The translations under genes and the position numbers were made by a program. The notes below the pieces were generated by a model. It was given only the letters and a program-made list of their open reading frames with translations, searched no databases and was not told the origin of the DNA. Shown here one piece after another: positions 1-64,000 of a stretch of 64,000 nucleotides of DNA. Where the stretch lies: contig CBDCXM010000009.1 of assembly GCA_965223855.1 (NCBI GenBank), positions 640,001 through 704,000 on the forward strand, in the 5' to 3' direction. This stretch comes from Candidatus Multivoradales bacterium (GTDB lineage: Bacteria > Acidobacteriota > Thermoanaerobaculia > Multivoradales > JAHEKO01). Position 1 is the first letter of the stretch; every line of letters begins with the position of its first letter.

Positions 1-1
1 C

Positions 2-472
2 ATGAACGTCACCGACCTGCGCCAGCTCCGCCGTCTCGGTAGCGGCCTTTTCACCGCCGCGCTGATCGTCCTCCATGCGCGCCTCCTGTGGAGCCGCTGG
101 AGCGACGGTTCGCTGTTCGAGCCCGGAGTGATCGCGCGCTGGTTGGCGTCCGCCGTGCTGCTGACGGCGATGCTCGCCCTCTACCGGCGCCACAGCTCGC
201 TCTTCTCCGGTCGCCGATCGGCGGTCCTGTGGCTTCTCGTCGCCCTGCTGCACGCGGCGGCGGGGATCACTCCGGTGGCGGCGACCGAGGCGACCTTGCC
301 GTGGCTGGCAGCGCCGACGCTCGCTCTCGCCCTCGCGGCCGGAGCGGCCGCGTTGCGCCCGCGAGAGCCTCAGCGGCTGGTACCGGTCGCCTTCGCCCGG
401 ACCTGCTCGCCCGGCCTGCCTCCGGCCGCAAGCCGGCGCCCCGCCGGCGCCCGCGCGCCGCCGCTCGTCTGA
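2..472 (+). CDS. 4-TM membrane protein ending in a RAPP motif; putative arrest-peptide leader of the TonB-dependent receptor locus
   Basis: 156-aa ORF with four hydrophobic segments, intramembrane His25 and His84, and a Pro/Arg-rich tail ending ...GARAPPLV-stop. The start is at the window edge, so upstream context is unseen. Confidence 0.7.
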   Translation: MNVTDLRQLRRLGSGLFTAALIVLHARLLWSRWSDGSLFEPGVIARWLASAVLLTAMLALYRRHSSLFSGRRSAVLWLLVALLHAAAGITPVAATEATLPWLAAPTLALALAAGAAALRPREPQRLVPVAFARTCSPGLPPAASRRPAGARAPPLV

Positions 473-565
473 GAGCCCCTGCCTGACGCTTCGCCGGCTT
501 TTCGTGCCGGCGGCCCCCCCGGGCTCCTCGCCCGGACGCTTCCATTTCCATTGGGAGAACCGATC

Positions 566-3547
566 ATGGCTCTCGAAGATCTGCATCGCGGCGTGCTCTA
601 CCTGCCCGCCGTCACGACACTGTTCTCGGCCTTCTTCAGCTACAACCTTTTTCGCCGCTATCGCGACAAGGGTGGCGGCGCCCACCTGCTGTGGTGGGGC
701 ATCGGCATGGTCACCTACGGCATCGGCACCTTCACCGAGGCGTGGACGTCGATCGCCGGTTGGCACCCCGCCGTGTTCAAAGCGTGGTACATCGCCGGCG
801 CCTTCCTCGGCGGCTACCCGCTCGCGCAGGGAAGCATCTTCCTGCTCATGCGGCGGCGCTTCGCCGTCGCTTCGGCGTGGATCGCCAGCGGCTTCATCCT
901 CGTCGCCTCGCTGTGCCTTCTGGCGAGCCCGATCGCCGTCGAACGGGCCCAGGAGTTCCGTCTGTCGGGCGACGTCCTCGAATGGGGATGGGTGCGGCTG
1001 CTCAGCCCGTTCATCAACATCTACTCGCTGATCTTCCTGGTCGGTGGAGCGATCGTCTCCGCGATCCGCTTTCGCCGTCACTCGAGCCTGCGCCACCGCT
1101 ACCTGGGCAACATCTGGATCGCCGTCGGCGCCCTGCTGCCGGGGATCGGCGGTTCCTTCACCCGCTTCGGCTACGTCGAAGCGCTCTACATCACCGAACT
1201 GGTCGGACTGCTGTGCATTTATCGCGGCTACCGGCTCAACATCCGCGACAGCTCGGCCGTCAGGGCCCGCGCCGTGGATCCGACCCCAACGGAGCCCGAC
1301 ATGTCTCCCGCCACCTCCCGACTCGCTCTGCTGCTCGCCCCCCTGCTCGCCCTCTCCATCCCACTGAGCGCGCAGGACGACGGCGCCTCGACCGAGGAGC
1401 CTGCGTCGTTCTTCGCCACCACCACGGTGACCGCCACCGGCTCCGAGATCGACACCTTCGAGATCGCCAATCCGGTGAACGTCATCACCGCCGAGGAGAT
1501 CGAGACGGTGGCGCCGCAGAACGCCTCCGACCTTCTGCGCTCCGAACCCGGAGTCGACGTGGACGGCGTCGGTCCCAACCAGTCGCGTCCGATCGTCCGC
1601 GGCCAGCGGGGACTGAGGGTCCTCTTCCTCGAGAACGGCCTGCGGATGAACAATCCTCGTCGTCAGACCGACTTCGGTGAGATCCCGGGCCTCGTCGACA
1701 TCGACGACGTCGCGGTGATGGAGGTCGTGCGCGGCCCGTCGTCCGTGCTTTACGGCAGTGACGCCATCGGCGGCGTGCTCAACCTGGTGACCCGCTCCGC
1801 GATCATCGGCTCCGATTTCGCCGGCTCGCTTTCCGGCCGCTACGCCTCTGCCGGCAGCGGCACGCAGTTCGGAGCCCACCTTTCCGGCGGCGGCGAACGC
1901 AGCGCCTGGAAGCTCTCGCTCACCGAGCGTTCGTTCGACGACTACGACGCCGCCGCCGGCAGCTTCGGCGCGATCGACCTGACGGACGGCGCCACGGTCA
2001 CCGACACCGGGCTCGACGACACGAGCGTGTCGGCCAGCCTCGTCTGGGCGCTCGACGACTCGAGCGACCTGCGCTTGCGATGGAACCGCTACCGCGCCGA
2101 CGACACCGGCTTCGGCTTCGTCGAACCGGAGCTGATCGGCGACGACTCCGGGGCCAGGATTCGCATCCTCTATCCGTTCCAGGACTTCGATCGGCTGGCG
2201 CTCTCCTACACCGGCAGCGACTTCGCGCTGCCGTGGATCGACTCGCTCGACGCCCAGCTCTACCACCAGAGCAACGAGCGCAACCTGGTCAACGACATCT
2301 TCATCGACATCGGCCCGATCGCGCCCGGCTTCCCGAACTCGTCGGTCCAGGCCGACACCGACAACTTCACCGATCTCGACTCGCTCGGCCTGCGTCTCGA
2401 AGCGGTCAAGAGCTTCGGCGGCCGCCACCTGCTGACCTACGGGGTCGAGGCCTACGAGGACGAGTCGTTCAACACCGACGCTTCCGTGACGACGACCACC
2501 ATCGCCTTCCCGTTTCCCCCGTTCGCCGTCGTCGACGTCCAGACCGACACCGTCGCCAACGCCCCCAACGCCACCAACTCGAGCGCCGGCATCTTCGCTC
2601 AGACGGAGCTGGCGGCGGGAGATCGCTGGAAGCTCACCTTCGGTGCGCGCTCACAGACAGTCGATACCCGCGCCGAGGCCACGCCCGGCTGGGACATCTC
2701 GGGCCTCGACTTCAGCGACAGCGCCACCGTCGCCTCGGCGAGCGCGCTCTTCCGCGCCAGCGACAACATTCACCTCTCGCTCGCCTGGGGCTCGGCGTTC
2801 CGCGCTCCGAACCTGATCGAGCGGCTGTTCAACGGCCTCACCCCGGAGGGGATCGGCTTCCAGATCCTCAACCCCGACCTGACGTCCGAAGACAGTGAGA
2901 CGGTCGATCTCGGCCTCAAGTACCGCCGCGCCGACACCCTCATGGAACTCAACCTCTTCCGCACCGACATAGACGACGGGATCGTGCAGTACTTCCTGAC
3001 CGGTGCCGACATCGCTGCGCTCCCCACCGACGTCCAGGACGAGATCGCCCAGAGCGGCGTCACCTTCGTCGTCCAGCAGCGCAACATCGACCGGCTGCGC
3101 TACGAGGGAGTGGAGCTCCTGGTTCAGCAGCGGCTCGGCAACGCCTGGACTCTCGGCGGCAACGCGACCTATCTCGACGCCGAGCGGCTCGACTCCGCCA
3201 ACCCGCCGACCGGCGACACCTTCGGCGAGAAGCTCAATCTGTTCGGCCGCTGGCAGCCGGACGGCGGTCGCGGCTGGGTCGAGTACCGGCTGCGGCACAA
3301 CGGCGGCGATCGCGCCAATCTCGATCCCGGCGAGCCGGTGCCCCCTGTCGGCCCCGAGCTGCCGTCGTTCACCGTCCACACCCTCGCCGCCGGCTACGAG
3401 GTCGGCACGACCGGACGGCTGCGGCACCATCTTGGTGTGGTGGTCGACAACCTCACCGACGAGCTCTACGCCGAGTTCTCGAACGCCGCGTTCTTCCGGC
3501 CGCAGCCGGAGCGCCGGGTGGTGGCGACCTACCGGCTGCGCTTCTAG
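566..3547 (+). CDS. 7-TM membrane domain fused in frame to a TonB-dependent receptor
   Basis: GGAG RBS before ATG 566 and no stop until 3547. The first ~230 aa hold seven hydrophobic helices; the rest is a TBDR. Confidence 0.75.
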   Translation: MALEDLHRGVLYLPAVTTLFSAFFSYNLFRRYRDKGGGAHLLWWGIGMVTYGIGTFTEAWTSIAGWHPAVFKAWYIAGAFLGGYPLAQGSIFLLMRRRFAVASAWIASGFILVASLCLLASPIAVERAQEFRLSGDVLEWGWVRLLSPFINIYSLIFLVGGAIVSAIRFRRHSSLRHRYLGNIWIAVGALLPGIGGSFTRFGYVEALYITELVGLLCIYRGYRLNIRDSSAVRARAVDPTPTEPDMSPATSRLALLLAPLLALSIPLSAQDDGASTEEPASFFATTTVTATGSEIDTFEIANPVNVITAEEIETVAPQNASDLLRSEPGVDVDGVGPNQSRPIVRGQRGLRVLFLENGLRMNNPRRQTDFGEIPGLVDIDDVAVMEVVRGPSSVLYGSDAIGGVLNLVTRSAIIGSDFAGSLSGRYASAGSGTQFGAHLSGGGERSAWKLSLTERSFDDYDAAAGSFGAIDLTDGATVTDTGLDDTSVSASLVWALDDSSDLRLRWNRYRADDTGFGFVEPELIGDDSGARIRILYPFQDFDRLALSYTGSDFALPWIDSLDAQLYHQSNERNLVNDIFIDIGPIAPGFPNSSVQADTDNFTDLDSLGLRLEAVKSFGGRHLLTYGVEAYEDESFNTDASVTTTTIAFPFPPFAVVDVQTDTVANAPNATNSSAGIFAQTELAAGDRWKLTFGARSQTVDTRAEATPGWDISGLDFSDSATVASASALFRASDNIHLSLAWGSAFRAPNLIERLFNGLTPEGIGFQILNPDLTSEDSETVDLGLKYRRADTLMELNLFRTDIDDGIVQYFLTGADIAALPTDVQDEIAQSGVTFVVQQRNIDRLRYEGVELLVQQRLGNAWTLGGNATYLDAERLDSANPPTGDTFGEKLNLFGRWQPDGGRGWVEYRLRHNGGDRANLDPGEPVPPVGPELPSFTVHTLAAGYEVGTTGRLRHHLGVVVDNLTDELYAEFSNAAFFRPQPERRVVATYRLRF
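1301..3547 (+). CDS. TonB-dependent receptor (internal start within the 566..3547 ORF)
   Basis: GGAG at 1291, ATG at 1301, signal peptide MSPATSRLALLLAPLLALSIPLSA-QD, TonB-box-like TTTVTAT, plug motif EVVRGPSSVLYGSDAIGGVLNLVT, FRAP and NPDL motifs, and C-terminal YRLRF. Confidence 0.9.
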   Translation: MSPATSRLALLLAPLLALSIPLSAQDDGASTEEPASFFATTTVTATGSEIDTFEIANPVNVITAEEIETVAPQNASDLLRSEPGVDVDGVGPNQSRPIVRGQRGLRVLFLENGLRMNNPRRQTDFGEIPGLVDIDDVAVMEVVRGPSSVLYGSDAIGGVLNLVTRSAIIGSDFAGSLSGRYASAGSGTQFGAHLSGGGERSAWKLSLTERSFDDYDAAAGSFGAIDLTDGATVTDTGLDDTSVSASLVWALDDSSDLRLRWNRYRADDTGFGFVEPELIGDDSGARIRILYPFQDFDRLALSYTGSDFALPWIDSLDAQLYHQSNERNLVNDIFIDIGPIAPGFPNSSVQADTDNFTDLDSLGLRLEAVKSFGGRHLLTYGVEAYEDESFNTDASVTTTTIAFPFPPFAVVDVQTDTVANAPNATNSSAGIFAQTELAAGDRWKLTFGARSQTVDTRAEATPGWDISGLDFSDSATVASASALFRASDNIHLSLAWGSAFRAPNLIERLFNGLTPEGIGFQILNPDLTSEDSETVDLGLKYRRADTLMELNLFRTDIDDGIVQYFLTGADIAALPTDVQDEIAQSGVTFVVQQRNIDRLRYEGVELLVQQRLGNAWTLGGNATYLDAERLDSANPPTGDTFGEKLNLFGRWQPDGGRGWVEYRLRHNGGDRANLDPGEPVPPVGPELPSFTVHTLAAGYEVGTTGRLRHHLGVVVDNLTDELYAEFSNAAFFRPQPERRVVATYRLRF

Positions 3548-3605
3548 CCCGGGCGAGGACCGGCTCCTCTCGCCGACCGTGGCCGTGGGACAATCGGCCG
3601 CGGCC

Positions 3606-5786
3606 ATGGTCGGCGAGACATTGCTCCACTATCGCCTGCTCGAACGCGCCGGCGCCGGCGCGATGGGTGAGGTGTACCGCGCCGAGGACCAGCGCCTGCG
3701 GCGCACCGTCGCCGTCAAGCTGCTGCCAGAGCGCTTCCTCGACGACCAGGCGCTGCTCGATCGCTTTCACCGCGAGGCCGAGACGCTCGCACAGCTCGAG
3801 CACCCGAACATCGTCACGATCTACTCGATCGATCAGGACCGCGGACGGCCGTTCCTCACCATGGCGTGGGTGGAGGGGGAGACGCTCGCCGCCGCGCTGC
3901 CGGCGGGTGGCTTCGAACTCGACCGCCTGCTCGAGATCGGGGTCGCACTCGCCGATGCGCTGGCCGCCGCCCACGCCAGGGGCATTACCCACCGCGATCT
4001 CAAGCCGGCCAACGTGATGCTGGCGGCCGACGGCTGCCCGCGGGTGCTCGATTTCGGGCTCGCCAAGTCTTCGGGAGTCGACCGGCCGGTCGACTCCGCG
4101 ACCGAGCCGTTGACCGAGCGGGGGATGGTGATCGGATCGCTCCCCTACATGGCGCCGGAGCAGGTGCGCGGCGGCATCGTCGATCCGCGCTCCGACGTCT
4201 TCGCTCTCGGAGTGATGCTGTACGAGCTGGCGACCGGTGAGCGGCCGTTCCGGGGCGCCACGGCCGGCGATCTGATCTCGGCGATCCTGCGCGACAGTCC
4301 GCGACCGGTCGACCAGATCCGTCCCGACCTGCCGCGTCAGCTCGCCAGGGTGTTGAGACGCTGCCTGCACAAGGATCCCGAGCGACGCTACGAGTCGGCA
4401 CGCGGGCTGCGCAACGCCCTCGAGGATCTGCAGACCGAGGTGCAGGCGGCCGAGGAGCGGGAGCGCATCACGGTCGCGGTGCTGCCGTTCGTCGACATGA
4501 GCCGCGAGAAGGACCAGGAGTACTTCTGCGCCGGCATTGCCGAGGAGATCGTCGGCGCTCTGGCGCGCCTCGAGTCGGTCTGCGTCGTGGCCCGCGCGTC
4601 GAGCTTCCAGGCGCGGGCCGGGGCGCTCGACCTGCGTGAGATGGGGTCGCGACTCGATGCCCAGGCGATCCTCGACGGCAGCGTGCGCAAGGACGGCGAC
4701 CGGGTGCGGATCAGCGTTCAGCTGGTCAACGTCGCCGACGGCTTCCACCTGTGGGCCGATCGCTACGACCGGGAGTTGACCGACATCTTCGCCATCCAGG
4801 AGGACATCGCCCAGCGGATCGCCGACGCTCTCGACGTCACCCTGTCACCGGCCGAGCGGCGATCGCTGCGCAAACCGGTGGCCGACATCGAGGCCTACGA
4901 TGCCTATCTGCGAGGGCGCCGCTTCACCGCGCTGACGACACGCTCCGGCCTCGACCGTGCCCTCGAGATGTTTCATCGGGCGATCGAGATCGACCCGGAG
5001 TACGCCCCGGCGTGGGCCGGCATCGCCGACACTCACTGCTGGCGCTACGGCTGGTTCGGATCGTGCGACGACAATCTCGAGGAGGCGGGGCGCGCCAGCC
5101 TCAGGGCGATCGAGCTGGCGCCGGAGTCCGCCGAGGCGCATGCTTCCCGCGGCTACGTGCTCTCCCTGCGCGGCTCCAGCGACGAGGCTGAAGGATGCTT
5201 TCGCCGCTCGATCGAACTCAACCCGAACCTGTTCGAGCCCTACTGGTACTGGGCGCGCGACCTCTTCACCCGCGGCGACTTCGCACCGGCGGTCGAACTG
5301 ATGGAGAAGGCGGCCGAGGTCGCGCCGCACGACTACCAGGCGCTGCTGCTCGCCCACAACGTGCACGACGCGCTGGGCAACGAGGAGCGCGCCGCCGAAG
5401 CGGCGAGAATCGGGCTCGAGCGGGCTCGTCGGGCGCTGGAACTCAACCCGCAGGACGCGCGCGCTCTCTATCTCGGCACCTTCCCGCTCTTCAATCTGGG
5501 ACGCCAGGAAGAAGCGTTCCGCAACGCCGAGCGGGCGCTGGCGATCGATCCCGAGGCACCGACGACGCTCTACAACGTCGGCTGCTTCTACGCTCTCGCC
5601 GGCCTTCGGGACAAGGCGCTCGACTGCCTCGAGAAGGCGAGCGAGGAGAATTTCGGCTTCAAGGCGTGGTTCGAGCACGACACCGATCTCGACTCTCTGC
5701 GAGACGAGCCGAGGTTCCAGGCGATTCTCGATCGGATGTCGGGCTCCGCCCACCAGGACGAAACGGGCTCAGCCCAGCCCGACTGA
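3606..5786 (+). CDS. Ser/Thr protein kinase with TolB-like and TPR domains
   Basis: GAGAMGEVY, VAVK, HRDLKPAN, DFGLAK and YMAPE motifs, then VAVLPF..MS..DQEYF TolB-like motif and TPR-like repeats. Confidence 0.93.
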   Translation: MVGETLLHYRLLERAGAGAMGEVYRAEDQRLRRTVAVKLLPERFLDDQALLDRFHREAETLAQLEHPNIVTIYSIDQDRGRPFLTMAWVEGETLAAALPAGGFELDRLLEIGVALADALAAAHARGITHRDLKPANVMLAADGCPRVLDFGLAKSSGVDRPVDSATEPLTERGMVIGSLPYMAPEQVRGGIVDPRSDVFALGVMLYELATGERPFRGATAGDLISAILRDSPRPVDQIRPDLPRQLARVLRRCLHKDPERRYESARGLRNALEDLQTEVQAAEERERITVAVLPFVDMSREKDQEYFCAGIAEEIVGALARLESVCVVARASSFQARAGALDLREMGSRLDAQAILDGSVRKDGDRVRISVQLVNVADGFHLWADRYDRELTDIFAIQEDIAQRIADALDVTLSPAERRSLRKPVADIEAYDAYLRGRRFTALTTRSGLDRALEMFHRAIEIDPEYAPAWAGIADTHCWRYGWFGSCDDNLEEAGRASLRAIELAPESAEAHASRGYVLSLRGSSDEAEGCFRRSIELNPNLFEPYWYWARDLFTRGDFAPAVELMEKAAEVAPHDYQALLLAHNVHDALGNEERAAEAARIGLERARRALELNPQDARALYLGTFPLFNLGRQEEAFRNAERALAIDPEAPTTLYNVGCFYALAGLRDKALDCLEKASEENFGFKAWFEHDTDLDSLRDEPRFQAILDRMSGSAHQDETGSAQPD

Positions 5787-5811
5787 AGACTCCTGTCGCG
5801 CCTCGAAAGCT

Positions 5812-5850
5812 CGAAAAGAAAGACGCCCGGCGTCGATTCGCCGGGCGTCT
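5812..5850 (-). terminator. Rho-independent terminator of the minus-strand ECF operon
   Basis: Perfect 12-bp stem AGACGCCCGGCG (5821-5832) / CGCCGGGCGTCT (5839-5850), followed by TTCTTTTC on the minus strand. Confidence 0.8.
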
Positions 5851-5878
5851 CGGGATCTCGAGGTCTGAGTGGCTCTGG

Positions 5879-6475
5879 CTAGTACTCGTCGCTCTCGGCA
5901 GCGGGCTTCGACTGATCCTGCTTCGCCTTCCAGATCAGGTAGCCGCCGAAGAGGATCAGCGCCACCGGCCACCACTCGTCGATCCAGTCGAGCGACATGT
6001 CGAAGCGGGTGTGGAGCAGCAGCACCGTACCGATGGCGGCGATCGTCGCTCCGGCGGGCACCGAACCGGCGAAACCGGGCATGCCCATGTCGGCGGGGAG
6101 CTCGAAGGCCGTCCGCCCGGCCAGCGCCTCGTTGATGAGGGCGGCGCGACGCCACGCATCGACGACGTTGTAGAGCCAGAAGAAGGCCAGGAACAGCCCG
6201 GCCAGTGGGATCAGCGGGCCCATCTCGCCGCTCGCAAGCAGCGTGATCGTCGTCGCCGCGACCGCCAGGTGGACGAAGCCGCGCTGGTAGTAGCCGGTGT
6301 AGACCTGGCCGAGGCCCGGCATCAGGGAGAGGAAGGCCGCGAGCAGCGGCGACTTGCGCTGCGGGTCGATCGCCGCCGGCATCGGCGGCAGCGCCCGGCG
6401 TTCGTCGGCGCGTTTCTCACGCGCCCGCTCGTGGCTGTCCTGGTGGTCGTTCATCTGCTCTTCGTGTTCGCTCAT
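5879..6475 (-). CDS. Membrane protein (TM2/LiaF-like) of ECF operon
   Basis: RKSPLLAAFLSLMPGLGQVYTG motif and C-terminal WWPVALILFG. Overlaps the anti-sigma stop by 4 bp. Confidence 0.75.
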   Translation of the reverse strand: MSEHEEQMNDHQDSHERAREKRADERRALPPMPAAIDPQRKSPLLAAFLSLMPGLGQVYTGYYQRGFVHLAVAATTITLLASGEMGPLIPLAGLFLAFFWLYNVVDAWRRAALINEALAGRTAFELPADMGMPGFAGSVPAGATIAAIGTVLLLHTRFDMSLDWIDEWWPVALILFGGYLIWKAKQDQSKPAAESDEY

Positions 6476-7236
6476 GGGTCCGTCTCCGTGGATTCGTGAG
6501 TCGCCTCTTCGGCGTTCTCAAGCAGGGACGCAGCCGAGTCCCACAAGGTTCCCAATCGTGATCCGGCCTCCTCCCACCATCCCTTCGCCTGCACCGCCGC
6601 CTCCTCGATCTCGGTCGCCGTCGACGACGCGCGAACGCGTTCGGTCCCCTGCCGCGTCAGCTCGGCGGCACGCTCCGGGACCGCGGCGAGCGGTGTCCCG
6701 GTAGCGCCGAGGAACACCACCACGAACAGCACTCCGACATAGGCGGCTTCGATAGCGAAGCGCGGACGGCGCACCCAGCGTGGCCAACTCTCGGCCCACC
6801 AGCGACGCGCCTTGATCGACCACGGCAGGGTCGCCGCCAGCACCTCGTCGACGAAGTCCCCGCCCGGATCGAGTTCGGCGAGCCAGGGCAGCTCGACCGC
6901 CAGGCGGGCGAGGGTGCGACGCAACTCCCGGCACGTGCCGCACCCCGCGGCATGCTCCTCGAGCAGAGCGGCATCGAGACGCTCGAGCGCACCGTCGATC
7001 TCCGCCGCCGCGAGCCGTCGCGCGGCCTCACAGCCGTCACCGGTCGCCGCCAGCACCGACGGCGCGAGATCGACCGGCTGCTCGTCATCCGTCATCGGCT
7101 CGAGCCGCGCCAGGCGCAGCAGCTCACCACAGCTCTCGCACCCGGCCGCGTGGTGCTCGCAGGCCGCGAGCTCGTGTCCGTCGAGTACACCCGCCTCGAG
7201 GGCCGCCAGTCGCAGCTCGAATCGACGGCAGTCCAT
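6472..7236 (-). CDS. zf-HC2 anti-sigma factor with two zinc fingers
   Basis: HHAAGCESC and EHAAGCGTC (HxxxCxxC twice), one TM helix, directly after the sigma factor. Confidence 0.85.
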   Translation of the reverse strand: MDCRRFELRLAALEAGVLDGHELAACEHHAAGCESCGELLRLARLEPMTDDEQPVDLAPSVLAATGDGCEAARRLAAAEIDGALERLDAALLEEHAAGCGTCRELRRTLARLAVELPWLAELDPGGDFVDEVLAATLPWSIKARRWWAESWPRWVRRPRFAIEAAYVGVLFVVVFLGATGTPLAAVPERAAELTRQGTERVRASSTATEIEEAAVQAKGWWEEAGSRLGTLWDSAASLLENAEEATHESTETDP

Positions 7237-7805
7237 CAGAGCGCCGCTCCGAAATCGGGATCGAGCCGGCGCACCAGATCGGCCAGTTCGAGCCGTGCAC
7301 GGTGAGAACGGGACTTGACGGTGCCGAGCGGCAGGCCGAGCATCTCGGCGATCTCGGCGAGCTTGAGCTCCTGGATGTCCTTGAGCTGGATCATCTCCCG
7401 GCTCTGTTCGCTCATCTCGCCCATGGCGCGGTAGAGGAGCGCCTTGCGGTCGCCCGCCATCGACTCGGCCTCCGGGGTCGGCTCGGAGGTCGGAAGCTGC
7501 GGAGCCTCTTCCACCGGCACTTCATGCTCCGGGGTTCGCACCTTGAGCCGTCGCAGACGGTCGATGCAGGAGTTGCGCGCCAGACGCAGCAGCCACGGCA
7601 TGAAGATCGCTTCGTCGTCGAGCCGATGGAGGTTGCGATACACCTTGACGAAGATCTCCTGCGCCGCGTCGCGCGCCTCTTCCCGGTCGCGCATGTAGGA
7701 GTAGGCGACGGCGTAGATCCGCCCCTGGGTGCGGCGCACCAGCGCCTCCCAGGCGAGGTCGTCGCCCCCCTTGCAGCGCTCGATCAGGTCTGAGACGTCG
7801 ATCAA
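7236..7805 (-). CDS. ECF RNA polymerase sigma factor
   Basis: Region 2 (DAAQEIFVKVYRNL, WLLRLARNSCID) and region 4 (EIAEMLGLPLGTVKSRSHRAR). TTG start chosen downstream of a GGAGGAGG RBS. Confidence 0.92.
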   Translation of the reverse strand: MIDVSDLIERCKGGDDLAWEALVRRTQGRIYAVAYSYMRDREEARDAAQEIFVKVYRNLHRLDDEAIFMPWLLRLARNSCIDRLRRLKVRTPEHEVPVEEAPQLPTSEPTPEAESMAGDRKALLYRAMGEMSEQSREMIQLKDIQELKLAEIAEMLGLPLGTVKSRSHRARLELADLVRRLDPDFGAAL

Positions 7806-7857
7806 CGGCTTCGAGCCTCCTCCTCCGCCACCACTGGCGGAACCGGTTGTCCACACA

Positions 7858-7883
7858 GACGCACCGGCTGCGGGAAAGGTTCC
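7858..7883 (-). promoter_or_regulatory. ECF-type (autoregulatory) promoter GGAACC-N16-CGTC
   Basis: Minus strand reads GGAACC tttcccgcagccggtg CGTC immediately upstream of the sigma gene RBS. Confidence 0.7.
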
Positions 7884-7890
7884 ATCGTTC

Positions 7891-8703
7891 TCACGACGAC
7901 CGCCTCACGAGGCGTGACCTGAGGAACTGGTGGTCGCGCGAGAACAGTCGCCGGTAGGCCAGGAGCGTCACCACGACGGTGCCCAGAGCGGTGGACGTTG
8001 CGATCAGGAACATGATCATCACCTGGTACTTGACCGCTTCGACCGGCGAGACGCCGGAGAGCAGTTGCCCGGTCATCATGCCGGGCAGGCTGACGATACC
8101 GACCACCATCATAGAGTTGGTGATCGGCACGAGGCCGGTGCGGGTCGCCGATCGAAGCGGCTCGGCTGCCGATTCCCACCGGGTAGCGCCGAGCGCCAGC
8201 AGACCATCGACCCTTTCGCGGCCGGTCGCCAGCTCCTCCCCGAGTCGCTCGAGTCCCAGGGAGACGCCGTTCAGCGAGTTGCCGAGCATCATGCCCAGCA
8301 GCGGGATGGCGTACTGCGGCAGGTACCACGGCTCCGGGCGCACGATCGCCGTCAACGCCAGCGCGGTGACCGCCCAGGACGACAGGGTCATCGCCAGCAG
8401 GCCGTCGAGCCACACTCCACGATAGCGGCGGCTGACGTTGCCGATCGCCGCCCGACCCGCCGCCAGCACCATCACCATCGCGATCCCCACAACCGCGTAC
8501 CAGCGATCGAGGCCGAAGACCCACTCGAGAACCAGTCCGACGAGCAGCAGCTGCACGATCGTGCGCACCGCCGCGATCAGAAGCCGGCGCTCGATGCCGA
8601 GTCGCAGCGCCATCGACAGGCCGGCGTTGAGGAGAATCAAAGCCGCGGCCAGGCCGAGCCGGCCGTACGAGAGCTCCAGATAGGAGGCCGAGGCGGCGTT
8701 CAC
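7891..8703 (-). CDS. fetB: FetB/YbbM-like ABC transporter permease (UPF0014)
   Basis: RTIVQLLLVGLVL, IPLLGMMLGNSLN and GIVSLPGMMTGQLLSG.SPVEAVKYQ motifs. GTG start overlaps the ATPase stop. Confidence 0.85.
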   Translation of the reverse strand: MNAASASYLELSYGRLGLAAALILLNAGLSMALRLGIERRLLIAAVRTIVQLLLVGLVLEWVFGLDRWYAVVGIAMVMVLAAGRAAIGNVSRRYRGVWLDGLLAMTLSSWAVTALALTAIVRPEPWYLPQYAIPLLGMMLGNSLNGVSLGLERLGEELATGRERVDGLLALGATRWESAAEPLRSATRTGLVPITNSMMVVGIVSLPGMMTGQLLSGVSPVEAVKYQVMIMFLIATSTALGTVVVTLLAYRRLFSRDHQFLRSRLVRRSS

Positions 8704-9395
8704 GGCTCGAGACCTCCCCCGTCGATCCTCAATCTCCGGTCGCACAGGCGCTCGAGCTGAGCCGGGTCGTGGCTGACCCAGATCCAGGCGCGCCCCGGGC
8801 CATCGGTGATCCAGCTCTCGAGGTGATCCTCGACCCGCCCGCGGGTCTCCGGGTCCATCGCCGCCGTCGGCTCGTCGAGCAGCAGCACCTCGGGATCGAC
8901 CAGCAACGTGCGCACGAGCGCCAGGAGCTGGCCCTCGCCGCCGGAGAGGTGCGTCCCATCCACGTCGAGGAAGCGCTCCTCGCGACCGAGCGCCGCCACC
9001 ATCGCCGCCGCCCGGGCTCGATCGAAGAATGCGCCCTGCGCCGTGGCGAGCCGCCAAGGATCCTCGAGCTGCTCGACCACCGGCCGGTCGTCGAGCATCG
9101 GTCGCTGGGGGAGGTAGGCGACCCGGCGGCGGAAGGCGGGCAGCAGGTCGCCCGACACCGATCGACCTTGCCACTCGATCCGGCCCGCGGTCAGCGGATC
9201 GAGCTGCACCAGCGCGCGCAGGAGCACCGACTTGCCGGAGCCGGACGGCCCTTCGAGAGCCACGCGGTCTCCCCCCCTGAGGGCCAGATCGGTCGGCAGG
9301 AGCAACCGTTCGCCGGCATCCCCTCGTCGTTCGATCGCCGTCGCTTCGAGCACAGCCGGATTGTCCCCCAGCCGCACCGTGTCTGCCATCGCCAC
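8700..9395 (-). CDS. FetA/YbbL-like ABC ATP-binding protein
   Basis: Walker A GPSGSGKS, LSGGE signature, Walker B LLLDEPT and SHD switch. Confidence 0.88.
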   Translation of the reverse strand: MAMADTVRLGDNPAVLEATAIERRGDAGERLLLPTDLALRGGDRVALEGPSGSGKSVLLRALVQLDPLTAGRIEWQGRSVSGDLLPAFRRRVAYLPQRPMLDDRPVVEQLEDPWRLATAQGAFFDRARAAAMVAALGREERFLDVDGTHLSGGEGQLLALVRTLLVDPEVLLLDEPTAAMDPETRGRVEDHLESWITDGPGRAWIWVSHDPAQLERLCDRRLRIDGGGLEP

Positions 9396-9464
9396 GGAAC
9401 CGCGACGCGCCCGGCGGTATTCTCAGGAGACCGCTCCCCTCGCCGACACTCTTTTCGAGCGCCG

Positions 9465-11126
9465 ATGCCGACGCCACGATCTCCGACCGCCCGTGCGCTC
9501 CGGCGCGACTCGAAGTGGCTCGTGGTCGCAGCGATGATCTTTCTCGGTGTCGGGCTCGGCGCGCGCGACTTGTGGAACCCGAACGAGCCGACCTACGGCC
9601 GCATCGTCGTCGAGACCCTCGAGGGCGGCCACTGGATCGTCCCCCAGCTCAACGGCCGCGACTTCGTCGAGAAGCCGGTCCTCCTCTACTGGATGGCTGC
9701 CGGTGTCTCGCACCTTGCGGGCGGGGTCAGCGAGGTGACCGTGCGCCTGCCGGTGTGCCTCGCCGGCGTCGTCTCGACGGCACTGCTGTTCGTCGTCGTC
9801 GCCCTCTATGACGGTCGGCGGCGCGCCTGGTTGGCGGCCGCTTGTTTCGTCACTACCTACGCAGTCTGGTTCAACGCCCGCAACGCGCAGATGGACTCGT
9901 TCGTCCTGCTCGGCACCCTCGGCGCTGTGGTCCCGCTGGCGCTGCGGCTCGACGCCGAGCGTCTCGGCCTTCGACTCAGTGGCCGCTCGGCCTGGCTGGT
10001 CGCCGGCTGTGGTGCCGGCCTCGGGTTCGCCGGCAAGGGGCCGGTGTCGATCGTCGTGCCCGGCCTGATCCTTTCGGCCTATCTGGTCGCCCGCCGCCAG
10101 GATTGGCGGCGCCTGCTGCCGGGACTCGGATGGGGCTTCGCCGTCTTCCTCCTGCTGGCGACGCCGGCCTACCTGCTGCTGTGGCTCGACGGCCGGAGCG
10201 ACGCGCTCCACGAGATGCTCCTGCGTCAGAACTTCTCGCGCTTCGTCGATGCGTGGGACCACGACCAGCCGTGGTGGTACTACCTGAAGTACCACTGGAT
10301 GACCTTCGTACCGTGGTCGTGGCTGGTGCCGGCAGCGATCGTCGACGGCTGGAGCCGCCGGCGCCGAGGCGAGCTGAGGCCGGGGGAGCGCCTCACCTGG
10401 CTGTGGTGGCTCGTCCCGCTGCTGTTCTTCTCGCTCTCGGACAGCAAGCGCGAGCCGTACATGCTGCCTGCAGCGCCGGCGATCGCCTGGCTCGCCGCCG
10501 GAGTCACGGAGAGGCTCGTCGCCGGCTGTCTCGGCCGGTGGTCGAGGATGCTGCTCCTGACGGCGGTGGCGAGCCTCGGTCTGTTGCTGACCCTCGCCGC
10601 GCTCGCTCTGCCGCAGATCGCCCAACGCATGGAGCTGCCGGCCGGACTGTCGGTGCCGCTGAGCTCGACCGTGATCGCCTTTCTCGGCGGCATCGTGCTG
10701 TTCCCGCTCCTCCAGCACCGCACCCGCCGCTTCGCGCCCATCGCCCTCGCCGGCGCGTTTGCCGGGCTCTACCTGCTGATCGCCCTTCATCTTCATACGG
10801 CGGTCGATCCCGTGAAGTCGTCGCGCGAGCTCGCCGAGCGGCTGCGCCGCGAACTGCCGCGGGGAGCGGTACTCACCAGCTACCTGCCGCTCAACGGCCA
10901 TGTCCGCGGCGGCTATGCGTTCTACCTCGAGAGATCGATCCCGAACGCCGTGACGGTCGCCGAGCTGGAGTCCCATTGGGGCGCCTCTCCGCTCGCCTGC
11001 GTGCTGTGGGACGAGGCCGAGCACGACGACTTCATCGCGGCCCTTCCCGGGAGCGAGCGCCGGATCGATCACGTGGAGGGCAGCCGGAAGGTGCGCGTCG
11101 CGTGCAAAGGCGAGGCTCGGAGTTGA
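9465..11126 (+). CDS. ArnT/PMT-family (GT-C) glycosyltransferase
   Basis: LWNPNEPTY, EKPVLLYW, GKGP, HDQPWWYY, SKREPYMLP motifs and many TM helices. Start uncertain. Confidence 0.85.
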   Translation: MPTPRSPTARALRRDSKWLVVAAMIFLGVGLGARDLWNPNEPTYGRIVVETLEGGHWIVPQLNGRDFVEKPVLLYWMAAGVSHLAGGVSEVTVRLPVCLAGVVSTALLFVVVALYDGRRRAWLAAACFVTTYAVWFNARNAQMDSFVLLGTLGAVVPLALRLDAERLGLRLSGRSAWLVAGCGAGLGFAGKGPVSIVVPGLILSAYLVARRQDWRRLLPGLGWGFAVFLLLATPAYLLLWLDGRSDALHEMLLRQNFSRFVDAWDHDQPWWYYLKYHWMTFVPWSWLVPAAIVDGWSRRRRGELRPGERLTWLWWLVPLLFFSLSDSKREPYMLPAAPAIAWLAAGVTERLVAGCLGRWSRMLLLTAVASLGLLLTLAALALPQIAQRMELPAGLSVPLSSTVIAFLGGIVLFPLLQHRTRRFAPIALAGAFAGLYLLIALHLHTAVDPVKSSRELAERLRRELPRGAVLTSYLPLNGHVRGGYAFYLERSIPNAVTVAELESHWGASPLACVLWDEAEHDDFIAALPGSERRIDHVEGSRKVRVACKGEARS

Positions 11127-11845
11127 GCTTGGCGCCGGAGGTCTCGGTCGTAGAGGTCTCGGTCGTAGTGCCGGCCCTCAACGAGGCACACACCATCGCC
11201 GCCTCCCTCGAGCGGATCTCCCGCTACCTCGGTGCTCGCCCGGGCGGCTACGAGGTGCTCGTCGTCGACGACGGCTCGACGGATGCCACAGCCGAGCTGG
11301 TCGCGGCCCACGACGACCGGGCCGCCCGGCTCCTGCGGCAGCCTGGGAACCGTGGCAAGGGTGCAGCGCTGCGCCGCGGCGTCGCGGACTCGGTCGGCCG
11401 GCGGGTCCTGCTGTGCGACGCCGATCTCTCGACGCCGATTCGCGAACTCGAGCGTCTCGAGCCGAGTCTCGAAGAGGCAGGCCTCGTCCTCGGCAGTCGG
11501 CGGCTGCCCGACTCCCGGCTCGAGCGCAAGCTCGCACGCCGGGCGGCGAGCTGGATGTTCAACTCCGCCGTCCACCTGATGGGACTTTGCCGTGGGGTAC
11601 GCGACACGCAGTGCGGCTTCAAGCTGCTCGACGGCGAGGCGGCGCGCGGCCTCTTTCCCCGACTCACCCTCGACGGCTTCGCCTTCGATCTCGAGCTGAT
11701 CGAGCTCGCCCGGCGCGAGGGGGTCGGCGTCGTCGAGGTCGGCGTCAAGTGGAACGACACCGCCGAGTCGACCGTCCGGCCGCTGCGCGACGGCGCGGCG
11801 ATGCTGCGCGATGCCCTCGCGGTGCGACGGCGACTCAGGAGCTGA
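11123..11845 (+). CDS. GT2 polyprenyl-phosphate glycosyltransferase (Dol-P-Glc synthase-like)
   Basis: SVVVPALNE, VVDDGSTD, NRGKGAA, DADLS, DTQCGFKL and FAFDLE motifs. TTG start overlaps the previous stop. Confidence 0.88.
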   Translation: MSLAPEVSVVEVSVVVPALNEAHTIAASLERISRYLGARPGGYEVLVVDDGSTDATAELVAAHDDRAARLLRQPGNRGKGAALRRGVADSVGRRVLLCDADLSTPIRELERLEPSLEEAGLVLGSRRLPDSRLERKLARRAASWMFNSAVHLMGLCRGVRDTQCGFKLLDGEAARGLFPRLTLDGFAFDLELIELARREGVGVVEVGVKWNDTAESTVRPLRDGAAMLRDALAVRRRLRS

Positions 11846-12410
11846 GTGCGCCGACGAAGGCGTCGGTGTCGTCGGCGACCGCCTCCGCCACCAGTCGGTC
11901 GAGCTTGCCCGCGAGATCGATCACCGTCAGCTCCCAGGCATCGAGCTCGACGATGTAGAGGTTCCTGATCGAGCCGTCTTCGTCGTGCCTGAGGTAGATC
12001 CAGGTCTGCGAATCGAGCTCACGGGTGCGCACCATCGCCGACCAACCCTGCGCCTCGAGCGCCTTCTCCAGCTGGGCCGGGATCCGCAACTCGTCGATGC
12101 CGGGACCGGCCGGGCCGGTCTCCGCGGTGTCGGGCGTAACGACCTCGTAGCTGGCGATATCCACCCGTCGGACTCGCGACAGGGCTCGCCGCGTCTCGCG
12201 GTCGTCCGCCGCGACCAGCTTCATGGCGCCCCTGGCGAGCGCGAAGGTGAAGCGGCCGAGCCGGACCCGCGACTCGCGACGCAGCTCAGTGCCGGGGATC
12301 GATCGCTCCACATAGCGGGCAACCGCGTCGGCGCTCGGCGGCTTGCTGCCGTCGCAGGCGACCAAAAAGAGAGTCGCGAGGACGACGGCAGAAGTGGCGA
12401 AGCGCTTCAC
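11835..12410 (-). CDS. DUF4252-like lipoprotein
   Basis: Lipobox-like LVAC, GWSAMVRTRE motif and LTVIDLAGKL tail. GTG start at 12410. Confidence 0.65.
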   Translation of the reverse strand: MKRFATSAVVLATLFLVACDGSKPPSADAVARYVERSIPGTELRRESRVRLGRFTFALARGAMKLVAADDRETRRALSRVRRVDIASYEVVTPDTAETGPAGPGIDELRIPAQLEKALEAQGWSAMVRTRELDSQTWIYLRHDEDGSIRNLYIVELDAWELTVIDLAGKLDRLVAEAVADDTDAFVGALSS

Positions 12411-12991
12411 GGCTCGATCTCCTCGAGTGGCGGCAGGTCTTCGAGACGATCGATGTCGACACCGTTGATATCGAAGCCCTCGATCAGCCGGGCGATCGTC
12501 TTCGGGTCGATGCGCCCGATCAGATTGACGACCGTCGCTTCGTTCTCCTCGAGGGCCAGCACCGTCAACCCCATCAGGGCGTCGTCCGCCGGCCGCGCAA
12601 ACACCCGCACCTCGGAGCCCGGCTCGCTGACGCGAACCATCGCCACCCACCCGTTGGCACCGAGCCATTCGCTACCGGCGTCGAAGCGCTCCCGCACTTC
12701 GTCGAGCCGCGCGGGCGAGAGCTCGCCACTGCGCACCCGCACCTCCTCGAGGTCGCCCACCAGGGCGGCGAACTCCGGTTCCGCGTCGCCGACGAAGGCC
12801 GACACCATGTTGAGCATGGCGCCGAAGAGGTTGATCTCGATGCTGACCTCGTCGCCGTCGAACAGTTCGAGGTATTCGGCCGGAAAGCTGCCGACGTGGC
12901 CCTCCGCCTGCGAGCGAGCGGCCGGCGCCGCGGCGAGCGAGAGGCCGAGCCATGCCGCTGCCCAGGCGATTCTCGGGAATCGTTTCGTCAC
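12407..12991 (-). CDS. DUF4252-like secreted protein
   Basis: Signal peptide, GWVAMVRVSE and ATVVNLIGRIDP motifs. AAGGAG RBS before GTG. Confidence 0.7.
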   Translation of the reverse strand: MTKRFPRIAWAAAWLGLSLAAAPAARSQAEGHVGSFPAEYLELFDGDEVSIEINLFGAMLNMVSAFVGDAEPEFAALVGDLEEVRVRSGELSPARLDEVRERFDAGSEWLGANGWVAMVRVSEPGSEVRVFARPADDALMGLTVLALEENEATVVNLIGRIDPKTIARLIEGFDINGVDIDRLEDLPPLEEIEP

Positions 12992-12992
12992 T

Positions 12993-13610
12993 TCAACTCT
13001 CCTTCGTGCTGTTGGGCTGCGTGCGGTTGGGCTGCGTGGAGTTGGGGATGGCGCCGGTACGGCCGAAGCCGAGCGACCGATCGAGTCTTCGCAGCGCCGG
13101 GCCGACGAGCTCCGACGGATCGAGTTCGCGTCGCACGTCGTCTCCGGCGCGCTGCGACAGACGCGCAACGATGGCGAGCGCCTGGCGCATGTCGCGCTCG
13201 GCCGCCAGCAGCTCGGCACTGGGAGCGGCCGTACGAGGACCCGTCGCCACGACTTCGGGCGTGCTCGACGCATCCGTTTCCGGACCGCGAACGGTCGCGA
13301 ACCACGTCGACAGACCGAGAGCCACCAGAAGCGCGGCGGCGAGGCGGGGAAGCCACGTCACGGACTTGCGCTGCGACTCGCTTCGCGGCAACTCCCGCAG
13401 CCGTCGCGAGAGGTCGGCCGGCGGTTCGAACTGCGGTAGTGCGGCAAGCTCGTCGCGGATCCGTGCCGCCAGCCGAGCCTGCGCCTCGCACGACGAACAG
13501 CCGGCGAGGTGGCGGGCGAGGCTCTCCGCCTCCGCCGCCTCCATCAGGCCATCCGCCCACGCTTCGAGTCGCGGCTCGACCTCGGAGCAGTGCACCGCGC
13601 GCTCACTCAT
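12993..13610 (-). CDS. zf-HC2 anti-sigma factor
   Basis: HLAGCSSC motif and one TM helix. Overlaps the sigma gene. Confidence 0.85.
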   Translation of the reverse strand: MSERAVHCSEVEPRLEAWADGLMEAAEAESLARHLAGCSSCEAQARLAARIRDELAALPQFEPPADLSRRLRELPRSESQRKSVTWLPRLAAALLVALGLSTWFATVRGPETDASSTPEVVATGPRTAAPSAELLAAERDMRQALAIVARLSQRAGDDVRRELDPSELVGPALRRLDRSLGFGRTGAIPNSTQPNRTQPNSTKES

Positions 13611-14118
13611 CGCCGTAGACCTTCGACAGTTCCTCCCGCAGCCGTTTGCGGCCACGGTGCAGATAGACCCGCACGCTGTTGAGCGGTACCTCGAGCGCCG
13701 CGGCGATGTCCGCGTAGGGGTAGCCGAGCACCTCGCGCAGCACCAGAGCGCTGCGGGTCGGTTCGGTCAGTCGCGCGAGGGCCGCCTGAAGCCGCCCCCG
13801 GAACTCGGTCGCCTCCGCCTCGTCGCTCGGCCCCGGCTCCCGGGCCTCGAACAGATCGGGGTCGCCGTCGCCGGTCGGCGCCACGTACTGTGCCGCCGTC
13901 CGCCGGCGGCGCAGCCGGTCGTAGCAGAGGTTGCGGGTCACCCTCGTGAGCCACGCCTCGACCCGCGGCAGATCGATCGACGACCAGTTGCGCCACAGCC
14001 GCAGGAACGCCTCCTGAGTGACGTCCTGCGCGGCCGCCAGATCGCCCAGCAGGTGACAGGCGTAGCTGTAGACGCGCTTCTCGCAAGCGTCGACTACCTC
14101 CTCGAACTGTCGTGACAT
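13603..14118 (-). CDS. ECF RNA polymerase sigma factor
   Basis: DVTQEAFLRLW, WLTRVTRNLCYD and YADIAAALEVPLNSVRVYLHRGR. Confidence 0.92.
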   Translation of the reverse strand: MSRQFEEVVDACEKRVYSYACHLLGDLAAAQDVTQEAFLRLWRNWSSIDLPRVEAWLTRVTRNLCYDRLRRRRTAAQYVAPTGDGDPDLFEAREPGPSDEAEATEFRGRLQAALARLTEPTRSALVLREVLGYPYADIAAALEVPLNSVRVYLHRGRKRLREELSKVYGDE

Positions 14119-14130
14119 CCAGCCGTGCCA

Positions 14131-14823
14131 TCACTCGAGAACGACCCTGGCGTCTCCGATTCTCAGGCCGACGCGGATCGACGACTCGCCGACGCCCTCT
14201 TCCCAGCGAACCCGAGCGCCGATCAGCCGCTTGCGGCGGGTGTGCGCTCGGGCGCGCCCGCTGACGGTGGCGTCACCGATGCCGGTCTTCGCAGCCACGG
14301 CACCGAACAGCTCGTACGGCGCGTGCACCGTGAGGTCGCCGATCCCCATCGCCACGGCGAGGTCGCGATCGGGAGCGACGATGTCGACGTCGCCGATGCC
14401 GATGCGCGCCTCGAGCGGCGCCCACCGGGGAACGATCACCTCGCCCTCGAGCTGGAGCTTGCGCAACTTCCACTTCGGCAGCCCGACGAGTCGAACCTCA
14501 ACCACCCCGTCACGCACCTCTCCCTCGAGCCGCAGTCGCGAACGATACCGCTCACACAGGCGTTCGGAGAGCTTGCGGCAGGTGATGTCGAGCGTCGTCT
14601 CGACCGCAAAGACGTCGCGCGCCTCGATGCGGAGTGAGCCGACCGGAAAACGGACACGGACGGATTGCCCCCGCTCCACCGGTTGCAGGAACGGCGCCGA
14701 GGCTTCGACGTCGACGACGTCGCGGAAGGTCAGGCCTGGCGCCGTCTCGGGCGCCGTCTCGGCCGTGCACAGCGTCGCCGCGACGGTCAGGGTGAGGACT
14801 GTCAGGATCGTTCGTGCCTTCAT
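14131..14823 (-). CDS. Secreted beta-solenoid (DUF4097/adhesin-like) protein
   Basis: Signal peptide, repeated IGIGDV/MGIGDL/TGIGDA/LRIGDA turns, and GGAGGAG RBS. Confidence 0.65.
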   Translation of the reverse strand: MKARTILTVLTLTVAATLCTAETAPETAPGLTFRDVVDVEASAPFLQPVERGQSVRVRFPVGSLRIEARDVFAVETTLDITCRKLSERLCERYRSRLRLEGEVRDGVVEVRLVGLPKWKLRKLQLEGEVIVPRWAPLEARIGIGDVDIVAPDRDLAVAMGIGDLTVHAPYELFGAVAAKTGIGDATVSGRARAHTRRKRLIGARVRWEEGVGESSIRVGLRIGDARVVLE

Positions 14824-14842
14824 CGTCTCCTCCGGTGTGGCA

Positions 14843-14869
14843 TACGGCGACCGCCCCTCGGGAGTTACA
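14843..14869 (-). promoter_or_regulatory. Probable ECF-type promoter TGTAAC-N17-CGTA
   Basis: AAC/CGT core typical of ECF promoters, just upstream of the first gene of the second ECF cassette. Confidence 0.5.
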
Positions 14870-14914
14870 ACTGTTTCGGCACCGTCTTCGACCCGGCTGT
14901 GGCATCGTTGGGCC

Positions 14915-16219
14915 ATGATCCATCGTCTCCCTGCAGCAGCGCTCCTTCTCTGTGCCACCCTCCTGACCGCGTTCCCCGCCGGCGCCGAGCTCTCACCCGC
15001 CGAAGAAGCGCTCGTCGACGCTATCGCGAGCCGCGAAGCGGCGGCTCTCGAGCTGCTGGAGACGAGCGTCAACATCAACAGCGGGACGCTCCACTTCGAC
15101 GGCGTTCGTGCCGTCGGCGAGCTGTTTGCGGCACCCTTCGAGGCACTCGGCTTCGAGACGCGCTGGATCGACGGCGCACCGTTCGGGCGTGCCGGTCACC
15201 TGATCGCCGAGCGGCCCGGGGCCGGCCCGACGGTGCTGCTCATCGGGCACCTCGACACCGTGTTCGAGCCCTCGAGCCCGTTCCAGCGCTACGAGCGCCT
15301 GCCCGGCAACGAAGCGAGCGGTCCGGGAGTCACGGACATGAAGGGCGGCAACGTCGTCATGCTGCTGGCACTCGAAGCGCTCGACACCGTCGGAGCCCTC
15401 GACGACCTCGATCTGCGGGTCGTCCTGACCGGCGACGAGGAGAAGAGCGGCCGGCCGCTCGAGCTCGCCCGGGCGCCCCTGATCGAGGCGGCCCGCGGCG
15501 CCGACTACGCGCTCGGCTTCGAGGACGGTGACAGCAATCCGGCCACCGCAGTGGTCGCGAGGCGCGGCTCGACCCAGTGGCAGCTGAAGGTGAGCGGCAC
15601 CGCCGCCCATTCGTCCCAGATCTTCCAGCCCGAGGTCGGGGCCGGTGCGATTCTCGGGACGGCGCACCTGCTCGACCTCTTCCGGCAGCGACTCGAGGCG
15701 TTCGATGACCTCACGTTCAGCCCGGGACGGATCGTCGGCGGCACCGACGTGACCGACGACCCGGCGCAGTCGAGCGGCACCGCGTTCGGCAAGAGCAACG
15801 TCGTCGCCGCGGCGGCGATCGTCACCGGCGACCTTCGCGCGCTGTCGCCGGAGCAGTACTCCGACGCGACCGAAGCGATGCGGGCGGCAACCGGGGAGGC
15901 GCTCCCGGGCACGCGCGCCGAGGTCGAGTTTTCGCCCGGCTATCCGCCGATGGCGGCGACCGAGGGAAACCGGGCGCTCCTGGGTCGCTTCGACGAGGCG
16001 AGCCGGGATCTCGGCCACGGTCCGGTGGCAGCCGTCGATCCAAGACGGGCAGGAGCCGCGGACATCTCGTTCGTCGCCTCGCTGGTGCCTCAGTGTCTCG
16101 ACGGCATCGGCCTCATGGGGCGGGGCGGGCACACGGTGGACGAGGTCGCCGACCTCGACACCCTGACGGTGCAGGCGGAACGCGCTGCCGTCCTCCTCTA
16201 CCGGCTCAGCCGCCGCTAG
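14915..16219 (+). CDS. M20/M25/M40 metallopeptidase (carboxypeptidase G2-like), secreted
   Basis: LIGHLDTV, GVTDMKGG, GDEE and GGHT motifs, plus a signal peptide. Confidence 0.9.
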   Translation: MIHRLPAAALLLCATLLTAFPAGAELSPAEEALVDAIASREAAALELLETSVNINSGTLHFDGVRAVGELFAAPFEALGFETRWIDGAPFGRAGHLIAERPGAGPTVLLIGHLDTVFEPSSPFQRYERLPGNEASGPGVTDMKGGNVVMLLALEALDTVGALDDLDLRVVLTGDEEKSGRPLELARAPLIEAARGADYALGFEDGDSNPATAVVARRGSTQWQLKVSGTAAHSSQIFQPEVGAGAILGTAHLLDLFRQRLEAFDDLTFSPGRIVGGTDVTDDPAQSSGTAFGKSNVVAAAAIVTGDLRALSPEQYSDATEAMRAATGEALPGTRAEVEFSPGYPPMAATEGNRALLGRFDEASRDLGHGPVAAVDPRRAGAADISFVASLVPQCLDGIGLMGRGGHTVDEVADLDTLTVQAERAAVLLYRLSRR

Positions 16220-16233
16220 CTGGCAAGGCCGGC

Positions 16234-16260
16234 GTGACAGTTGTCACCCGAAGTGGTGAC
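16234..16260 (+). promoter_or_regulatory. Putative NarL/DesR-family operator
   Basis: Palindrome GTGACA-GT-TGTCAC (16234-16247) plus a second GTGAC half-site 22 bp downstream, ahead of the ABC-TCS operon. Confidence 0.6.
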
Positions 16261-16318
16261 GAACGGCCCTGCCGCAGGGCGACGCCGGTGGGCACTCTAG
16301 GGTCGAAAGGAGCCCACC

Positions 16319-17251
16319 ATGTTCTCTTCGACTTCCACCAGGAGCCCTTCCCACGCCGCGGCGCTGACCGGAGCCGTCAAGCGATTCGGCGAGGTGACCG
16401 CGCTCGACAGCGTCGATCTCGTCCTGCGACGCGGCGAGGTGACCGCCCTGCTCGGCCCGAACGGTGCCGGCAAGACGACGGCGGTGCGCTCGCTGCTCGG
16501 ACTGTCCGCGCTCGACGAGGGGCGCGCCGAGATCTTCGGCGGCGATCCCGCCGATCTCTCGCGGCGCATCCGCACCGGCGCGATGATGCAAATCGCCAGC
16601 GTGCCGCCGACGTTGACGGTGCGTGAGCACGTGCGCCTGTTCTCCTCGTACTACCCCGCTCCGCTGCCGCTCGACGAGGTGCTCGCGGCAGCCGGTCTCG
16701 ACGAGTTCGCCGATCAGCACTACGGCAGGCTCTCCGGCGGACAGCAGCAGCGGTTGCTCTTCGCCCTGGCGGTGTGCGGCAATCCGGAGCTGCTGTTCCT
16801 CGACGAACCGACGGTCGGCCTCGACGTCACGCGGAGGCGCGCTTTCTGGGAGCACATCCGCACCCTCGTATCGACGGGACGCACGGTGCTCCTGACCACC
16901 CACTACCTCGAGGAGGCCGATGCCCTCGCCGACCGGATCGTCGTCATCGACCGCGGCCGGATCGTCGCAGACGGCACTCCGGACGAGATCAAGGCGCGAG
17001 CCGCCGCCCGGCGGGTCCGCTGCCGCACCTCGCTCGAGCCACCGACGATCGCCGCCTTCGCCGACGTGCAGAGGGTGCGGCGCGACGGTTCGGCGATCGA
17101 AGTCCTGACCTCTCACGCCGAAGCACTCGTACGCGAACTGCTCGCTCGCGACGCCGGCCTGACCGATCTCGAGGTGACGGGAGCCGGTCTCGAGGAAGCG
17201 TTCCTCTCCCTCACCGCATCGGTGCCCGAACTCGAAGAAGGAGCCGCCTGA
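16319..17251 (+). CDS. ABC-2 exporter ATP-binding protein (YvfR-like)
   Basis: GPNGAGKT, LSGGQ, FLDEPTVGLD and TTHYLEEA motifs. Confidence 0.92.
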   Translation: MFSSTSTRSPSHAAALTGAVKRFGEVTALDSVDLVLRRGEVTALLGPNGAGKTTAVRSLLGLSALDEGRAEIFGGDPADLSRRIRTGAMMQIASVPPTLTVREHVRLFSSYYPAPLPLDEVLAAAGLDEFADQHYGRLSGGQQQRLLFALAVCGNPELLFLDEPTVGLDVTRRRAFWEHIRTLVSTGRTVLLTTHYLEEADALADRIVVIDRGRIVADGTPDEIKARAAARRVRCRTSLEPPTIAAFADVQRVRRDGSAIEVLTSHAEALVRELLARDAGLTDLEVTGAGLEEAFLSLTASVPELEEGAA

Positions 17252-18051
17252 TGAACACCACCACCCTGCATGACGCCTCTGCATCCCCGGCCCGCCCGGC
17301 GCTCGGGCGGATCTACACCCTCGAGGCGAAACTCGAGTTCCTCAAGGTGCTGCGCCTGCCGGCGTTCGCCCTGCCGACGATCGCCTTCCCGGTGCTCTTC
17401 TATGCCTTCTTCGGCCTCACCTTCTCTCCGCCGGGCGGGTTCGACCTGTCGCACTACCTGCTGGCCACCTACGGTGCCTTCGGCGTCATCGGCGCCTCGC
17501 TCTTCGGCTTCGGCGTCGGGGTGGCGATCGAGCGCGGGCAGGGGTGGATGCTGCTGCGTCGCGCCAGTCCCGCCCCGCCGTCGGCCTACTTCGTCGCCAA
17601 GCTCGGCATGGCGTTTCTCTTCAGCACCATCATCGTCGCGCTGCTCTACGGCGTGGCGATCGTCTTCGGCGGCGTCGAGATGGCTCTCGCACGCTGGGCG
17701 CTTCTGGCGGCGACGCTCGTTCTCGGCAGCGTGCCTTTCTGCGCCATGGGGCTCGCGCTCGGCTATTGGTGCGGCCCCAACTCGGCGCCGGCGGTGGTGA
17801 ATCTCATCTACCTGCCGATGGGCTTCCTCTCCGGCCTCTGGATCCCCCTCCAGGTGCTGCCGGAGACGATTCAGAAGATCGCTACGATGCTGCCGGCGTT
17901 TCACTTCGCGCAGGTGGCGCTCAAGGTGATCGACATGGACGCCGGGAGCCCGCTCGGAGCGCACCTCGCCTATCTCGCTATCTTCTCCCTACTCAGCCTG
18001 GCGCTGGCGCGCCTCGGCTATCGTCGTGACGAGGACAAGACCTATGGTTAG
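17251..18051 (+). CDS. ABC-2 exporter permease (YvfS-like)
   Basis: Six TM helices, ERGQGW and FLSGLWIP motifs. TGATG coupling with the ATPase. Confidence 0.9.
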   Translation: MNTTTLHDASASPARPALGRIYTLEAKLEFLKVLRLPAFALPTIAFPVLFYAFFGLTFSPPGGFDLSHYLLATYGAFGVIGASLFGFGVGVAIERGQGWMLLRRASPAPPSAYFVAKLGMAFLFSTIIVALLYGVAIVFGGVEMALARWALLAATLVLGSVPFCAMGLALGYWCGPNSAPAVVNLIYLPMGFLSGLWIPLQVLPETIQKIATMLPAFHFAQVALKVIDMDAGSPLGAHLAYLAIFSLLSLALARLGYRRDEDKTYG

Positions 18052-19831
18052 AACACTCATGGCTGGAACCACGCGCTACCTCGCGATCCTTCTCACCTTC
18101 TTCGCCGCCGTTGTCGATGCAGACGTGCTCGTTTTCGAGAACGCCCGCGTCTTCGACGGCGAGCGCCTTCACGAGAGCCTCACCGTGATCGTCGAGGACG
18201 GTGTGATCGCCTCGCTTGGGGACGATGTCGCCATCCCCGAAGGCGCGACCTCGATCGACGCCTCCGGTGCGACGCTCCTTCCCGGCTTCATCGACAGCCA
18301 CGGCCATTCGTGGGGCGACCATCTCGAGCGCGCCGCGGTGTGGGGGGTGACGACGGTGATCGACATGTTCACCGCTCCCGGGTTCGCCGCCGAGCAGAGG
18401 GCCGCGCAGGAGGCCGGCGAGGCCGATCACCGCGCCGATCTCGTCTCGGCCGGTGTGCTCGCCACCGCCCCGGGCGGGCACGGCACCCAGTTCGGCATCG
18501 AGATCCCGACCCTGACGGCGCCCGAGGAGGCCGACGGCTGGGTCGAAGGGCGCCTCGCGGAAGGCTCGGACTTCATCAAGATCGTCCTCGAAGACGGCAC
18601 GATGGTCGGCCGTCCGATACCGACCCTCGATCCACCGACCTTCAGAGCGGTCGTCGACGCCGCGCAACGCCGCGACCAGTTGGCGGTCGTCCACGCGACG
18701 ACCCTGACGATGGCCGAGCTCGCTGCCGATGCCGGAGTCGACGGTTTCGTCCACCTGTTTCGCGACGAAGCCGCCACGGAGGCGTGGATCGCCGATCTTC
18801 TCGCCGGCGGGATGTTCGTCATCCCGACCCTGACGGTGATCGAGAGCACCACCGGGACGCCTTCCGGCGCGAGCCTCGTCGAGGACGAGCGCCTCGTCCC
18901 GTGGCTGACGGCCGTGGAGCGCAGCGGGCTGACCCAGGGCTTCCCCGCCCGACCCGAGGCCAAACTCGACACCGCGCTGGCGAGCGCAAGCCGGCTCCAT
19001 GAGGCCGGCGTGCCGATCCTCGCCGGCACCGACGCGCCCAACCCGGGCACGGCACACGGTGTCAGCATGCACCGCGAGCTCGAGCTGCTGGTCGAGGCCG
19101 GCCTGACGCCCCTCGAGGCGCTGACCGCTGCCACGGCTGCGCCGGCCGACGCCTTCGCGCTCGTCGACCGTGGCCGCATCGCCCGCGGCAGGCGGGCCGA
19201 CCTGGTGCTGGTCGACGGCGACCCGACGAGCGACATCTTCGCCACCCGGGCGATTCGCGGCGTCTGGAAGCGCGGCCAGGCGGTCGCACGGCCGGAGGTC
19301 GAAGCCGGGCCCGACCGGCCGGTGGTCTCGGGAGCCCTCGCCGACTTCGACGGGGGAGAGCTGTCCGCCCTGACCGGCTTCGGCTGGATGGAGTCCACCG
19401 ACTCGATGATGAGCGGCAAGTCGACCGTCGCCCTCGAGGTGATCGCCGGCGGCGCCGACGGAAGCACCCACGCCCTGCGGGTCCACGGGGAGGTCCGTCC
19501 CGGCTTCGCCTTTCCATGGGCGGGAGCGATGTACTTCCCTGCTTCGGGGCCGATGGCGCCGGCCGACGCGTCGGGTGCCGGAGCGCTCGTCTTCCAGGCG
19601 CGGGGCGAGCCGGCGACCTACCGGGTGATGGCGTTCGCCGAGAGTCTCGGCCAGATGCCGGCCCAGGTCTCCTTCGAGGTCGGCGAGAGCTGGTCCGAGG
19701 TCTCGATTGAGCTTTCGAGCTTCCGAGGCCTCGACCCCGCCGGCCTGACCGGTTTCCTGTGGTCGGGTGGTCCGGCGACCGGGCCGTTCGACTTCGAGAT
19801 CGATCAGATCGAACTGCGGCCGGTAGACTGA
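18044..19831 (+). CDS. Secreted amidohydrolase with C-terminal CIA30/CBM-like domain
   Basis: LLPGFIDSHGH, VHAT, VHLF, AGTDA and GRIARGRRADLVLVDGDP motifs, then a beta-rich tail (GWMESTDSMMSGKS...FDFEIDQIEL). Confidence 0.85.
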   Translation: MVRTLMAGTTRYLAILLTFFAAVVDADVLVFENARVFDGERLHESLTVIVEDGVIASLGDDVAIPEGATSIDASGATLLPGFIDSHGHSWGDHLERAAVWGVTTVIDMFTAPGFAAEQRAAQEAGEADHRADLVSAGVLATAPGGHGTQFGIEIPTLTAPEEADGWVEGRLAEGSDFIKIVLEDGTMVGRPIPTLDPPTFRAVVDAAQRRDQLAVVHATTLTMAELAADAGVDGFVHLFRDEAATEAWIADLLAGGMFVIPTLTVIESTTGTPSGASLVEDERLVPWLTAVERSGLTQGFPARPEAKLDTALASASRLHEAGVPILAGTDAPNPGTAHGVSMHRELELLVEAGLTPLEALTAATAAPADAFALVDRGRIARGRRADLVLVDGDPTSDIFATRAIRGVWKRGQAVARPEVEAGPDRPVVSGALADFDGGELSALTGFGWMESTDSMMSGKSTVALEVIAGGADGSTHALRVHGEVRPGFAFPWAGAMYFPASGPMAPADASGAGALVFQARGEPATYRVMAFAESLGQMPAQVSFEVGESWSEVSIELSSFRGLDPAGLTGFLWSGGPATGPFDFEIDQIELRPVD

Positions 19832-19842
19832 CCCAGACCGAC

Positions 19843-19878
19843 TTCCGCACTGCCTTCCGCACGGCCTTTCGCACTGCA
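19843..19878. repeat. 12-bp tandem repeat x3 (TTCCGCACTGCC-like)
   Basis: ttccgcactgcc / ttccgcacggcc / tttcgcactgca, lying between the amidohydrolase and the kinase. Confidence 0.8.
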
Positions 19879-19887
19879 GACCCCGCC

Positions 19888-20982
19888 ATGCAACTCCTCC
19901 CCAGGGATCGCGAACTCGGCTGGACCCGCTACGTCTGGCTGGTCTACCTGGTGCCGGTGTTCTTCCACCCCGTCATGTCGGGGTCGGGGCGGGACTGGGC
20001 GATCGCCGCCGGGTCCGCCGCGCTCCTGGTGCCGCTCTACTTCCTCGGCTACTGGTGCACCGGTCGACGCCTGCTGGCCGTCATCGCGGGCATCACGCTC
20101 CTCGGCATTCTCACCGCCCCGCTGAACTCCGGGGCCGCCGGCTACTTCATCTATGCCGCCAGTTTCGTCGGCCGGCTGGGGCGACCGCGGGTCGGGGTTC
20201 GCTACCTCCTCGCGATCCTCTCCATCCTGCTGCTCGAAGCGTGGCTCGTTGGCTTCCCCTACCGTTCGTGGATCTGGGCGGCCGCTTTCACTCTGATCGT
20301 CGGCGGCATCAACATCCACTTCAGCGACGCGGCTCGCAGGCAGGCGAAGCTCAAGCTCGCCCACGACGAGGTCGAACGTCTAGCCACGATGGCGGAACGA
20401 GAGCGGATCGCCCGCGACCTGCACGACGTGCTCGGGCACACGCTGTCGCTGATCACGATCAAGGCGGGTCTCGCGGCGAGACTGGCGGAGGAGGATCCGG
20501 CCCGCACCCGGCGTGAGGTCGAGGAGATCGAAGAGATCGCACGCTCGGCGCTCGGCGACGTGCGCCGCACGGTCTCCGGCTATCGCTACCTCTCGCTCGG
20601 TGCCGAAGTGGCGCGCGCCAAGGTCGCGCTGGCGGCCGCCGGCATCGATACGGAAGTGCGCCCCTCGCCCTTCGACCTCGACGCCGAGCGTGAGAGCGCC
20701 CTGGCGCTGGCGCTCCGAGAGGGAGTGACCAACGTAGTGCGCCATTCGGGCGCCGAGTCGTGCCGCATCGGGTTCCGGCAGGCGGACGGGCGCTTCGAGC
20801 TCGAGATCGTCGATGACGGACGCGGCGGCGACTCGCCCGAGGGCAACGGTCTGGCCGGCATGCGCGAGCGCATCGCAGCACTCGGCGGCACCGTGATGCG
20901 GGACGGCAGCCGCGGTACCCGCCTCGGGATCGAGGTGCCGCTCGATCCCGCCACGCCGCGACGCGAGGCGATCGGCTCGTGA
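19888..20982 (+). CDS. DesK/YvfT-like sensor histidine kinase (HisKA_3)
   Basis: ERERIARDLHDVLGHTLS, REGVTNVVRHS, DDGRG and GNGLAGMRER motifs, with an N-terminal TM region. Confidence 0.92.
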   Translation: MQLLPRDRELGWTRYVWLVYLVPVFFHPVMSGSGRDWAIAAGSAALLVPLYFLGYWCTGRRLLAVIAGITLLGILTAPLNSGAAGYFIYAASFVGRLGRPRVGVRYLLAILSILLLEAWLVGFPYRSWIWAAAFTLIVGGINIHFSDAARRQAKLKLAHDEVERLATMAERERIARDLHDVLGHTLSLITIKAGLAARLAEEDPARTRREVEEIEEIARSALGDVRRTVSGYRYLSLGAEVARAKVALAAAGIDTEVRPSPFDLDAERESALALALREGVTNVVRHSGAESCRIGFRQADGRFELEIVDDGRGGDSPEGNGLAGMRERIAALGGTVMRDGSRGTRLGIEVPLDPATPRREAIGS

Positions 20983-21581
20983 TCCGCATCGTCGTCGCCG
21001 AAGACCAGGCGATGGTGCGCGGCGCTCTCGCGGCGCTCCTCGAGACCGAGGGTGACCTGACTGTGGTCGCCTGCGCCGACGACGGCGAGCAGGCCCTCGA
21101 TCGGATCGCCGAGCACGACCCCGACGTCGTCGTCACAGACATCGAGATGCCCCGCCGCACCGGCCTCGAGCTGGCGAGCGAGCTGCGCTCCCGCGGGCCC
21201 CGCCCGCGGGTCCTCATCCTCACCACCTTTGCCCGCCCCGGCTACCTGCGGCGCGCCCTCGAGGCGGGCGCCTCCGGCTACCTGCTCAAGGACTCCCCCG
21301 CCTCGGAGCTCGCTCAAGCGATCCGCCAGGTCCACGCCGGCGGGCGGGCGATCGACCCCGAGCTCGCCGCCGAAGCGTGGAGCGAGCCCGACCCCCTGAC
21401 CGACCGCGAGCGTCAGGTGCTGCGGCTCGCCGGCGAGGGCAAGACCGGCGCCCGGATCGCCGCCGATCTGCACCTGTCCGAAGGGACGGTGCGCAACTAT
21501 CTCTCCGAGGCGATCTCGAAGCTCGGCGTCACCAATCGGATCGAGGCGGCGCGGCTGGCCCGGCAGCGCGGGTGGCTCTAA
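20979..21581 (+). CDS. DesR/YvfU-like NarL-family response regulator
   Basis: REC domain (AEDQ, TDIEMP, TTFARPGY, LLKD) and LuxR HTH (LSEGTVRNYLS). Confidence 0.93.
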   Translation: MIRIVVAEDQAMVRGALAALLETEGDLTVVACADDGEQALDRIAEHDPDVVVTDIEMPRRTGLELASELRSRGPRPRVLILTTFARPGYLRRALEAGASGYLLKDSPASELAQAIRQVHAGGRAIDPELAAEAWSEPDPLTDRERQVLRLAGEGKTGARIAADLHLSEGTVRNYLSEAISKLGVTNRIEAARLARQRGWL

Positions 21582-21635
21582 CCCCATCGATCCGCTCGGA
21601 AGGGAGCCGAGTCTCGACCCGGCCCGGCTTCGGTC

Positions 21636-22856
21636 TCAGTTACCGATGCACGAGAAGACGCCAGGGCCGGCGCCGAAGACGACCTGAGCCTTCCCCTGCC
21701 AATCGACCCGGCCGCAGACGGTCCCGGTCGAGGCCGTCTCACCCGGGCACCGGCCGAACTGGACGACCGGCCTCGGACCGCCGTCGCGGGGGTAGGCGAA
21801 CATCCGGCCACGGTGCATGAAGCCCGCACGATGGACGCTCGGCTGCAGTCCCCACAGCTCCTGCGGGTCGGCAACGTCGACGCTGCCTTCGAGCTCGAGA
21901 GTGAGCGCGAACTTGGAGAGGATGTGCCCCGCCCCTCGCGCCAGATCGACGAGCGAGAGGTCGCCCGCGATCCCTGCCGATGCCCCTCCCACGAGCTCGA
22001 TGTCGTCGTCGTTGCGGACGCTCTCGAGCGTCAGGAACGTCCGGGCGTCGGCCTCGAGTGTCTCCACCAGCCCCATCGCGGTCGCCTCGGACTCGGAGGC
22101 GGCCTCTCCAGCAGCGCCGGCGGTAGCCTCCTGGGCGGCCGCAACAGCCGCCTGCAACTGGTCGAGCGGTAGCCCGGCGGCGGCCAGCGCCTCCGTGTCC
22201 AGGTTGGCCATCCCCTCCATGATCTCCTGCTCCTCCTCCTCGTCGGGGACCGGCAGCTCGTCCTCCTCCAGGAGGATTCCGGTCGGGTTGTCGCTCCAGA
22301 AGGCGTAGTCACCGGAAACCTCGACGCCGCCAGCAACCCCCGCGACCGTACCCACTACCCAGCAGGCGCGCTGGAGACGGCGGAGGATCAGCTCCTGTTG
22401 AACCTCGACCCGGTAGCGGTCTACCCAGTTGTAATCCAGCTTGGCGGCTCGGACTTCGATGCCGCGACTCGACCGCAGCAGGCGGTGGAAGCGCCTCCCT
22501 CCCTGCTCACCGTCGTAGGAGTAGTAGATGAAGGCACCGGCCCCGTGCTCGGCAAGTGTTTCGGGCCATTCACTTCGGGACAGCTCTTCTCCGTCGTAGA
22601 CGACCCGGCGGATCGTGGAGACGATCTCGGCTTCGAACACGCCGACTTCCGTCGGCTTGAAGGTAGCCGTGTAGCGGATCCATCTCGTATCGGTACCGAG
22701 ATCGAGTTCGGTCGTACACCGCACCTCGTTCGCGCCGGCCGGAAGCTCCAACTCGATGGGCCCCGCCTCCAGCGAACAGGGTACCGACGCTGCAAGGGGC
22801 CCGAGGCCGGCGAGGAGGCCAAGCACCACCTGCCAGCCGAGCGTCGCCTGCCTCAC
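21636..22856 (-). CDS. Hypothetical secreted protein
   Basis: GGAGGAG RBS before GTG 22856, signal-like N terminus, globular-looking sequence with an acidic central linker. Upstream part of the ORF track entry is a shadow frame. Confidence 0.65.
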   Translation of the reverse strand: MRQATLGWQVVLGLLAGLGPLAASVPCSLEAGPIELELPAGANEVRCTTELDLGTDTRWIRYTATFKPTEVGVFEAEIVSTIRRVVYDGEELSRSEWPETLAEHGAGAFIYYSYDGEQGGRRFHRLLRSSRGIEVRAAKLDYNWVDRYRVEVQQELILRRLQRACWVVGTVAGVAGGVEVSGDYAFWSDNPTGILLEEDELPVPDEEEEQEIMEGMANLDTEALAAAGLPLDQLQAAVAAAQEATAGAAGEAASESEATAMGLVETLEADARTFLTLESVRNDDDIELVGGASAGIAGDLSLVDLARGAGHILSKFALTLELEGSVDVADPQELWGLQPSVHRAGFMHRGRMFAYPRDGGPRPVVQFGRCPGETASTGTVCGRVDWQGKAQVVFGAGPGVFSCIGN

Positions 22857-22984
22857 GACTCCTCCGGGACCGGCGTCGGAACGATTCGTCTTCGCATGAA
22901 AGGCCTCCTCGGACAAGGGCGGAACGTACCGATGAATCCTGCCACACACGCGAGGGCCGATCCGAGCTCGCGGAACTCGCGCGG

Positions 22985-24928
22985 TCAGCGCCGCAGATCG
23001 ACCTCCGGGGCGAGACGCAGAGCCCGCTCGCTCGCGTGCGCCGCCTCGTCGCTGCGGCCCGTCTGCTCGAGCAGCAGCGCCAGCTTGTGCCACGCCACGC
23101 CGTCGGAAGGCCAGCGCCGGGTGAGCGCCTCGAGGCCGGCCTGGGCGAGGTCGACGCGGCCGGTGCGCTCGGCGAGATCGACCCGGAGGCGCCACGGCTG
23201 CTCGGCGGACGGGAACATCTCGATCACCATCTGGCTGTCTTCGAGGGTCCCGGCGATGTCGCCGCGATCGAGCCGCAGGCGTGCACGGGCGAGGCGAGCC
23301 GAAGGGCGGGAGGGGTCGAGAGCCAGCGCGTCGCCGAGCGCCGCCAATGCCGCATCGATTTCGCCGCGGGCCATCAGCACGAGGGCGCGGGTCTCGTGCA
23401 GATCCGCCCGCGACAGGAGTGGTGTCAGCGGCGACGACGCTGTCGGCGTGACGGCGGCCTCGCTGCCCGGAGCCGGCAGACGGCCGAACCACTCCGCCGC
23501 TTCGTCGAAGCGGCCGAGCGTCGCCAGCCCCATCGCGCGCACCGCCGCCTCCCAGGTCGCGCCGGCCGGCGTCGCCAGCGCTTCCGCGATCGAGGAGCGC
23601 CCCCACAACTCCAACACGCCGTCGCGATCCTGGAACTGACGATGAGGGATGCCCTGCTCGGGCGGCGGAGTCCGGCGGCGGATCCAGTGGTCGGCGGAGC
23701 GCACGTGAGTGAGGTCGAACGGCTGGCTGCGGCGAACGTGACAGTCGACGCATCCCGCTGCGCTGCGCCCCGGCTCCCCCGTGACCGCCTCGACCTCGAG
23801 ATCCGCCGGCCGCGAGCACCCCTCCGCCTCGTGGCAGGACTGACAGCGCGCGTCGAAGGACGCGGTGCCCTGCGCCGCGACGCCGCGGTGGGCTTCGTGG
23901 CAGGTGGAGCAGGTCATCGCGGGTGAAGCGGTGAAGCAGGCGGAGAGTTCGAGACGCTCGTGCTGACCGACGAAGCGGAAGTCGTCGCCCGGGTCGCCGG
24001 CGACGAGGGTCGGCAGCCGTGCCGCCAGCGATGCGGCGCGATGGGGGCCGTTCGCCGGGCCGGTCAACTCCCATCGGAAGTCGCCCTGAAGGTGACAGCG
24101 GGCGCAGACGTCGAGCTGCACCCGCGCCGGCAGCGCGGCGAGATCGTCGAGCCCCTGGTCGAGGGCGATCTCGTCGCCGGCGACGACGGCGAGATGGAGT
24201 TCGGTCGACCCGTGGCACGCTTCGCAGCCGATGCCCCTCAGGTGATCGAACGCCTCGGCCCCCAGGGCGTTGGCGGGATAGAGGTGGTGCCCTCCGGGCT
24301 GCGAGCCGCGGTGCGCATCCGGCAGCTCGACCAGCGGCTGATCGACATGGCAGGTGAGGCAGCCCTCGGTCAGAGCGAGATCCGCTCCCGCAGCCGGTTC
24401 ACTCTCCTCGAACGGCGCCAGCACCAGCTCGCCCCCCATCGTCTCGAGCGGCGCGAAGTAGAGCCGGTCGGTCAGCGAACCGTCGACGACGTCCGCCTCC
24501 GCGGTGACCCAGGAGTTGCCGAAGTTGCCGGCGCCGATGCGGCCGACGATCTTCTGCCGCCGCATGCCGCCGTCGCTTTCGGACGTCGTCAACCACCCGC
24601 CGTCGGCCGACGCCTCCACGGTGTAGCTCCGGGCCAGGTCGGGATGCTCGACCCGTCCGGCAACCACAGCGCCCACCGGCTGTACGCTGCGCGCCATGCC
24701 GTGATCGGCGGTGTAGCTCGCGACCACGTCCGGATGGCAGCCGGCGCAGCTTTCGGCGCCCCGCGGCAGCAGAGTGTTCGCCTCGACCTCCGTCCTCGCC
24801 GCAGCCGTCGCGCTCAACGTCTCGTCGGCCGCGGGCGGCTCGGGCTGTCGCTCGGATGGCGGCTCGCCCCCGCCGCACGCCGCCAGCAGCAGGGCGAGCA
24901 GCGGCGCGCCCGTGAGGCTCAGTCTCAC
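22985..24928 (-). CDS. Multiheme c-type cytochrome lipoprotein (7 CxxCH) with C-terminal TPRs
   Basis: LAAC lipobox; CAGCH, CLTCH, CEACH, CARCH, CSTCH, CQSCH and CVDCH; TPR-like helices (ALALDPS, ALRLAPE). Confidence 0.88.
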   Translation of the reverse strand: MRLSLTGAPLLALLLAACGGGEPPSERQPEPPAADETLSATAAARTEVEANTLLPRGAESCAGCHPDVVASYTADHGMARSVQPVGAVVAGRVEHPDLARSYTVEASADGGWLTTSESDGGMRRQKIVGRIGAGNFGNSWVTAEADVVDGSLTDRLYFAPLETMGGELVLAPFEESEPAAGADLALTEGCLTCHVDQPLVELPDAHRGSQPGGHHLYPANALGAEAFDHLRGIGCEACHGSTELHLAVVAGDEIALDQGLDDLAALPARVQLDVCARCHLQGDFRWELTGPANGPHRAASLAARLPTLVAGDPGDDFRFVGQHERLELSACFTASPAMTCSTCHEAHRGVAAQGTASFDARCQSCHEAEGCSRPADLEVEAVTGEPGRSAAGCVDCHVRRSQPFDLTHVRSADHWIRRRTPPPEQGIPHRQFQDRDGVLELWGRSSIAEALATPAGATWEAAVRAMGLATLGRFDEAAEWFGRLPAPGSEAAVTPTASSPLTPLLSRADLHETRALVLMARGEIDAALAALGDALALDPSRPSARLARARLRLDRGDIAGTLEDSQMVIEMFPSAEQPWRLRVDLAERTGRVDLAQAGLEALTRRWPSDGVAWHKLALLLEQTGRSDEAAHASERALRLAPEVDLRR

Positions 24929-26100
24929 TCGACGGCGACGGTCAGACGCACGATCGGCGCACCATCGGAGAAGAGCCCGGTCAGAGTCTCTTCCGAGAAG
25001 TCGAACTCGAGATCGACCGGTCGGCCGGTCTCGGGATCGTGACTGCCGATCATCTTGCCGAGCTTTACGCGGCCGGTGTCGGCGGAGGCAATCACTTCGC
25101 CGCCGTCGAGCAGCTCTACCGTCGCCGCTGCGGAGCGCTGGAAGGTCGTCGCCCGCAGGTGAACGGTGACGACGAGGCGGTGCTTCCCTTTGCGCCCGCG
25201 CCGGGTCGCATCCACCAGCGCGACGCTGACGTCGTCTGCCCGGTAGGGACGCAGCTCGTCGGTGCGCCAGGCGGCCCCTTCAGGATAGCGATGCACCGGG
25301 CCGAGCTCGAACTCGAGCGTCATCGGCGACTCCATCTCGATCGTCTGGCTCGCCTCGCGCTTGCGCTCGGAGCGCACCTTCACAGCCGGCTCGGCCTTCG
25401 GCGGCGCGGGGGTGACCGGCGCAGGGGCGGCGGTCGGTGCGGGCTCCGGAGCCGACTCCTGCGGCGCGGGAGCGGGAGGCTCAGGGACCGCTTCCGGTGT
25501 TGCGGGAGCCGCCTCGACCGCCGCAGGCGAGACCGGGTCGGGCGATGCCGGCGCTGTGTCGGCGACGGGAGGCGTCTCCCTGCCGGCAGGCAGGTAGAGC
25601 GTCGCGGGCAGTGCCTCGCGGGTCGCCCAGTCGTCTGTCGACAACTCGGTGCGCTCGCGGAAACCGCCCTGTTCGAGTGCCTCGAGCGCCACGCTCAGCG
25701 AGATCTTCTCGCCGCCGCCGTCGACCATCACCCCCTCCGCAGTGACGCCGCTGAGCGAAGGGACGAAGGTCACGGTCCCGCTCTCTCCCCTGCTGGTCGC
25801 CCAGGATTCCTGCCATCGCCCGCTCGATGCATCGAAGGTGAGAAGCGCCCGTTCCCGGGAACCGTCTTCGAGTTCGCGAACCTCCTCCACCGCACAGCCA
25901 CCGAGGAGCGGCGTGAGACGGGTCGTTCCGAGCAAACGGCCATCGGCCTCGGCGACGATCCGCCATTCTCCGAGGAAGGGCGCTATGGCGCCGTAGCGCG
26001 ACTCGCTCTCGCAAACCGCATCCGCCGCACCCGCAGGAAGTGGCGCAAGCAGCAGGAAGGAGACGACTGCCGGTAGAGCCCTGGTCACGGAGCGCAGCAT
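24925..26100 (-). CDS. Secreted two-domain protein (DUF1579-like N domain, Pro/Ala linker)
   Basis: Signal peptide, FLGEW..LGGCAVEE..WQESW motif and PAPEP-rich linker. Stop overlaps the cytochrome start. Confidence 0.65.
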   Translation of the reverse strand: MLRSVTRALPAVVSFLLLAPLPAGAADAVCESESRYGAIAPFLGEWRIVAEADGRLLGTTRLTPLLGGCAVEEVRELEDGSRERALLTFDASSGRWQESWATSRGESGTVTFVPSLSGVTAEGVMVDGGGEKISLSVALEALEQGGFRERTELSTDDWATREALPATLYLPAGRETPPVADTAPASPDPVSPAAVEAAPATPEAVPEPPAPAPQESAPEPAPTAAPAPVTPAPPKAEPAVKVRSERKREASQTIEMESPMTLEFELGPVHRYPEGAAWRTDELRPYRADDVSVALVDATRRGRKGKHRLVVTVHLRATTFQRSAAATVELLDGGEVIASADTGRVKLGKMIGSHDPETGRPVDLEFDFSEETLTGLFSDGAPIVRLTVAVE

Positions 26101-26149
26101 CTGCGAGCAGTCTAGCAAGGGTCGTGCTTTGTCCTCCCCCGTCGAGCTG

Positions 26150-28777
26150 CTAGCCCTCTCCCTCTTCGCCCGCCTCGAACTCGATCGCCTCGAGCCCGCC
26201 ACGATAGAGAGCGTTGAAGAGCAGCTTGAAGGTCCTCAGCGGCTGTGCCCGATGCTGCGGCCGGAAGCCGAAGAGCACCACCCGGCCGTCGCCGACGCTG
26301 AACTCGACCATCGCCGCGCGCCGCTCGAGCTGGTCGATTCCGCGCACGTAGCCGGACACCTTGATGTCGTCGCGGTGATCGGGATAGCGAGCGATCACGC
26401 GGCGGTCGATCCCGCCGTGAGGCAGGCCGGTGCGAAACGCCGGCGACGAGGCGAAGTAACCCGCCTCCTCCTCTCGCAGGCCGTATCCGAGCGGGTGCTC
26501 GTTGTCGACGAGCAGGCGCAGCATCGTCCCCGGGGCGTAGAAGTCGTCGCGCGACACCCCTTCGAGCACGTCGGTCACCGGGAGCTGGAAGAGCTCGATG
26601 GCGTAGGCCGCCGAGGAGTCCATCGCCACCAGCGTGCCTCCCGCTTCGACCCAGGTACGCAGCGTCTCCGCCCCCTCCGGGCCCAGCCCGCCGTGATACT
26701 TCGGCGGCAGCTTCGACCAGAAGCGGCGCTGCTCCGCGCTCTCCGGCTCACCGGTGGCGAGAATCGACTTCGAGACATCGGGCAGCAGCACGACGTCGGC
26801 GCCCTGCCAGAGGCCGTCGCGAATCGCCTCGTTGGAGAGGTTGACGTAATCGAACTCGTACTGCTCGAGGACGTAGCGGGTCCAGCCCTCGTCCATGCTC
26901 GCCACCCAGGGTTTGTAGAGACCGACCTTCGGCGCGGCAACGCTCCAGCCGTCGCCCGCGGGAGCGGAGGTGAGCGGGGTCAGCGGCACCCGGAGCTCCG
27001 CGGCCAGCTCACGCAGCGCCCCGTCGTCTTCGCTGGCAGGGAACCAGACGTCTCCCGGGCTGCCGCCGTCGCCGGGATCGGAGATCCAGTAGACCTCCTC
27101 GCCGGCGGCAAGGCGCCGGTTCATCAACGGGAAGATCGAGTCGACCGCATGCGAGGCTCGATAGCCGTGCTCCGAAGGGGCGGTGTCGTGCGACGGCCAG
27201 TGAGCGGCCGTGACCTCGGTTCGAGCCCCCACCGGTTCGCTCGCCACCTCGTCGACTTCGACCCCCATGAGGATTGGCAGCGACCAGGCGGTGACGTCGT
27301 AGGGCGGGATGATCGGTCCGCCGACGTAGGGGAGCACCTCCGGATAGCGCTGCGGCCGCAGCATCGTGCGCAGGAACGCGTGGTAAGGCTGTGCCGCCGG
27401 GATCACGTGGGTGCCGGGTGGATAGGTCGTCCGTCCTACCGTGATCTCCTCCGCGGCCACCTCGACCCGGACACCATGTCGCAGCAGCAGCTCGACCAGC
27501 CGTCCGGCGGCAACCGGATCGTGCTGCTCCGGACGCACGATCCACGCACGCGCGTCGCTCTCGGCGCCGGCGGCCGCTGCCTCACTCGCCATGCGATGGA
27601 AGTTCTCGAGGATCTCGCGCCGGTACTGGGCGCTCGTCTCGACCGCCGCCCAGGTGGCGATCATCTCGTAGTCGATGATGTCGCGCAGCCTCCACCAGCC
27701 GCCCGGCCAGACCGACGGGAAGTTGGCGCGCCGCTTGTACTCAGGGAAACCCTTGCCGCCGCCGCGCAGCTCTCCCGGCTCGATGTAGATCGGGGTTGCG
27801 ATCCTCACACTCGCCACCTCTGTCAGCAGGCCGGTGACGTTCTTCCACCAGGCCGTGTTGCGGGTGCCGCCGGGCCAGTAGCTGTCGAAGATCATGTTGT
27901 GGCCGACGCCGGTCTTGCCCGCCTCCTCGAGACGGAACGACATGTTGGTGCCGATGAGATCCGCCTGGCGGAAGATCAGCGGGTGGATCTCCGGGTCGAG
28001 CGGATCGGTCTGCGGCGGCACGAACATCCGCGGCCCCGTCGAGCCCATCTGGTGCTCGTCGATGAAGATCTGCGGGAACCAGCGGTGGTAGAGCAGGTCG
28101 TTGACCGCCCGCGTTTCCGGCTGGGTCAGCATGTAGAAGTCGCGGTTGTTGTCGTGGCCGACGTAGTGGTGGTAGAGCCACGGCATCGGCCCGCCCTCGT
28201 AGTCGGTGCCGAGCTGCTCGTTGTACCAGTCGATGACCAGGAACTGGCCGTCGGGGTTGATCGACGGCACGAGCAGCAGGATGACGTCCTCCATCCACGA
28301 CACCCTCGCCGGGTCCTCGGTCGTCGCGAAGTCGTGGACGAACTCCATCGCCATCTGGGTGGCGCCGACCTCGGTCGCGTGGATGGTGCAGGTCACCAGC
28401 ACGATCGCCTTGCCGCTGGCGGCAAGCTCCGCCGCCTCTTCCGGAGTCGTGCGGTCGCCCGCGGCCATGCGGGCGGCGATCGCGCGGTAGGTGTCGAGCT
28501 CCCCCTGGTTGGCGGCCGACGTGAGCACGACGGCCACCATCTCGTTGCCGAGCACCGAGGTACCGATCGACTCGATCGACACTCGGTCGGAGGCGGCCTC
28601 GACCTCCCGCAGATACTCGAGAACGGTGTCGTAGCGCGCCAGTTGCCGGTCGGCGCCCACCGGGAAACCGAGGAACTCTTCGGGCGTGCGCAGCGTCTGC
28701 GCGCTGCTGCCGACGGGGGAACAGATCAGGGCGAAGAGAGCGATGCCGACGGCCGCGGCCGACCTTCGTTCGAGCAT
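26150..28777 (-). CDS. M14 family zinc carboxypeptidase, secreted
   Basis: IHATE, NPDG, HDNNRD and DEHQM motifs, C-terminal GATase-like region (DEGWTRYVLEQY), and GGAGG RBS. Confidence 0.9.
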   Translation of the reverse strand: MLERRSAAAVGIALFALICSPVGSSAQTLRTPEEFLGFPVGADRQLARYDTVLEYLREVEAASDRVSIESIGTSVLGNEMVAVVLTSAANQGELDTYRAIAARMAAGDRTTPEEAAELAASGKAIVLVTCTIHATEVGATQMAMEFVHDFATTEDPARVSWMEDVILLLVPSINPDGQFLVIDWYNEQLGTDYEGGPMPWLYHHYVGHDNNRDFYMLTQPETRAVNDLLYHRWFPQIFIDEHQMGSTGPRMFVPPQTDPLDPEIHPLIFRQADLIGTNMSFRLEEAGKTGVGHNMIFDSYWPGGTRNTAWWKNVTGLLTEVASVRIATPIYIEPGELRGGGKGFPEYKRRANFPSVWPGGWWRLRDIIDYEMIATWAAVETSAQYRREILENFHRMASEAAAAGAESDARAWIVRPEQHDPVAAGRLVELLLRHGVRVEVAAEEITVGRTTYPPGTHVIPAAQPYHAFLRTMLRPQRYPEVLPYVGGPIIPPYDVTAWSLPILMGVEVDEVASEPVGARTEVTAAHWPSHDTAPSEHGYRASHAVDSIFPLMNRRLAAGEEVYWISDPGDGGSPGDVWFPASEDDGALRELAAELRVPLTPLTSAPAGDGWSVAAPKVGLYKPWVASMDEGWTRYVLEQYEFDYVNLSNEAIRDGLWQGADVVLLPDVSKSILATGEPESAEQRRFWSKLPPKYHGGLGPEGAETLRTWVEAGGTLVAMDSSAAYAIELFQLPVTDVLEGVSRDDFYAPGTMLRLLVDNEHPLGYGLREEEAGYFASSPAFRTGLPHGGIDRRVIARYPDHRDDIKVSGYVRGIDQLERRAAMVEFSVGDGRVVLFGFRPQHRAQPLRTFKLLFNALYRGGLEAIEFEAGEEGEG

Positions 28778-28914
28778 GAAGCCTCCAGAGATGTCGCGGG
28801 CGCGGCGCCGCCTCACCATCGGTAGAGCCGCCGCCGCGCCCAGGGCTGCCTGTTGAATGGGATCATAGCGTGGCGCCACGGGCGGACCGTGCGCGGGCAG
28901 GAGAGCATCGGCCG

Positions 28915-29370
28915 ATGAGCGACGACTACACCAGCAGCAGCGAAGGTGCCCTGATCGTCGGGGCGATCGTAATACCGCGCGAGGAGGTCTCCTTCCGCAC
29001 CTCTCGCAGTTCCGGACCCGGCGGTCAGAACGTCAACAAGGTCGAAACGAAGGTGACCCTGCTGTTCGATCTTGCGGGCTCGGCGGCGCTGACGCGCGGC
29101 CAGAAGGAGCGCGTCGCCGCGAAGCTGGGAGGACGGATCAACCGCGACGGTGTCCTCCGCGTGTCGAGCCAGCGCCACCGGACCCAGAAGGGCAACCGCG
29201 CGGCCGTCGAGCAGCGCTTCGTCGAGCTGCTGACCGGAGCGCTCGCCAGGCCGAAGAGACGGCGGCCGACGAAGGTGCCGCGCGCCGCCCACGAGCGGCG
29301 GCTGGAGGAGAAGCGACGCCGCTCTCAGCGCAAGCGCGACCGCCGATCGCCGTCAGGCCGGAGCGACTGA
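28915..29370 (+). CDS. arfB: Alternative ribosome rescue factor B (peptidyl-tRNA hydrolase)
   Basis: RSSGPGGQNVNKVETKV motif and basic tail KRRRPTK...RLEEKRRRS. Confidence 0.93.
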   Translation: MSDDYTSSSEGALIVGAIVIPREEVSFRTSRSSGPGGQNVNKVETKVTLLFDLAGSAALTRGQKERVAAKLGGRINRDGVLRVSSQRHRTQKGNRAAVEQRFVELLTGALARPKRRRPTKVPRAAHERRLEEKRRRSQRKRDRRSPSGRSD

Positions 29371-30963
29371 CGCGGCTTCTTCCCGCGGCACCGTCGCGCC
29401 GGCGGCCGCCCTGACCAGGTCGGCGCCGTGCTCGGCGATCATCACCGTCGGTGCGTTGGTGTTGCCACGCACCACCGTCGGCATCACCGAGGCGTCGATC
29501 ACCCGCAGTCCATCGAGGCCTCGCACCGTCAGCGTCGGATCGACGACCGCACCGTTTCCATTTCCCATCCTGCAGGTTCCGACCGGGTGGTAGAGGAGCT
29601 CGGTCTTGCGTCGCAGGAAGTCGTCGATCTGCTCGTCGCTCTCGACCTCTCCGCCGGGGCGCCACTCCCCCTCGCAGTGATCGGCCAGAGGCGCGGTGGC
29701 GGCGATGCGGCGGGCGATCTTCACCCCCTCGCGCAGCACCGCGACGTCGCGATCGTCCCCGAGCTGGCCGGTGACGATTCGTGGAGGCGTGCGCGGGTCG
29801 GCATCCGCCAGACGAAGGTGACCCCGACTCCGGGGAGCGATCAGCGTCGGTGCGAGGGTGAACCCGTCGCCGGAGGTGTCGAGGGCGTGGTCCTCGAACA
29901 GCGCCGGCGCGAAGTGGAACTGGAGATCGGGCGCCGCGAGCCCGTCACGGCTGCGCACGAACCCTCCCGCCTCTGCGACGTTCGAGGTCAGCGGACCGCG
30001 ACGTGACAGCAGGAAGCGTCCGAGGTTGGGCAGCGATTCGGCACGCCGCAGCGTGCGGCACTTCGGGGTGTACCAGCCGACCGCGACCACCGGATGGTCG
30101 TGGAGGTTGGCGCCGACACCGGGGAGATCGACGGCGACCTCGAGGCCGAGTGCCTCGAGGTCGGCCGCCGGGCCGATTCCGGAGAGCAGCAGCAACTGCG
30201 GCGACTTGAGGGATCCGGCGGCAACGAGGACCTCCCGCCCGATCAGCACCGCCTCGGTGCGCCCGTGGCGCCGGTACTCGACCCCGACCGCGCGCCGGCC
30301 GTCGAGCAGGATGCGATCGACCTCCACTCCGGTGCGCACCGTGAGATTGGGGCGCCGCAGCGCCGGCTTGAGATAGGCGTCGGCAACGCTCCACCGCCGC
30401 CCGTCGAGCTGCGTCACCTGGTAGGTGCCGAAGCCTCCCTGCCGGGCACCGTTGAAGTCCTCGTTGGTGTCGTAACCGGCCGCCGCGGCGGACTCGATCA
30501 GCGCCGAAGACAGCGGGTGGGGTTCGCGGGCGTCCTCGACCACCAGCGGCCCTCCCTCGCCGTGGTACTCGTCACCGCCTCGCGCCTGCTTCTCGGCGCG
30601 CCGGAAGTACGGCAGCACTTCCTCGAAGCTCCACCCCGAGGCGCCCTCGCGAGCCCAGTCGTCGTAGTCGTTGCGATGGCCGCGAATGTAGATCATCGCG
30701 TTCATCGAGCTCGAACCGCCCAGCATCCGACCGCGTGGCATGTAGAGCGACCGTCCTGCCAGCTGCGGCTCGGCGGCGCCCCACAGATTCCAGTCGCGGC
30801 GGGTATGGAAGAGTTTCGAGAACGCGGCCGGCACCCGCACCTCCAGGCTGCGGTCGCTGCCACCCGCCTCGAGGACCAGCACCCTGCAATCCGGGTCCTC
30901 GGTCAGGCGACTGGCCAGCACGCATCCGGCGGAGCCGGCGCCGACGATCACGTAATCGAACAT
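29353..30963 (-). CDS. GMC oxidoreductase (choline/alcohol dehydrogenase-like)
   Basis: IVGAGSAGC, GRMLGGSSSMNAM, SPQLLLLSGIG, YHPVGTCRMG and GNTNAPT motifs. Confidence 0.93.
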   Translation of the reverse strand: MFDYVIVGAGSAGCVLASRLTEDPDCRVLVLEAGGSDRSLEVRVPAAFSKLFHTRRDWNLWGAAEPQLAGRSLYMPRGRMLGGSSSMNAMIYIRGHRNDYDDWAREGASGWSFEEVLPYFRRAEKQARGGDEYHGEGGPLVVEDAREPHPLSSALIESAAAAGYDTNEDFNGARQGGFGTYQVTQLDGRRWSVADAYLKPALRRPNLTVRTGVEVDRILLDGRRAVGVEYRRHGRTEAVLIGREVLVAAGSLKSPQLLLLSGIGPAADLEALGLEVAVDLPGVGANLHDHPVVAVGWYTPKCRTLRRAESLPNLGRFLLSRRGPLTSNVAEAGGFVRSRDGLAAPDLQFHFAPALFEDHALDTSGDGFTLAPTLIAPRSRGHLRLADADPRTPPRIVTGQLGDDRDVAVLREGVKIARRIAATAPLADHCEGEWRPGGEVESDEQIDDFLRRKTELLYHPVGTCRMGNGNGAVVDPTLTVRGLDGLRVIDASVMPTVVRGNTNAPTVMIAEHGADLVRAAAGATVPREEAASVAPA

Positions 30964-31014
30964 GCCTGGAGATCTTCTCACCTTCCGGCAGCGACTCGCC
31001 GGTAACCCGGCCCC

Positions 31015-33219
31015 CTACGTCGAGGGGAAGCCGTCGATCGTCAACGCGACCTCTCCTGGCGGCGCCGGCCTGCCGAGAAAGTACCCCTGGACCGCGTCGC
31101 AGCCGGCGGCAGCCAGGAAATCGAGCTGCGAGCGACGCTCCACTCCCTCGGCGACGACTTTGAGATCGAGGCTGCGGGCGAGGTTGATGACCGCTTCGAC
31201 GATCACGCTCTCGGTCTCTCCGCGGTCGCAGGACTCGATGAAGGTGCGATCGAGCTTGAGAGTGTCGATCGGCAGCCGGCTGAGCGAGCTCAGGGACGAA
31301 TGCCCGGTGCCGAAGTCGTCGAGAGCGACGCGGATTCCGAGCTCCTTCAGGCTCTCGATGGTCCGCACCCCGGCGTCGAGATCCCGCATCACGGAGCCCT
31401 CGGTGAGCTCGACCTCGAGCAGCTCCGGGGGCAGCTGAGCCTCTGTCAGACAGGCTCGGATGACGTCCACCAGCCCCCTCTGACGGAACTGCCGGGCGGA
31501 GATGTTGACAGCGATCCGGAACTCGTCGAGCCCTTCGTCGAGCCACGCCCGACGCTGGCGCAAGGCCGTCTCGAGAGCCCAGCGCCCGAGCGGTGCGATG
31601 AGCCCACACTCTTCCGCCGCCGACACGAACTCCAGCGGCTCGACGGGTGCGCCGTTGCGCGACCAGCGCAGGAGCCCCTCGACACAGGCGAGCTCCCCCG
31701 AGGACAGGCCGAAGATCGGCTGGTAGGCCATGGTGAAGGTCTCACTCTGGAGCGCCTCACGGATGTCGTTCTCAAGGTTCAGACGCTCGGCGGCATGCTC
31801 CCGCATCGACGGCGAAAAGATCTGGTAGCAGTCGCGACCGAGCTCCTTCGCCCGGTACAGCGCCGTGTCGGCGTTCCTGACGAGCGTGTCCGAGTCCACC
31901 CCGTCGTGCGGGAAGAGGCTGATACCGATGCTCGCCGTCACCTGCAAGGTCCGCTCCTCGATCTGGAACGGCGGCCTCAGCCCTTCGAGCGTGGTCTCGG
32001 CCACCTTGGCGGCGTTCTCGGCCGTGCCGAGATCCGACACCACCAGCATGAACTCGTCGCCGCCGAGTCGCGCCACCGTATCGCCCGACCGGGTGCGGGT
32101 CTCGAGCCTGCGACCGACTTCGCTCAGGAGCTGGTCGCCCACCACGTGGCCGAGGGTGTCGTTGATCGTCTTGAAACGATCGAGATCGATGAAGAAGACC
32201 CCCAGCAGCTCGTCGCCCCGCGCCGCCGATCCGAGCGCCTGATCGAGGCGGTCGTAGAGCAGCGTCCGGTTCGGCAGGCCGGTCAATCCGTCCCGGTAGG
32301 CGTGCAACCGGATGGCCTCTTCCGCCTTCTTCTGCTCGGTGACGTCGCGAAAGCTCCAGACCCGCCCCCCCTGATCGGTCGGCTGGGGCCGGGAATAGCG
32401 CTCGAAGACACGCCCGTCGCGAAACTCGAGGATGTCGAAGCTCTCCGTCTCATGATCGGCGTAGAGCTCACGGACCTTGGACAGGAAGGACTCCGGATAG
32501 ACGAGCTGCCCGAGCACATGCTGAATCGCCCGCTCGTCGTCGCGCGACTGCAGGATCTCGGGAGGGATCTTCCAAAGCTCGCGGAAGCGCTCGTTGAAAG
32601 CGCTGATCCGTCCCTCCCCGTCGACCACGAGAATGCCGTCGGCGGTCGAGTCGAGGGTCGCCCGCAACAGCGCGAGGGAGCGCTCGAGCTCCCTCGACGC
32701 CTCGACCTCCCGCGTCACGTTCCTGACGAGCGCCAGCAGTTGGCCGTCGTGCATCGGAACGATGCGCGCCTCCCAGGAGTGTTTCGCGCCGCCGATCGCA
32801 AGGTCGTACTGCAGGCGAACCATCGTCTCGCCGTCGCGCGAGCGACGCAGGGCGTCCCGAAAGAGGCCGGCGACCCCTTCGTCGGGCACCGACTGGATCC
32901 TGCGGCCGACGAGATCGGGAGCCGGCCTCATCAGATGGGCCTTCGGACTCCCCCGACACTCGACGATGCGACCGTCGGGCTCGAGCCGGAAGAACAGGTC
33001 GGGGAACGCCTGCAGGACCGCGCGGATCTGCGAGTTGGCCTCGAGCAGCTCCTCGGAGCTCAGATCGAAGGCTCGTTCGAGCATCGCCCTGTCGCCGTCG
33101 GCCTGGCGATAGGCGGAGTCGATCGAGTCGAGAAACGCCGCCCAGGCTTCCGGGATCTGGAAGTTGCGACCGAAGTGGCGGCGCAGTTGACGGGCCAGCA
33201 GTGCGTGGTGCGACTTCAC
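31015..33219 (-). CDS. PAS-PAS-GGDEF-EAL c-di-GMP enzyme
   Basis: DGLTGLPNR, RLGGDEF, EGLLRW, LDDFGTGHSSL and VVAEGVE motifs. N-terminal HALLARQLRR. Start approximate. Confidence 0.92.
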   Translation of the reverse strand: MKSHHALLARQLRRHFGRNFQIPEAWAAFLDSIDSAYRQADGDRAMLERAFDLSSEELLEANSQIRAVLQAFPDLFFRLEPDGRIVECRGSPKAHLMRPAPDLVGRRIQSVPDEGVAGLFRDALRRSRDGETMVRLQYDLAIGGAKHSWEARIVPMHDGQLLALVRNVTREVEASRELERSLALLRATLDSTADGILVVDGEGRISAFNERFRELWKIPPEILQSRDDERAIQHVLGQLVYPESFLSKVRELYADHETESFDILEFRDGRVFERYSRPQPTDQGGRVWSFRDVTEQKKAEEAIRLHAYRDGLTGLPNRTLLYDRLDQALGSAARGDELLGVFFIDLDRFKTINDTLGHVVGDQLLSEVGRRLETRTRSGDTVARLGGDEFMLVVSDLGTAENAAKVAETTLEGLRPPFQIEERTLQVTASIGISLFPHDGVDSDTLVRNADTALYRAKELGRDCYQIFSPSMREHAAERLNLENDIREALQSETFTMAYQPIFGLSSGELACVEGLLRWSRNGAPVEPLEFVSAAEECGLIAPLGRWALETALRQRRAWLDEGLDEFRIAVNISARQFRQRGLVDVIRACLTEAQLPPELLEVELTEGSVMRDLDAGVRTIESLKELGIRVALDDFGTGHSSLSSLSRLPIDTLKLDRTFIESCDRGETESVIVEAVINLARSLDLKVVAEGVERRSQLDFLAAAGCDAVQGYFLGRPAPPGEVALTIDGFPST

Positions 33220-33332
33220 CGGCGTCGGATCCCGCGGGCCGCGCCCGCCAGCGCGCCGAAGAGCGACGGAGTGGGGCAACCCGGTGGCTGGTACAACATG
33301 ACTTGACGGCCGGGGCTGAGGAGACGTCCCGG

Positions 33333-34469
33333 CTAGATCTCCCTCAGAGTCGTGATCGTCAGAGTCTGATTGTGGAGGTCGCAGGGCCCGGGCGCAAGAA
33401 GTGGCGAGATTTCGCCGTTCGAGTAGAAGCCGCAGAAGGCCGCCGACCCACCGATCACGTCGCGGGCGCTCTCGATCTCCTCTTCGACCCGCTGTTGCAG
33501 CACGAGCTTGCGGCCGATGCAACTGATGAGGATCGCGAGCTCGGCGGTATCGTCCCCTTCCAGGCGGGCCTTCCTCGCCGCCCCCACCGCGCCGTCGATC
33601 AGGCGGTCGAAGTTCGCCTTCATGAAGCGGGCGTACCCCCCCTGCGGAATGTTGCCGGCGAAGGTCATCGAGCCGCCTTCGTCGTCGATCGCGACGACGG
33701 TTCGCACGAGCGGCTCGCTCTCCCTCGAGGGCCGCACGCTCAGTGGAAAGAGGAGGCCGGAAGCAGGGAGCCGATCGGCGTAGTCGCCGAGGTAGCGCCT
33801 GTAGAGCTCCAGAGCGGAGCGACCGTCGAGCTCGAAGAGCTGGTTGCCTTCCGACGAGGTGACCAGCCGCTCCGGTCCGAAGGGATCCCAGCCGCCCAGC
33901 GACCCGAACCCGACGCTCAGGCGCGAGCCGTAGAAGCCGACCGCCGCCACCAGCCGGGTGCAGGCGCGGCCCTCGAACAGCACACGAGTTTCCTCCAGCC
34001 TGATGCCGTCGCTCGCGAGTCCGCCGGTGACGACGACCGACTCCGGCAACCGCTCGTTGAGCCCGCGCACCAGCTCAGAGCCGTTGATGTGGATGCCGTC
34101 GGAGAGCACCAGGACGTGCGTGAGGTCGGGCGACGCGAGCTGCTCGGCGAGTTCACGTCCGGCGAGGTGGCTGGTGGCGGGCTCGCAGATCGACGCGCTG
34201 GCGAGTCTCGCCTCGGTGTTCTCCAGGTAGATGGCCGAGACGACGAGGGTGTCGTCCCGAACCTGGTCACCGAGGATCTCGCCGGCGGTCGAGCAACCGA
34301 CGAGACTCTTCGAGCCGTAGACCCGCGCGAGCTCGTCGATGAGGTCGGAGCGCTCCAGCAGTCCTGTAGCACCGAACACGAGAGTCACGTCGGGGAGCCG
34401 CCCCTGGTGAGCGCAGGGCGGCGGGTTCCAGCCGCCATCCACCGACCAGCACGCTTGCATCACCTCCAT
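33333..34469 (-). CDS. FIST-domain signal transduction protein (NosP-like)
   Basis: GCSTAGEI, GGLASDG, ISCIGRK, GFYSNGEI and LHNQT motifs. Confidence 0.92.
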   Translation of the reverse strand: MEVMQACWSVDGGWNPPPCAHQGRLPDVTLVFGATGLLERSDLIDELARVYGSKSLVGCSTAGEILGDQVRDDTLVVSAIYLENTEARLASASICEPATSHLAGRELAEQLASPDLTHVLVLSDGIHINGSELVRGLNERLPESVVVTGGLASDGIRLEETRVLFEGRACTRLVAAVGFYGSRLSVGFGSLGGWDPFGPERLVTSSEGNQLFELDGRSALELYRRYLGDYADRLPASGLLFPLSVRPSRESEPLVRTVVAIDDEGGSMTFAGNIPQGGYARFMKANFDRLIDGAVGAARKARLEGDDTAELAILISCIGRKLVLQQRVEEEIESARDVIGGSAAFCGFYSNGEISPLLAPGPCDLHNQTLTITTLREI

Positions 34470-34583
34470 CACAACCCCTTCCGTCGCAATCCGCCGAAAA
34501 AACGGAGTGTATTGTGGCGGAAAACGGCACTCGTCGGCAAAGAGCCTTTCGTGCAGGTGCAAACAGGGCGAGCGGCAACCATG

Positions 34584-34609
34584 AAAAAAGCGGAGGTCGA
34601 AACCTCCGC
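34584..34609 (-). terminator. Rho-independent terminator after rpsU
   Basis: Minus strand GCGGAGGT-TTCG-ACCTCCGC-TTTTTT. Confidence 0.88.
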
Positions 34610-34636
34610 CTTTCGGACTGCTCGTTGAGCCGGATC

Positions 34637-34846
34637 TCAGGCGAGACCCATGCGCCGTTCTTCCGCGAGCTTGCGCATCATCTTCTTACGAGCCTGCGCC
34701 GCCTTGCGCTTGCGCTTGATCGACGGCTTCTCGTAGTACTGACGCTTCTTGAGCTCCGTCAGAACCCCGGACTTCTCGCACTTGCGCTTGAAGCGCCGCA
34801 GGGCTCCCTCGAAGTTCTCGTCCTCGCGAATAAAGACTACCGGCAC
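34637..34846 (-). CDS. rpsU: 30S ribosomal protein S21
   Basis: [31 protein letters not shown], with a GAGGTGA RBS. Confidence 0.97.
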
Positions 34847-34921
34847 GGAAACATCACCTCACTCTCGTCTGCCGTGATTTCCTACCTGTGAAGGAGGGCC
34901 GCCGGAATCGGCGGGACGCGT

Positions 34922-34950
34922 ATTGTCCCCACCGACTCCAGGGGTGTCAA
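34922..34950 (-). promoter_or_regulatory. Sigma70-type promoter for rpsU
   Basis: TTGACA-N17-GACAAT on the minus strand. Confidence 0.6.
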
Positions 34951-35768
34951 GCGGCCTCTTCCTCCTCGGCCTTGCCTTCGACGGCTTCGAACTTCATCTG
35001 GTAGACCTTGGCCACGCCGTCGTCGTCCGGCCGGAACCAGACCGCCGCCGCCGCGCCGTTGTCCGCGGTCGGGTAGAACCAGGCGGTGACGCCGTTGTCG
35101 TCGTAGGTGCGGACGTTGTAGTGAAGGGGCGTACCGAGGGCGGCGCGGATCTCGGCCTCGGTCATGCCGTTCTGAGCGGCCTCGAACCGCTCCAGGCTCA
35201 TGAAACGCTCGGACTCGGCACTCGCCAGAGCCGCCTTGAGCGCATCGTTGTCGGGGTCGAGCACCAGCGCCTGGTTGTAGATCTGGATCGCCTTCTTGTA
35301 GTCGCCACCCTCGCTGATCCACTCCTTGGCGAGCTCCATGTCCTCGGTGCTCTTCATGCGGATCGCCGCGAGCTGGCGCTCGTTGATCGGTTCCCCTTCG
35401 ATCATCGGATCGGCGTTGAGAAAGCCGACGATGTTGGTACCGAACTGCTCCGCCATCGCGGCCACCTCTGCCTTGGCCTGCTCGACCTGGCCCGAAAGAT
35501 CCTCGCCGGCGGTCGCAGCGCCCTCTTCGCCCTCGGCGGTCGCCTCGTCCGTGCCCTCGGCGTCGGTCGCAGCGGCTGCGGCAGCCGCAGCCTGAGCGAC
35601 GAGGTCTGCGTACTCGGCACGCTTGGCGTCGAGCGCCGCCTTCTCGGCCTCCAGGGCCGCGAACTGCTCGTTGAGCGGATCGGCCGCCTCGCCACCGCAA
35701 GCGGCGAGCGAAAGCACCCCTGTCAGCGCCAGCGCCACGGCGACCAGCGTCTTCGCTTTGTCTCTCAT
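34947..35768 (-). CDS. Lipoprotein with TPR-like segment and C-terminal SmpA/OmlA (BamE-like) domain
   Basis: LAAC lipobox, YKKAIQIYNQALVLDPDN, and GMTEAEIRAALGTP...WFY. Confidence 0.7.
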   Translation of the reverse strand: MRDKAKTLVAVALALTGVLSLAACGGEAADPLNEQFAALEAEKAALDAKRAEYADLVAQAAAAAAAATDAEGTDEATAEGEEGAATAGEDLSGQVEQAKAEVAAMAEQFGTNIVGFLNADPMIEGEPINERQLAAIRMKSTEDMELAKEWISEGGDYKKAIQIYNQALVLDPDNDALKAALASAESERFMSLERFEAAQNGMTEAEIRAALGTPLHYNVRTYDDNGVTAWFYPTADNGAAAAVWFRPDDDGVAKVYQMKFEAVEGKAEEEEAA

Positions 35769-35896
35769 CGTCTTGCCTCCCTGGGAGCGTGCAAAGAGGC
35801 GTCAAACTACCACAGGGGTCGGAGACGACAAAACGCCGCGCCTTCGCGAGTTCGCCATAAACCCCTTGACTACAATGCTTTTCGCGTCCTGCTTCC

Positions 35897-35925
35897 TTGA
35901 CACACCCAGGGGGCTGCCTGATAAT
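35897..35925 (+). promoter_or_regulatory. Sigma70-type promoter
   Basis: TTGACA-N17-GATAAT upstream of ATG 35973. Confidence 0.6.
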
Positions 35926-35972
35926 CAACCGCCCCGAAACCGCCCGTGTGGCCTCCGGAGACGCTGCTCAAG

Positions 35973-37307
35973 ATGACTACGTTCGAGCCCAGCCCCGATC
36001 TCGATCCCGCCGTAGCCCAGGCGATTCAGGACGCGATGAGTGCTCTGCGTGCCGAGTTCCTCGGCGGCGGCGCGAAGAACGAGACGGATCGTATCGAACA
36101 GCTCGACGAAGCGGTCCGGGCGCTCGACCGCGCGGAAGGCCAGACCGAGCTGCTGGCAGCACTGCTCGAGGAGGCGGGGAGGTTCGCCGAACGATCGCTG
36201 TTCCTCGTTCGCGACGACCACCGCTTCACCGGCTGGGCCGCGTTCGGATTCGGTTCGAGCGACGACGAGGTCGCAGCGGTGGAGGTCAGCGGTGGCGCCT
36301 GGTCGCGACTGACGGACGATCGCGAGCCGGTCGATCTGTCGGCGGCCGACTGCGGGGAAGTCTGCGCGGCGCTCGGAGCGCGGCACGCCGAAGGCGGGCT
36401 CGCCGTGCCGTTCGAGTTGCGAGGCTCGACCGCCGGGGCTCTCTATGCCGACGGATCGACGATCGATCGTGCTGCTCTGCGCCTGCTCGTTTACATCGCC
36501 GCGCAGGCGCTCGAGACGTTGCCGGTGAGAAGGGGCGCTGCACCGGCCGCCCCTGCCGAGCGTGTGGCGGCACCGCCACCGGTCGAGCCCCCCACGCCCG
36601 CGGCCCCCGCCGCAGACGAGACGCCGGAGCCCGAGCCGACCCCCGAGCCGACCCCCGAGAAGCGCGTCCGCGACGAGGAGGTCGAGGACGCAATCGCCAG
36701 CGCCACCGAGAGGGTCGTCCCCGAGGAGACCACGAAGGCGCCCGAGCGGGACGATCTGGTGTCGATCCATCAGGACGTCACCCCGGAAGGCTTCGACACC
36801 GTGGTGGAGGACTTCACCACCTCCGAGGAGGTCGATCTCGATCAGGTGGTGACAGCCGAAATCGACGACCTCGAGGCCATCGACGAGCCCGAGGTGGATC
36901 CGGGCTTCGCCACCCAGGAGATCTCGACTCTCGAGGAGCCACCGCCGGAGCCGGAACCGAAAGCACCGAGCCGGTCGATCGAGCAGAGTGAGTTCGCGCC
37001 TCCCGCCGAGCTCGACGGTCCCGGCTGGGCGTTCGGCGACCGCAAGAACGAGGACGACGCCGGGCACGAGGAAGCGCGCCGTCTGGCGAGATTGCTGGTC
37101 ACCGAGATCAAGCTCTACAACGAAGAGAAGGTGCGCGAGGCGAGAGAGAGCGGCTCTCTGTACGAGGCTCTCAAGGAAGACATCGACCGCTCTCGCAGGA
37201 TCTACAGCGAGCGGATCGAAGAGACCGTCCGCGACTCGAGCGACTACTTCCAGGACGAGCTCGTCCGGATCCTCGCCGGCGGCGACGCGTCCGCTCTGGG
37301 CGCTTGA
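35973..37307 (+). CDS. Hypothetical protein: GAF-like domain, acidic linker, conserved-looking C-terminal helical domain
   Basis: LAVPFELRGSTAGALYAD (GAF-like) and C-terminal HEEARRLARLLVTEIKLYNE...DIDRSRRIY. Confidence 0.7.
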   Translation: MTTFEPSPDLDPAVAQAIQDAMSALRAEFLGGGAKNETDRIEQLDEAVRALDRAEGQTELLAALLEEAGRFAERSLFLVRDDHRFTGWAAFGFGSSDDEVAAVEVSGGAWSRLTDDREPVDLSAADCGEVCAALGARHAEGGLAVPFELRGSTAGALYADGSTIDRAALRLLVYIAAQALETLPVRRGAAPAAPAERVAAPPPVEPPTPAAPAADETPEPEPTPEPTPEKRVRDEEVEDAIASATERVVPEETTKAPERDDLVSIHQDVTPEGFDTVVEDFTTSEEVDLDQVVTAEIDDLEAIDEPEVDPGFATQEISTLEEPPPEPEPKAPSRSIEQSEFAPPAELDGPGWAFGDRKNEDDAGHEEARRLARLLVTEIKLYNEEKVREARESGSLYEALKEDIDRSRRIYSERIEETVRDSSDYFQDELVRILAGGDASALGA

Positions 37308-39547
37308 CGCGCGCGGCGGCCGGCCTCGCGCTCGCCGTCGCCCTGACGGCCATCGCCCTTGCCGGAAGCGAGGGCACCGCGGGTGCTCTCGCTCCGACGA
37401 CGACGGCGTCAACGGCTACCGCATCTCATCGGCCGCTCGCCACGGGCCCGGCACTGCCGACCGCGGTCGCCGAAGGCTGGCCGCTCGAGAGCCTCTCGGC
37501 CGCAGCGGCAGCCTTCCGGGAAGGAGGGCCGGGGGCGGCGCGACGCATCCTCGGCGACGGTTCCGATCGCGGGCACCGCGCCTTGCTGCTCGGGCTCTAC
37601 GCCTGGTCGGCCGGCGAACCGACGACGGCGGCCTCGCTGCTCGAGCACGGTCGTGACCCTACCGGGCTGCTCGAGGACTGGCGACTCCACGCACTGGCAG
37701 AAGCGCTCGCCGAAACCGGCGCCCACGAGCGATCGCTCGCAGAACTCGAGCGCCTTCTGGCGGCCCACGCCGACTCCCCCCTGCACGCCGAGAGCCATCG
37801 CCGCCGCCTCGAGACGACCTACCGCTCGGGGGACTGGCTCGGAGCGCTGCGCGGCATCGAGGCGGCTCGGCAGCTCGGCCTTCACGATGACCTGGCACCG
37901 CGACTCGACCTGCTGGAATGGGAGATCGCCGAGGCGCGCGAGCTTCCCGACCTGCAGCGCGAGACGGCGCGGCACCTGCTCGTCCACCATCCGCTCGAGG
38001 CGTCCGAGCTTCGAGCCGTGGAGTTGTTCCGGCGCCCGGACGGCGAGGTGCCGTGGGAACAATTCCTGAGCGACGCCGACCTCGTCGAACGAGCCCGTCA
38101 ACTGCTGCGCAGCGGTGTCGCTTCCGCTGCCTTGCCGGCGCTCGAGGCGGTGCCCGAGGTCCGTCGCGACCTCGACTGGTTCCTGCTCGAGGCCGAGGCG
38201 CTGACCCTCGAACGCAGGGGAGCCGACGCGCTCGCCGCCCTGGCTCGCCGCCCATCGACGCCGCACGATCGATTGACCCAGATCCGGCAGGCGAGGGCCG
38301 CTGCGGCGCTCGAAGCGGCGACCGTGCGACGGGGGAGGGCAAACGCCGACGCCGAGCAGCGCTCACGCTGGCGCGATGCCGCCTGGCAGGATCTGTGGCG
38401 CATCGCCCTCGACGCCGAGGACAGCGGGGACCGTATCGCTGCGCTGCGCCGTCTCTACCGTCTTGCCGACCTCGAAGAGAACTTCGAGCTCGCCGTCGAC
38501 GTGCTGCGCCGCCTGAGAATCGAGGACCCGGAGGAGATCACCGGTTATCGCGACCTGTGGAAGCTCGGCTGGCGCGCCTTCCGCGAGGACGACCTGACGG
38601 TGGCGATCGGCATCTGGCGGGAGCTTCAGAACCTCTATCCCGAGGTGTCGACGGCCCGTCAGGCGCTCTACTGGTCGGCGGTCGCCCATCAGGGGCTCGG
38701 CGACACCGACCGCTCGCGACGCCTGCTCGCTCAGGTCGTGTCTGCCGACACGTTCGACTTCTACTCCCGGCACGCCGCTCGCCGGCTCGGCAGCGCCCCT
38801 CGCCGCGGACGGCCGCTGCCGGTCTCCGAGCCGTGGCCGTCCTCCGGTCTCCTCGCCCGCACCGCTCTGCTGAGCGAGCTCGGCCTGGACACTGCGGCGG
38901 CCTACGAACTCGAGCTTCTGCGGGAGCGGGCCGAGCCGCGGGCGGTCGAGGCTCTCGACGCTCTGATCCTCGCGCGGCGCGGCAACCGCCGCGACAGCGT
39001 GCAGGCTGCCTGGCGAGCCTTCAAGCGACTCGGCAAGCCGGGGCAGACCGCCGTACCGAGGTCGATGCGCGAGCTCTACTACCCGCTCGAGTACGAGGCG
39101 TCGATCTCGCGCTGGGCGAAGGAGCGCGGGCTCGACCCCGAGCTGGTGTTCGCCATCGTGCGCCAGGAAAGCGCGTTCGATGCAGCAGCGGTCAGTCGGG
39201 CGGGAGCTCGCGGGTTGATGCAGCTCATGCCCGCGACCGGTCGCGAGCTCGCCGGCAAGCTCGGCCTCTCGTACTCGACGACGCGTCTGCTCGATCCCGA
39301 GTACAGCGTGCGGCTCGGAACCCGCTACTTCGCTCAGGTACTCGCGATGTTCGACGGTGACGTCGAGCTGGCGCTCGCCGGCTACAACGGCGGCCCCTAC
39401 CGGATCCGTCGCTGGTGGCGGGAAGCGGGACCGGACCACGGTGTCGACCGCTTCGTCGAAGGTCTCGCCCTTGCGGAGACGACGAGCTACGTCAAGAGGA
39501 TCGTCAGCCTCCGCGACAGCTACGAAGCGCTCTACGGAGCGGGCTGA
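37304..39547 (+). CDS. Soluble lytic murein transglycosylase with TPR-like N terminus
   Basis: IVRQESAF, GARGLMQLMP, AGYNGGP and ETTSYV motifs. Confidence 0.92.
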   Translation: MTRAAAGLALAVALTAIALAGSEGTAGALAPTTTASTATASHRPLATGPALPTAVAEGWPLESLSAAAAAFREGGPGAARRILGDGSDRGHRALLLGLYAWSAGEPTTAASLLEHGRDPTGLLEDWRLHALAEALAETGAHERSLAELERLLAAHADSPLHAESHRRRLETTYRSGDWLGALRGIEAARQLGLHDDLAPRLDLLEWEIAEARELPDLQRETARHLLVHHPLEASELRAVELFRRPDGEVPWEQFLSDADLVERARQLLRSGVASAALPALEAVPEVRRDLDWFLLEAEALTLERRGADALAALARRPSTPHDRLTQIRQARAAAALEAATVRRGRANADAEQRSRWRDAAWQDLWRIALDAEDSGDRIAALRRLYRLADLEENFELAVDVLRRLRIEDPEEITGYRDLWKLGWRAFREDDLTVAIGIWRELQNLYPEVSTARQALYWSAVAHQGLGDTDRSRRLLAQVVSADTFDFYSRHAARRLGSAPRRGRPLPVSEPWPSSGLLARTALLSELGLDTAAAYELELLRERAEPRAVEALDALILARRGNRRDSVQAAWRAFKRLGKPGQTAVPRSMRELYYPLEYEASISRWAKERGLDPELVFAIVRQESAFDAAAVSRAGARGLMQLMPATGRELAGKLGLSYSTTRLLDPEYSVRLGTRYFAQVLAMFDGDVELALAGYNGGPYRIRRWWREAGPDHGVDRFVEGLALAETTSYVKRIVSLRDSYEALYGAG

Positions 39548-39656
39548 CCCAGTCCCCATAGAACCGGTATACTTCAAGGCTATTTCGGAGGCCCGGCGAA
39601 GCAATCAGGCCGGGTGCCGGGGGCGGGCCGGCGCGACGCTGGAATCCGCGGTACAC

Positions 39657-39729
39657 GGGTCCATAGCTCAGCGGTTAGAGCATCCGGCTCATAACCGGCA
39701 GGTCCCTGGTTCGAATCCAGGTGGACCCA
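39657..39729 (+). tRNA. tRNA with CAT anticodon (probably Ile2, possibly elongator Met); CCA not encoded
   Basis: Acceptor GGGTCCA/TGGACCC, D arm AGCTCAGCGGTTAGAGC, anticodon arm CCGG-CTCATAA-CCGG, T loop GGTTCGAATCC. No initiator C1:A72 mismatch. Confidence 0.93.
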
Positions 39730-39742
39730 CATAGGAGAGTCG

Positions 39743-40501
39743 ATGTCGGCGAGTTCAACGACCACAACGATTGACGTCATTGTCGAGCTGCAGGAGACCC
39801 ACGACGAGCTGACCGCGGCGGAAGCGCTGCTCGGCGGGATCCCCGACTGGATGCAGGAGCTGCATGCCGAGTACTCCGAGCGGCGCGCCGCGATCGACTC
39901 GATTCAGGAGGGCATCGACCAGGCGGCCTCCGACCGCAGGACCGCCGAGGCCGAGATCGCCGACGCGCAGGAGAAGCTGGCGCACTACCAGGACCAGATC
40001 GGCCGGGTGCGCAATCAGCGTGAGTACAGCGCCCTTCTGCAGGAGATCGACATCGTCAAGCAGGCGATCCAGACGCACGACGAGAGCAGTCTGGAAGCGC
40101 TCGAGCGGCACGAGGCCGAGACCGGCCGTCTGGAAGAGGAACGGCAGGCGTTCGCGGATCTCGAGGAGCGCTACAACGGCGAGCTCGCCAAGTGGGAGGC
40201 GCAGAAGCCCGACGTCGCCGCCAACGCTGCGAGCCTCAAGGCAAAGATCGACGAGTTGCGGGAACAGCTCGAGCCCGGCGATCTCAGGGCTTTCGACGTC
40301 AACTACGAGCGGTTCGGCGGCGCCGCCCTCGCCCGGATTCAGCTGGTGCAACGACCCGGCAAGGGCCCTCAGATGTGGCACTGCAGCAACTGCAACTATC
40401 GGGTTCTGCCGCAGGCGCTCGTCGAGGTGCGCAATCACGGGTCCGTCGTGCTCTGCGACAGTTGTAAGCGCATTCTCCACTTCGTCGAGAGCGACGACTG
40501 A
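39743..40501 (+). CDS. Coiled-coil plus C4 zinc-ribbon protein (DUF164/CT398-like)
   Basis: Long coiled coil, NQREYSALLQEI, and CSNC...CDSCKRIL. Confidence 0.88.
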   Translation: MSASSTTTTIDVIVELQETHDELTAAEALLGGIPDWMQELHAEYSERRAAIDSIQEGIDQAASDRRTAEAEIADAQEKLAHYQDQIGRVRNQREYSALLQEIDIVKQAIQTHDESSLEALERHEAETGRLEEERQAFADLEERYNGELAKWEAQKPDVAANAASLKAKIDELREQLEPGDLRAFDVNYERFGGAALARIQLVQRPGKGPQMWHCSNCNYRVLPQALVEVRNHGSVVLCDSCKRILHFVESDD

Positions 40502-40530
40502 GGAAGCTCCGCGTCCGGCGGAGACGACCC

Positions 40531-41244
40531 TTGACCGACCCGCACGGCGTCGCCTCACGGCTGGCGGCGGTCGAGGAGCGGATCTCGGACGCCTGCCTCG
40601 AAGCAGGGCGGCCGCGCGGCGGTGTCACCCTGATCGGCGCCAGCAAGGTGCACCCTCCGGAGGTGCTGGCAGCCGCCTACGATGCCGGTCTGCGCACCTT
40701 CGGCGAGAACCGCGTGCAGGAGGGGCTCGAGAAGGCGCCGCAGCTGCCGGACGACATCGACTGGCATCTGATCGGACCGCTCCAGTCGAACAAGGTGCGC
40801 AAGGCGGTGACGCTCTTCTCGACGATCCACTCGATCGACCGCCTCAAGATCGCCCGCGCCATCGATCGCGTCGCCGCCGAGAGCGGCGCCAGGAGGACCG
40901 GCCTGATCGAGGTCAACGTCGGCGGCGAAGCGAGCAAGCACGGCTTCGATCCGGGGACTCTCGCGCGCGATCTCGAAGAGCTGGTGAGGCTCGAAGCGCT
41001 CGACATCGCCGGCCTGATGACGATCCCCCCGTTCGGCGGCACCGCTGAGGCGTCGCGCCCCTGGTTCGAGCGGCTGCGCACCCTCGCAGAGGAGATCGGC
41101 GGCCTCGGACTGCCCGGTTGGCGAGGCTGGCTGTCGATGGGGATGAGTCACGACCTCGAAGTCGCGATCGAGTGCGGCGCCACCCATGTGAGGGTCGGCA
41201 CCGATCTCTTCGGGCCACGACCGCCCCGTGGAGCGCCTCGATGA
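40531..41244 (+). CDS. yggS: YggS-family PLP homeostasis protein
   Basis: GASK, FGENRVQE, WHLIGPLQSNK, LSMGMSHD and GATHVRVGT motifs. Confidence 0.95.
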   Translation: MTDPHGVASRLAAVEERISDACLEAGRPRGGVTLIGASKVHPPEVLAAAYDAGLRTFGENRVQEGLEKAPQLPDDIDWHLIGPLQSNKVRKAVTLFSTIHSIDRLKIARAIDRVAAESGARRTGLIEVNVGGEASKHGFDPGTLARDLEELVRLEALDIAGLMTIPPFGGTAEASRPWFERLRTLAEEIGGLGLPGWRGWLSMGMSHDLEVAIECGATHVRVGTDLFGPRPPRGAPR

Positions 41245-41531
41245 GCGCGACCGGCAGAGCCGCATCGATGGCGCGCCACGCGCCTCACTACCGATCCGAG
41301 CTCCTCGAGCAGGACGAGTGGGCATCGTGGCGCGTAGCGACCCTGCTCGAGGACGGCGATCGTCGCGAGTTGCGCGCGCTCGTCGAGGACGTCGGAGCGA
41401 AGCGGCTGAGGCAGTGGCTCGTCGAACGAGGCGCGCGGCAGCTGTCGCGTCGCAGCCTCGCCTTCTGGGCGCTCGTTCTCGATGCGAAAGTGACGGCGAC
41501 CTCCGGACGGGACGAGCTGTGGCCGCTGTGA
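41241..41531 (+). CDS. Small DUF6922-like protein, putative partner of AbiEii-like gene
   Basis: LLEDGD..EL and LSRRSLAFW motifs. ATGA/GTGA overlaps with both neighbours. Confidence 0.6.
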   Translation: MSATGRAASMARHAPHYRSELLEQDEWASWRVATLLEDGDRRELRALVEDVGAKRLRQWLVERGARQLSRRSLAFWALVLDAKVTATSGRDELWPL

Positions 41532-42235
41532 CGCCCGTCGCCGGCGAGGTACTCGCCCCCGAGGCCCGGGAGAGCCTGCGCACCCTCGCCCGGGTGCCGG
41601 CGATCGCCGACATGTACCTCGCCGGGTCGGCGGCGCTGGCCCTCTACCTCGACCATCGCCCGGTCCGCCAGCTCGACTTCATGGCCGCCGGCAACCGGCT
41701 GCTGCCGCCCGACCGCCGCGACCTGCTGGAGGCGCTGCTGGCCCGGGACACGGGCACCAGCGTCGAGACGGCCCGCGACGGCTTGCTCCACGTCCGGACG
41801 GGCAACGACACGGTCGTGCGTTTCTACTACTACCCGTACCCGCTGATCGACCCGGAAGAGGAGGCGCTCGGGCTGCCGGTCGCCTCGCTGCTCGATCTCG
41901 GATTGATGAAGCTGGGAGCGATCATCAGTCGCGGCACGCGGCGCGACTTCGTCGATCTCCATCTGTTGACGCAGGTGCTGCCGCTGGCGACCCTGCTCGA
42001 ACGCTCCCACGAGAAGTTCGGTCATGTGCGCGACTTCCCGCTCCAGGCGCTCAAGGGGCTCGCCGACTTCTCGCTCACCGAGGGAGAGCCGATGCCGCGC
42101 CTCAACACGGCGCTCGACTGGCACGAGGTCCGCGAGCGACTCGAGACCGAGGTCGCGCACCTGGCAGGAGGGGAGTTCGGCCTCCCGGGTGGCCGCCCGG
42201 TAGAGACGGCTCCAGATGGAGGAGAGCGATCGTGA
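41528..42235 (+). CDS. AbiEii/AbiGii-family nucleotidyltransferase-like protein (degenerate motif)
   Basis: YLAGSAALALYLDHRPVRQLDF and MKLGAIISRGTRRDFVDL. Confidence 0.78.
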   Translation: MTPVAGEVLAPEARESLRTLARVPAIADMYLAGSAALALYLDHRPVRQLDFMAAGNRLLPPDRRDLLEALLARDTGTSVETARDGLLHVRTGNDTVVRFYYYPYPLIDPEEEALGLPVASLLDLGLMKLGAIISRGTRRDFVDLHLLTQVLPLATLLERSHEKFGHVRDFPLQALKGLADFSLTEGEPMPRLNTALDWHEVRERLETEVAHLAGGEFGLPGGRPVETAPDGGERS

Positions 42236-43503
42236 CGATGTTGTGGATCGAGGGAGCGACGGACCTGGCGACTCCGCTGGGCGACACCCCGCGTGCCGGG
42301 GCGGCGCAAGGGCGCCTCGAGCGACACTCGAACGTCGATCTGCTGTGCCGCGACGGTGAAATCGTCGCGATCGGCCCCGCCGCGGAGATCGCCGCCGCGG
42401 TAGAGGCGGCCGGCGACGAAGGCATCGAGCGCTTCGACGCGCGCGGCCGCACGCTGATCCCCGGCTTCGTCGATCCGCACACCCACCTGCCGTGGGCGGG
42501 CAGTCGGGAAGGGGAGTTCGCACAGCGCCTCGCCGGGCGCAGCTATCAGGAGATCGCCGCAGAGGGCGGCGGCATCCTCTCGACGGTCCGGACCACCCGT
42601 GAGGCGGACGAGGACGAGATTGCACGGCTGACCCGCGCGCGACTCGACCGGATGCTCGCCTGGGGCACGACGACGGTCGAGGCCAAGAGCGGGTACGGGC
42701 TTTCGGTCGAAGCCGAGCTCAAGCAGCTGCGCTCCCTCGACAAGGCGGCCGAAGACCACCCTCTCGACGTCGTGCCGACGCTCCTCGCCGCCCACGAGAC
42801 ACCGCCCGAGCTGCGTCCCGACACCGATCGCTACGTCGACATCGTGTGTAGCGAGATCGTACCGGCGGTGGCCGAGGCAGAGCTCGCGACCTACTGCGAC
42901 GTCTTCTGCGAGGAGGGGGTGTTCTCGCCGGAACAGTCGCGTCGGGTGCTCGAGGCGGGGCTCGCCCACGGCCTCGTCCCCCGGCTGCACGCAGACGAGT
43001 TCGTCGATTCCCACGGCGCCGAGCTGGCCGCTGAGGTCGGAGCCGTCACGGCGGACCATCTGATGGCCGTCTCGACGCGGGGCCTCGAATCGCTGCGCGA
43101 CGGCGGCGTGCTTGCCGGTCTGCTCCCCGGGACTAGCTTCTTCCTCAAGAAGAAGGTGTACGCCCCGGCGCGGCGACTGATCGAAGAGGGGGTCGCCGTG
43201 ACGCTGGCGACCGACTGCAACCCCGGTTCGTCCCACACCGAGTCGATGCCGATGATCTTCTGGCTCGCGGTTCTCGAACTCGACATGACGGTCGAGGAGG
43301 CTCTGACCGCGGCCACTCTCAACGCCGCCTGCAGTGTCGGCATGGGAGAGCGCATCGGCTCGCTGGAGATCGGCAAGCAGGCCGACGTCGTGATTCTGGA
43401 GGGGTCGAGCTTCGACTCTCTCGCCTACCACTACGGAATCCACCCGATCCACGCGGTCGTCAAGCGTGGAAGGGTCGTCTTCGAGGCTTCGGACCCGGCC
43501 TGA
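42232..43503 (+). CDS. hutI: Imidazolonepropionase
   Basis: PGFVDPHTH, GGGILSTV, GTTTVEAKSGYGL, DVFCE, HADEF, ADHL and ATDCNPGSS motifs. Confidence 0.95.
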   Translation: MTMLWIEGATDLATPLGDTPRAGAAQGRLERHSNVDLLCRDGEIVAIGPAAEIAAAVEAAGDEGIERFDARGRTLIPGFVDPHTHLPWAGSREGEFAQRLAGRSYQEIAAEGGGILSTVRTTREADEDEIARLTRARLDRMLAWGTTTVEAKSGYGLSVEAELKQLRSLDKAAEDHPLDVVPTLLAAHETPPELRPDTDRYVDIVCSEIVPAVAEAELATYCDVFCEEGVFSPEQSRRVLEAGLAHGLVPRLHADEFVDSHGAELAAEVGAVTADHLMAVSTRGLESLRDGGVLAGLLPGTSFFLKKKVYAPARRLIEEGVAVTLATDCNPGSSHTESMPMIFWLAVLELDMTVEEALTAATLNAACSVGMGERIGSLEIGKQADVVILEGSSFDSLAYHYGIHPIHAVVKRGRVVFEASDPA

Positions 43504-43536
43504 CGACTCGGTCTCCCTCGAGGCGGGGTGCGATCG

Positions 43537-44169
43537 TCAGTCCTGTACGAGAGCCAGACGGGCGGCCGTGATGAGGGCGTTCTCGCCTTCGACCAGCTGC
43601 GCTCCGCGACGGCCGAGCGAGAACTTGATCTCGATCGCCGTATCGAGATCCGCGGCCCTCCGAACCCGCACCAGCTTGGCTGGCAGCGTCTCCGGAGCGT
43701 AGCGCCAGATCTCGACCTGTACCTCACGCATCGTCGAACGTGACCCTCGGCGCCCTGGCTTCCAGGCCAGCGAGTCTTCGGTCGCGATCTGCATGTGCGG
43801 CGGAGGGCCGAGAAGGATGAGGGCACGGCCACGAGCGGTGAGACTCCCCCGTTCGTTCCTCTCTGCATAAAGCAGATCGGCGGCCTCGACCCGGGCCAGG
43901 AACTGAGCGCGGAACTCGTTGTCGATCGTCGCCGGCTCCGGATCGCGCAACTGCCAGAAGCGCTCGACGAAGTTGGCAGCCTCGGCGGGTGTCTCGACGC
44001 GCCGGATCTCGCGCCAGTCGCTGGGGAGCAGGAGCCATCTCACCGGACCCTGGGCCCAGTCCATCAACTCCTCCGTGCCGTCGGACGACTGACCGGTCGC
44101 GACCGCCGGTTGGATCACCGCCAGGGTCACCGCCAGAGCGGCCAGTCGGTACCTCCGAGTCCTGCTCAG
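43537..44169 (-). CDS. GWxTD-domain protein
   Basis: FVERFWQLRDP.P.T..NEFR, GSLTARGRALILLGPP and EIWRY. Start is either CTG 44169 or GTG 44130. Confidence 0.78.
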   Translation of the reverse strand: MSRTRRYRLAALAVTLAVIQPAVATGQSSDGTEELMDWAQGPVRWLLLPSDWREIRRVETPAEAANFVERFWQLRDPEPATIDNEFRAQFLARVEAADLLYAERNERGSLTARGRALILLGPPPHMQIATEDSLAWKPGRRGSRSTMREVQVEIWRYAPETLPAKLVRVRRAADLDTAIEIKFSLGRRGAQLVEGENALITAARLALVQD

Positions 44170-44444
44170 TTGAGCGGGCCTCCGGAAGGCTCGGCTGCCT
44201 CGACGATCTCGCCGAAACGGTCCTCGTAGCGTCTCAGGTTGTCCCCCAGCGCGTGGAGGATCCGTTTGAGATGCCCCGGGCTGGTGACGATCCTCGCCGT
44301 GACCGCCCCTTGCGGCGGCACCACGTTGATGAAGTCGAGGATGAACTCCTCCCGGGTATGGGTGATGCGGAGCAGATTCGAGTAGCGCCCTTTGAGCTCC
44401 TCGTCCGCGATCTTGATGTTGATGCCGTTCTCGGAATCGGCCAT
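44166..44444 (-). CDS. DUF3467-family protein
   Basis: GRYSNLLRITHTREEFILDF...ARIVTSPGHLKR...YEDRFGEI. Confidence 0.85.
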   Translation of the reverse strand: MADSENGINIKIADEELKGRYSNLLRITHTREEFILDFINVVPPQGAVTARIVTSPGHLKRILHALGDNLRRYEDRFGEIVEAAEPSGGPLN

Positions 44445-44574
44445 GGCTGTCTCCTCAGGTGCAACGAATCATGCTAGCAATCCCGTCGCGAGCGGCCACG
44501 ACTGCGGTCGTCGGCCGACGTCCCGTCGATTCGGCTTTCTGCCGGTCCTGCCGCCCGGGGCGGTCCCGGGAGGA

Positions 44575-45744
44575 TCAGTTGCCCCGGCGGCGGCGCTCTT
44601 CGAGCTCGCGCAGGCGCTCCATGATCTCCTTGCGCTTGAGCTCGATTTCCTTCTTGTAGTCGACCAGCCGGCCCTCGTTGATGACGAAGACGCGCGGGAA
44701 CTTCTGGACGTCGCCGCGCTCGTCGAACTGCAGCATTCCGGTCACGCCCTGAAAGTCGCGCAGGCCGCGCAGACCACTCCACAGTTCGCTCGGGAACTCG
44801 CCACCCGACTGCTCGATCGCCGCTGCGAGCACCAGCACCGAGTCGTAGCCGTGTGCCGCGTAGAGGTCGGGGGTGAGTCCGTACTTCTCGCGGTAGGCAT
44901 CGACGAACGACTTGATCTGCTCCTCTTCGCTCTTGGTGTCGAATCCGGCCTGGGTCAGGAAGACACCCTCTGCCGGCTCACCGACCTGCTCGATGATCTC
45001 CGGCGACGCGAAGGCGGCTGTCGAGAGAATCCGCCCCGCGAACTCGCGCGACCGAAGCTCGCGGATGATCTCTGCGATGTCGTCGGCGTAGGCGGCGAGG
45101 TAGACCGCATCCGGCTCGAGGGTCATCACTCGATCGACGAGACCGGTGAAGTCCCCGCCGGCCGGGAAGACGATCTTCTCCAACACCTCTCCTCCCTGGC
45201 GCTCGAAGTTGGTCTCGAAGACCTCTCGATTGCCCTGGGCGTAGGCGTCCTCCTTGGCGAGGATCACGGCGGTCGCCACCTTGAGCTCCTGGGTGGCGAA
45301 GTTCGCCATCGTCGTGCCTTCGCGCGCGTCGGAGACGAACACCCGGTAGAAGTACTTCGAGATCCCGGTCAGCTCCGGTGTCGACGCCGACGGTGAGAGC
45401 AGCACCCGGCTCGCCCCGTCGGCGACCGCGACGGCCTTGAGCGCCTCCGGTGTCGTCACTCCGCCGATCACGGCCGTCGCACCGTCGATGTAGAGCTGCT
45501 CCACGAACTGCGCGGCCTTGTCGGGGTCGCTCTCGGAGTCGAGCACCGAAAGCTTGTACTGAACTTCGGTCTCCTGTTGCAGCAGCCGCTCGAAGGCAAG
45601 TTGGATCCCCTTCTCGATCGACTGGCCGTAGAGCTGGAAATCGCCGGTCAGTGGGAGAACGGCTCCGATCTGGACGGACGTTTCGCCCCCGCATCCCGCG
45701 AGGGCCAGGGACGTCAGGAGGAAACAGATCAGCGCTCTTCGCAT
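44575..45744 (-). CDS. LivK-like ABC substrate-binding lipoprotein
   Basis: LAGC lipobox, IGAVLPLTG, AAHGYD and FQGVTGMLQFDERGD. Confidence 0.88.
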   Translation of the reverse strand: MRRALICFLLTSLALAGCGGETSVQIGAVLPLTGDFQLYGQSIEKGIQLAFERLLQQETEVQYKLSVLDSESDPDKAAQFVEQLYIDGATAVIGGVTTPEALKAVAVADGASRVLLSPSASTPELTGISKYFYRVFVSDAREGTTMANFATQELKVATAVILAKEDAYAQGNREVFETNFERQGGEVLEKIVFPAGGDFTGLVDRVMTLEPDAVYLAAYADDIAEIIRELRSREFAGRILSTAAFASPEIIEQVGEPAEGVFLTQAGFDTKSEEEQIKSFVDAYREKYGLTPDLYAAHGYDSVLVLAAAIEQSGGEFPSELWSGLRGLRDFQGVTGMLQFDERGDVQKFPRVFVINEGRLVDYKKEIELKRKEIMERLRELEERRRRGN

Positions 45745-45859
45745 GGGCCAGCCTCCACTCGAGAATGACGGGTATCTGCCCGGTTTGTAACCCACGGCCC
45801 TGAGGGTGTCAAGCTGGCGCGGTCGATCCAAACCGGTTCGGGCGTGGCACAATCCACTC

Positions 45860-46168
45860 GTGAGCGAGACCCGCAAGTTGCGCGTGCGCTGCCCCGACTG
45901 CCAGAGCCGGCTGGTCGTGGACGCCGCCACCGGAGAGGTTCTGGCCCACGAGACGCCCGACCGACCGGCCGCCGCCGGGCAGGACTTCGAAGAGCTGCTC
46001 GCCGACCTCGACCGCGGCAAGGCCGAGGCGGAAGCGGTGTTCGCGCGCGAAGTGGCCGCTCACGAGGATCAGGATCGCCTGCTCGAGGAGAAGTTCCGCG
46101 AGGCGATGAAGCGAGCTGCCGACGAGCCGGAGGACGAGCGGCCGCCGAGTCCCTTCGACTACGACTGA
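45860..46168 (+). CDS. Small CxxC-containing hypothetical protein
   Basis: VRCPDCQSRLVVDAATGEVL, a coiled-coil-like region, and PSPFDYD tail. Confidence 0.7.
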   Translation: MSETRKLRVRCPDCQSRLVVDAATGEVLAHETPDRPAAAGQDFEELLADLDRGKAEAEAVFAREVAAHEDQDRLLEEKFREAMKRAADEPEDERPPSPFDYD

Positions 46169-46193
46169 GGGTCGCACTCCCGGGCAGAGGGGT

Positions 46194-48407
46194 TCAGCGC
46201 AGATAGATCGGCGAGTCGCCGACGGTGACGGGTGTACCCTCCTCGAGACCGGAGAGAGCCTCGATGGCAGCACCGTCGCGAGCGTTGGCCGTCCCGATCC
46301 CGATCGGCACCTCGGCCTGACGGTGCCCTCCGGTCGACCAGCCAACCCAGCGCTCCTCGCCGCCTACGTCGAAGCCGTACCACCAGACCCCCTCGGCGGT
46401 CACCCGCCGGTGCCTGAGCCGGCCGCCGCCGAGACGTTCGCACAGCGTCGAGAGTGCCTCGAACGCCGGCCGGCGCCGCAGCGATCCGTCCGCCTCCTGC
46501 ACCACAAGCCCGTAGCCACGGGCGATCAACTGCCACCAGTAGGCGCGCTCGACCATCCCCGAAGCGAGGGCCTGCACGTAGAAGCGCACCAGATAGTCGG
46601 CCTGGCGCTCCTCGTCGACCGAGACCTTGCGACCGGCCGGAGAGTGCGGCCCCTCCCACAACGGCCAGTTGAACTCGGTGATCCAGTTCTCGCCGGCGGC
46701 GTTGCGCGCGGTGTCGGCGATCGCCCGCAGCAGCGTCACCTTGCCGATCGTGTCGAGGCCGAGCTGGCGGTTCTCCGGCGCCCCTCTGCGATCGACGTAG
46801 AGCAGGCTCGCGACACCGTCGAGGGCCAGCCCTTCGCGCCACCTGGCGTTGAGCAGCGAGGCGGTGGCGTAGAACTCGAAGTCGATCACCGCCGGGCCGA
46901 AGAGCTGAGCGTCGTAGGGCTCGAAGGCGTCCCGCGCCGCCATCAGCAGACGTTCGTACTCGTCGTAGCGCCACACCCCCCACTTGCTGCGGTTGACCGC
47001 CTGGCCGACCTGGAAGGTCGAACCGTAGGGGGTGAAGCGCGCCGCCAGCTCGTCGAGTGACGCACGCCAGCGTCCGAGGTCCTTCACCAGCTCACGATTC
47101 TGCGGCAGGCTGTAGACGAGGTCGTAGCCACGGCCGGCGAGCTCACGCGCGAGGGCCTCCTCGTCGTCGTGCTCGTTCTGCCAGGGATGGAGTCGCAGCA
47201 GGAGCTTGCGCACCCCCAGCGCCTCGAGCTCGCGCAGCAGACCGTCGGGATCGGCCGGCCACGGGCGCAAGGCCAGACCGATGCCGTCGAGACCGATTCC
47301 GTCGAGACCGACCTCTGACGTCTCTCGAGCCCCCGGGTCGGCGGCGGATGCCAACACGACAGGGCCGCCGCCGTTGCGAAGCCGCCGGTAGCGCCCGGCG
47401 ATGCGTGGCAGTGCGGCGGCACAGACGGCGAGCTCGCGAAGGTGAGCGCCGGAGTCGGCAAGCCGCACCCCGAGACGCTGCCACCTGCCGGCGTGCTGGT
47501 GAGGCTGATCGGAGAGGTGGTCCCACACCGAGCGGTCGCGGGCGCCGGCTTGCTCGGGCGCCGCCGGGATGTGAGCGTGCGGGCGCCGCGGTGCGAAGCC
47601 CGAGAAGGGCGAGCGCAGCCAGCGTTTGGTTTCATTGCGCCACAGAAAGGCGTTCGAGTAGAGCGAGTAGAGGAAGCGCTTCCAACCGCTCTCGCCATCG
47701 TCCCAGTAGGCCTCGAGAAAGCATCGCTGATGCGCCGGATCGAAGATTCGCAACCGGCACAGGTCTCGCACCCGCTCGACCGTGGTCGGCACGGGGCCGA
47801 CGCGCGCTCGGTTCAGATCGACGATCGCCACCTCGGGAAGTCTCCCTTCGCGCGGACAGACGAGCAGGTTGCCGACCGAGACGTCGCGGTGCCAGATGCC
47901 GGCGTCGTGCATCCCGCGGAGGAAGAGCGCCAGCGCGGTCAGCAGATCTTCGACCGAGAGCTGCGGGAACTCCTCCTGAGCCAATCCCCTCTCGAGGGCG
48001 CGGAAGAAGTAGCGCGACTCGAAGCAGTCGGCGATGCGGCGCGAAACGAAGAGCGACGGGCCCTCGGGGTCTCGCGACTCGATGAGGAGTAGAGGTTCGG
48101 CCGTGGCGACACCATGTTCGACGCAGTAGCGCGCCACCCGCCAGCTCTTCTCCGCCTTGCTCCCCTCGAAGCGGCGGCGCAAGCGCGCCTTCCAACCCTG
48201 ATTGCGAAACTGCTTGACGACGACGTCGACGGCCCCCGACTCAGTCGGAAGCTGCTGGCGATAGAGATAGTTTCTCCCCCAATGGATCGTCTCGGTCGCC
48301 CGCCCCGGATCGACGAGCTCCACGACCGCGGCCTCGAGGTCGAGCGGTCTCGCGCTCGCGAGCACCTCTCCCCTCCAGGCGTCGAGCTCGAACGACTCCG
48401 TCCTCAA
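46194..48407 (-). CDS. Kdo/WaaP-type (InaA) kinase fused to glycoside-hydrolase-like TIM barrel
   Basis: VVVKQF, GIWHRDVSVGNLL and IVDLNR kinase motifs; C-terminal LLYVDRRGAPE, WITEFNW and VERAYWWQL. Confidence 0.75.
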   Translation of the reverse strand: MRTESFELDAWRGEVLASARPLDLEAAVVELVDPGRATETIHWGRNYLYRQQLPTESGAVDVVVKQFRNQGWKARLRRRFEGSKAEKSWRVARYCVEHGVATAEPLLLIESRDPEGPSLFVSRRIADCFESRYFFRALERGLAQEEFPQLSVEDLLTALALFLRGMHDAGIWHRDVSVGNLLVCPREGRLPEVAIVDLNRARVGPVPTTVERVRDLCRLRIFDPAHQRCFLEAYWDDGESGWKRFLYSLYSNAFLWRNETKRWLRSPFSGFAPRRPHAHIPAAPEQAGARDRSVWDHLSDQPHQHAGRWQRLGVRLADSGAHLRELAVCAAALPRIAGRYRRLRNGGGPVVLASAADPGARETSEVGLDGIGLDGIGLALRPWPADPDGLLRELEALGVRKLLLRLHPWQNEHDDEEALARELAGRGYDLVYSLPQNRELVKDLGRWRASLDELAARFTPYGSTFQVGQAVNRSKWGVWRYDEYERLLMAARDAFEPYDAQLFGPAVIDFEFYATASLLNARWREGLALDGVASLLYVDRRGAPENRQLGLDTIGKVTLLRAIADTARNAAGENWITEFNWPLWEGPHSPAGRKVSVDEERQADYLVRFYVQALASGMVERAYWWQLIARGYGLVVQEADGSLRRRPAFEALSTLCERLGGGRLRHRRVTAEGVWWYGFDVGGEERWVGWSTGGHRQAEVPIGIGTANARDGAAIEALSGLEEGTPVTVGDSPIYLR

Positions 48408-49816
48408 GAGCTCACCTCGGTCAGCTCGAAAGTCCCGGCCTCGAGATCGGCGGCGGTCTCGACTTCGAGGCGCCCTTCGAGATCCTCCTGCAACCTGCGC
48501 GCAGCCGGATCGGCAAGCTCGCTCTCGCCGGGGAGAGCCGCCGGGAGTCGCAGGCGCCAGCGCCGGCCGCCGGCCCGCCGCTCGGCCGAACGCAGTTCCC
48601 GGCCGGCCGAACGCACCGTTTCGAGCAGCGACGGCAGACGGCCGGATCCCTGACAGGCCCCGCAGCGCGTCGTCGTGCGGCGCCAGAGGTCTTCGCGGCC
48701 CCGCTTGCGGGTGACACCGACCAGGCCGAACGCCCCCAACGCCTCGACCTGAGTCGCCGCCTTGTCGGCTTCGAGCGCGCTCCTCAGCGCATCGAGCACC
48801 CGCTCCCAGTGATCGGGCTCCTCGAGATCGATGAAGTCGATGACCACGATCCCGGCGAGATCGCGCAGCCTGAGCTGGCGCGCGACCTCGGCGGCGGCCT
48901 CCAGATTGGTGGCGAGCGCGGTCTCCTCGAGCCGCATCGCGCCCAGGTCGCGTCCCGAGTTGACGTCGACCGCCAGCAGTGCCTCCGTCGGCTCGATCAC
49001 CAGCGAACCCCCCGACGGGAGGGGCACGCGGCGCGACGCGAGTCCTGCGATCTGCGCCTCCGCGCCGTAGGCCGCCAGCAGCGACTCGGGGTCCGTGTGG
49101 ACGTTCAGCCGCTCCACAAGCTCGGGCGACGCGACCTCGAGCACCGCACGCACCCTTCGCTCCATCGCCTCGTCGTCGACGACGATCTCATCGATCCCGG
49201 AGTGCAACCGGTCGCGCAACCACCGTTCGATCGGATCGAGGTCCCGATGCAGTCGGCGGACCGGTCGACCTTCGGCCGCCCGTCGGCAGAGGATCCGGTA
49301 GAGGGCGAGCAGCTCCTCCCCCTCTGAACGCAACGTGTCGACGCTCACGCCAACCGCTGCCGTTCGGACGATCCAGCCGACACCGTCGCCGATCCCTTCC
49401 AACGCACCCGCGAGCCGGAGCGCCTCGTCTTCGTCCTCGATCCGGCTCGAGACGGCAACCCCGTCTCCAGGGGCGAGCAACACGGCGAAACGCCCGGGAA
49501 GGGACATGCCGCGCCGTACCCGCGCCCCCTTGCCGGGAAGCGGATCACGGTAGACCTGAACGACGATCGGAGCGTTCACCTCGAGCCGTTCGCCCTCCTC
49601 CAGGTGGAAGTCCGACTCGTGGAGAAAGGCGTGCCGCTCCCCGCCGATGTCGACGAACGCGGCGTCGATCGCCGGCGCCAGCCGGCGGATCCTCCCGTGG
49701 TAGACGTCGCCGACCAGCGAGTCGCCCTCTATCTCGGAGAGAAACTCGGTCAGGCGCCCGTCCGCGAGCAGCGCCATCCTCACCCCGACGGGGTCGCTCT
49801 CGATCAGCAGCCTCAC
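48404..49816 (-). CDS. rng: Rne/Rng family ribonuclease (RNase G-like)
   Basis: AAFVDIG, KGAR, EALLAVDVNSG, NLEAAAEVARQLRLRDLAGIVVIDFID and CGAC motifs. Confidence 0.9.
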   Translation of the reverse strand: MRLLIESDPVGVRMALLADGRLTEFLSEIEGDSLVGDVYHGRIRRLAPAIDAAFVDIGGERHAFLHESDFHLEEGERLEVNAPIVVQVYRDPLPGKGARVRRGMSLPGRFAVLLAPGDGVAVSSRIEDEDEALRLAGALEGIGDGVGWIVRTAAVGVSVDTLRSEGEELLALYRILCRRAAEGRPVRRLHRDLDPIERWLRDRLHSGIDEIVVDDEAMERRVRAVLEVASPELVERLNVHTDPESLLAAYGAEAQIAGLASRRVPLPSGGSLVIEPTEALLAVDVNSGRDLGAMRLEETALATNLEAAAEVARQLRLRDLAGIVVIDFIDLEEPDHWERVLDALRSALEADKAATQVEALGAFGLVGVTRKRGREDLWRRTTTRCGACQGSGRLPSLLETVRSAGRELRSAERRAGGRRWRLRLPAALPGESELADPAARRLQEDLEGRLEVETAADLEAGTFELTEVSS

Positions 49817-50943
49817 CGGTTCACGTAGCGCCGCAGATCGACGTTGAGAATCAGCCCGGCACTCATGAAGGACGCCAGGGTGAACGACCCGCCGTAGGAA
49901 AGAAACGGCAGCGGGATGCCGGTGATCGGCAGCAGCCCGACGACCATGGCGGTGTTGTAGATGACGTGAAAGCCGAAGCCTGAGAGCAGGCCGATCACCA
50001 GGAAGATGCCGGCCCGGTCCCTCGCCCGCATCGCCACCTGGGCGCCGTTGTAGAGGTAGAGGGTATAGAGCATCAGCACGACGACGACACCGAAGAACCC
50101 CCACTCCTCCGCCAGCACGGCGAAGATGAAGTCGGTGTGCCGCGCCGGCAGAAACCGCAGCTGGCTCTGCGTCCCCTGCAGGTAGCCGCGGCCGGCGAGC
50201 TGCCCGGAGCCGACCGCGATCTTGCTCTGCTGGAGCTGGTAACCGGCACCCAGCGGTTCGCGCTCGGGGTCGAGGAAGGTCCGCACCCTCTCCTTCTGGT
50301 AGTCGAGCAGGGCGAAGTTCCACACCAGCGCCAGGACGAGCACGCCGAGGACGAGCGCCGCGACGACCCACTGCCAGCGCACTCCGGCGACGAACAGCAT
50401 GCCGGCGAAGATCGGCAGGAACATGACCGCGCTTCCGAGGTCACGTTCGAGGATGATGAGCGACATCGGCGCCAGCACGATGCCCGACGCCAGGAGGATC
50501 TGCGACAGCCGCAGGTAGCGGCGGTTGGTGCCCGACAGGTAGCGCGCCAGCAGCAACGCCGTCGAGAGCTTGGCGAACTCCGAAGGCTGGAGCCCGAAAC
50601 CGCCGATGCCGAACCAGCTCCGTGCCCCCCCGCGCACCGCGCCGACGAACAGCACCGCTACCAGAGCCGCCATGCCGAGCGCGTAGATCACGACCGAGAA
50701 CTTGGTGAGCGTCTGATAGTCGAACGAGAGCATCGCCACGAACGCCACGAGCCCGATGAGGATCCACACCCCCTGCCGCGGCACGTAGTCGATGCCGAGC
50801 TCGGAGCTCGCGCTGTGGACCGTCGCCAGCCCGACTGCCGCCAGCAGCAGCGCCGCCAGCAGCAATGCCCAGCGAACGTCGGCGAGGCTGCGCAGCAGCG
50901 GCCGGTCGTCAGCCAGCGTCAGGGTCGTCGAAGTAGGTTTCAT
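49813..50943 (-). CDS. rodA: Rod shape-determining SEDS protein RodA
   Basis: QPSEFAK, YQKER, GYQLQQSKIAVGSG, HTDFIFAVLAEEWG and LPFLSYGGS motifs. Confidence 0.95.
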   Translation of the reverse strand: MKPTSTTLTLADDRPLLRSLADVRWALLLAALLLAAVGLATVHSASSELGIDYVPRQGVWILIGLVAFVAMLSFDYQTLTKFSVVIYALGMAALVAVLFVGAVRGGARSWFGIGGFGLQPSEFAKLSTALLLARYLSGTNRRYLRLSQILLASGIVLAPMSLIILERDLGSAVMFLPIFAGMLFVAGVRWQWVVAALVLGVLVLALVWNFALLDYQKERVRTFLDPEREPLGAGYQLQQSKIAVGSGQLAGRGYLQGTQSQLRFLPARHTDFIFAVLAEEWGFFGVVVVLMLYTLYLYNGAQVAMRARDRAGIFLVIGLLSGFGFHVIYNTAMVVGLLPITGIPLPFLSYGGSFTLASFMSAGLILNVDLRRYVNR

Positions 50944-52687
50944 AGATGGTCCTGGCGATCGGAGCCGCCGCCTCCGAGCCGTGGCCGCCGTGCTCGACGA
51001 ACGCCACCACCACCAGCTCCGCATGTTCGGTCGGCGCGAACGCGGCGAACCAGGCGTGGTCGCGCTGCTCGAACGGCAGATCCTCGCTGCGGGTCCAGGT
51101 GCGCTGCTCCACCACCTGGGCGGTACCGGTCTTGCCGGCCACGGCGACGTGCGGCAGCCGCGCCACGCCGCCGGTGCCTCGCTCCTCGTTGACCACCGCC
51201 CACATGGCGTCCTTCACCGTGTCGAGAATCGCCGGATCGATCTCGATCGTCTCGACCCGCGGAGCGGTACCGGCGATCACGTGCGGTGTCACCAGCCTGC
51301 CGCCGTTGGCGATCGCGGCGATCATCCGGGCCGTCTGCAGCGGCGTGACCAGGATCGGCCCCTGGCCGATCGCGACCGAGACCGTCTCTCCCGGATACCA
51401 CGGTGATCCGCGCTTCGCGAGACTCCACTCGGCATCCGGGATGAGACCGGATTTCTCGCCGGGGATGTCGAAGCCGGTCCTCGAGCCGAGCCCGAACAGA
51501 CGGGAGTAGTGGGCGATCCTGCTGATGCCGAGCTTCATCCCGAGCTGGTAGAAGTAGATGTCGCACGAGCGCTGGATCGCGGTGCGCAGGTTGACCCAGC
51601 CGTGGCCGCTGCGAAGCCAGCAGCGAGTGCGCCTGTTGTAGATCTTCGTATGGCCGGCGCAGTAGACCGAGTCGCGCTCGCTGACCACCCGCTCGGCGAG
51701 ACCGGCGGCCGCCACCAGCACCTTGAACACCGATCCGGGCGCGTGCGCGTTCTGCACCGCGCGGTTCTGAAGCGGCTGGTGCGGTGCCTCTATCACCGCC
51801 TGCCACTGCTCGTTGTCGAGCCGCCGCGTGAAGAGGTTCGGGTTGTACGAGGGCGCCGAGACGAGCACCAGCACCTCTCCCGTTCTGGCGTCGAGAGCCA
51901 CCACCGAGCCGACCCGGTCGCCGAGCTGACGCGCCGCCTGCTGCTGCAGCTCGAGATCGAGCGTCAGATCGAGACGTCGACCGGCAACCGCCGCGCGTCG
52001 CCCGTGTTCGTCGCGGGTGCGTCCGAACGAGTCGACCACCAGCTCCCGCTCGCCGTCCTCGCCTCGAAGGCGACCGTCGAACGCGCGCTCGACCCCCTTG
52101 CGACCGACGAGATCGCCGGCGCGGTAGGCGCCGTCGGCCCGGGTCAGATCGGCCTCGGTCGCCTCGCCCAGATAGCCGAGCGCATGAGCGGTGATCTCTC
52201 CCTGGCGGTAGAGGCGCAGATGCTCGATCTGGATCTCGAACTCCGGGTGCTCGAGCTCCGCGACGCCGAAGCGGGCCACCTCGGCCAGCGACAGGTTCTC
52301 TGCCAGCAGCACCGGTTTGAAGCGCGAGCTCCCCTCGCTGCGCGCGACCGCCTCGTCGAGCTCGGAGCGTTCGAGCTCGAGCGTTCGCGCCGCGAAGTCG
52401 AGCGCGAGGTCGAGATCGGCGGTGACGCTGCGATCGAGCAGCAGGTTGTAGCTCGGTACGTTGTCGACCAGCAGCCGACCATGACGGTCGTAGATCAGTC
52501 CACGCGGAGCCTGGATCGGTGATCGGCGCAGCCTGTTGTTCTCGGCCAGCTCGCGGTAGTAGTCCCCCTGCACCACCTGAACCCGCCAGTACGCCGTCGC
52601 GATCACCACCAGCAGCACCATGCAGGCGATCTGCAGCATCGGCACCCTCGAGACGAGGTCGTCGCGTTGCTCCCGAACTCTCTTCAT
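50909..52687 (-). CDS. mrdA: Penicillin-binding protein 2
   Basis: APRGLIYDR, PGSVFK, SCD and GKTGTAQ motifs. Confidence 0.95.
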   Translation of the reverse strand: MKRVREQRDDLVSRVPMLQIACMVLLVVIATAYWRVQVVQGDYYRELAENNRLRRSPIQAPRGLIYDRHGRLLVDNVPSYNLLLDRSVTADLDLALDFAARTLELERSELDEAVARSEGSSRFKPVLLAENLSLAEVARFGVAELEHPEFEIQIEHLRLYRQGEITAHALGYLGEATEADLTRADGAYRAGDLVGRKGVERAFDGRLRGEDGERELVVDSFGRTRDEHGRRAAVAGRRLDLTLDLELQQQAARQLGDRVGSVVALDARTGEVLVLVSAPSYNPNLFTRRLDNEQWQAVIEAPHQPLQNRAVQNAHAPGSVFKVLVAAAGLAERVVSERDSVYCAGHTKIYNRRTRCWLRSGHGWVNLRTAIQRSCDIYFYQLGMKLGISRIAHYSRLFGLGSRTGFDIPGEKSGLIPDAEWSLAKRGSPWYPGETVSVAIGQGPILVTPLQTARMIAAIANGGRLVTPHVIAGTAPRVETIEIDPAILDTVKDAMWAVVNEERGTGGVARLPHVAVAGKTGTAQVVEQRTWTRSEDLPFEQRDHAWFAAFAPTEHAELVVVAFVEHGGHGSEAAAPIARTIYETYFDDPDAG

Positions 52688-52691
52688 CGTC

Positions 52692-53210
52692 TCAGTCCAA
52701 CCTGATCCTCGTGCGACGGGTGCGCTTCCACAGATCGACCCGGCTGCTGAGCCGCTGCCGGACGGCGAAGAGCGCCGCTCCCAGCAAGCCCGTGACGGCG
52801 ATCCGCGTCGCCACCCAGGGCATGGCGGGCACCTCCGGGCCGACGGAAAGCAGCCCCGAAAGGCCGAGCACCAGCAGCTGCTGGGCTGTCGCCACGAGAG
52901 CGAACAGCCACGCCGCACCGGACGGCCTCTGAATGACGACGCGCTGCACCGCGAAGGCGGTGCCGTAGCCGAGAATCGTATCAACGGCCCCGAAGAGGCC
53001 GAACGGCGAGCCGTACACTGCATCGGTCATCCAGCCCGCCGCGAGGCCTCCCGCCAGACCCGCAAGGGTGTTGCCGTCGAGGGAGTTGAAGATGGCGACG
53101 AGCAGGAAGAGATCGACGGCCACCGACCACGAGTCGAACCAGCGCACCGCGACCGTGTGCAGGACGAGCGCGGCCAGCAGGGCTGCGACGAACTTCGCCA
53201 GCCGCCTCAC
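52692..53210 (-). CDS. mreD: Rod shape-determining protein MreD
   Basis: Hydrophobic ~170-aa ORF (GWMTDAVYGSPFG) between mreC and mrdA. Confidence 0.88.
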   Translation of the reverse strand: MRRLAKFVAALLAALVLHTVAVRWFDSWSVAVDLFLLVAIFNSLDGNTLAGLAGGLAAGWMTDAVYGSPFGLFGAVDTILGYGTAFAVQRVVIQRPSGAAWLFALVATAQQLLVLGLSGLLSVGPEVPAMPWVATRIAVTGLLGAALFAVRQRLSSRVDLWKRTRRTRIRLD

Positions 53211-54055
53211 GGTGTCGGTGTCTCCGACGGCGCACCAAGGTCGCGCAGGCTCTCGTCGAGCACCTGCACATCGAGCAGGTAGGCATGATCGATCGCCCCG
53301 AAATCGGCGGCCGGAGTCACCGTCACCTCGAAGAACAACTCGCTGCCCGGCTCGACGGCGGTGACGGTGCCGATCGTCAGCCCGCGGGGGTAGACGCCGT
53401 CGATCCCCGCCGTGACGAGCCGGTCGCCGACCGCCAGATCCGCCTGCAACGGAATGAAATCGAGCACCAGACCGCCGCCCTCTCCGCGCACGACCCCCTG
53501 CCGGCGGGTGCGCTCGACCATCGCACCGACCGCCGCCGACCGGTCGGTGATGAGCTGCACCCGGGCATAGCTGCCGCTCGTCGAGACGACGCGCCCGACA
53601 AGCCCGTCGGCGGTCACCACCGGCTGGTTCGGCACCGCCGTCGTCTCCGGGACCTTGAGCCACAGCCCCTTCATCCACGAGCCACGATCGAGGTAGATCA
53701 CGTCGGCCAGCCGCACCTCGACCGCGCCCGAACGCTCGTACTCGACGGCGCCGCGCAATCGCTCGAGGTCGGCCGCCAGACCCTGCTGCCGCACCGCTTC
53801 CCGGCGCAGCGCTTCGGTGAGCTCACGCAAACGCTCGTTCTCCGCCAGCAGGCGCTGGCGCGTGGTCAACGCGACGGCGCGACCGGCGACCCAGTCGGCA
53901 ACGCCGTCGACCACCGCCGCGAACGGCGCCACCGCACCGAGCACGCCACCGGTCAGGACGCTGCGCTCTCCGCTGCCCGGCACCTGCGCCGACAGCAGCA
54001 GGAGCTGGATGACGACGACCAGCACCAGCACCCAGAGGGTGCGTCGCTCGGTCAA
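53207..54055 (-). CDS. mreC: Rod shape-determining protein MreC
   Basis: TM helix, coiled coil, GLVGRV, VQLITD and VTAGIDGVYPRGL. Confidence 0.93.
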   Translation of the reverse strand: MTERRTLWVLVLVVVIQLLLLSAQVPGSGERSVLTGGVLGAVAPFAAVVDGVADWVAGRAVALTTRQRLLAENERLRELTEALRREAVRQQGLAADLERLRGAVEYERSGAVEVRLADVIYLDRGSWMKGLWLKVPETTAVPNQPVVTADGLVGRVVSTSGSYARVQLITDRSAAVGAMVERTRRQGVVRGEGGGLVLDFIPLQADLAVGDRLVTAGIDGVYPRGLTIGTVTAVEPGSELFFEVTVTPAADFGAIDHAYLLDVQVLDESLRDLGAPSETPTP

Positions 54056-54149
54056 GCTCCCACCTCACCGAGACACGCGGGCAGCGGCCGCGCGCCGCCG
54101 GGCGGAGGGAGGTTCGCCACCATGCGCTCCCGCCAGCCTCGCCGCCTGA

Positions 54150-55178
<1,029 letters not shown>

Positions 55179-56390
55179 CTAGAGGGCCTCGGCGGTTGAT
55201 TCTTCGTCAGCGGGTTCGGGCGGCGCCGGCGCCACGACCTGGAAGCGGCGCGGAGTGCTCCACGGCCCGAGCACTCCCTCGGAACCGATCGCCGCGACCC
55301 GCCACACGAAGGTGCCGTCGCCACCCAGTCCGAGCGTCGCCCGCGTCGTGGAGCGGTCGTCGACGTCGATGATGTTGCGCGCGAAGAGCCGGTTGCGCGC
55401 CACCTGCAGAGCATAGCGCTCCGCACCGGGGACCGGCTGCCAGCTCAGCACCACCTGCGCCTCGTCGGTCAGCTCGACCTCCAGGTTGTCTCCCGGATCG
55501 ACCGGCAAAGGCGCCGCGGGCAGCCTGCGCTTCGCTGACAGCGCGTCGCCGGTCTGCACCACCTGCTCCATATGGCGCAGATTGCGGCGCTGTCCGCCGT
55601 TGGAGGCGATATCCATCGTGCCGCTGTAGGTGGCGAAGCGACCGACCCTGCGGGTGCCGTCGTAGGCGACGAGAGCGCTCGAGTCCTCGTTGACCTCGGC
55701 CTTGGCCGCCGGGGTGGCGATCGTGCTCGCCGCCTTCGCCGTGCTGAGGTTGACCCAGCCGTAGTCGATGGAGATCGAGCGCTGTGTGCGGGTGCCGCCG
55801 AGCCCCGTGGTGCGGCCGATGAGGATCACCGTGTCCTCACGCACCGTGTAGACCGTGCCGTCGATCCCCATGATCTCGGCCGTGCCGCTCGATGCCGTCT
55901 TGACGTAGTCGCCGGCGTAGAGCACTCCGCGACTGAAGGCGCGCTGCCATTCACCACGCTCGCCGCGACGGAAGTCCACACCTCCTTCGACGGCGATGAA
56001 CTGCGCCTGGCCACTGCTCTCGGCACGCTCGATCCCGCGCATCACGGCGCCGAGGATCGAACGGCTGCGCTCGGCGCTCTGGAGCGCCGGCTCCCAGCGC
56101 GCCTCTCCGGCGAACTCCTCGGCCGCGCGCAGGCTCGAGCGCGCGCGGGTGTACTCGTCGCCGTACTCGGCGAGTGCGCGGTGCTCGCGCACGCTCGCCA
56201 GCAGGCCGCGCGCTTCGTGAAGCACCCGCTGGTACTTGCCACGCTGGTAGCGGCTCTCGATCTCGTCCCACCCCTTCCAGGTGAGGAACAGTCCGACGAC
56301 GATCGCGACGAGGATCAGCGCCCCGCGGACGGTGTCGACGTCGATCTGGTACCAGTCTCTCTGCCAGCGATCCCGAGAGCGAGGAGCCAC
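55179..56390 (-). CDS. Membrane-anchored FecR-like domain plus FN3-like domain protein
   Basis: One TM helix, helical segment, VEGGVDFRR..W..GDYVKTASSGTAEI, then LSWQPVPGAERYALQV...WRVAA. Confidence 0.7.
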   Translation of the reverse strand: MAPRSRDRWQRDWYQIDVDTVRGALILVAIVVGLFLTWKGWDEIESRYQRGKYQRVLHEARGLLASVREHRALAEYGDEYTRARSSLRAAEEFAGEARWEPALQSAERSRSILGAVMRGIERAESSGQAQFIAVEGGVDFRRGERGEWQRAFSRGVLYAGDYVKTASSGTAEIMGIDGTVYTVREDTVILIGRTTGLGGTRTQRSISIDYGWVNLSTAKAASTIATPAAKAEVNEDSSALVAYDGTRRVGRFATYSGTMDIASNGGQRRNLRHMEQVVQTGDALSAKRRLPAAPLPVDPGDNLEVELTDEAQVVLSWQPVPGAERYALQVARNRLFARNIIDVDDRSTTRATLGLGGDGTFVWRVAAIGSEGVLGPWSTPRRFQVVAPAPPEPADEESTAEAL

Positions 56391-56598
56391 TCTCCACCCC
56401 TTCTAGTCAAGGTGCGGCAATATAGCACAACGCCTTGATTCATCGATGTTTGCGGCGATTCGCCCGGCTCGGGCGAACCTTGCCGCCCCCAGCGGCCCCC
56501 TGCTAGAGTTCACCCCCTTTCGGGGCCGCCCGAGTGGTGGGACCGCGCCCCGCCAGATGCCCCGGTCAACAGCCGGTCCCTCGACGGAGTTTCCCGCC

Positions 56599-58536
56599 AT
56601 GCTGCAAGTTTTCCGCGACAATCTGAAGTACCTCAGCTGGGTTCTGTGGGGTGTCATCCTGGTGTTCGTCCTGTTCTCGTTCACCGACTTCGGCACTCAG
56701 CAGTTCACACCCGGCGCTCCCGCCAACACCGCCGCTACCGTCGGCGACCTCGACGTCAGCTACCGCGAGTTCCAGGACGCCTACCAGCGGGCCGAGCGGC
56801 GCTACCGCGAAGACTTCGGCGATCAGTTCTCGACCGAGCTCGCCAACCAGCTCGGACTGCCGCTTCAGGTGCTCAACGGGCTCGTCGACCAGCGCATCCT
56901 CCAGCAGGAAGCGGACCGAATCGGCCTCGTCGTCACCGACCGGGAGCTGCAGAAGGCGATCCTCGAGATTCCGGTGTTTCAGGAGGACGGCGTGTTCGTG
57001 GGCCAGGATGCCTACCGCAACATCCTCGCCAGCAACCGGATGCGGCCCGAGGAGTTCGAGGGCATGCTGCGGCGCGATCTCGTGACCGACAAGGTGCGCG
57101 CGGCCCTGACCGGGAGCGTCTACGTCTCGCCGGAGGAGGTCGAGGAGGCCTTCCGGGAGGAGGCGGAGACCGCGACGATCCGCTTCGTGCGGCTGCCCTC
57201 GAGCCGGTTCGCCGCCGAGGTGGAGGTCGACGACAGCGCTCTCGCCGACTATTTCTCCGCCTCCGGCGACGCCTACCGGCTGCCGGAGCGCCGCGTCGTC
57301 GACTACCTGATGGTGTCGCCGACGGGCCTCGCCGACCAGGTGACGGTGAGCGACGAAGAAGTGAGGACGTACTACGAGGACAACCTGGCGCTCTTCGAAC
57401 GTGAAGAGCAGGTCCGGGCGCGGCACATCCTGGTGCGAACCGGCGCCGACCGCACGGTGGAGCAGGCGAAGGAGCAGGCGGCAACGATCCGCGGCCGCAT
57501 CGAAGCTGGGGAGGATTTCGCGGCGCTGGCGGCTGAGCTGTCCGACGACCCCGGAAGCAAGGACAAGGGAGGGGACCTCGGCTTTTTCGGCCGCGGCGCC
57601 ATGGTCAAGCCGTTCGAGGACGCCGCCTTCGCCGCCGAGCTCGGCGATCTCGTCGGGCCGGTCGAGTCGACCCACGGCGTCCACCTGATCCAGGTGCAGG
57701 CGAAACGTCCCGGCGGCGCGCAGCCTCTGGACGAGGTCGAGACGGGGATCCGAGCCCGCCTCGTCGACGAGCGATCCCGCGAACTGGCCGCAAGCTCCGC
57801 TCGTGAGCTCGCCGCCGCCATCGGTTCCGAGATCGGCGACACTGCGGCGCTCGAGGCGCTGGCCGCCGATCGACCGGGCACCACCCTGGTCTCGACGCCG
57901 CCCTTCTCCCGCGACGACAACGTGCAGGGGATCGGTCGCGCGACCGATTTCTCCTCGCGCGCGTTCGAGCAGCCGATCGGCGAGCTGTCCGAGCCGATCG
58001 AGGTAGCCCGCGGTTGGGCGCTGGCGGTGGTGCGCAAGATTCAGCCGCCACGGATGCCGGAGCTCGACGAGGTCCGCCAGCGGGTGACGACCGACTACCG
58101 GCGCGAGCGTCAGCTCGAGATCGCCCGCGAACGACTCGCCGCGGCGCTGGCAGCCGAAGGCTCCGACCTCGACTCGGTCGCCGCGACCTTCGAGGTGACG
58201 CCCGAGGAAGCCGGCCCGTTCGGCGCCGAAGGGACGGTCGGCCCGCTCGGCCGGGCGGCCGAGGTCGCCCGCAGAGCGCTCCAGCTCGAGACGGGCGACC
58301 TGAGCGAGGCGATCGTGCGTGACAACGAGGTCGTCGCCTTCGAGGTGACGGAGCGGACCCACTTCGATCCGGTGGCCTTCGAGCGCGACAAGGACACGTT
58401 GCGCACCCGGCTCGAGAACCAGCGGGCCGGTGAGGTGCTTCAGAGCTTCCTCAACCGCCGGCGCGAGGAACTCGACGTCACCTTCGATCCGCAGGTGCTG
58501 GCCGCTTTCGGCCCCGACTCCGGCAGCGCCTCGTGA
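56599..58536 (+). CDS. ppiD: PpiD/SurA-like parvulin peptidyl-prolyl isomerase
   Basis: N-terminal TM and SurA_N region, then VRARHILV, SDDPGSKDKGGDLG, MVKPFEDAAF and GVHLI. Confidence 0.88.
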   Translation: MLQVFRDNLKYLSWVLWGVILVFVLFSFTDFGTQQFTPGAPANTAATVGDLDVSYREFQDAYQRAERRYREDFGDQFSTELANQLGLPLQVLNGLVDQRILQQEADRIGLVVTDRELQKAILEIPVFQEDGVFVGQDAYRNILASNRMRPEEFEGMLRRDLVTDKVRAALTGSVYVSPEEVEEAFREEAETATIRFVRLPSSRFAAEVEVDDSALADYFSASGDAYRLPERRVVDYLMVSPTGLADQVTVSDEEVRTYYEDNLALFEREEQVRARHILVRTGADRTVEQAKEQAATIRGRIEAGEDFAALAAELSDDPGSKDKGGDLGFFGRGAMVKPFEDAAFAAELGDLVGPVESTHGVHLIQVQAKRPGGAQPLDEVETGIRARLVDERSRELAASSARELAAAIGSEIGDTAALEALAADRPGTTLVSTPPFSRDDNVQGIGRATDFSSRAFEQPIGELSEPIEVARGWALAVVRKIQPPRMPELDEVRQRVTTDYRRERQLEIARERLAAALAAEGSDLDSVAATFEVTPEEAGPFGAEGTVGPLGRAAEVARRALQLETGDLSEAIVRDNEVVAFEVTERTHFDPVAFERDKDTLRTRLENQRAGEVLQSFLNRRREELDVTFDPQVLAAFGPDSGSAS

Positions 58537-58543
58537 TCGCGCG

Positions 58544-59803
58544 GTGAGCGGCGACCCCCCGATCTCGAAGCCCCAGACCTCGAAGGCGGAGACGCCAGGC
58601 CCGGGGACCCGAGGAGCGGGGACCCCAGAATCGGGGTCTTCGAGCCCGGCGACACGCGCGGTGCATGCCGGAGAGCGGCAGCGACCGCGGCACGAGCCGG
58701 CCGCGGTACCGATCTACCAGACCGCTCCGTTCGCCTTCGACTCCTCCGCGGCGCTCGACGCCGGGTTTCACCAGCCGGACCAGCAGGCGCTCTACACCCG
58801 CTACGGCAACCCGAGCCTGCGCGTCGTCGAGGAGAAGCTGGCGGCACTCGAAGGGGCCGAAGACGCGATCGCCTTCGCCTCCGGCATGGCGGCGATCACC
58901 GCGACGCTGTCGACCGTTCTGCACTCGGGTGACCGCCTGCTGGCCGCCGCCGACCTCTATGGCGGCACCTCCGGCTGGCTCGAGTGGCTGGTCGAGCGCC
59001 ATCCCGACGTCGGCATCGACCGGGTGCCGCTCGATGAGCTCGTCGAGCGCCTCGAGGCCGGTCCGGCTGCCGGAACGAAACTCGTCTACCTCGAGACCCC
59101 GACCAACCCGCTGCTTCGCACCTGCGATCTGAAGCAGGTGGGCGAACTGTGCCGTCGCCACGCTCTGCCGTGGATGATCGACAACACGTTCGCCACGCCG
59201 ATCCTGCAGCGACCGATCGAACACGGCGCGTCCTACGTCGTCCACAGCGCCACCAAGTACCTCGCCGGCCACAGCGATCTGGTCGCCGGTCTCGTCGCGG
59301 GCAGCCACGACGACCTCGAGCCGGTGCGGCGGACGCTGCGACTGTCGGGCGGCTGTCTCGACCCGCACGCGGCGTTCCTGCTCGCCCGGGGCATGCGCAC
59401 CCTGGCGCTCAGAGTCGAGCGCCAGTCTTCGACCGCCGCGCACCTGGCAGCGACGCTCGCCGCGCACCCCGGGGTCGACGCGGTCTACTACCCCGGAGAC
59501 GACCCTGTCGCCCGGCACCAGATGAGCGCCGGCGGCGCCATGCTGTCGTTCGAGGTCGCCGGCGGGCTCGAAACGGCCTCCAAACTGCTCGACGCCCTCC
59601 GGCTCTTTCGCCTGATGGCGAGCCTCGGCGGCGTCGAATCGAGCGCCGTGCTGCCGGCGGTCACCTCCCACAAGGGGCTGACCGCCGAGGCGCGCGCGGC
59701 GCTCGGCATCCGCGACGGCCTGGTTCGACTGTCGGTCGGCATCGAGTCGCCGGAAGATCTCGAAGCCGATCTCCTCCAGGCTCTCGAACGGAGCGCCGCG
59801 TGA
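58544..59803 (+). CDS. Cys/Met metabolism PLP-dependent enzyme (cystathionine gamma-synthase/lyase family)
   Basis: YTRYGNP, FASGMAAI, ETPTNP, DNTFATP, HSATKYLAGHSD and SLGGVES motifs. Start uncertain. Confidence 0.92.
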   Translation: MSGDPPISKPQTSKAETPGPGTRGAGTPESGSSSPATRAVHAGERQRPRHEPAAVPIYQTAPFAFDSSAALDAGFHQPDQQALYTRYGNPSLRVVEEKLAALEGAEDAIAFASGMAAITATLSTVLHSGDRLLAAADLYGGTSGWLEWLVERHPDVGIDRVPLDELVERLEAGPAAGTKLVYLETPTNPLLRTCDLKQVGELCRRHALPWMIDNTFATPILQRPIEHGASYVVHSATKYLAGHSDLVAGLVAGSHDDLEPVRRTLRLSGGCLDPHAAFLLARGMRTLALRVERQSSTAAHLAATLAAHPGVDAVYYPGDDPVARHQMSAGGAMLSFEVAGGLETASKLLDALRLFRLMASLGGVESSAVLPAVTSHKGLTAEARAALGIRDGLVRLSVGIESPEDLEADLLQALERSAA

Positions 59804-60393
59804 TCGGCTTCCTCCGAGGGCGGCTCCACAGCTCGTCGCCCGACGGCCTGATCCTCGACGTCGGGGGCGTCGGCTACCGGGTGCAGGTGCCGATGTCGAC
59901 CTACTACGAGATCGAGCGAGCGGGCAGCGAAGAGGTGGCCCTCCACATCCACACCCACGTGCGCGAGGACGCGATCGAGCTCTACGGCTTCTGGACCGAG
60001 CGCGAACAGCAGCTCTTCGAGAAGGCGATCTCGGTCTCTGGCATCGGCCCCAAGCTGGCGCGGGTGATCCTCTCCGGGATGGCGCCGGCGGACCTGGTGG
60101 CGGCGATCTCCGCCGGCGACATCGCCCGCCTCTCGACCATCCCCGGCATCGGCAAGAAGACCGCCGAGCGGATGGTGCTCGAACTCAAGGACAAGGTGAA
60201 GGCCCTCGCCGCCGAGCTCCCGGAGCCGGTCGCCGAAGCCGGCGGTGACGACGACCTCGTCGGAGCCCTCGTCCACCTCGGCTACAAGGAGAACCAGGCC
60301 CGTCGCGCCGCCGTCGAGACCCGCGAGGCGCACTCCGACGCGGCCTTCCATGACCTGCTGCGGTTGACCCTCAAGAGGCTGTCGAAGGTCTGA
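59800..60393 (+). CDS. ruvA: Holliday junction branch migration protein RuvA
   Basis: DVGGVGY, HVREDAIELYGF, SGIGPKLA and PGIGKKTAER..LELKDK. Confidence 0.96.
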   Translation: MIGFLRGRLHSSSPDGLILDVGGVGYRVQVPMSTYYEIERAGSEEVALHIHTHVREDAIELYGFWTEREQQLFEKAISVSGIGPKLARVILSGMAPADLVAAISAGDIARLSTIPGIGKKTAERMVLELKDKVKALAAELPEPVAEAGGDDDLVGALVHLGYKENQARRAAVETREAHSDAAFHDLLRLTLKRLSKV

Positions 60394-60441
60394 GACCGCC
60401 GCGGCGGCCTCGTCGTCAACCGCCGGTCGGACACCCGGTCG

Positions 60442-61854
60442 ATGAGAGTCCCCGCACACCTGCTGGCCGCGATCGTCGCGCTGACGTCCGCCTGCGCTCC
60501 ACCCGAGGAGCCGGGACCGTCCGGACAGCGCGGGCAGCCCGGGCGGCCCGAGCCGCCCGGCGACATCGTCCTCATCGGCGTCGACACACTGCGCTTCGAC
60601 CATGTGAGCGCCAACGACCCGGCGAGCCCCGCCACCACGCCGGCGATCGACTCGCTGGCGCGCGACGGCGTGCGCTTCGAGCGGGCGTGGAGCCCGATCT
60701 CCGTGACCGGGCCGGCGTTCGCCAGCCTGCTGACGGGAAGGACCATCGCCGAACACGGCGTGGCCACGAACCTCTTCCGCGGCGGCGCCCCACTCGCGGA
60801 CGAGCAGCTGACCCTCGCGGAAGTGCTGTCGGACGTCGGATATCGCACCGGCGCCTTCGTCTCCGGCTTCACGCTGCGCAGGGAGGTCGGCCTCGACCAG
60901 GGCTTCGCGGTCTACGAGTCGCCCGAGTCGGTCGAGCGCTGGTGGGGAGAGCACACGCTGGGACTCACCCTTCGGTGGCTCGACCGCAACCCCACGCCGG
61001 TCTTCCTCTGGTTCCACTCCTTCGACCCCCACGGCCCGCTCGACCGCTGGCCGGGCCCGGAGGCGCCGGCTGCGGGCTGGACCGTTCGTGAGGACTCTCC
61101 GATCTCCCCCCACCAGCAGATCGACGGCATCGCCGACCCGAGCTTCTACCGCTTCAAGTACGCCCGCGCCGTCGAGGGTGCCGATGCGAACCTCGGCACC
61201 CTGCTCGCCTACCTGAAGCGCACCGGGCGCTACGACAGCGCGCTGATCGCACTGGTGGCGGATCACGGAGAGGGGCTCGACGAGAGGGAGATCTGGTTCG
61301 AACACGGTTCGAACGCCTACGCCGAGCAGCTCCATGTCCCGCTGATCGTCAAGCTGCCGCACAACCGCGAGGCCGGCAGCACGAGACGGGTCGACGTTTC
61401 GACCGTCGGTCTGGCGCGGACGCTGCTCGAAGAATCGGGAATCACACCGCCCGACTCGTTCGGCAACCGCAACCTGCTCCGGACCGCCGGGTCGATCCAG
61501 CTGGGGGAGTCGAGCCACTGCAAGCCGTCGCTGGCGATCGACTGCTTCCCTGGAGGCGCGGCCGGCAAGATCTTCGTCGTGCGAGATGCCGACACGACCC
61601 TGCTGAGAAAGTCCCTGCGCTCCGGATCCCGGCTCGAGATCTACGATCGACGCAACGACCCCCGCGAGCTCTCGGCGACGAGAGTCCTCGAGGGCCCGGC
61701 CGATGGCGTTGCGCAAGTCGACGGATCGGTCCTCGAGAACGTGCTTCGCGGTGTCGTTCGCGAGCGGCTGGCCGAACAGGGGGATCAGCCTCCGGCAGCC
61801 GAGACCGACGAGGCGACCCTCGAGCTCCTCCGATCCCTCGGTTACGTGAACTAG
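60442..61854 (+). CDS. Sulfatase-like hydrolase lipoprotein
   Basis: [32 protein letters not shown] and LRSLGYV motifs. Confidence 0.88.
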
Positions 61855-61915
61855 GTCCCCGGGCACCCCCACACCGCGGGATCCCTGTCGCCGCGACGGC
61901 CGCTACAATGCCGCG

Positions 61916-62941
61916 GTGACGATCGAACGCCAGCTGCTCTCGGGGGCGGCGCACGACGAGGAGCTCGGATTCGAGGCTTCGCTGCGACCGAAGACGCTCG
62001 ACGAGTACATCGGCCAGGACAAGGTCGTCGAGAAAATGCGGCTTTTCATCCAGGCCGCTCGCGAGCGCGGCGAAGCGCTCGACCATGTCCTGCTGTTCGG
62101 CCCTCCCGGGCTCGGCAAGACGACGCTCGCCCACATCATCGCCAACGAGATGGAGGCGCCGTTGGGAGCCACTTCGGGGCCGGTGCTCGAGCGGCCGGGA
62201 GATCTGGCGGCGATTCTCACCAACATGGAGCCCGCGCAGGTTCAGTTCATCGACGAGATCCATCGTCTCGGCCCCACCGTCGAGGAGATCCTCTACCCGG
62301 CGCTCGAGGACTTCCATCTCGACATCGTGCTCGGCCAGGGACCGGCGGCGAGGACGATGAAGATCGACCTGCCTCGCTTCACCCTCGTCGGAGCGACGAC
62401 CCGAGCTGGCCTGATCACGGCCCCTCTCAGGGCGCGCTTCGGCATCGTCCACCGGCTCGACTTCTACCAGCCCGAGGCTCTGGCACAGATCGTCCATCGC
62501 TCCGCCAGGCTCCTCGGCGTCGCCGTCGACGAGGCGGGGGCGCTCGAGATCGCCCGTCGCAGCCGCGGCACGCCGCGCGTCGCCAACCGGTTGTTGCGGC
62601 GGGTGCGCGACTACGCCCAGGTGCACACCGACGACCGGATCGACCACGATTCCGCCCGCAAGGCGCTCGAGCTGCTCGAAGTCGACGAGTACGGCTTCGA
62701 CGAGGTCGATCGCAAGATTCTCGGCACACTGATCGAGCACTACCAGGGTGGGCCCGCCGGCATCCAGGCGCTGGCGGCGGCGGTCGGCGAGGATCGCGGC
62801 ACGCTCGAGGACCTCTACGAGCCCTACCTGATCCAGGAAGGCTTCCTGCAGCGCACCCCGCGCGGCCGGGTGGCGACTCATCGCGCCTACGAGCACCTCG
62901 GCGTGCAGCCGCCTCCGGGCACCTCCGGTCGCCTCTTCTAG
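61916..62941 (+). CDS. ruvB: Holliday junction DNA helicase RuvB
   Basis: [35 protein letters not shown] and RTPRGR. Confidence 0.97.
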
Positions 62942-62950
62942 CCCGTCCCC

Positions 62951-63841
62951 GTGGAACCGGCCGTCCTGATTCACAATCCGCGCGCCGGCCGTATCGGTCG
63001 CCGCCGTCTGGTGGAGCGCCTCGTCGAAGTGCTCGAGGTCGACGGCCCGACGGTCGAGCCGGTCGCCACCCGCGGCCCCGGTGACGCCACCCGCCTCGCT
63101 CGCGAGGCCGCCGCGCGGGGGGCACCGATGGTGGTCTCGCTGGGGGGCGACGGCACCCTGCGAGAAGCGGCAGCAGGCCTCCTGGGGAGCGACTGCGCGC
63201 TGGCGCCGTTGCCCGGAGGCACCACCAACGTCGTCACCACCGCCCTCGGCCTGCCGGCCGACCCGCTGGCCGCAGCGGCCATGCTCAAGACGCTGCCGCT
63301 GCTGGAGCTCGACGTCGGGCTGTGCGGCGAGGAGGTCTTCCTCATGCAGGCGTCGATGGGGATCGACGCCCTCGCGCTCGATGGCGTCTCGGCGCCGCTC
63401 AAGCGTGTCCTCGGCAAGGTGGCGGTCGGACTCGCCGGGCTCGCCGCGTGGTGGCGCCACGACTATGCGGAGTTCGAGCTGCTCGTCGACGGCCATCCGG
63501 TGCATGCCACTTTCGCGGCGGTGTGCAACCTCCCCTACTACGCCGGGCGCCTCGCCCTGGTGCCCGAGGCACGCACCGACGACGGTCGTCTCGATGTCCT
63601 GCTCTTCCGCGGCCGCGGCCGTCGCGCCACCCTCTCCTTCGCCCGCGACCTCGTCGCCGGCCGCCACCTCGAGCGCGACGACGTCTCCGTGCTGCCGGCC
63701 GAAGAGGTGGTGCTGACCGACATCGACACACCGCTCCAGATCGACGGCGATCCGCGACCGTGGCGGCTCGGGCTCGAGATCCGTCTGGCACCGGAGCGCC
63801 TCCGGATCCTCGGACGGTCGACTATCATCACCGGACGATGA
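62951..63841 (+). CDS. Diacylglycerol/lipid kinase family (YegS/BmrU-like)
   Basis: NPRAG, GGDGT, PGGTTN, DDGRLDV and QIDGD motifs. Confidence 0.9.
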   Translation: MEPAVLIHNPRAGRIGRRRLVERLVEVLEVDGPTVEPVATRGPGDATRLAREAAARGAPMVVSLGGDGTLREAAAGLLGSDCALAPLPGGTTNVVTTALGLPADPLAAAAMLKTLPLLELDVGLCGEEVFLMQASMGIDALALDGVSAPLKRVLGKVAVGLAGLAAWWRHDYAEFELLVDGHPVHATFAAVCNLPYYAGRLALVPEARTDDGRLDVLLFRGRGRRATLSFARDLVAGRHLERDDVSVLPAEEVVLTDIDTPLQIDGDPRPWRLGLEIRLAPERLRILGRSTIITGR

Positions 63842-64000
63842 ACACGCCGCAGCGCACCCTCATCGAGTCGTTCCTCGGCAAGCTCCGCTTCCCGCAGCTG
63901 TTCCTGCTGGCCGGTGCCCTTTTCGTGGTCGACCTGATCTTCCCCGACATGATCCCGCTGATCGACGAGATCCTGCTCGCGATCGGCACCCTGATCCTCG
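63838..64000 (+). CDS. Small membrane protein (DUF6116-like), truncated by the window end
   Basis: Translated by eye from ATG 63838: MNTPQRTLIESFLGKLRFPQLFLLAGALFVVDLIFPDMIPLIDEILL. Confidence 0.65.
   Translation, partial: MNTPQRTLIESFLGKLRFPQLFLLAGALFVVDLIFPDMIPLIDEILLAIGTLIL

Follow-up and report, generated by a model that had tools for sequence, protein, structure and literature searches.

Results

Locus and family of ORF1

The window analyzed here is a stretch of 64,000 nucleotides from a Candidatus Multivoradales bacterium of the Acidobacteriota (contig CBDCXM010000009.1, positions 640,001 to 704,000), which opens with a small gene for a membrane protein (ORF1), an intergenic region, and the genes of a second membrane protein (ORF2) and a TonB-dependent receptor. 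The features are as follows.

2..472, + strand: ORF1, putative leader protein of 156 residues with four transmembrane (TM) helices (sequence, ORF list, GC3 0.88)
41..94, + strand: TM1, about residues 14–31, with the invariant His25 at nt 74–76 (hydropathy; predicted helix 3–35)
125..181, + strand: TM2, about residues 42–60, with R46 and the invariant W47 at its periplasmic start (hydropathy; predicted helix 41–62)
218..271, + strand: TM3, about residues 73–90, with W77 and the invariant His84 at nt 251–253 (hydropathy; predicted helix 71–87)
299..355, + strand: TM4, about residues 100–118, hydrophobic and poorly conserved in sequence (hydropathy; predicted helix 100–118)
356..451, + strand: hypervariable, positively charged linker, residues 119–150 (spacing, charge, no predicted secondary structure)
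452..463, + strand: R151-A-P-P (CGC GCG CCG CCG), followed by L-V and the stop codon (sequence; homolog alignments)
473..565, + strand: intergenic region of 93 nt with predicted hairpins at 492–512, 519–535 and 539–557 (fold prediction)
566..1300, + strand: ORF2, 245 residues, seven TM helices, unannotated family (ORF list; no Pfam or NCBIfam match)
1301..3547, + strand: TonB-dependent receptor with its own Met and a signal-peptide-like segment, Plug (2.7e-22) and barrel (2.2e-41)

ORF1 runs from an ATG at nt 2 to a TGA at nt 470–472, and its GC contents of 0.745, 0.618 and 0.879 at the three codon positions give the coding pattern of a genome with 69% GC. A possible GTG start lies 42 nt upstream of the ATG, in the genome sequence 5′ of the window, and homologs from the same genus start at the ATG position. 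The protein belongs to an unannotated family of the Acidobacteriota with 635 database representatives. Searches of ORF1 against Pfam and NCBIfam gave no match, with no Pfam family found at E up to 1 and the DUF2946 model (PF11162) unmatched; the 72 homologs inspected had no precomputed Pfam assignment, a family profile found no relative among the PDB sequences, and a structural model (pLDDT 73) yielded no Foldseek match at E ≤ 0.001 and generic helical hairpins only in VIA-align (Z up to 7.1). DUF6412, the nearest named Protein Atlas cluster for an ORF1 homolog (score 0.82), was rejected, its score being at the chance level; the other assignments were clusters of hypothetical proteins.

In a genome with 69% GC, Arg, Ala and Pro are frequent and many long spurious ORFs occur on both strands, which would favor taking the C-terminal motif for an accident of an Arg/Ala/Pro-rich tail or the whole frame for non-coding sequence. 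The coding GC3 pattern, the 635 representatives, the constancy of the motif in 208 of 214 aligned members and the conserved synteny described below refute this explanation. The same coding pattern, family and synteny bear out the first-pass annotation, made from the letters of the sequence, in treating 2..472 as a real gene.

Membrane domain and C-terminal tail

The main features assigned to ORF1 in that annotation, that is, four hydrophobic helices, His25 and His84 inside the membrane, the absence of CxxC and a RAPP motif at nt 452–463, were all confirmed by sequence and hydropathy, and the suggested co-conservation of the two His residues was found in the family, H25 being kept in 210 and H84 in 213 of the 214 aligned members. 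W77 (212), R71 in the cytoplasmic loop ahead of TM3 (203) and R46 (180) are likewise conserved, and W47 is near-invariant. Hydropathy, predicted helices and the alignment place H25 in TM1 and H84 in TM3 each about 5–6 residues from the periplasmic end of its helix, and the positive-inside rule and the charge distribution suggest a topology with both the N and the C terminus in the cytoplasm. ORF1 contains a single Cys, and the family has no conserved Cys column.

The tail following TM4 is hypervariable apart from its end. Counted from the end of TM4, the motif Arg lies at a median distance of 36 residues, and at 31–43 residues in 189 of 205 members, in agreement with the tunnel-length spacing claimed earlier for ORF1 itself; a linker of this length would be sufficient to fill the ribosomal exit tunnel. 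The median net charge of the tail is +5, and the distance from His84 to the motif Arg ranges from 55 to 84 residues across the family.

At the end of this tail, the sequence R-x-P-P stays constant while everything around it varies (R in 207, the first P in 208 and the second P in 208 of the 214 aligned, with 6 gaps), the position x being occupied by P (142), A (56), G (7) or S (2). The motif is present in 157 of 161 database proteins, the four without it appearing truncated, and at 19 of 20 loci of relatives; it stands 1–7 residues ahead of the stop codon in 151 of the 157, and two residues ahead of it in ORF1. Loss of the C-terminal RAPP in homologs had been named in advance as an observation that would speak against an arrest motif, and the reverse was found. 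Nor is the motif a by-product of composition, as had also been considered, since RAPP is depleted in the genome: in 2962 coding-like ORFs, picked by a GC3 filter rather than a gene caller, it occurs 16 times against 37.2 expected, and the reversed PPAR 39 times against 37.2. Of these 16 occurrences, three lie within the last 15 residues. A second leader of this genome (L026) has a CVDC sequence 43 residues before its RAPP; a third C-terminal RAPP ends a DUF2064/nucleotidyltransferase-like ORF and was dismissed as chance or a mis-set frame end.

Across the family, every one of the six Arg codons and of the four Pro codons is used for the motif, which points to selection on the peptide, and T-ending rare codons are enriched in it (CCT 25% versus 6% elsewhere). 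A weaker family signature upstream of the motif (G at −8, an aromatic residue at −7, L at −3 and a small residue at −1) would fit contacts with the exit tunnel. The tail of ORF1 in the window is off this consensus (A at −3, S at −7, A at −8), and arrest may therefore be weaker here than in the family at large.

Mutagenesis of RAPP arrest is described as showing that the Arg is irreplaceable, that replacement of Ala by Gly is fully permissive and that Pro, Ser or Asp in its place allows arrest in part; RxPP with x = G, A, S or P is described as the outcome of random screens (PMC12992588). The natural x residues of the ORF1 family match this arrest-permissive set, although RPPP, the commonest form in the family, is given there as only partially permissive in the ApdA/ApdP reporters. 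By the precedent of ApdA and ApdP (PMC12992588), the stall site would have Pro153 (nt 458–460) in the P site and Pro154 (nt 461–463) in the A site. A further point against arrest is that a gene for EF-P is present in the window's genome.

Gene contexts and a probable link to heme

The first-pass annotation had put a TonB-dependent receptor next to ORF1. The linkage was upheld, a receptor being found at all 20 loci from the window's order, but the immediate neighbor is ORF2, which reads in frame into the receptor with no stop codon between them. ORF2 is a conserved partner of this type of receptor, the two often forming one reading frame, and the pair occurs in Acidobacteriota, Gemmatimonadota, Calditrichota and other phyla. 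No known family was found for ORF2 in Pfam or NCBIfam, and its profile gave only a chance match to PDB sequences (E 0.27); the Protein Atlas proposal of HisKA_7TM (score 0.83) was likewise at the chance level and was not accepted. All four receptors tested score best against the heme/hemoglobin receptor models TIGR01785/TIGR01786, but below the curated cut-offs (204 bits against 316.85 for the window's receptor with TIGR01785, and 165–174 bits against 316.85/323.75 for those of three other loci, L068, L069 and L070), and the resemblance to heme receptors is therefore a lead backed by context rather than a membership. Further matches of the window's receptor are CirA, ShuA, PhuR and BtuB.

The leader gene is always the first of its operon and co-oriented with it. 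Among 55 unique family loci classified by Pfam, 16 head hemA, 37 head the receptor and/or ORF2, and 2 are cut or partial, giving 53 with one or the other context downstream on the same strand. In both hemA loci examined, hemC, hemL, hemE and a hemN-like gene follow hemA, one of them (L072) having hemD and hemB as well, and at another locus (L037) a CcsA/HemX-like gene lies between the leader and hemA. Downstream genes for Sec or YidC were found at none of the 55 loci.

Among 41 relatives, hemA and hemB are both absent in 19 of 21 genomes with ORF1 and in 4 of 20 without it; in a second family the corresponding figures are 5 of 13 and 3 of 48, and in family f65 hemB is present in 8 of 13 ORF1-positive genomes. 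The genomes of relatives are not independent, and Fisher p-values thus overstate the association of ORF1 with heme auxotrophy. In the window's own genome (92.5% complete), hemA, hemB, hemC, hemE and hemH were not found, and three COX1 genes of heme-copper oxidases are present. Receptor-linked copies of ORF1 occur mostly in genomes without heme biosynthesis. Because the receptors have heme receptors as their best models, because the same leader family heads hemA operons, and because its receptor-linked copies are enriched in genomes lacking heme biosynthesis, heme is favored as the signal, and the earlier guess of a metal or heme can be narrowed by genomic context to heme as the putative ligand.

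An arrest leader of this kind might nevertheless respond to something other than heme, either as a force sensor of membrane insertion resembling SecM, MifM and ApdA, or through Fe, Cu, Zn or a porphyrin precursor bound by the His pair. The motif, its spacing and the TM architecture would fit any force-releasable arrest, His is a general metal ligand, and the receptors stay under the cut-offs of the heme families. In addition, the known RAPP sensors of TonB-dependent transporters are described as answering to copper (PMC9426467), and a Streptomyces RAPP peptide with four TM helices is described as a predicted Cu binder with His and Met as ligands (PMC12992588). However, the lack of any downstream Sec or YidC gene argues against a force sensor, and Cys or Met motifs of the sort usually seen at Cu sites are missing from the ORF1 family. 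A response to iron should drive uptake one way and heme synthesis the other, whereas both are repressed by heme, and a single leader family that heads hemA operons (16 of 55 loci) and also heads receptors enriched where heme biosynthesis is absent is more readily reconciled with heme. A signal other than heme is rated as an unlikely alternative.

Intergenic RNA

The leader gene is followed in family loci by 85–206 nt (median 141) of intergenic sequence. The 50 nt 3′ of its stop codon are more structured than shuffled sequences (mean z −1.16; below −1 in 32 of 50 loci). In the window, the third hairpin (539–557) is predicted to pair with the Shine–Dalgarno sequence GGGAG of ORF2 (553–557), and in the minimum-energy fold (−73.5 kcal/mol, z −2.53) nt 453–477 pair with 568–596.

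A first test of the exposure of the downstream ribosome-binding site (RBS) was mixed (9 up, 7 down). With a ribosome footprint placed on RxPP, the computed cost of opening the downstream RBS dropped by over 1 kcal/mol at 16 of 33 loci and rose at 3, against falls and rises in 10 and 8 loci for control footprints 45 nt upstream and in 9 and 12 loci for those 75 nt upstream; in the window the cost went only from 18.8 to 17.9 kcal/mol. Pairing of CCUCC in the Pro codons with the downstream Shine–Dalgarno sequence is only weakly enriched relative to control windows, reaching the 10th percentile or lower at 7 of 33 loci, and it was not adopted for the window, which ranks worst. RNAalifold found no consensus structure in 15 hemA-linked intergenic regions, the alignment being too divergent, and a search of five loci against Rfam at E up to 0.1 returned no family and hence no riboswitch. 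A simple scan around ORF1 showed no promoter-like or terminator-like site, and the C/G ratio, taken as a measure of a bias like that of Rho-utilization sites, has a median of 1.07 in the intergenic regions and is 1.27 in the linker, values that are uninformative. Altogether, the RNA-level support for coupling is weak.

This weak coupling would also suit an ORF1 that is an ordinary mature membrane protein in heme handling, such as an accessory subunit that binds b-type heme or a modulator resembling HemX, with RxPP serving for recognition by a partner or protease or as a folding pause that exerts no control downstream. The TM domain is strongly conserved (H25, W47, R71, W77 and H84), like that of a folded functional protein, the CcsA/HemX-like gene at L037 would suit such a role, and the released product of ORF1 could have a function of its own. 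Yet we consider this distinctly improbable, for the residues at x match the set published as permissive for arrest (PMC12992588), the motif always lies a few residues from the stop codon, behind a freely varying linker long enough for the tunnel, the proteome otherwise avoids RAPP, T-ending rare codons are enriched in the motif, and the gene is always first in its operon with a long intergenic region behind it.

Discussion

From these results, regulation by translational arrest at ORF1 is very probable, and given such regulation heme is probably the signal; taken together, we lean toward regarding ORF1 as a heme-responsive RAPP-type arrest leader, of the CruR/ApdA kind, with a four-helix sensor domain. 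In the predicted mechanism, TM1 to TM4 would insert into the membrane during translation, with both termini inside, and the ribosome would stall at R151-A-P-P when some 35 tail residues occupy the exit tunnel and TM4 has just emerged from it. How long the stall lasts would then depend on the state of the nascent four-helix bundle. We infer that H25 of TM1 and H84 of TM3, which would lie equally deep in the membrane, close to its periplasmic side, and have conserved Arg and Trp residues in their vicinity, are the most likely heme ligands. Whether the ribosome is stalled or released would set the output of the downstream operon through the long structured intergenic RNA, this operon presumably being ORF2 and the heme-type TonB-dependent receptor in the window, whose genome appears unable to make heme, and hemA-hemC-hemD-hemB-hemL-hemE-hemN in other lineages. 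The most economical polarity would be that at low heme the stall is long and the downstream genes are on, and that, when heme is bound, the bundle folds and pulls, the stall is released and the downstream genes are off.

Among the closest known systems is CruR (Bp2923, DUF2946/PF11162) of Bordetella pertussis, a copper-responsive leader whose gene precedes that of the TonB-dependent transporter BfrG (Roy et al. 2022, PMC9426467). Like ORF1, CruR is the first gene of its operon and exported or membrane-targeted, has RAPP a few residues before the stop codon and a spacer of fixed length between the (putative) ligand site and RAPP, and is followed by a long intergenic region and a TonB-dependent transporter, whose expression it adjusts to a nutrient with toxic properties, as ORF1 may do. 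However, CruR consists of a signal peptide and a soluble domain with CxxC about 45 residues before RAPP and has copper as its ligand, whereas ORF1 has four TM helices, two intramembrane His residues and no CxxC, with heme as the putative ligand. The ORF1 family further differs in that RPPP is its commonest form, that it also heads heme-biosynthesis operons and that its spacer is less tightly fixed. The distinction of ORF1 from the DUF2946 upstream ORFs (uORFs), drawn before any search had been run, thus stands, ORF1 being polytopic, without CxxC and unmatched by PF11162.

The arrest peptides ApdA, ApdP and ApcA, of the RAPP/RAPG type, are encoded ahead of secDF and yidC (Sakiyama 2021, PMC7897499; Fujiwara 2024, PMC10987492; Morici 2024, PMC10951233). 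They share with ORF1 a C-terminal R-A/G-P-P core, the invariant Arg and an N-terminal membrane or secretion signal, and in both the stall would come with codons three and four of the motif in the P and A sites. Unlike them, ORF1 does not precede protein-localization machinery, its sensor is polytopic with conserved ligand-type residues, and position 2 of its family motif is mostly Pro. SecM of Escherichia coli resembles ORF1 in a force-releasable arrest near the C terminus, an R-A-G-P end and an intergenic RNA structure controlling the next gene (PMC12992588), but differs in its extended motif FxxxxWIxxxxGIRAGP, in its single signal peptide and in that it senses secretion, where ORF1 would sense a small molecule. 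The Sec or YidC genes that mark the monitoring systems SecM, MifM, VemP and ApdA are replaced in the ORF1 family by ORF2 and the TonB receptor or by hemA operons.

RAPP/RGPP uORFs are described as enriched upstream of TonB receptors, nearly all of these carrying signal peptides, unlike ORF1, and small RAPP/RGPP proteins also precede metal genes (Fujiwara et al. 2025, PMC12992588). The peptide SLIV_18480 of Streptomyces lividans is by its description similar to ORF1 in having four TM helices and conserved His (PMC12992588). Heme, hemA, cytochrome and RPPP go unmentioned in the main text of that paper. In Rhodobacter capsulatus, CutF is encoded ahead of the gene for the multicopper oxidase CutO (Ozturk et al. 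2023, PMC9973294). It too acts as a sensor while being made and exported and bears a Pro-rich, stalling-like motif at its C terminus; ligand binding alters co-translational export and a stem-loop shields the downstream ribosome-binding site, much as may apply to ORF1. CutF differs, however, in its Sec signal peptide, its CxxxC and its response to Cu, and in that the ligand prolongs the stall, whereas the physiology of the ORF1 family suggests the opposite polarity.

In the literature searched, we found no nascent-chain sensor for tetrapyrrole homeostasis. We tentatively propose, at somewhat less than even chances, that ORF1 represents the first heme-responsive nascent-chain sensor, in which a polytopic bis-His domain binds heme on an RxPP-arrested ribosome and thereby controls expression of heme import in those Acidobacteriota that cannot make heme, or of the entire hemA operon in relatives that can, together with a previously undescribed heme import pair of TonB receptor and seven-TM ORF2. 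The receptor and ORF2 are a candidate heme importer of several phyla. Whereas the known RAPP-type small-molecule sensors detect copper via soluble Cys motifs, a polytopic His-based heme sensor would, if the proposal is true, extend arrest-peptide regulation to tetrapyrrole homeostasis, and such a leader could find use as a small genetically encoded reporter of heme. The range of RxPP variants that occurs naturally in the family (RPPP > RAPP > RGPP > RSPP) provides a test set for the tuning of arrest strength and EF-P sensitivity by position 2. For the bacteria themselves, the conserved stalling motif and its position ahead of heme import or synthesis operons imply that ORF1 probably allows these genes to be tuned to the heme supply during the synthesis of ORF1 itself. 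If so, one leader module would be movable between an uptake operon and a biosynthesis operon, and the control of heme scavenging in heme-auxotrophic soil and sediment Acidobacteriota would be explained.

The ORF1 frame and its product

The reading frames considered here, and the parts of the ORF1 product, are as follows.

2–472, + strand: ORF1, ATG at nt 2, TGA at 470–472, 156 aa
452–463, + strand: RAPP motif in the terminal R151-A-P-P-L-V of ORF1 (sequence)
ORF1 residues 3–35, 41–62, 71–87 (+91–97) and 100–118: helices (hydropathy and AlphaFold model)
ORF1 residues 119–156: unstructured tail (hydropathy and AlphaFold model)
566–1300, + strand: ORF2, 245 aa, seven hydrophobic segments
1301–3547, + strand: TonB-dependent receptor (Met 1301, stop 3547), plug and barrel

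The codon-position GC of ORF1 (0.745/0.618/0.879) marks the frame as coding. Its ATG coincides with the start of ORF1 homologues in the same genus; a candidate GTG start lies 42 nt upstream in the genome sequence, and the preceding gene, M3 oligoendopeptidase-like, ends 68 nt before the ATG. The first-pass annotation's description of the protein (RAPP at its end, four helices, His25 in TM1 and His84 in TM3, no CxxC) is borne out by sequence, by hydropathy and by modelling with AlphaFold (mean pLDDT 73.1); a single Cys is present. The receptor that it placed downstream is indeed on the same strand, but the next gene after ORF1 is ORF2, not the receptor.

TAnnnT-like hexamers stand 5–12 nt before many ORF1 starts (loci L005, L006, L013, L014, L015, L018, L021 and L022), with little Shine-Dalgarno sequence ahead of these starts; there are hints here that ORF1 mRNAs may be leaderless or carry a very short leader. 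The best such hexamer of the window, TACAGT, overlaps the alternative GTG start.

Conservation of the terminal motif

Homologues of ORF1 occur in 21 of 41 related genomes, and R-[A/P]-P-P forms the terminus in 19 of 20 ORF1 loci of these relatives, the exception being L008. Across 33 sequences with 27–45% identity to ORF1, invariance is confined to H25, W47, W77, H84, R151 and P154. A profile search of 1.84 billion representatives returned 635 proteins with E-values of 0.001 or less. The terminal motif, whose retention in homologues had been named beforehand as the check on the claim, is kept: R.PP lies within the last 40 residues of 157 of 161 family proteins (the remaining four look truncated), as RPPP (97), RAPP (50), RGPP (6), RSPP (2), RQPP (1) or REPP (1). 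In an alignment of 214 sequences, H25 is retained in 210, W47 in 211, W77 in 212 and H84 in 213, together with R151 in 207 and P153 and P154 in 208 each (six gaps being fragments), so that the His pair is co-conserved with the motif. Because Arg is written with six codons and Pro with all four, the constraint acts on the peptide.

Our own GC3 filter, used with no gene caller, selected 2962 coding-like ORFs of G000 (the genome that holds the window, at G000:C9:640001-704000). The counts seen in them are 16 for RAPP (37.2 predicted by composition), 9 for RGPP (29.2 predicted) and 39 for the reversed PPAR (37.2 predicted); of the RAPPs, three fall within the last 15 residues. Conservation is stronger evidence than these depletion counts that RAPP is beyond chance.

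Two variants break the motif: L008 (genome G024) reads RASP and has a tail 29 residues longer, and L091 (…RRRSSLPPPALA) has Leu at the position expected for Arg. Decay of the leader or a sequencing error may account for either. A DUF2064/nucleotidyltransferase-like ORF outside the window (G000:C9:591913-592701, − strand; L027 1414-2202, − strand), upstream of a methyltransferase gene, also ends …AGRAPPL; it has no membrane signal and its ending is therefore probably due to chance or an over-extended frame.

Likeness to arrest peptides

ApdA, ApdP and ApcA belong to the known kind of system with which ORF1 is compared, as do CruR (PMC9426467) and CutF (PMC9973294), and a 2025 survey describes an excess of RAPP/RGPP small proteins ahead of TonB-receptor and metal genes (PMC12992588). 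In contrast to all of these, the ORF1 family consists of polytopic proteins whose His pair lies within the membrane, uses RPPP in two thirds of its members, is confined among named members to Acidobacteriota (Thermoanaerobaculia, Vicinamibacteria and others), and is linked with both the import and the synthesis of heme; it is not DUF2946, having neither a Pfam match nor a CxxC. The terms heme, hemA, glutamyl-tRNA, cytochrome and RPPP are absent from the main text of the survey, whose supplements may list ORF1 family members (PMC12992588), and a full-text literature search found no heme-linked bacterial arrest peptide.

According to the same survey, saturation mutagenesis of ApcA, ApdA and ApdP found the Arg irreplaceable, Ala-to-Gly fully permissive, and Ala-to-Pro, Ser or Asp partially permissive, and random screens yielded RxPP in which x was G, A, S or P (PMC12992588), the very set found naturally in the ORF1 family (P, A, G and S). 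Tails anchored on the Arg (n = 157) show G at −8 (85), an aromatic residue or Leu at −7, L at −3 (91) and a small residue at −1. This upstream signature, weaker than the motif, is as would be expected of tunnel contacts; the tail of the window's ORF1 (…SRRPAGARAPPLV) lacks most of it. The linker from TM4 to the motif is free in sequence and constrained in length (median 36 residues; 31–43 in 189 of 205 members), and the tail has a median net charge of +5. At the proposed stall, a linker of this length would therefore place TM4 just clear of the exit tunnel. Force-releasable arrest peptides have this geometry, with a transmembrane helix just outside the tunnel. Rare codons ending in T are over-represented in the motif: CCT makes up 25% of its Pro codons versus 6% elsewhere in ORF1 and is the predicted P-site codon in 19 of 50 loci; the window's motif uses CCG CCG. 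G000 encodes both EF-P and Rho. As far as sequence analysis goes, the interpretation of ORF1 as an arrest-type sensor-leader is supported.

A second RAPP leader of G000 lies outside the window (G000:C9:3063130-3063483, − strand; L026 2731-3084, − strand). It is 117 residues long: a signal peptide is followed by a segment rich in His (HDHESLGHEH) and by CVDC, and 43 residues separate CVDC from the RAPPAA before the stop. Its layout is like that of CruR, although Pfam gives no DUF2946 match. Downstream is a CarboxypepD_reg-Plug-barrel receptor, for which the best NCBIfam model is ZnuD (391 bits against a cut-off of 950).

Proposed readout through the intergenic RNA

The intergenic regions after ORF1 measure 85–206 nt (median 141). 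Their first 50 nt show more structure than expected from dinucleotide shuffling (mean z −1.16; below −1 in 32 of 50 loci and below −2 in 10), and a hairpin follows the stop shortly in all 15 folded hemA-linked loci, starting within about a dozen nt in most and at about 20 in L048 and L050; in a few, such as L051, a U-rich tract comes after it. In the window, the minimum-energy fold (z −2.53) pairs nt 453–477, which run from the RAPP codons to shortly beyond the stop, with 568–596, the first ORF2 codons, enclosing a small hairpin over a GGGAG Shine-Dalgarno sequence. Opening the downstream ribosome-binding site costs a computed mean of 18.9 kcal/mol; with a ribosome footprint on RxPP, 16 of 33 loci show this cost lowered by over 1 kcal/mol and 3 show it raised, versus 10 and 8, and 9 and 12, for control footprints, the change in the window being just 0.9 kcal/mol. 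The slightly preferred reading is that the stall would unmask the ribosome-binding site (stall = on), in the manner of SecM and CutF; a terminator hairpin, or blocking of Rho as for CruR, is a live alternative. Since the remaining RNA-coupling tests were mixed or negative, we commit ourselves only to the proposal that the stall would be read out through the intergenic RNA.

ORF2 and the joined ORF2–receptor frame

ORF2 has no Pfam or NCBIfam family. It runs into the receptor in one frame without a stop in 8 of the 11 loci holding both genes (the window, L004, L006, L011, L012, L020, L021 and L022), and in L021 no Met precedes the receptor's signal-peptide-like segment. The ORF2 C terminus being predicted inside, this segment would, in the joined frame, be an eighth transmembrane helix with a signal-peptidase-type site (…LSA/QDD); the outcome may be a single fused protein that is then cut at the membrane, or one frame may give two separate products. 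We know of no precedent for such an arrangement.

The ORF2 family numbers at least 516 loci among species representatives and extends, by record titles, to Acidobacteriota, Gemmatimonadota, Calditrichota, Bacteroidales, a KSB1/Deferribacteres bin, Polyangiaceae, Xanthobacteraceae and Chloroflexia. Among the best 80 of these loci, a homologous TonB receptor adjoins ORF2 on the same strand in 53, and an ORF1-type leader is found at only 31, all named ones being Acidobacteriota; Gemmatimonadota loci have receptor and ORF2 without the leader. Thirteen ORF2 sequences share 75 invariant columns, including H40 in HLLWW. ORF2 is a candidate inner-membrane partner of the receptor, perhaps a heme permease.

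Operon contexts and heme as the proposed signal

The proposed receptor linkage holds: ORF2 and/or the receptor follow ORF1 on the same strand in 20 of 20 loci from the taxonomic order to which the window belongs. The ORF1 family was found in 18 of 401 sampled genomes of the phylum and, in family-level searches, in 18 of 19 genomes of family f78 and 13 of 61 of f65.

Genes downstream of ORF1 in 55 unique loci (L035 assigned by Pfam)
Receptor and/or ORF2: 37/55
hemA: 16/55
Not judgeable: 2/55 (L059, partial match; L066, contig end)

The hemA-linked loci are whole operons, ordered in L072 as leader, hemA, hemC, hemD, hemB, hemL-type aminotransferase and hemE; L071 also has a hemN-like radical SAM gene (TIGR00538, 266 bits, partial ORF), and L037 a Cytochrom_C_asm (PF01578) gene between leader and hemA. 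A tree of 51 leaders needs two context changes. In the f78 genome G436 the leader occurs twice (L057 and L061), once linked to hemA (with RAPP) and once to a receptor (with RPPP). The receptor-linked f78 leaders (G436; also G443, L058) cluster with those of f65, a grouping that suggests the import module was transferred. The gene after the receptor in L068 is 49% identical to the window's ORF2 (77% between the ORF2-type genes of L068 and L070), so that leader, receptor and ORF2 form a trio of changeable order. For four receptors tested, the best models are the heme/hemoglobin receptors TIGR01785/TIGR01786, all below cut-off; solved sequence relatives, mainly of the plug domain, are CirA, ShuA, PhuR and BtuB.

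The positive-inside rule places the N terminus of ORF1, which is rich in Arg, the TM2–TM3 loop (…RR.G.SL..GR.A) and the tail in the cytoplasm, and the TM1–TM2 loop (LLW.R..DGSL..P) in the periplasm. H25 in TM1 and H84 in TM3 would each lie about 5–6 residues in from the periplasmic end of the helix, near a surface with conserved R32 (161/214), R46 (180/214) and W47, a layout that we infer to be like that of b-type heme sites with bis-His and Arg. Sequence and fold searches found no structural relative of ORF1.

In G000 (92.5% complete), which has three COX1 genes, no match was found to hemA (PF05201), hemB (PF00490), hemC (PF01379), hemE (PF01208) or ferrochelatase (hemH, PF00762). Among the 41 relatives, hemA and hemB are both present in the same 18.

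ORF1 and heme-synthesis genes in 41 relatives
ORF1 present: no hemA/hemB, 19; hemA and hemB, 2
ORF1 absent: no hemA/hemB, 4; hemA and hemB, 16

The odds ratio is 38 (Fisher p 5.8e-6, overstated because related genomes are not independent). In the same order, the four cells read 12/2/2/14 for genomes at least 90% complete, 18/1/3/3 within family f1, to which G000 belongs, and 5/8/3/45 in the unrelated family f65 (odds ratio 9.4, p 0.008, likewise overstated by non-independence). These tallies include G005 (41-relative table) and G467 and G494 (f65), flagged by the tool as unpublished, all three in the cell lacking ORF1 and having the heme genes.

Three independent kinds of context, namely receptor models, hemA operons and missing heme genes, thus point to heme or a close tetrapyrrole as the signal, sharpening the 'metal or heme' first suggested. 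Were iron the signal, import and heme synthesis would be expected to move in opposite directions; heme fits the regulation, because plentiful heme should lower both. Of 24 further f1 genomes searched, 20, including several that are 96–100% complete, gave no match to hemA or hemB, and heme-copper oxidase genes are present; judged by gene content, G000 and most of family f1 appear to be heme auxotrophs.

Follow-up and report, generated by a model that had tools for sequence, protein, structure and literature searches.

The window analysed here is a stretch of 64 000 nucleotides from the genome of Candidatus Multivoradales bacterium (Acidobacteriota). Near its start, a single uninterrupted reading frame spans from the ATG at 566 to the TAG at 3547 of the forward strand and encodes a protein in which a seven-transmembrane (7-TM) domain is followed by a basic linker, a signal-peptide-like segment and a TonB-dependent receptor that consists of a Plug domain and a barrel (Table 1). 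This layout, a 7-TM protein running into a receptor in one frame, was the starting point of the original prediction and is confirmed by the reading of the frame, the AF2 model and the Pfam matches. The start at 566 is preceded by GGGAG at 553-557; no stop interrupts the frame from 473 onwards, and TTG 551 could serve as the start instead.

Table 1. Features of the fused gene and its immediate upstream neighbor (positions in the window)
Feature	Position	Strand	Description
Small conserved membrane protein	2..472	+	~156-170 aa; directly upstream of the fused frame; from the ORF list
Whole fused frame	566..3547	+	993 aa; junction crossed by contigs of runs X1, X2 and X4
7-TM inner-membrane domain	566..1243	+	residues 1-226; from AF2 and the K+R distribution
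Basic cytoplasmic linker	1244..1300	+	residues 227-245; from alignment column counts
Internal Shine-Dalgarno-like GGAG and ATG 1301	1291..1303	+	possible second start; direct reading
Internal signal-peptide-like segment	1301..1372	+	residues 246-269; predicted site between nt 1372 and 1373
Acidic spacer and TonB-box-like motif TTTVTATG	1373..1441	+	motif at residues 285-292, nt 1418-1441
Plug domain of the receptor	1460..1777	+	residues 299-404, PF07715
Receptor beta-barrel	2063..3547	+	PF00593 match at residues 500-963; runs to the C-terminal Phe and the stop

The small membrane protein encoded upstream has no family in Pfam, and its reading frame could begin as far as 41 nt ahead of the window. 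Its gene probably opens the operon to which the fused frame belongs. Homologues of the protein are located directly upstream of the 7-TM gene in four fused loci (G000, G003, G014 and G020), one split locus (L038) and two loci with a stand-alone 7-TM gene (L046 and L054), and H39 and H98 are among the residues that are invariant in the alignment. A word-based search with this protein gives two matches, one of which is the window's own protein, and its spread is accordingly judged from synteny and alignment only. In the 4 kb around the operon start, Rfam detects no riboswitch, the only match being a sub-threshold one to a miRNA family, and a scan of window positions 1-3800 gives 0 promoters and 0 terminators.

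The seven helices of the N-terminal domain are located at residues 13-34, 39-64, 68-94, 97-120, 146-169, 173-201 and 204-225 (AF2, pLDDT 95.4). Lysine and arginine are distributed asymmetrically, with 18 residues on the predicted cytoplasmic side (4 in RRYRDK, 3 in RRR, 5 in RFRRHSSLRHR and 6 after TM7) vs 6 on the predicted periplasmic side (1, 1, 3 and 1), which points to the N-out, C-in orientation and bears out the cytoplasmic location of the 7-TM C terminus originally deduced from the basic loops. The domain matches no family in Pfam or NCBIfam; its own family includes 909 representatives (E ≤ 1e-3), with 4334 stand-alone matches. Foldseek finds no match to this domain in the PDB at E ≤ 0.001, and a wide structure search (VIA) retrieves, among its best 50 matches, only generic GPCR-like 7-helix bundles, the best of which is the 7-TM domain of the GABA-B receptor (Z 15.7; 215 residues superposed at an rmsd of 3.5 A), a level of Z that, according to the search tool, is common among helical bundles. 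The fold, thus, gives no function. In the ESM Atlas, the closest clusters are unnamed (score 0.97-0.98), and the nearest named cluster, with a score of 0.83, carries HisKA_7TM (PF16927), a domain that, like the GPCR-like bundles, shares with the window's 7-TM domain the seven helices with the N terminus outside and the C terminus inside. The PF16927 profile does not match the window protein at E ≤ 1 and weakly matches 5 of 44 members of the 7-TM family (best E 2.9e-5). With respect to the 3+1+3 repeat of SWEET/Pnu-type transporters, the hhalign comparison of helices 1-3 with helices 5-7 yields a probability of 0.8%, and 7-TM transporters of this type are absent from the best 50 structural matches.

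The receptor part is readily recognized, with the Plug domain detected at E 4.3e-22 (79.1 bits vs the cut-off of 23.9) and the 22-strand barrel domain at E 5.1e-41; the barrel is modelled confidently by AF2, and the C terminus is RLRF, with an aromatic last residue. Sequence matches in the PDB, mainly over the plug, are to CirA, ShuA, PhuR and BtuB, and the score against the TonB-dependent heme/hemoglobin receptor model TIGR01785 (204 bits) is below its cut-off (316.85 bits). The motif TTTVTATG, which resembles the TonB-box consensus and is located near the predicted mature N-terminus, includes three residues, V288, T289 and A290, that are invariant in all 65 fused proteins. The point where the window protein departs from the TonB-dependent receptor family is its signal, which is not N-terminal: the signal-like segment starts at residue 246, behind seven helices. 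In the full-length AF2 model, both the 7-TM and the receptor modules are confident, and the pLDDT falls below 50 at residues 229-252 and 259-278, so that the signal-like helix is, apparently, not packed against the 7-helix bundle. Annotation pipelines label the fused proteins merely 'TonB-dependent receptor', which hides the inner-membrane half.

The sequence between the two modules contains all the elements that were initially noticed, that is, the linker of ~20 residues, which is hypervariable among relatives as judged by alignment column counts, the GGAG (1291-1294) located six nucleotides ahead of the ATG (1301-1303), and the signal-like segment that ends with LSA-QD. The segment reads MSPATSRLALLLAPLLALSIPLSA followed by QDD, with A269 ending at nt 1372, and combines R252 in the n-region, a 15-residue hydrophobic core (253-267), Pro at position -4 and L-S-A before Q. 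These are the traits of a signal peptidase I substrate, namely, a positively charged n-region, a short core, small residues at -3/-1 (the rule for signal peptidase I sites discussed in PMC9360617) and no Pro at +1. Across the 65 fused proteins, the predicted -1 position is Ala in 63, Gly in one and Ser in one, the sole conserved column of the linker region, as it appears in a MAFFT alignment of hypervariable sequence where the aligner may have sharpened the column. The predicted -3 position (A26/L16/V15/S4/T1/G1) is small or aliphatic in 63 of these proteins, Pro never occurs at +1, and Pro or Gly is frequent at -3 to -5. Lys or Arg is found no more than 8 residues ahead of the core in 63 of the 65, the uncharged stretch has the median length of 21 residues, and in the 20 residues after the predicted site, the median count is 5 for acidic and 0 for basic residues.

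The window comes from a metagenome-type assembly, and in another genome of the same genus (G002), the 7-TM part is internally deleted, observations that would fit an assembly or sequencing error, a recent stop loss in one assembly or a decaying gene. Such an explanation, raised in the original prediction, is contradicted by the junction itself, given that contigs of runs X1, X2 and X4 bridge positions 1225-1300 with no indel, although these contigs all stem from a single study and the assembly may itself have been built from them; in run X3, the contigs end at 1237, where the depth is 2, and this break is treated as a coverage gap. Furthermore, the continuous frame recurs in related genomes and in 65 clusters of full-length fused proteins (50-74% identity, from several data sources), with many invariant residues in both halves, and fused proteins of a different architecture, which includes a CarboxypepD_reg domain, are present in another class, so that the fusion extends over several genera and a second class. 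The likelihood of an artefact or a decaying gene, hence, appears to be negligible. The receptor part of the CarboxypepD_reg-type fusion is 26-28% identical to that of the window protein, and the 7-TM part is 47-48% identical.

Both fused and separate genes are found in the relatives, all of which are represented by uncultured MAGs. Among the 16 related genomes that have the 7-TM gene, the frame is continuous in 10, the 7-TM domain and the receptor are encoded by two adjacent genes in four, and the 7-TM gene occurs alone in two. The split junctions are minimal, with an ATGA overlap in four loci and a single in-frame TGA in two. In Gemmatimonadota, the receptor gene is immediately upstream of the 7-TM gene; with the receptor first, a polyprotein could not work, and in the five loci with the receptor gene upstream, no fusion is seen. 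The concatenated tree, which was obtained by a fast search and is moderately supported at best (7 of the 20 branches starred), requires three changes between the fused and split states, at least two of which are forced by well-supported branches, and places fused forms at the base of the clade. Comparison of these sequences thus indicates that the fused and split forms interconvert and that the fusion is real and old. The upstream domain belongs to a real, conserved family, lacks a stop codon of its own in the window, and is part of a frame that recurs in many genomes, so the fusion appears to exceed what could be expected by chance.

The presence of the GGAG and the ATG at 1291-1303 implies that, in this genome, the receptor could be made separately. 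It is conceivable, then, that there are two independent starts, with the receptor produced only from ATG 1301 and the read-through from 566 being a tolerated by-product that supplies the 7-TM function; 10 of the 16 fused loci indeed keep an ATG that precedes the core or coincides with its first residues, and several of them have a purine-rich motif upstream. However, translation initiated at 566 encounters no stop codon, so that the fused chain is made in any case. Moreover, in 3 of the 16 fused loci, the stretch from TM7 to the hydrophobic core is devoid of ATG, GTG and TTG, two of these three also lack CTG and ATH, and 43 of the 65 fused proteins contain no Met in this region, yet their receptors are intact and conserved. 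The features of the signal peptide appear to persist in the fused relatives that have no start codon, and in some lineages the fusion is, by this reading of the sequences, obligate. Dual starts, which were among the options in the original prediction, are therefore conceivable in this genome but fail as a general explanation, and we consider an account of the locus in these terms unlikely.

The fused gene rather appears to encode, with a fair degree of likelihood, a natural polyprotein that would enter the inner membrane during its synthesis and be split by signal peptidase I, giving one protein of the inner membrane and a receptor of the outer membrane. Translation would start at 566, and the seven helices would enter the inner membrane co-translationally, leaving the C-terminus in the cytoplasm. 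The signal-like segment would then enter the Sec channel in the N-in/C-out orientation, as the eighth span, and start the export of the receptor part of ~720 residues; signal peptidase I would cleave after LSA (residue 269), the 7-TM protein would keep the signal segment as its last helix and remain in the inner membrane, and BAM would fold the released receptor into the outer membrane. The same two proteins would result as from the two-gene version in the relatives. The genome encodes two signal peptidases I (both over the cut-off), BamA and seven TonB_C matches. The proposal that the polyprotein is cleaved, present already in the original prediction, gains from the relatives without a start codon, the persistence of the -3/-1 motif in the 65 proteins and the interconversion of fused and split forms; the architecture, its conservation, the logic of the topology and the conservation of the cleavage motif can be considered established, and from these we infer the cleavage and the targeting route.

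The protein might, alternatively, stay uncleaved and span both membranes, with the eighth helix anchoring the N-terminus of the receptor and tethering the barrel to its inner-membrane partner. The hydrophobic segment is modelled by AF2 as a helix (residues 248-262), and it is separated from the TonB box by an acidic stretch of low complexity, 17-52 residues long (median 34), as would suit a tether. In the window protein, however, only 17 residues lie between the predicted site and the TonB-box column, and, considering the dimensions of the envelope, 17 residues are too short for crossing the periplasm. The near-invariant small residue at -1 and the preceding Pro or Gly are also traits of cleaved signals rather than anchors, and the receptor of the split relatives is untethered, all of which makes a permanent tether quite improbable. 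For the cleaved polyprotein, the broader claim would be that, in a group of Acidobacteriota, polytopic inner-membrane proteins routinely carry an outer-membrane beta-barrel as a passenger at their C terminus, with targeting by the partner's helices, release by signal peptidase I, delivery to BAM and retention of the signal peptide as the eighth helix, a generalization that we consider about evenly balanced. The literature search found no tested precedent in which an outer-membrane protein is exported as the continuation of a polytopic domain.

Several known systems share individual traits with the window gene. The cytochrome b-c1 protein FbcH similarly combines a polytopic inner-membrane protein and an exported partner in one frame, and its halves are reportedly separated at an internal signal-like sequence (work of Thony-Meyer). 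The fusion of cytochrome b with c1 is described for most Bradyrhizobiaceae (PMC4986455). The two proteins belong to unrelated families, and the exported part of FbcH remains anchored to the membrane, and part of the complex, in which its other half resides, whereas that of the window protein is a beta-barrel destined for the other membrane. Polytopic and exported segments are also joined in one chain in flavivirus and HCV polyproteins, with internal signals after which the host signal peptidase cleaves (PMC7601889, PMC5402940), but these are viral proteins processed in the eukaryotic ER, in contrast to a cellular bacterial gene with a product bound for a second membrane. Receptors with signalling domains, such as FecA and FoxA (the N-terminal extension of the latter is noted in the review PMC11658791), and the CarboxypepD_reg-type (Oar-like) receptors resemble the window protein in having an extra N-terminal module in addition to the Plug and the barrel; their extensions, however, are soluble, periplasmic and located after an N-terminal signal, as opposed to a 7-helix membrane domain that precedes an internal one. 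Finally, operons that pair a TonB-dependent receptor with an inner-membrane protein contain, in the relatives with the ATGA overlap and in Gemmatimonadota, the same pair of proteins, but in the window the two cistrons are one frame and the inner-membrane partner falls outside the described transporter families. In the literature covered, mostly outside subscription journals, no report of a TonB-dependent receptor joined to an inner-membrane domain was found.

The 7-TM domain also occurs N-terminal to a FecCD permease in two metagenomic proteins (P0219 and P0007); among 301 genomes of the phylum, no such fusion with both halves in one match is seen. Three of these genomes (G063, G088 and G189) are unpublished, and none of the claims made here depends on them. 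The unannotated 7-TM family is thus tied to TonB-dependent transport by three independent links: the fusion with the receptor, the adjacency in the reversed order and the fusion with FecCD. The 7-TM protein and the receptor, we infer, probably share one TonB-dependent uptake or sensing pathway, in which the 7-TM protein would be responsible for the inner-membrane step. If true, this would be the first functional clue for a large 7-TM family, which would form the inner-membrane half of a TonB-dependent unit, for uptake or sensing, that involves both membranes. Outer-membrane proteins are post-translational Sec substrates with N-terminal signals, and a receptor that, in some lineages, can be made only behind seven membrane helices would alter this picture. 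It would show that the route through Sec, signal peptidase and BAM tolerates, and is selected for, an internal signal after a polytopic domain. The fused genes would, accordingly, provide a natural system for internal signal-peptide cleavage in bacteria and, if the proposed scheme is true, would represent a previously undescribed biogenesis route for outer-membrane proteins.

The single open frame described in the original prediction is borne out by the window sequence: it starts at ATG 566, preceded by GGGAG, ends at TAG 3547 and encodes 993 amino acids. Seven helices lie within residues 1-226 (AF2 with 44 relatives, pLDDT 95.4, pTM 0.89), and Lys and Arg are concentrated in alternate loops (4, 3, 5 and 6 residues per loop in one alternating set vs 1, 1, 3 and 1 in the other), so that the 7-TM domain has its N-terminus outside and its C-terminus in the cytoplasm, in agreement with the topology initially assigned. 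The 7-TM part of the window protein matches no Pfam or NCBIfam family, and the top NCBIfam model for the receptor part is that of the heme/hemoglobin subfamily, at 204 bits, below the cut-off of 316.85. In the full-length AF2 model (pLDDT 87.1), both modules are folded, with residues 229-252 and 259-278 scoring below 50.

Features of the fused gene, its neighborhood and related loci
Feature	Position	Strand	Remark
Small membrane protein	2-472	+	directly upstream of the 7-TM gene; no Pfam family
Linker			20 residues, basic, after the 7-TM domain
Internal GGAG	1291-1294		read in window sequence
Internal ATG	1301		read in window sequence
Signal-like segment	from ATG 1301		MSPATSRLALLLAPLLALSIPLSA, then QDD; predicted cleavage between the two
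Plug	residues 299-404		E 4.3e-22
TonB-dependent receptor barrel	residues 500-963		E 5.1e-41
Small upstream protein in relatives	L021:4006-4539, L029:3869-4408, L020:3351-3950, L038:4363-4854, L054:2475-2960, L046:4213-4842
7-TM/CarboxypepD_reg fusions	L074:2573-5566, L075:2343-5357	-	genomes G201, G078; also proteins P0220, P0221

The 7-TM domain is present in 17 of 41 related genomes including the window's own, that is, in 15 of the 24 other genomes of the same family and 1 of the 16 other genomes of the order; by source-supplied names, the close relatives belong to Thermoanaerobaculia, phylum Acidobacteriota. Whether relatives have a fusion or two genes, a question raised by the original prediction, has a mixed answer: among the 16 other carriers, the frame is fused in 10 (G003, G006, G012, G014, G017, G018, G020, G035, G010 and G002, counting G035, where the frame leaves the contig end, and G010, where it is spread over two overlapping contig ends), two adjacent genes are found in 4 (G007, G009, G015, G023), and a 7-TM gene without a nearby receptor in 2 (G008, G013). 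The fused frame of G002, from the window's genus, carries an in-frame internal deletion within the 7-TM part (L033, ~5165-7707), which puts helix 1 against helix 6 and leaves three helices, an odd number as before, in frame with the receptor; the internal ATG is retained, with GGAGG upstream. A species-level scan yielded 25 loci, partly from genomes already counted: 6 fused, 4 split-adjacent, 9 without a receptor in the flank, 5 from Gemmatimonadota, and L043, a fifth split locus, on the G009 contig, with a flank too short to reach the receptor. In a large protein collection, the 7-TM part is matched by 74 proteins that are 546-1738 amino acids long; 65 of these are full-length fusions of ~1000 amino acids with Plug and barrel, along with 2 fusions that also contain CarboxypepD_reg, 2 truncated proteins, 2 remnants and 1 FecCD fusion (P0219); proteins of 134-429 amino acids include 4334 stand-alone matches, every one unnamed or ‘hypothetical'. 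A second fused layout, with 7-TM, signal-like helix, CarboxypepD_reg, Plug and barrel, is found in a different class within the phylum. The metagenomic protein P0222 (564 amino acids), in which a partial 7-TM domain precedes a region weakly matching AMP-binding enzyme, may be chimeric or mis-assembled.

The junction was also checked in Logan contigs of four sequencing runs from a single study, which represents no more than two samples and may itself be the source of the assembly; they were aligned over 400-1900. X1 spans this whole range and X2 spans 549-1900, both with 0 differences, X4 spans 502-1789 with a single substitution at 1672, and X3, at depth 2, breaks at 1237; none of the four runs shows an indel. 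The indel-free contigs and the recurrence of the continuous frame in relatives exclude an artefact or recent stop-codon loss, which had been left open initially, and the fused feature is almost certainly real and conserved.

Across the 65 aligned fusions, a single column stands out from an otherwise hypervariable linker: that of A269, the predicted -1 residue of a signal peptidase I site, with Ala in 63 proteins, Gly in one and Ser in one. At -3, the counts are A26, L16, V15, S4, T1, G1, P1 and one gap; Pro never occurs at +1, and either Pro or Gly is common at -3 to -5. Lys or Arg is found at most 8 residues ahead of the hydrophobic core in 63 of the 65, and among the 20 residues after the predicted site the medians are 5 acidic and 0 basic. 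Set beside the -3/-1 rule for signal peptidase sites (PMC9360617, excerpt), the pattern is that of a predicted cleaved Sec signal peptide. Dual translation starts, with the receptor initiated separately at ATG 1301, may occur here, as they may in the 10 of the 16 fused loci that retain an ATG; however, ribosomes starting at 566 encounter no stop codon, and separate initiation fails to explain start-less loci. In 3 of the 16 fused loci with DNA (G012, G017, G201), the stretch from helix 7 to the hydrophobic core contains no ATG, GTG or TTG, CTG and ATH being absent as well in 2 of these, and 43 of the 65 fused proteins lack Met in this region. Selection, as these data show, has preserved a predicted cleavage-type site even where no start codon remains. 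An uncleaved fusion that permanently bridges the two membranes is unlikely, given that just 17 residues separate the predicted site from the TonB-box column in the window protein (range 17-52, median 34). On these sequence grounds, the fused gene probably encodes a cleaved polyprotein; signal peptidase I (two genes) and BamA are encoded in the window's genome with scores above their cut-offs, as are seven TonB_C matches.

Four split loci (L022, L030, L039, L040) have an ATGA overlap of the 7-TM stop and receptor start, L028 and L038 have one in-frame TGA, 15-22 nt and then ATG, and in L036, TGA and ~17 nt precede a receptor in a different frame. The junctions differ by so little that one base change or one-base indel toggles the fused and split states. 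In a quick-search tree of concatenated 7-TM and receptor parts (linker omitted, 23 rows, Gemmatimonadota root), the fused/split label needs 3 changes, with at least 2 of them forced by well-supported branches, and fused forms occupy the base of the acidobacterial clade; a 7-TM-only tree (36 rows) gives the same picture with weak support. Because the two states interconvert, the fused chain must give rise to the same functional proteins that the two-gene arrangement provides.

Foldseek with the 7-TM structure gave nothing at E<=0.001, and the structural matches are all generic GPCR-type bundles, the best VIA match having Z 15.7, in the range that the tool gives as common for helical bundles, and rmsd 3.5 Å over 215 residues. 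HisKA_7TM is weakly matched by 5 of 44 relatives and carried by the nearest named Atlas cluster (score 0.83); a search for an internal repeat in the domain detected none. Two receptor subfamilies are fused to it, with barrels 26-28% and 7-TM parts 47-48% identical. In Gemmatimonadota (L052, L057, L058, L059, L060), the receptor gene precedes the 7-TM gene, and the two abut or overlap by 1 base; further upstream, L059, L057 and L052 contain a HisKA_3 histidine kinase, and L059 also a LuxR-type response regulator. In two metagenomic proteins, P0219 (567 amino acids) and P0007 (563 amino acids, from a separate search), the domain is N-terminal to a FecCD-type ABC permease (PF01032, E 1e-73), a second kind of fusion that connects the 7-TM family with import of the iron, heme or corrinoid type; across 301 genomes of the phylum, no single match contained both halves of such a fusion. 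The receptor fusions, the reversed-order adjacency in another phylum and the FecCD fusions tie the 7-TM family to TonB-dependent transport, and we infer that the 7-TM protein carries out the step of the receptor's pathway at the inner membrane, whether this is transport or sensing.

Whether the 7-TM gene is fused, split or stand-alone, the gene just before it encodes a small, conserved membrane protein, in which two His residues are invariant and the C terminus carries an R-x-P-P motif; this protein may belong to the system as its third component. The next gene downstream in the window (3606-5786, + strand) apparently encodes, judging from its translation, a large protein kinase of the Ser/Thr type that has TPR-like repeats at its C terminus; in L047, a kinase-TPR protein (Pfam) lies beside a stand-alone 7-TM gene.

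The closest precedent for the fused gene comes from Bradyrhizobiaceae, in which cytochrome b is fused to c1 and the product is reportedly processed at an internal signal. The existence of that fusion is documented in an excerpt of PMC4986455, and in an excerpt of PMC11658791 the N-terminal extensions known from TonB-dependent receptors are periplasmic domains after an N-terminal signal. Full-text searches, in which subscription journals are largely uncovered, turned up no description of a TonB-dependent receptor joined to an inner-membrane domain. Receptors of this type are already known, as are internal signals in principle; the architecture, and the route for an outer-membrane protein that it would imply, are not.
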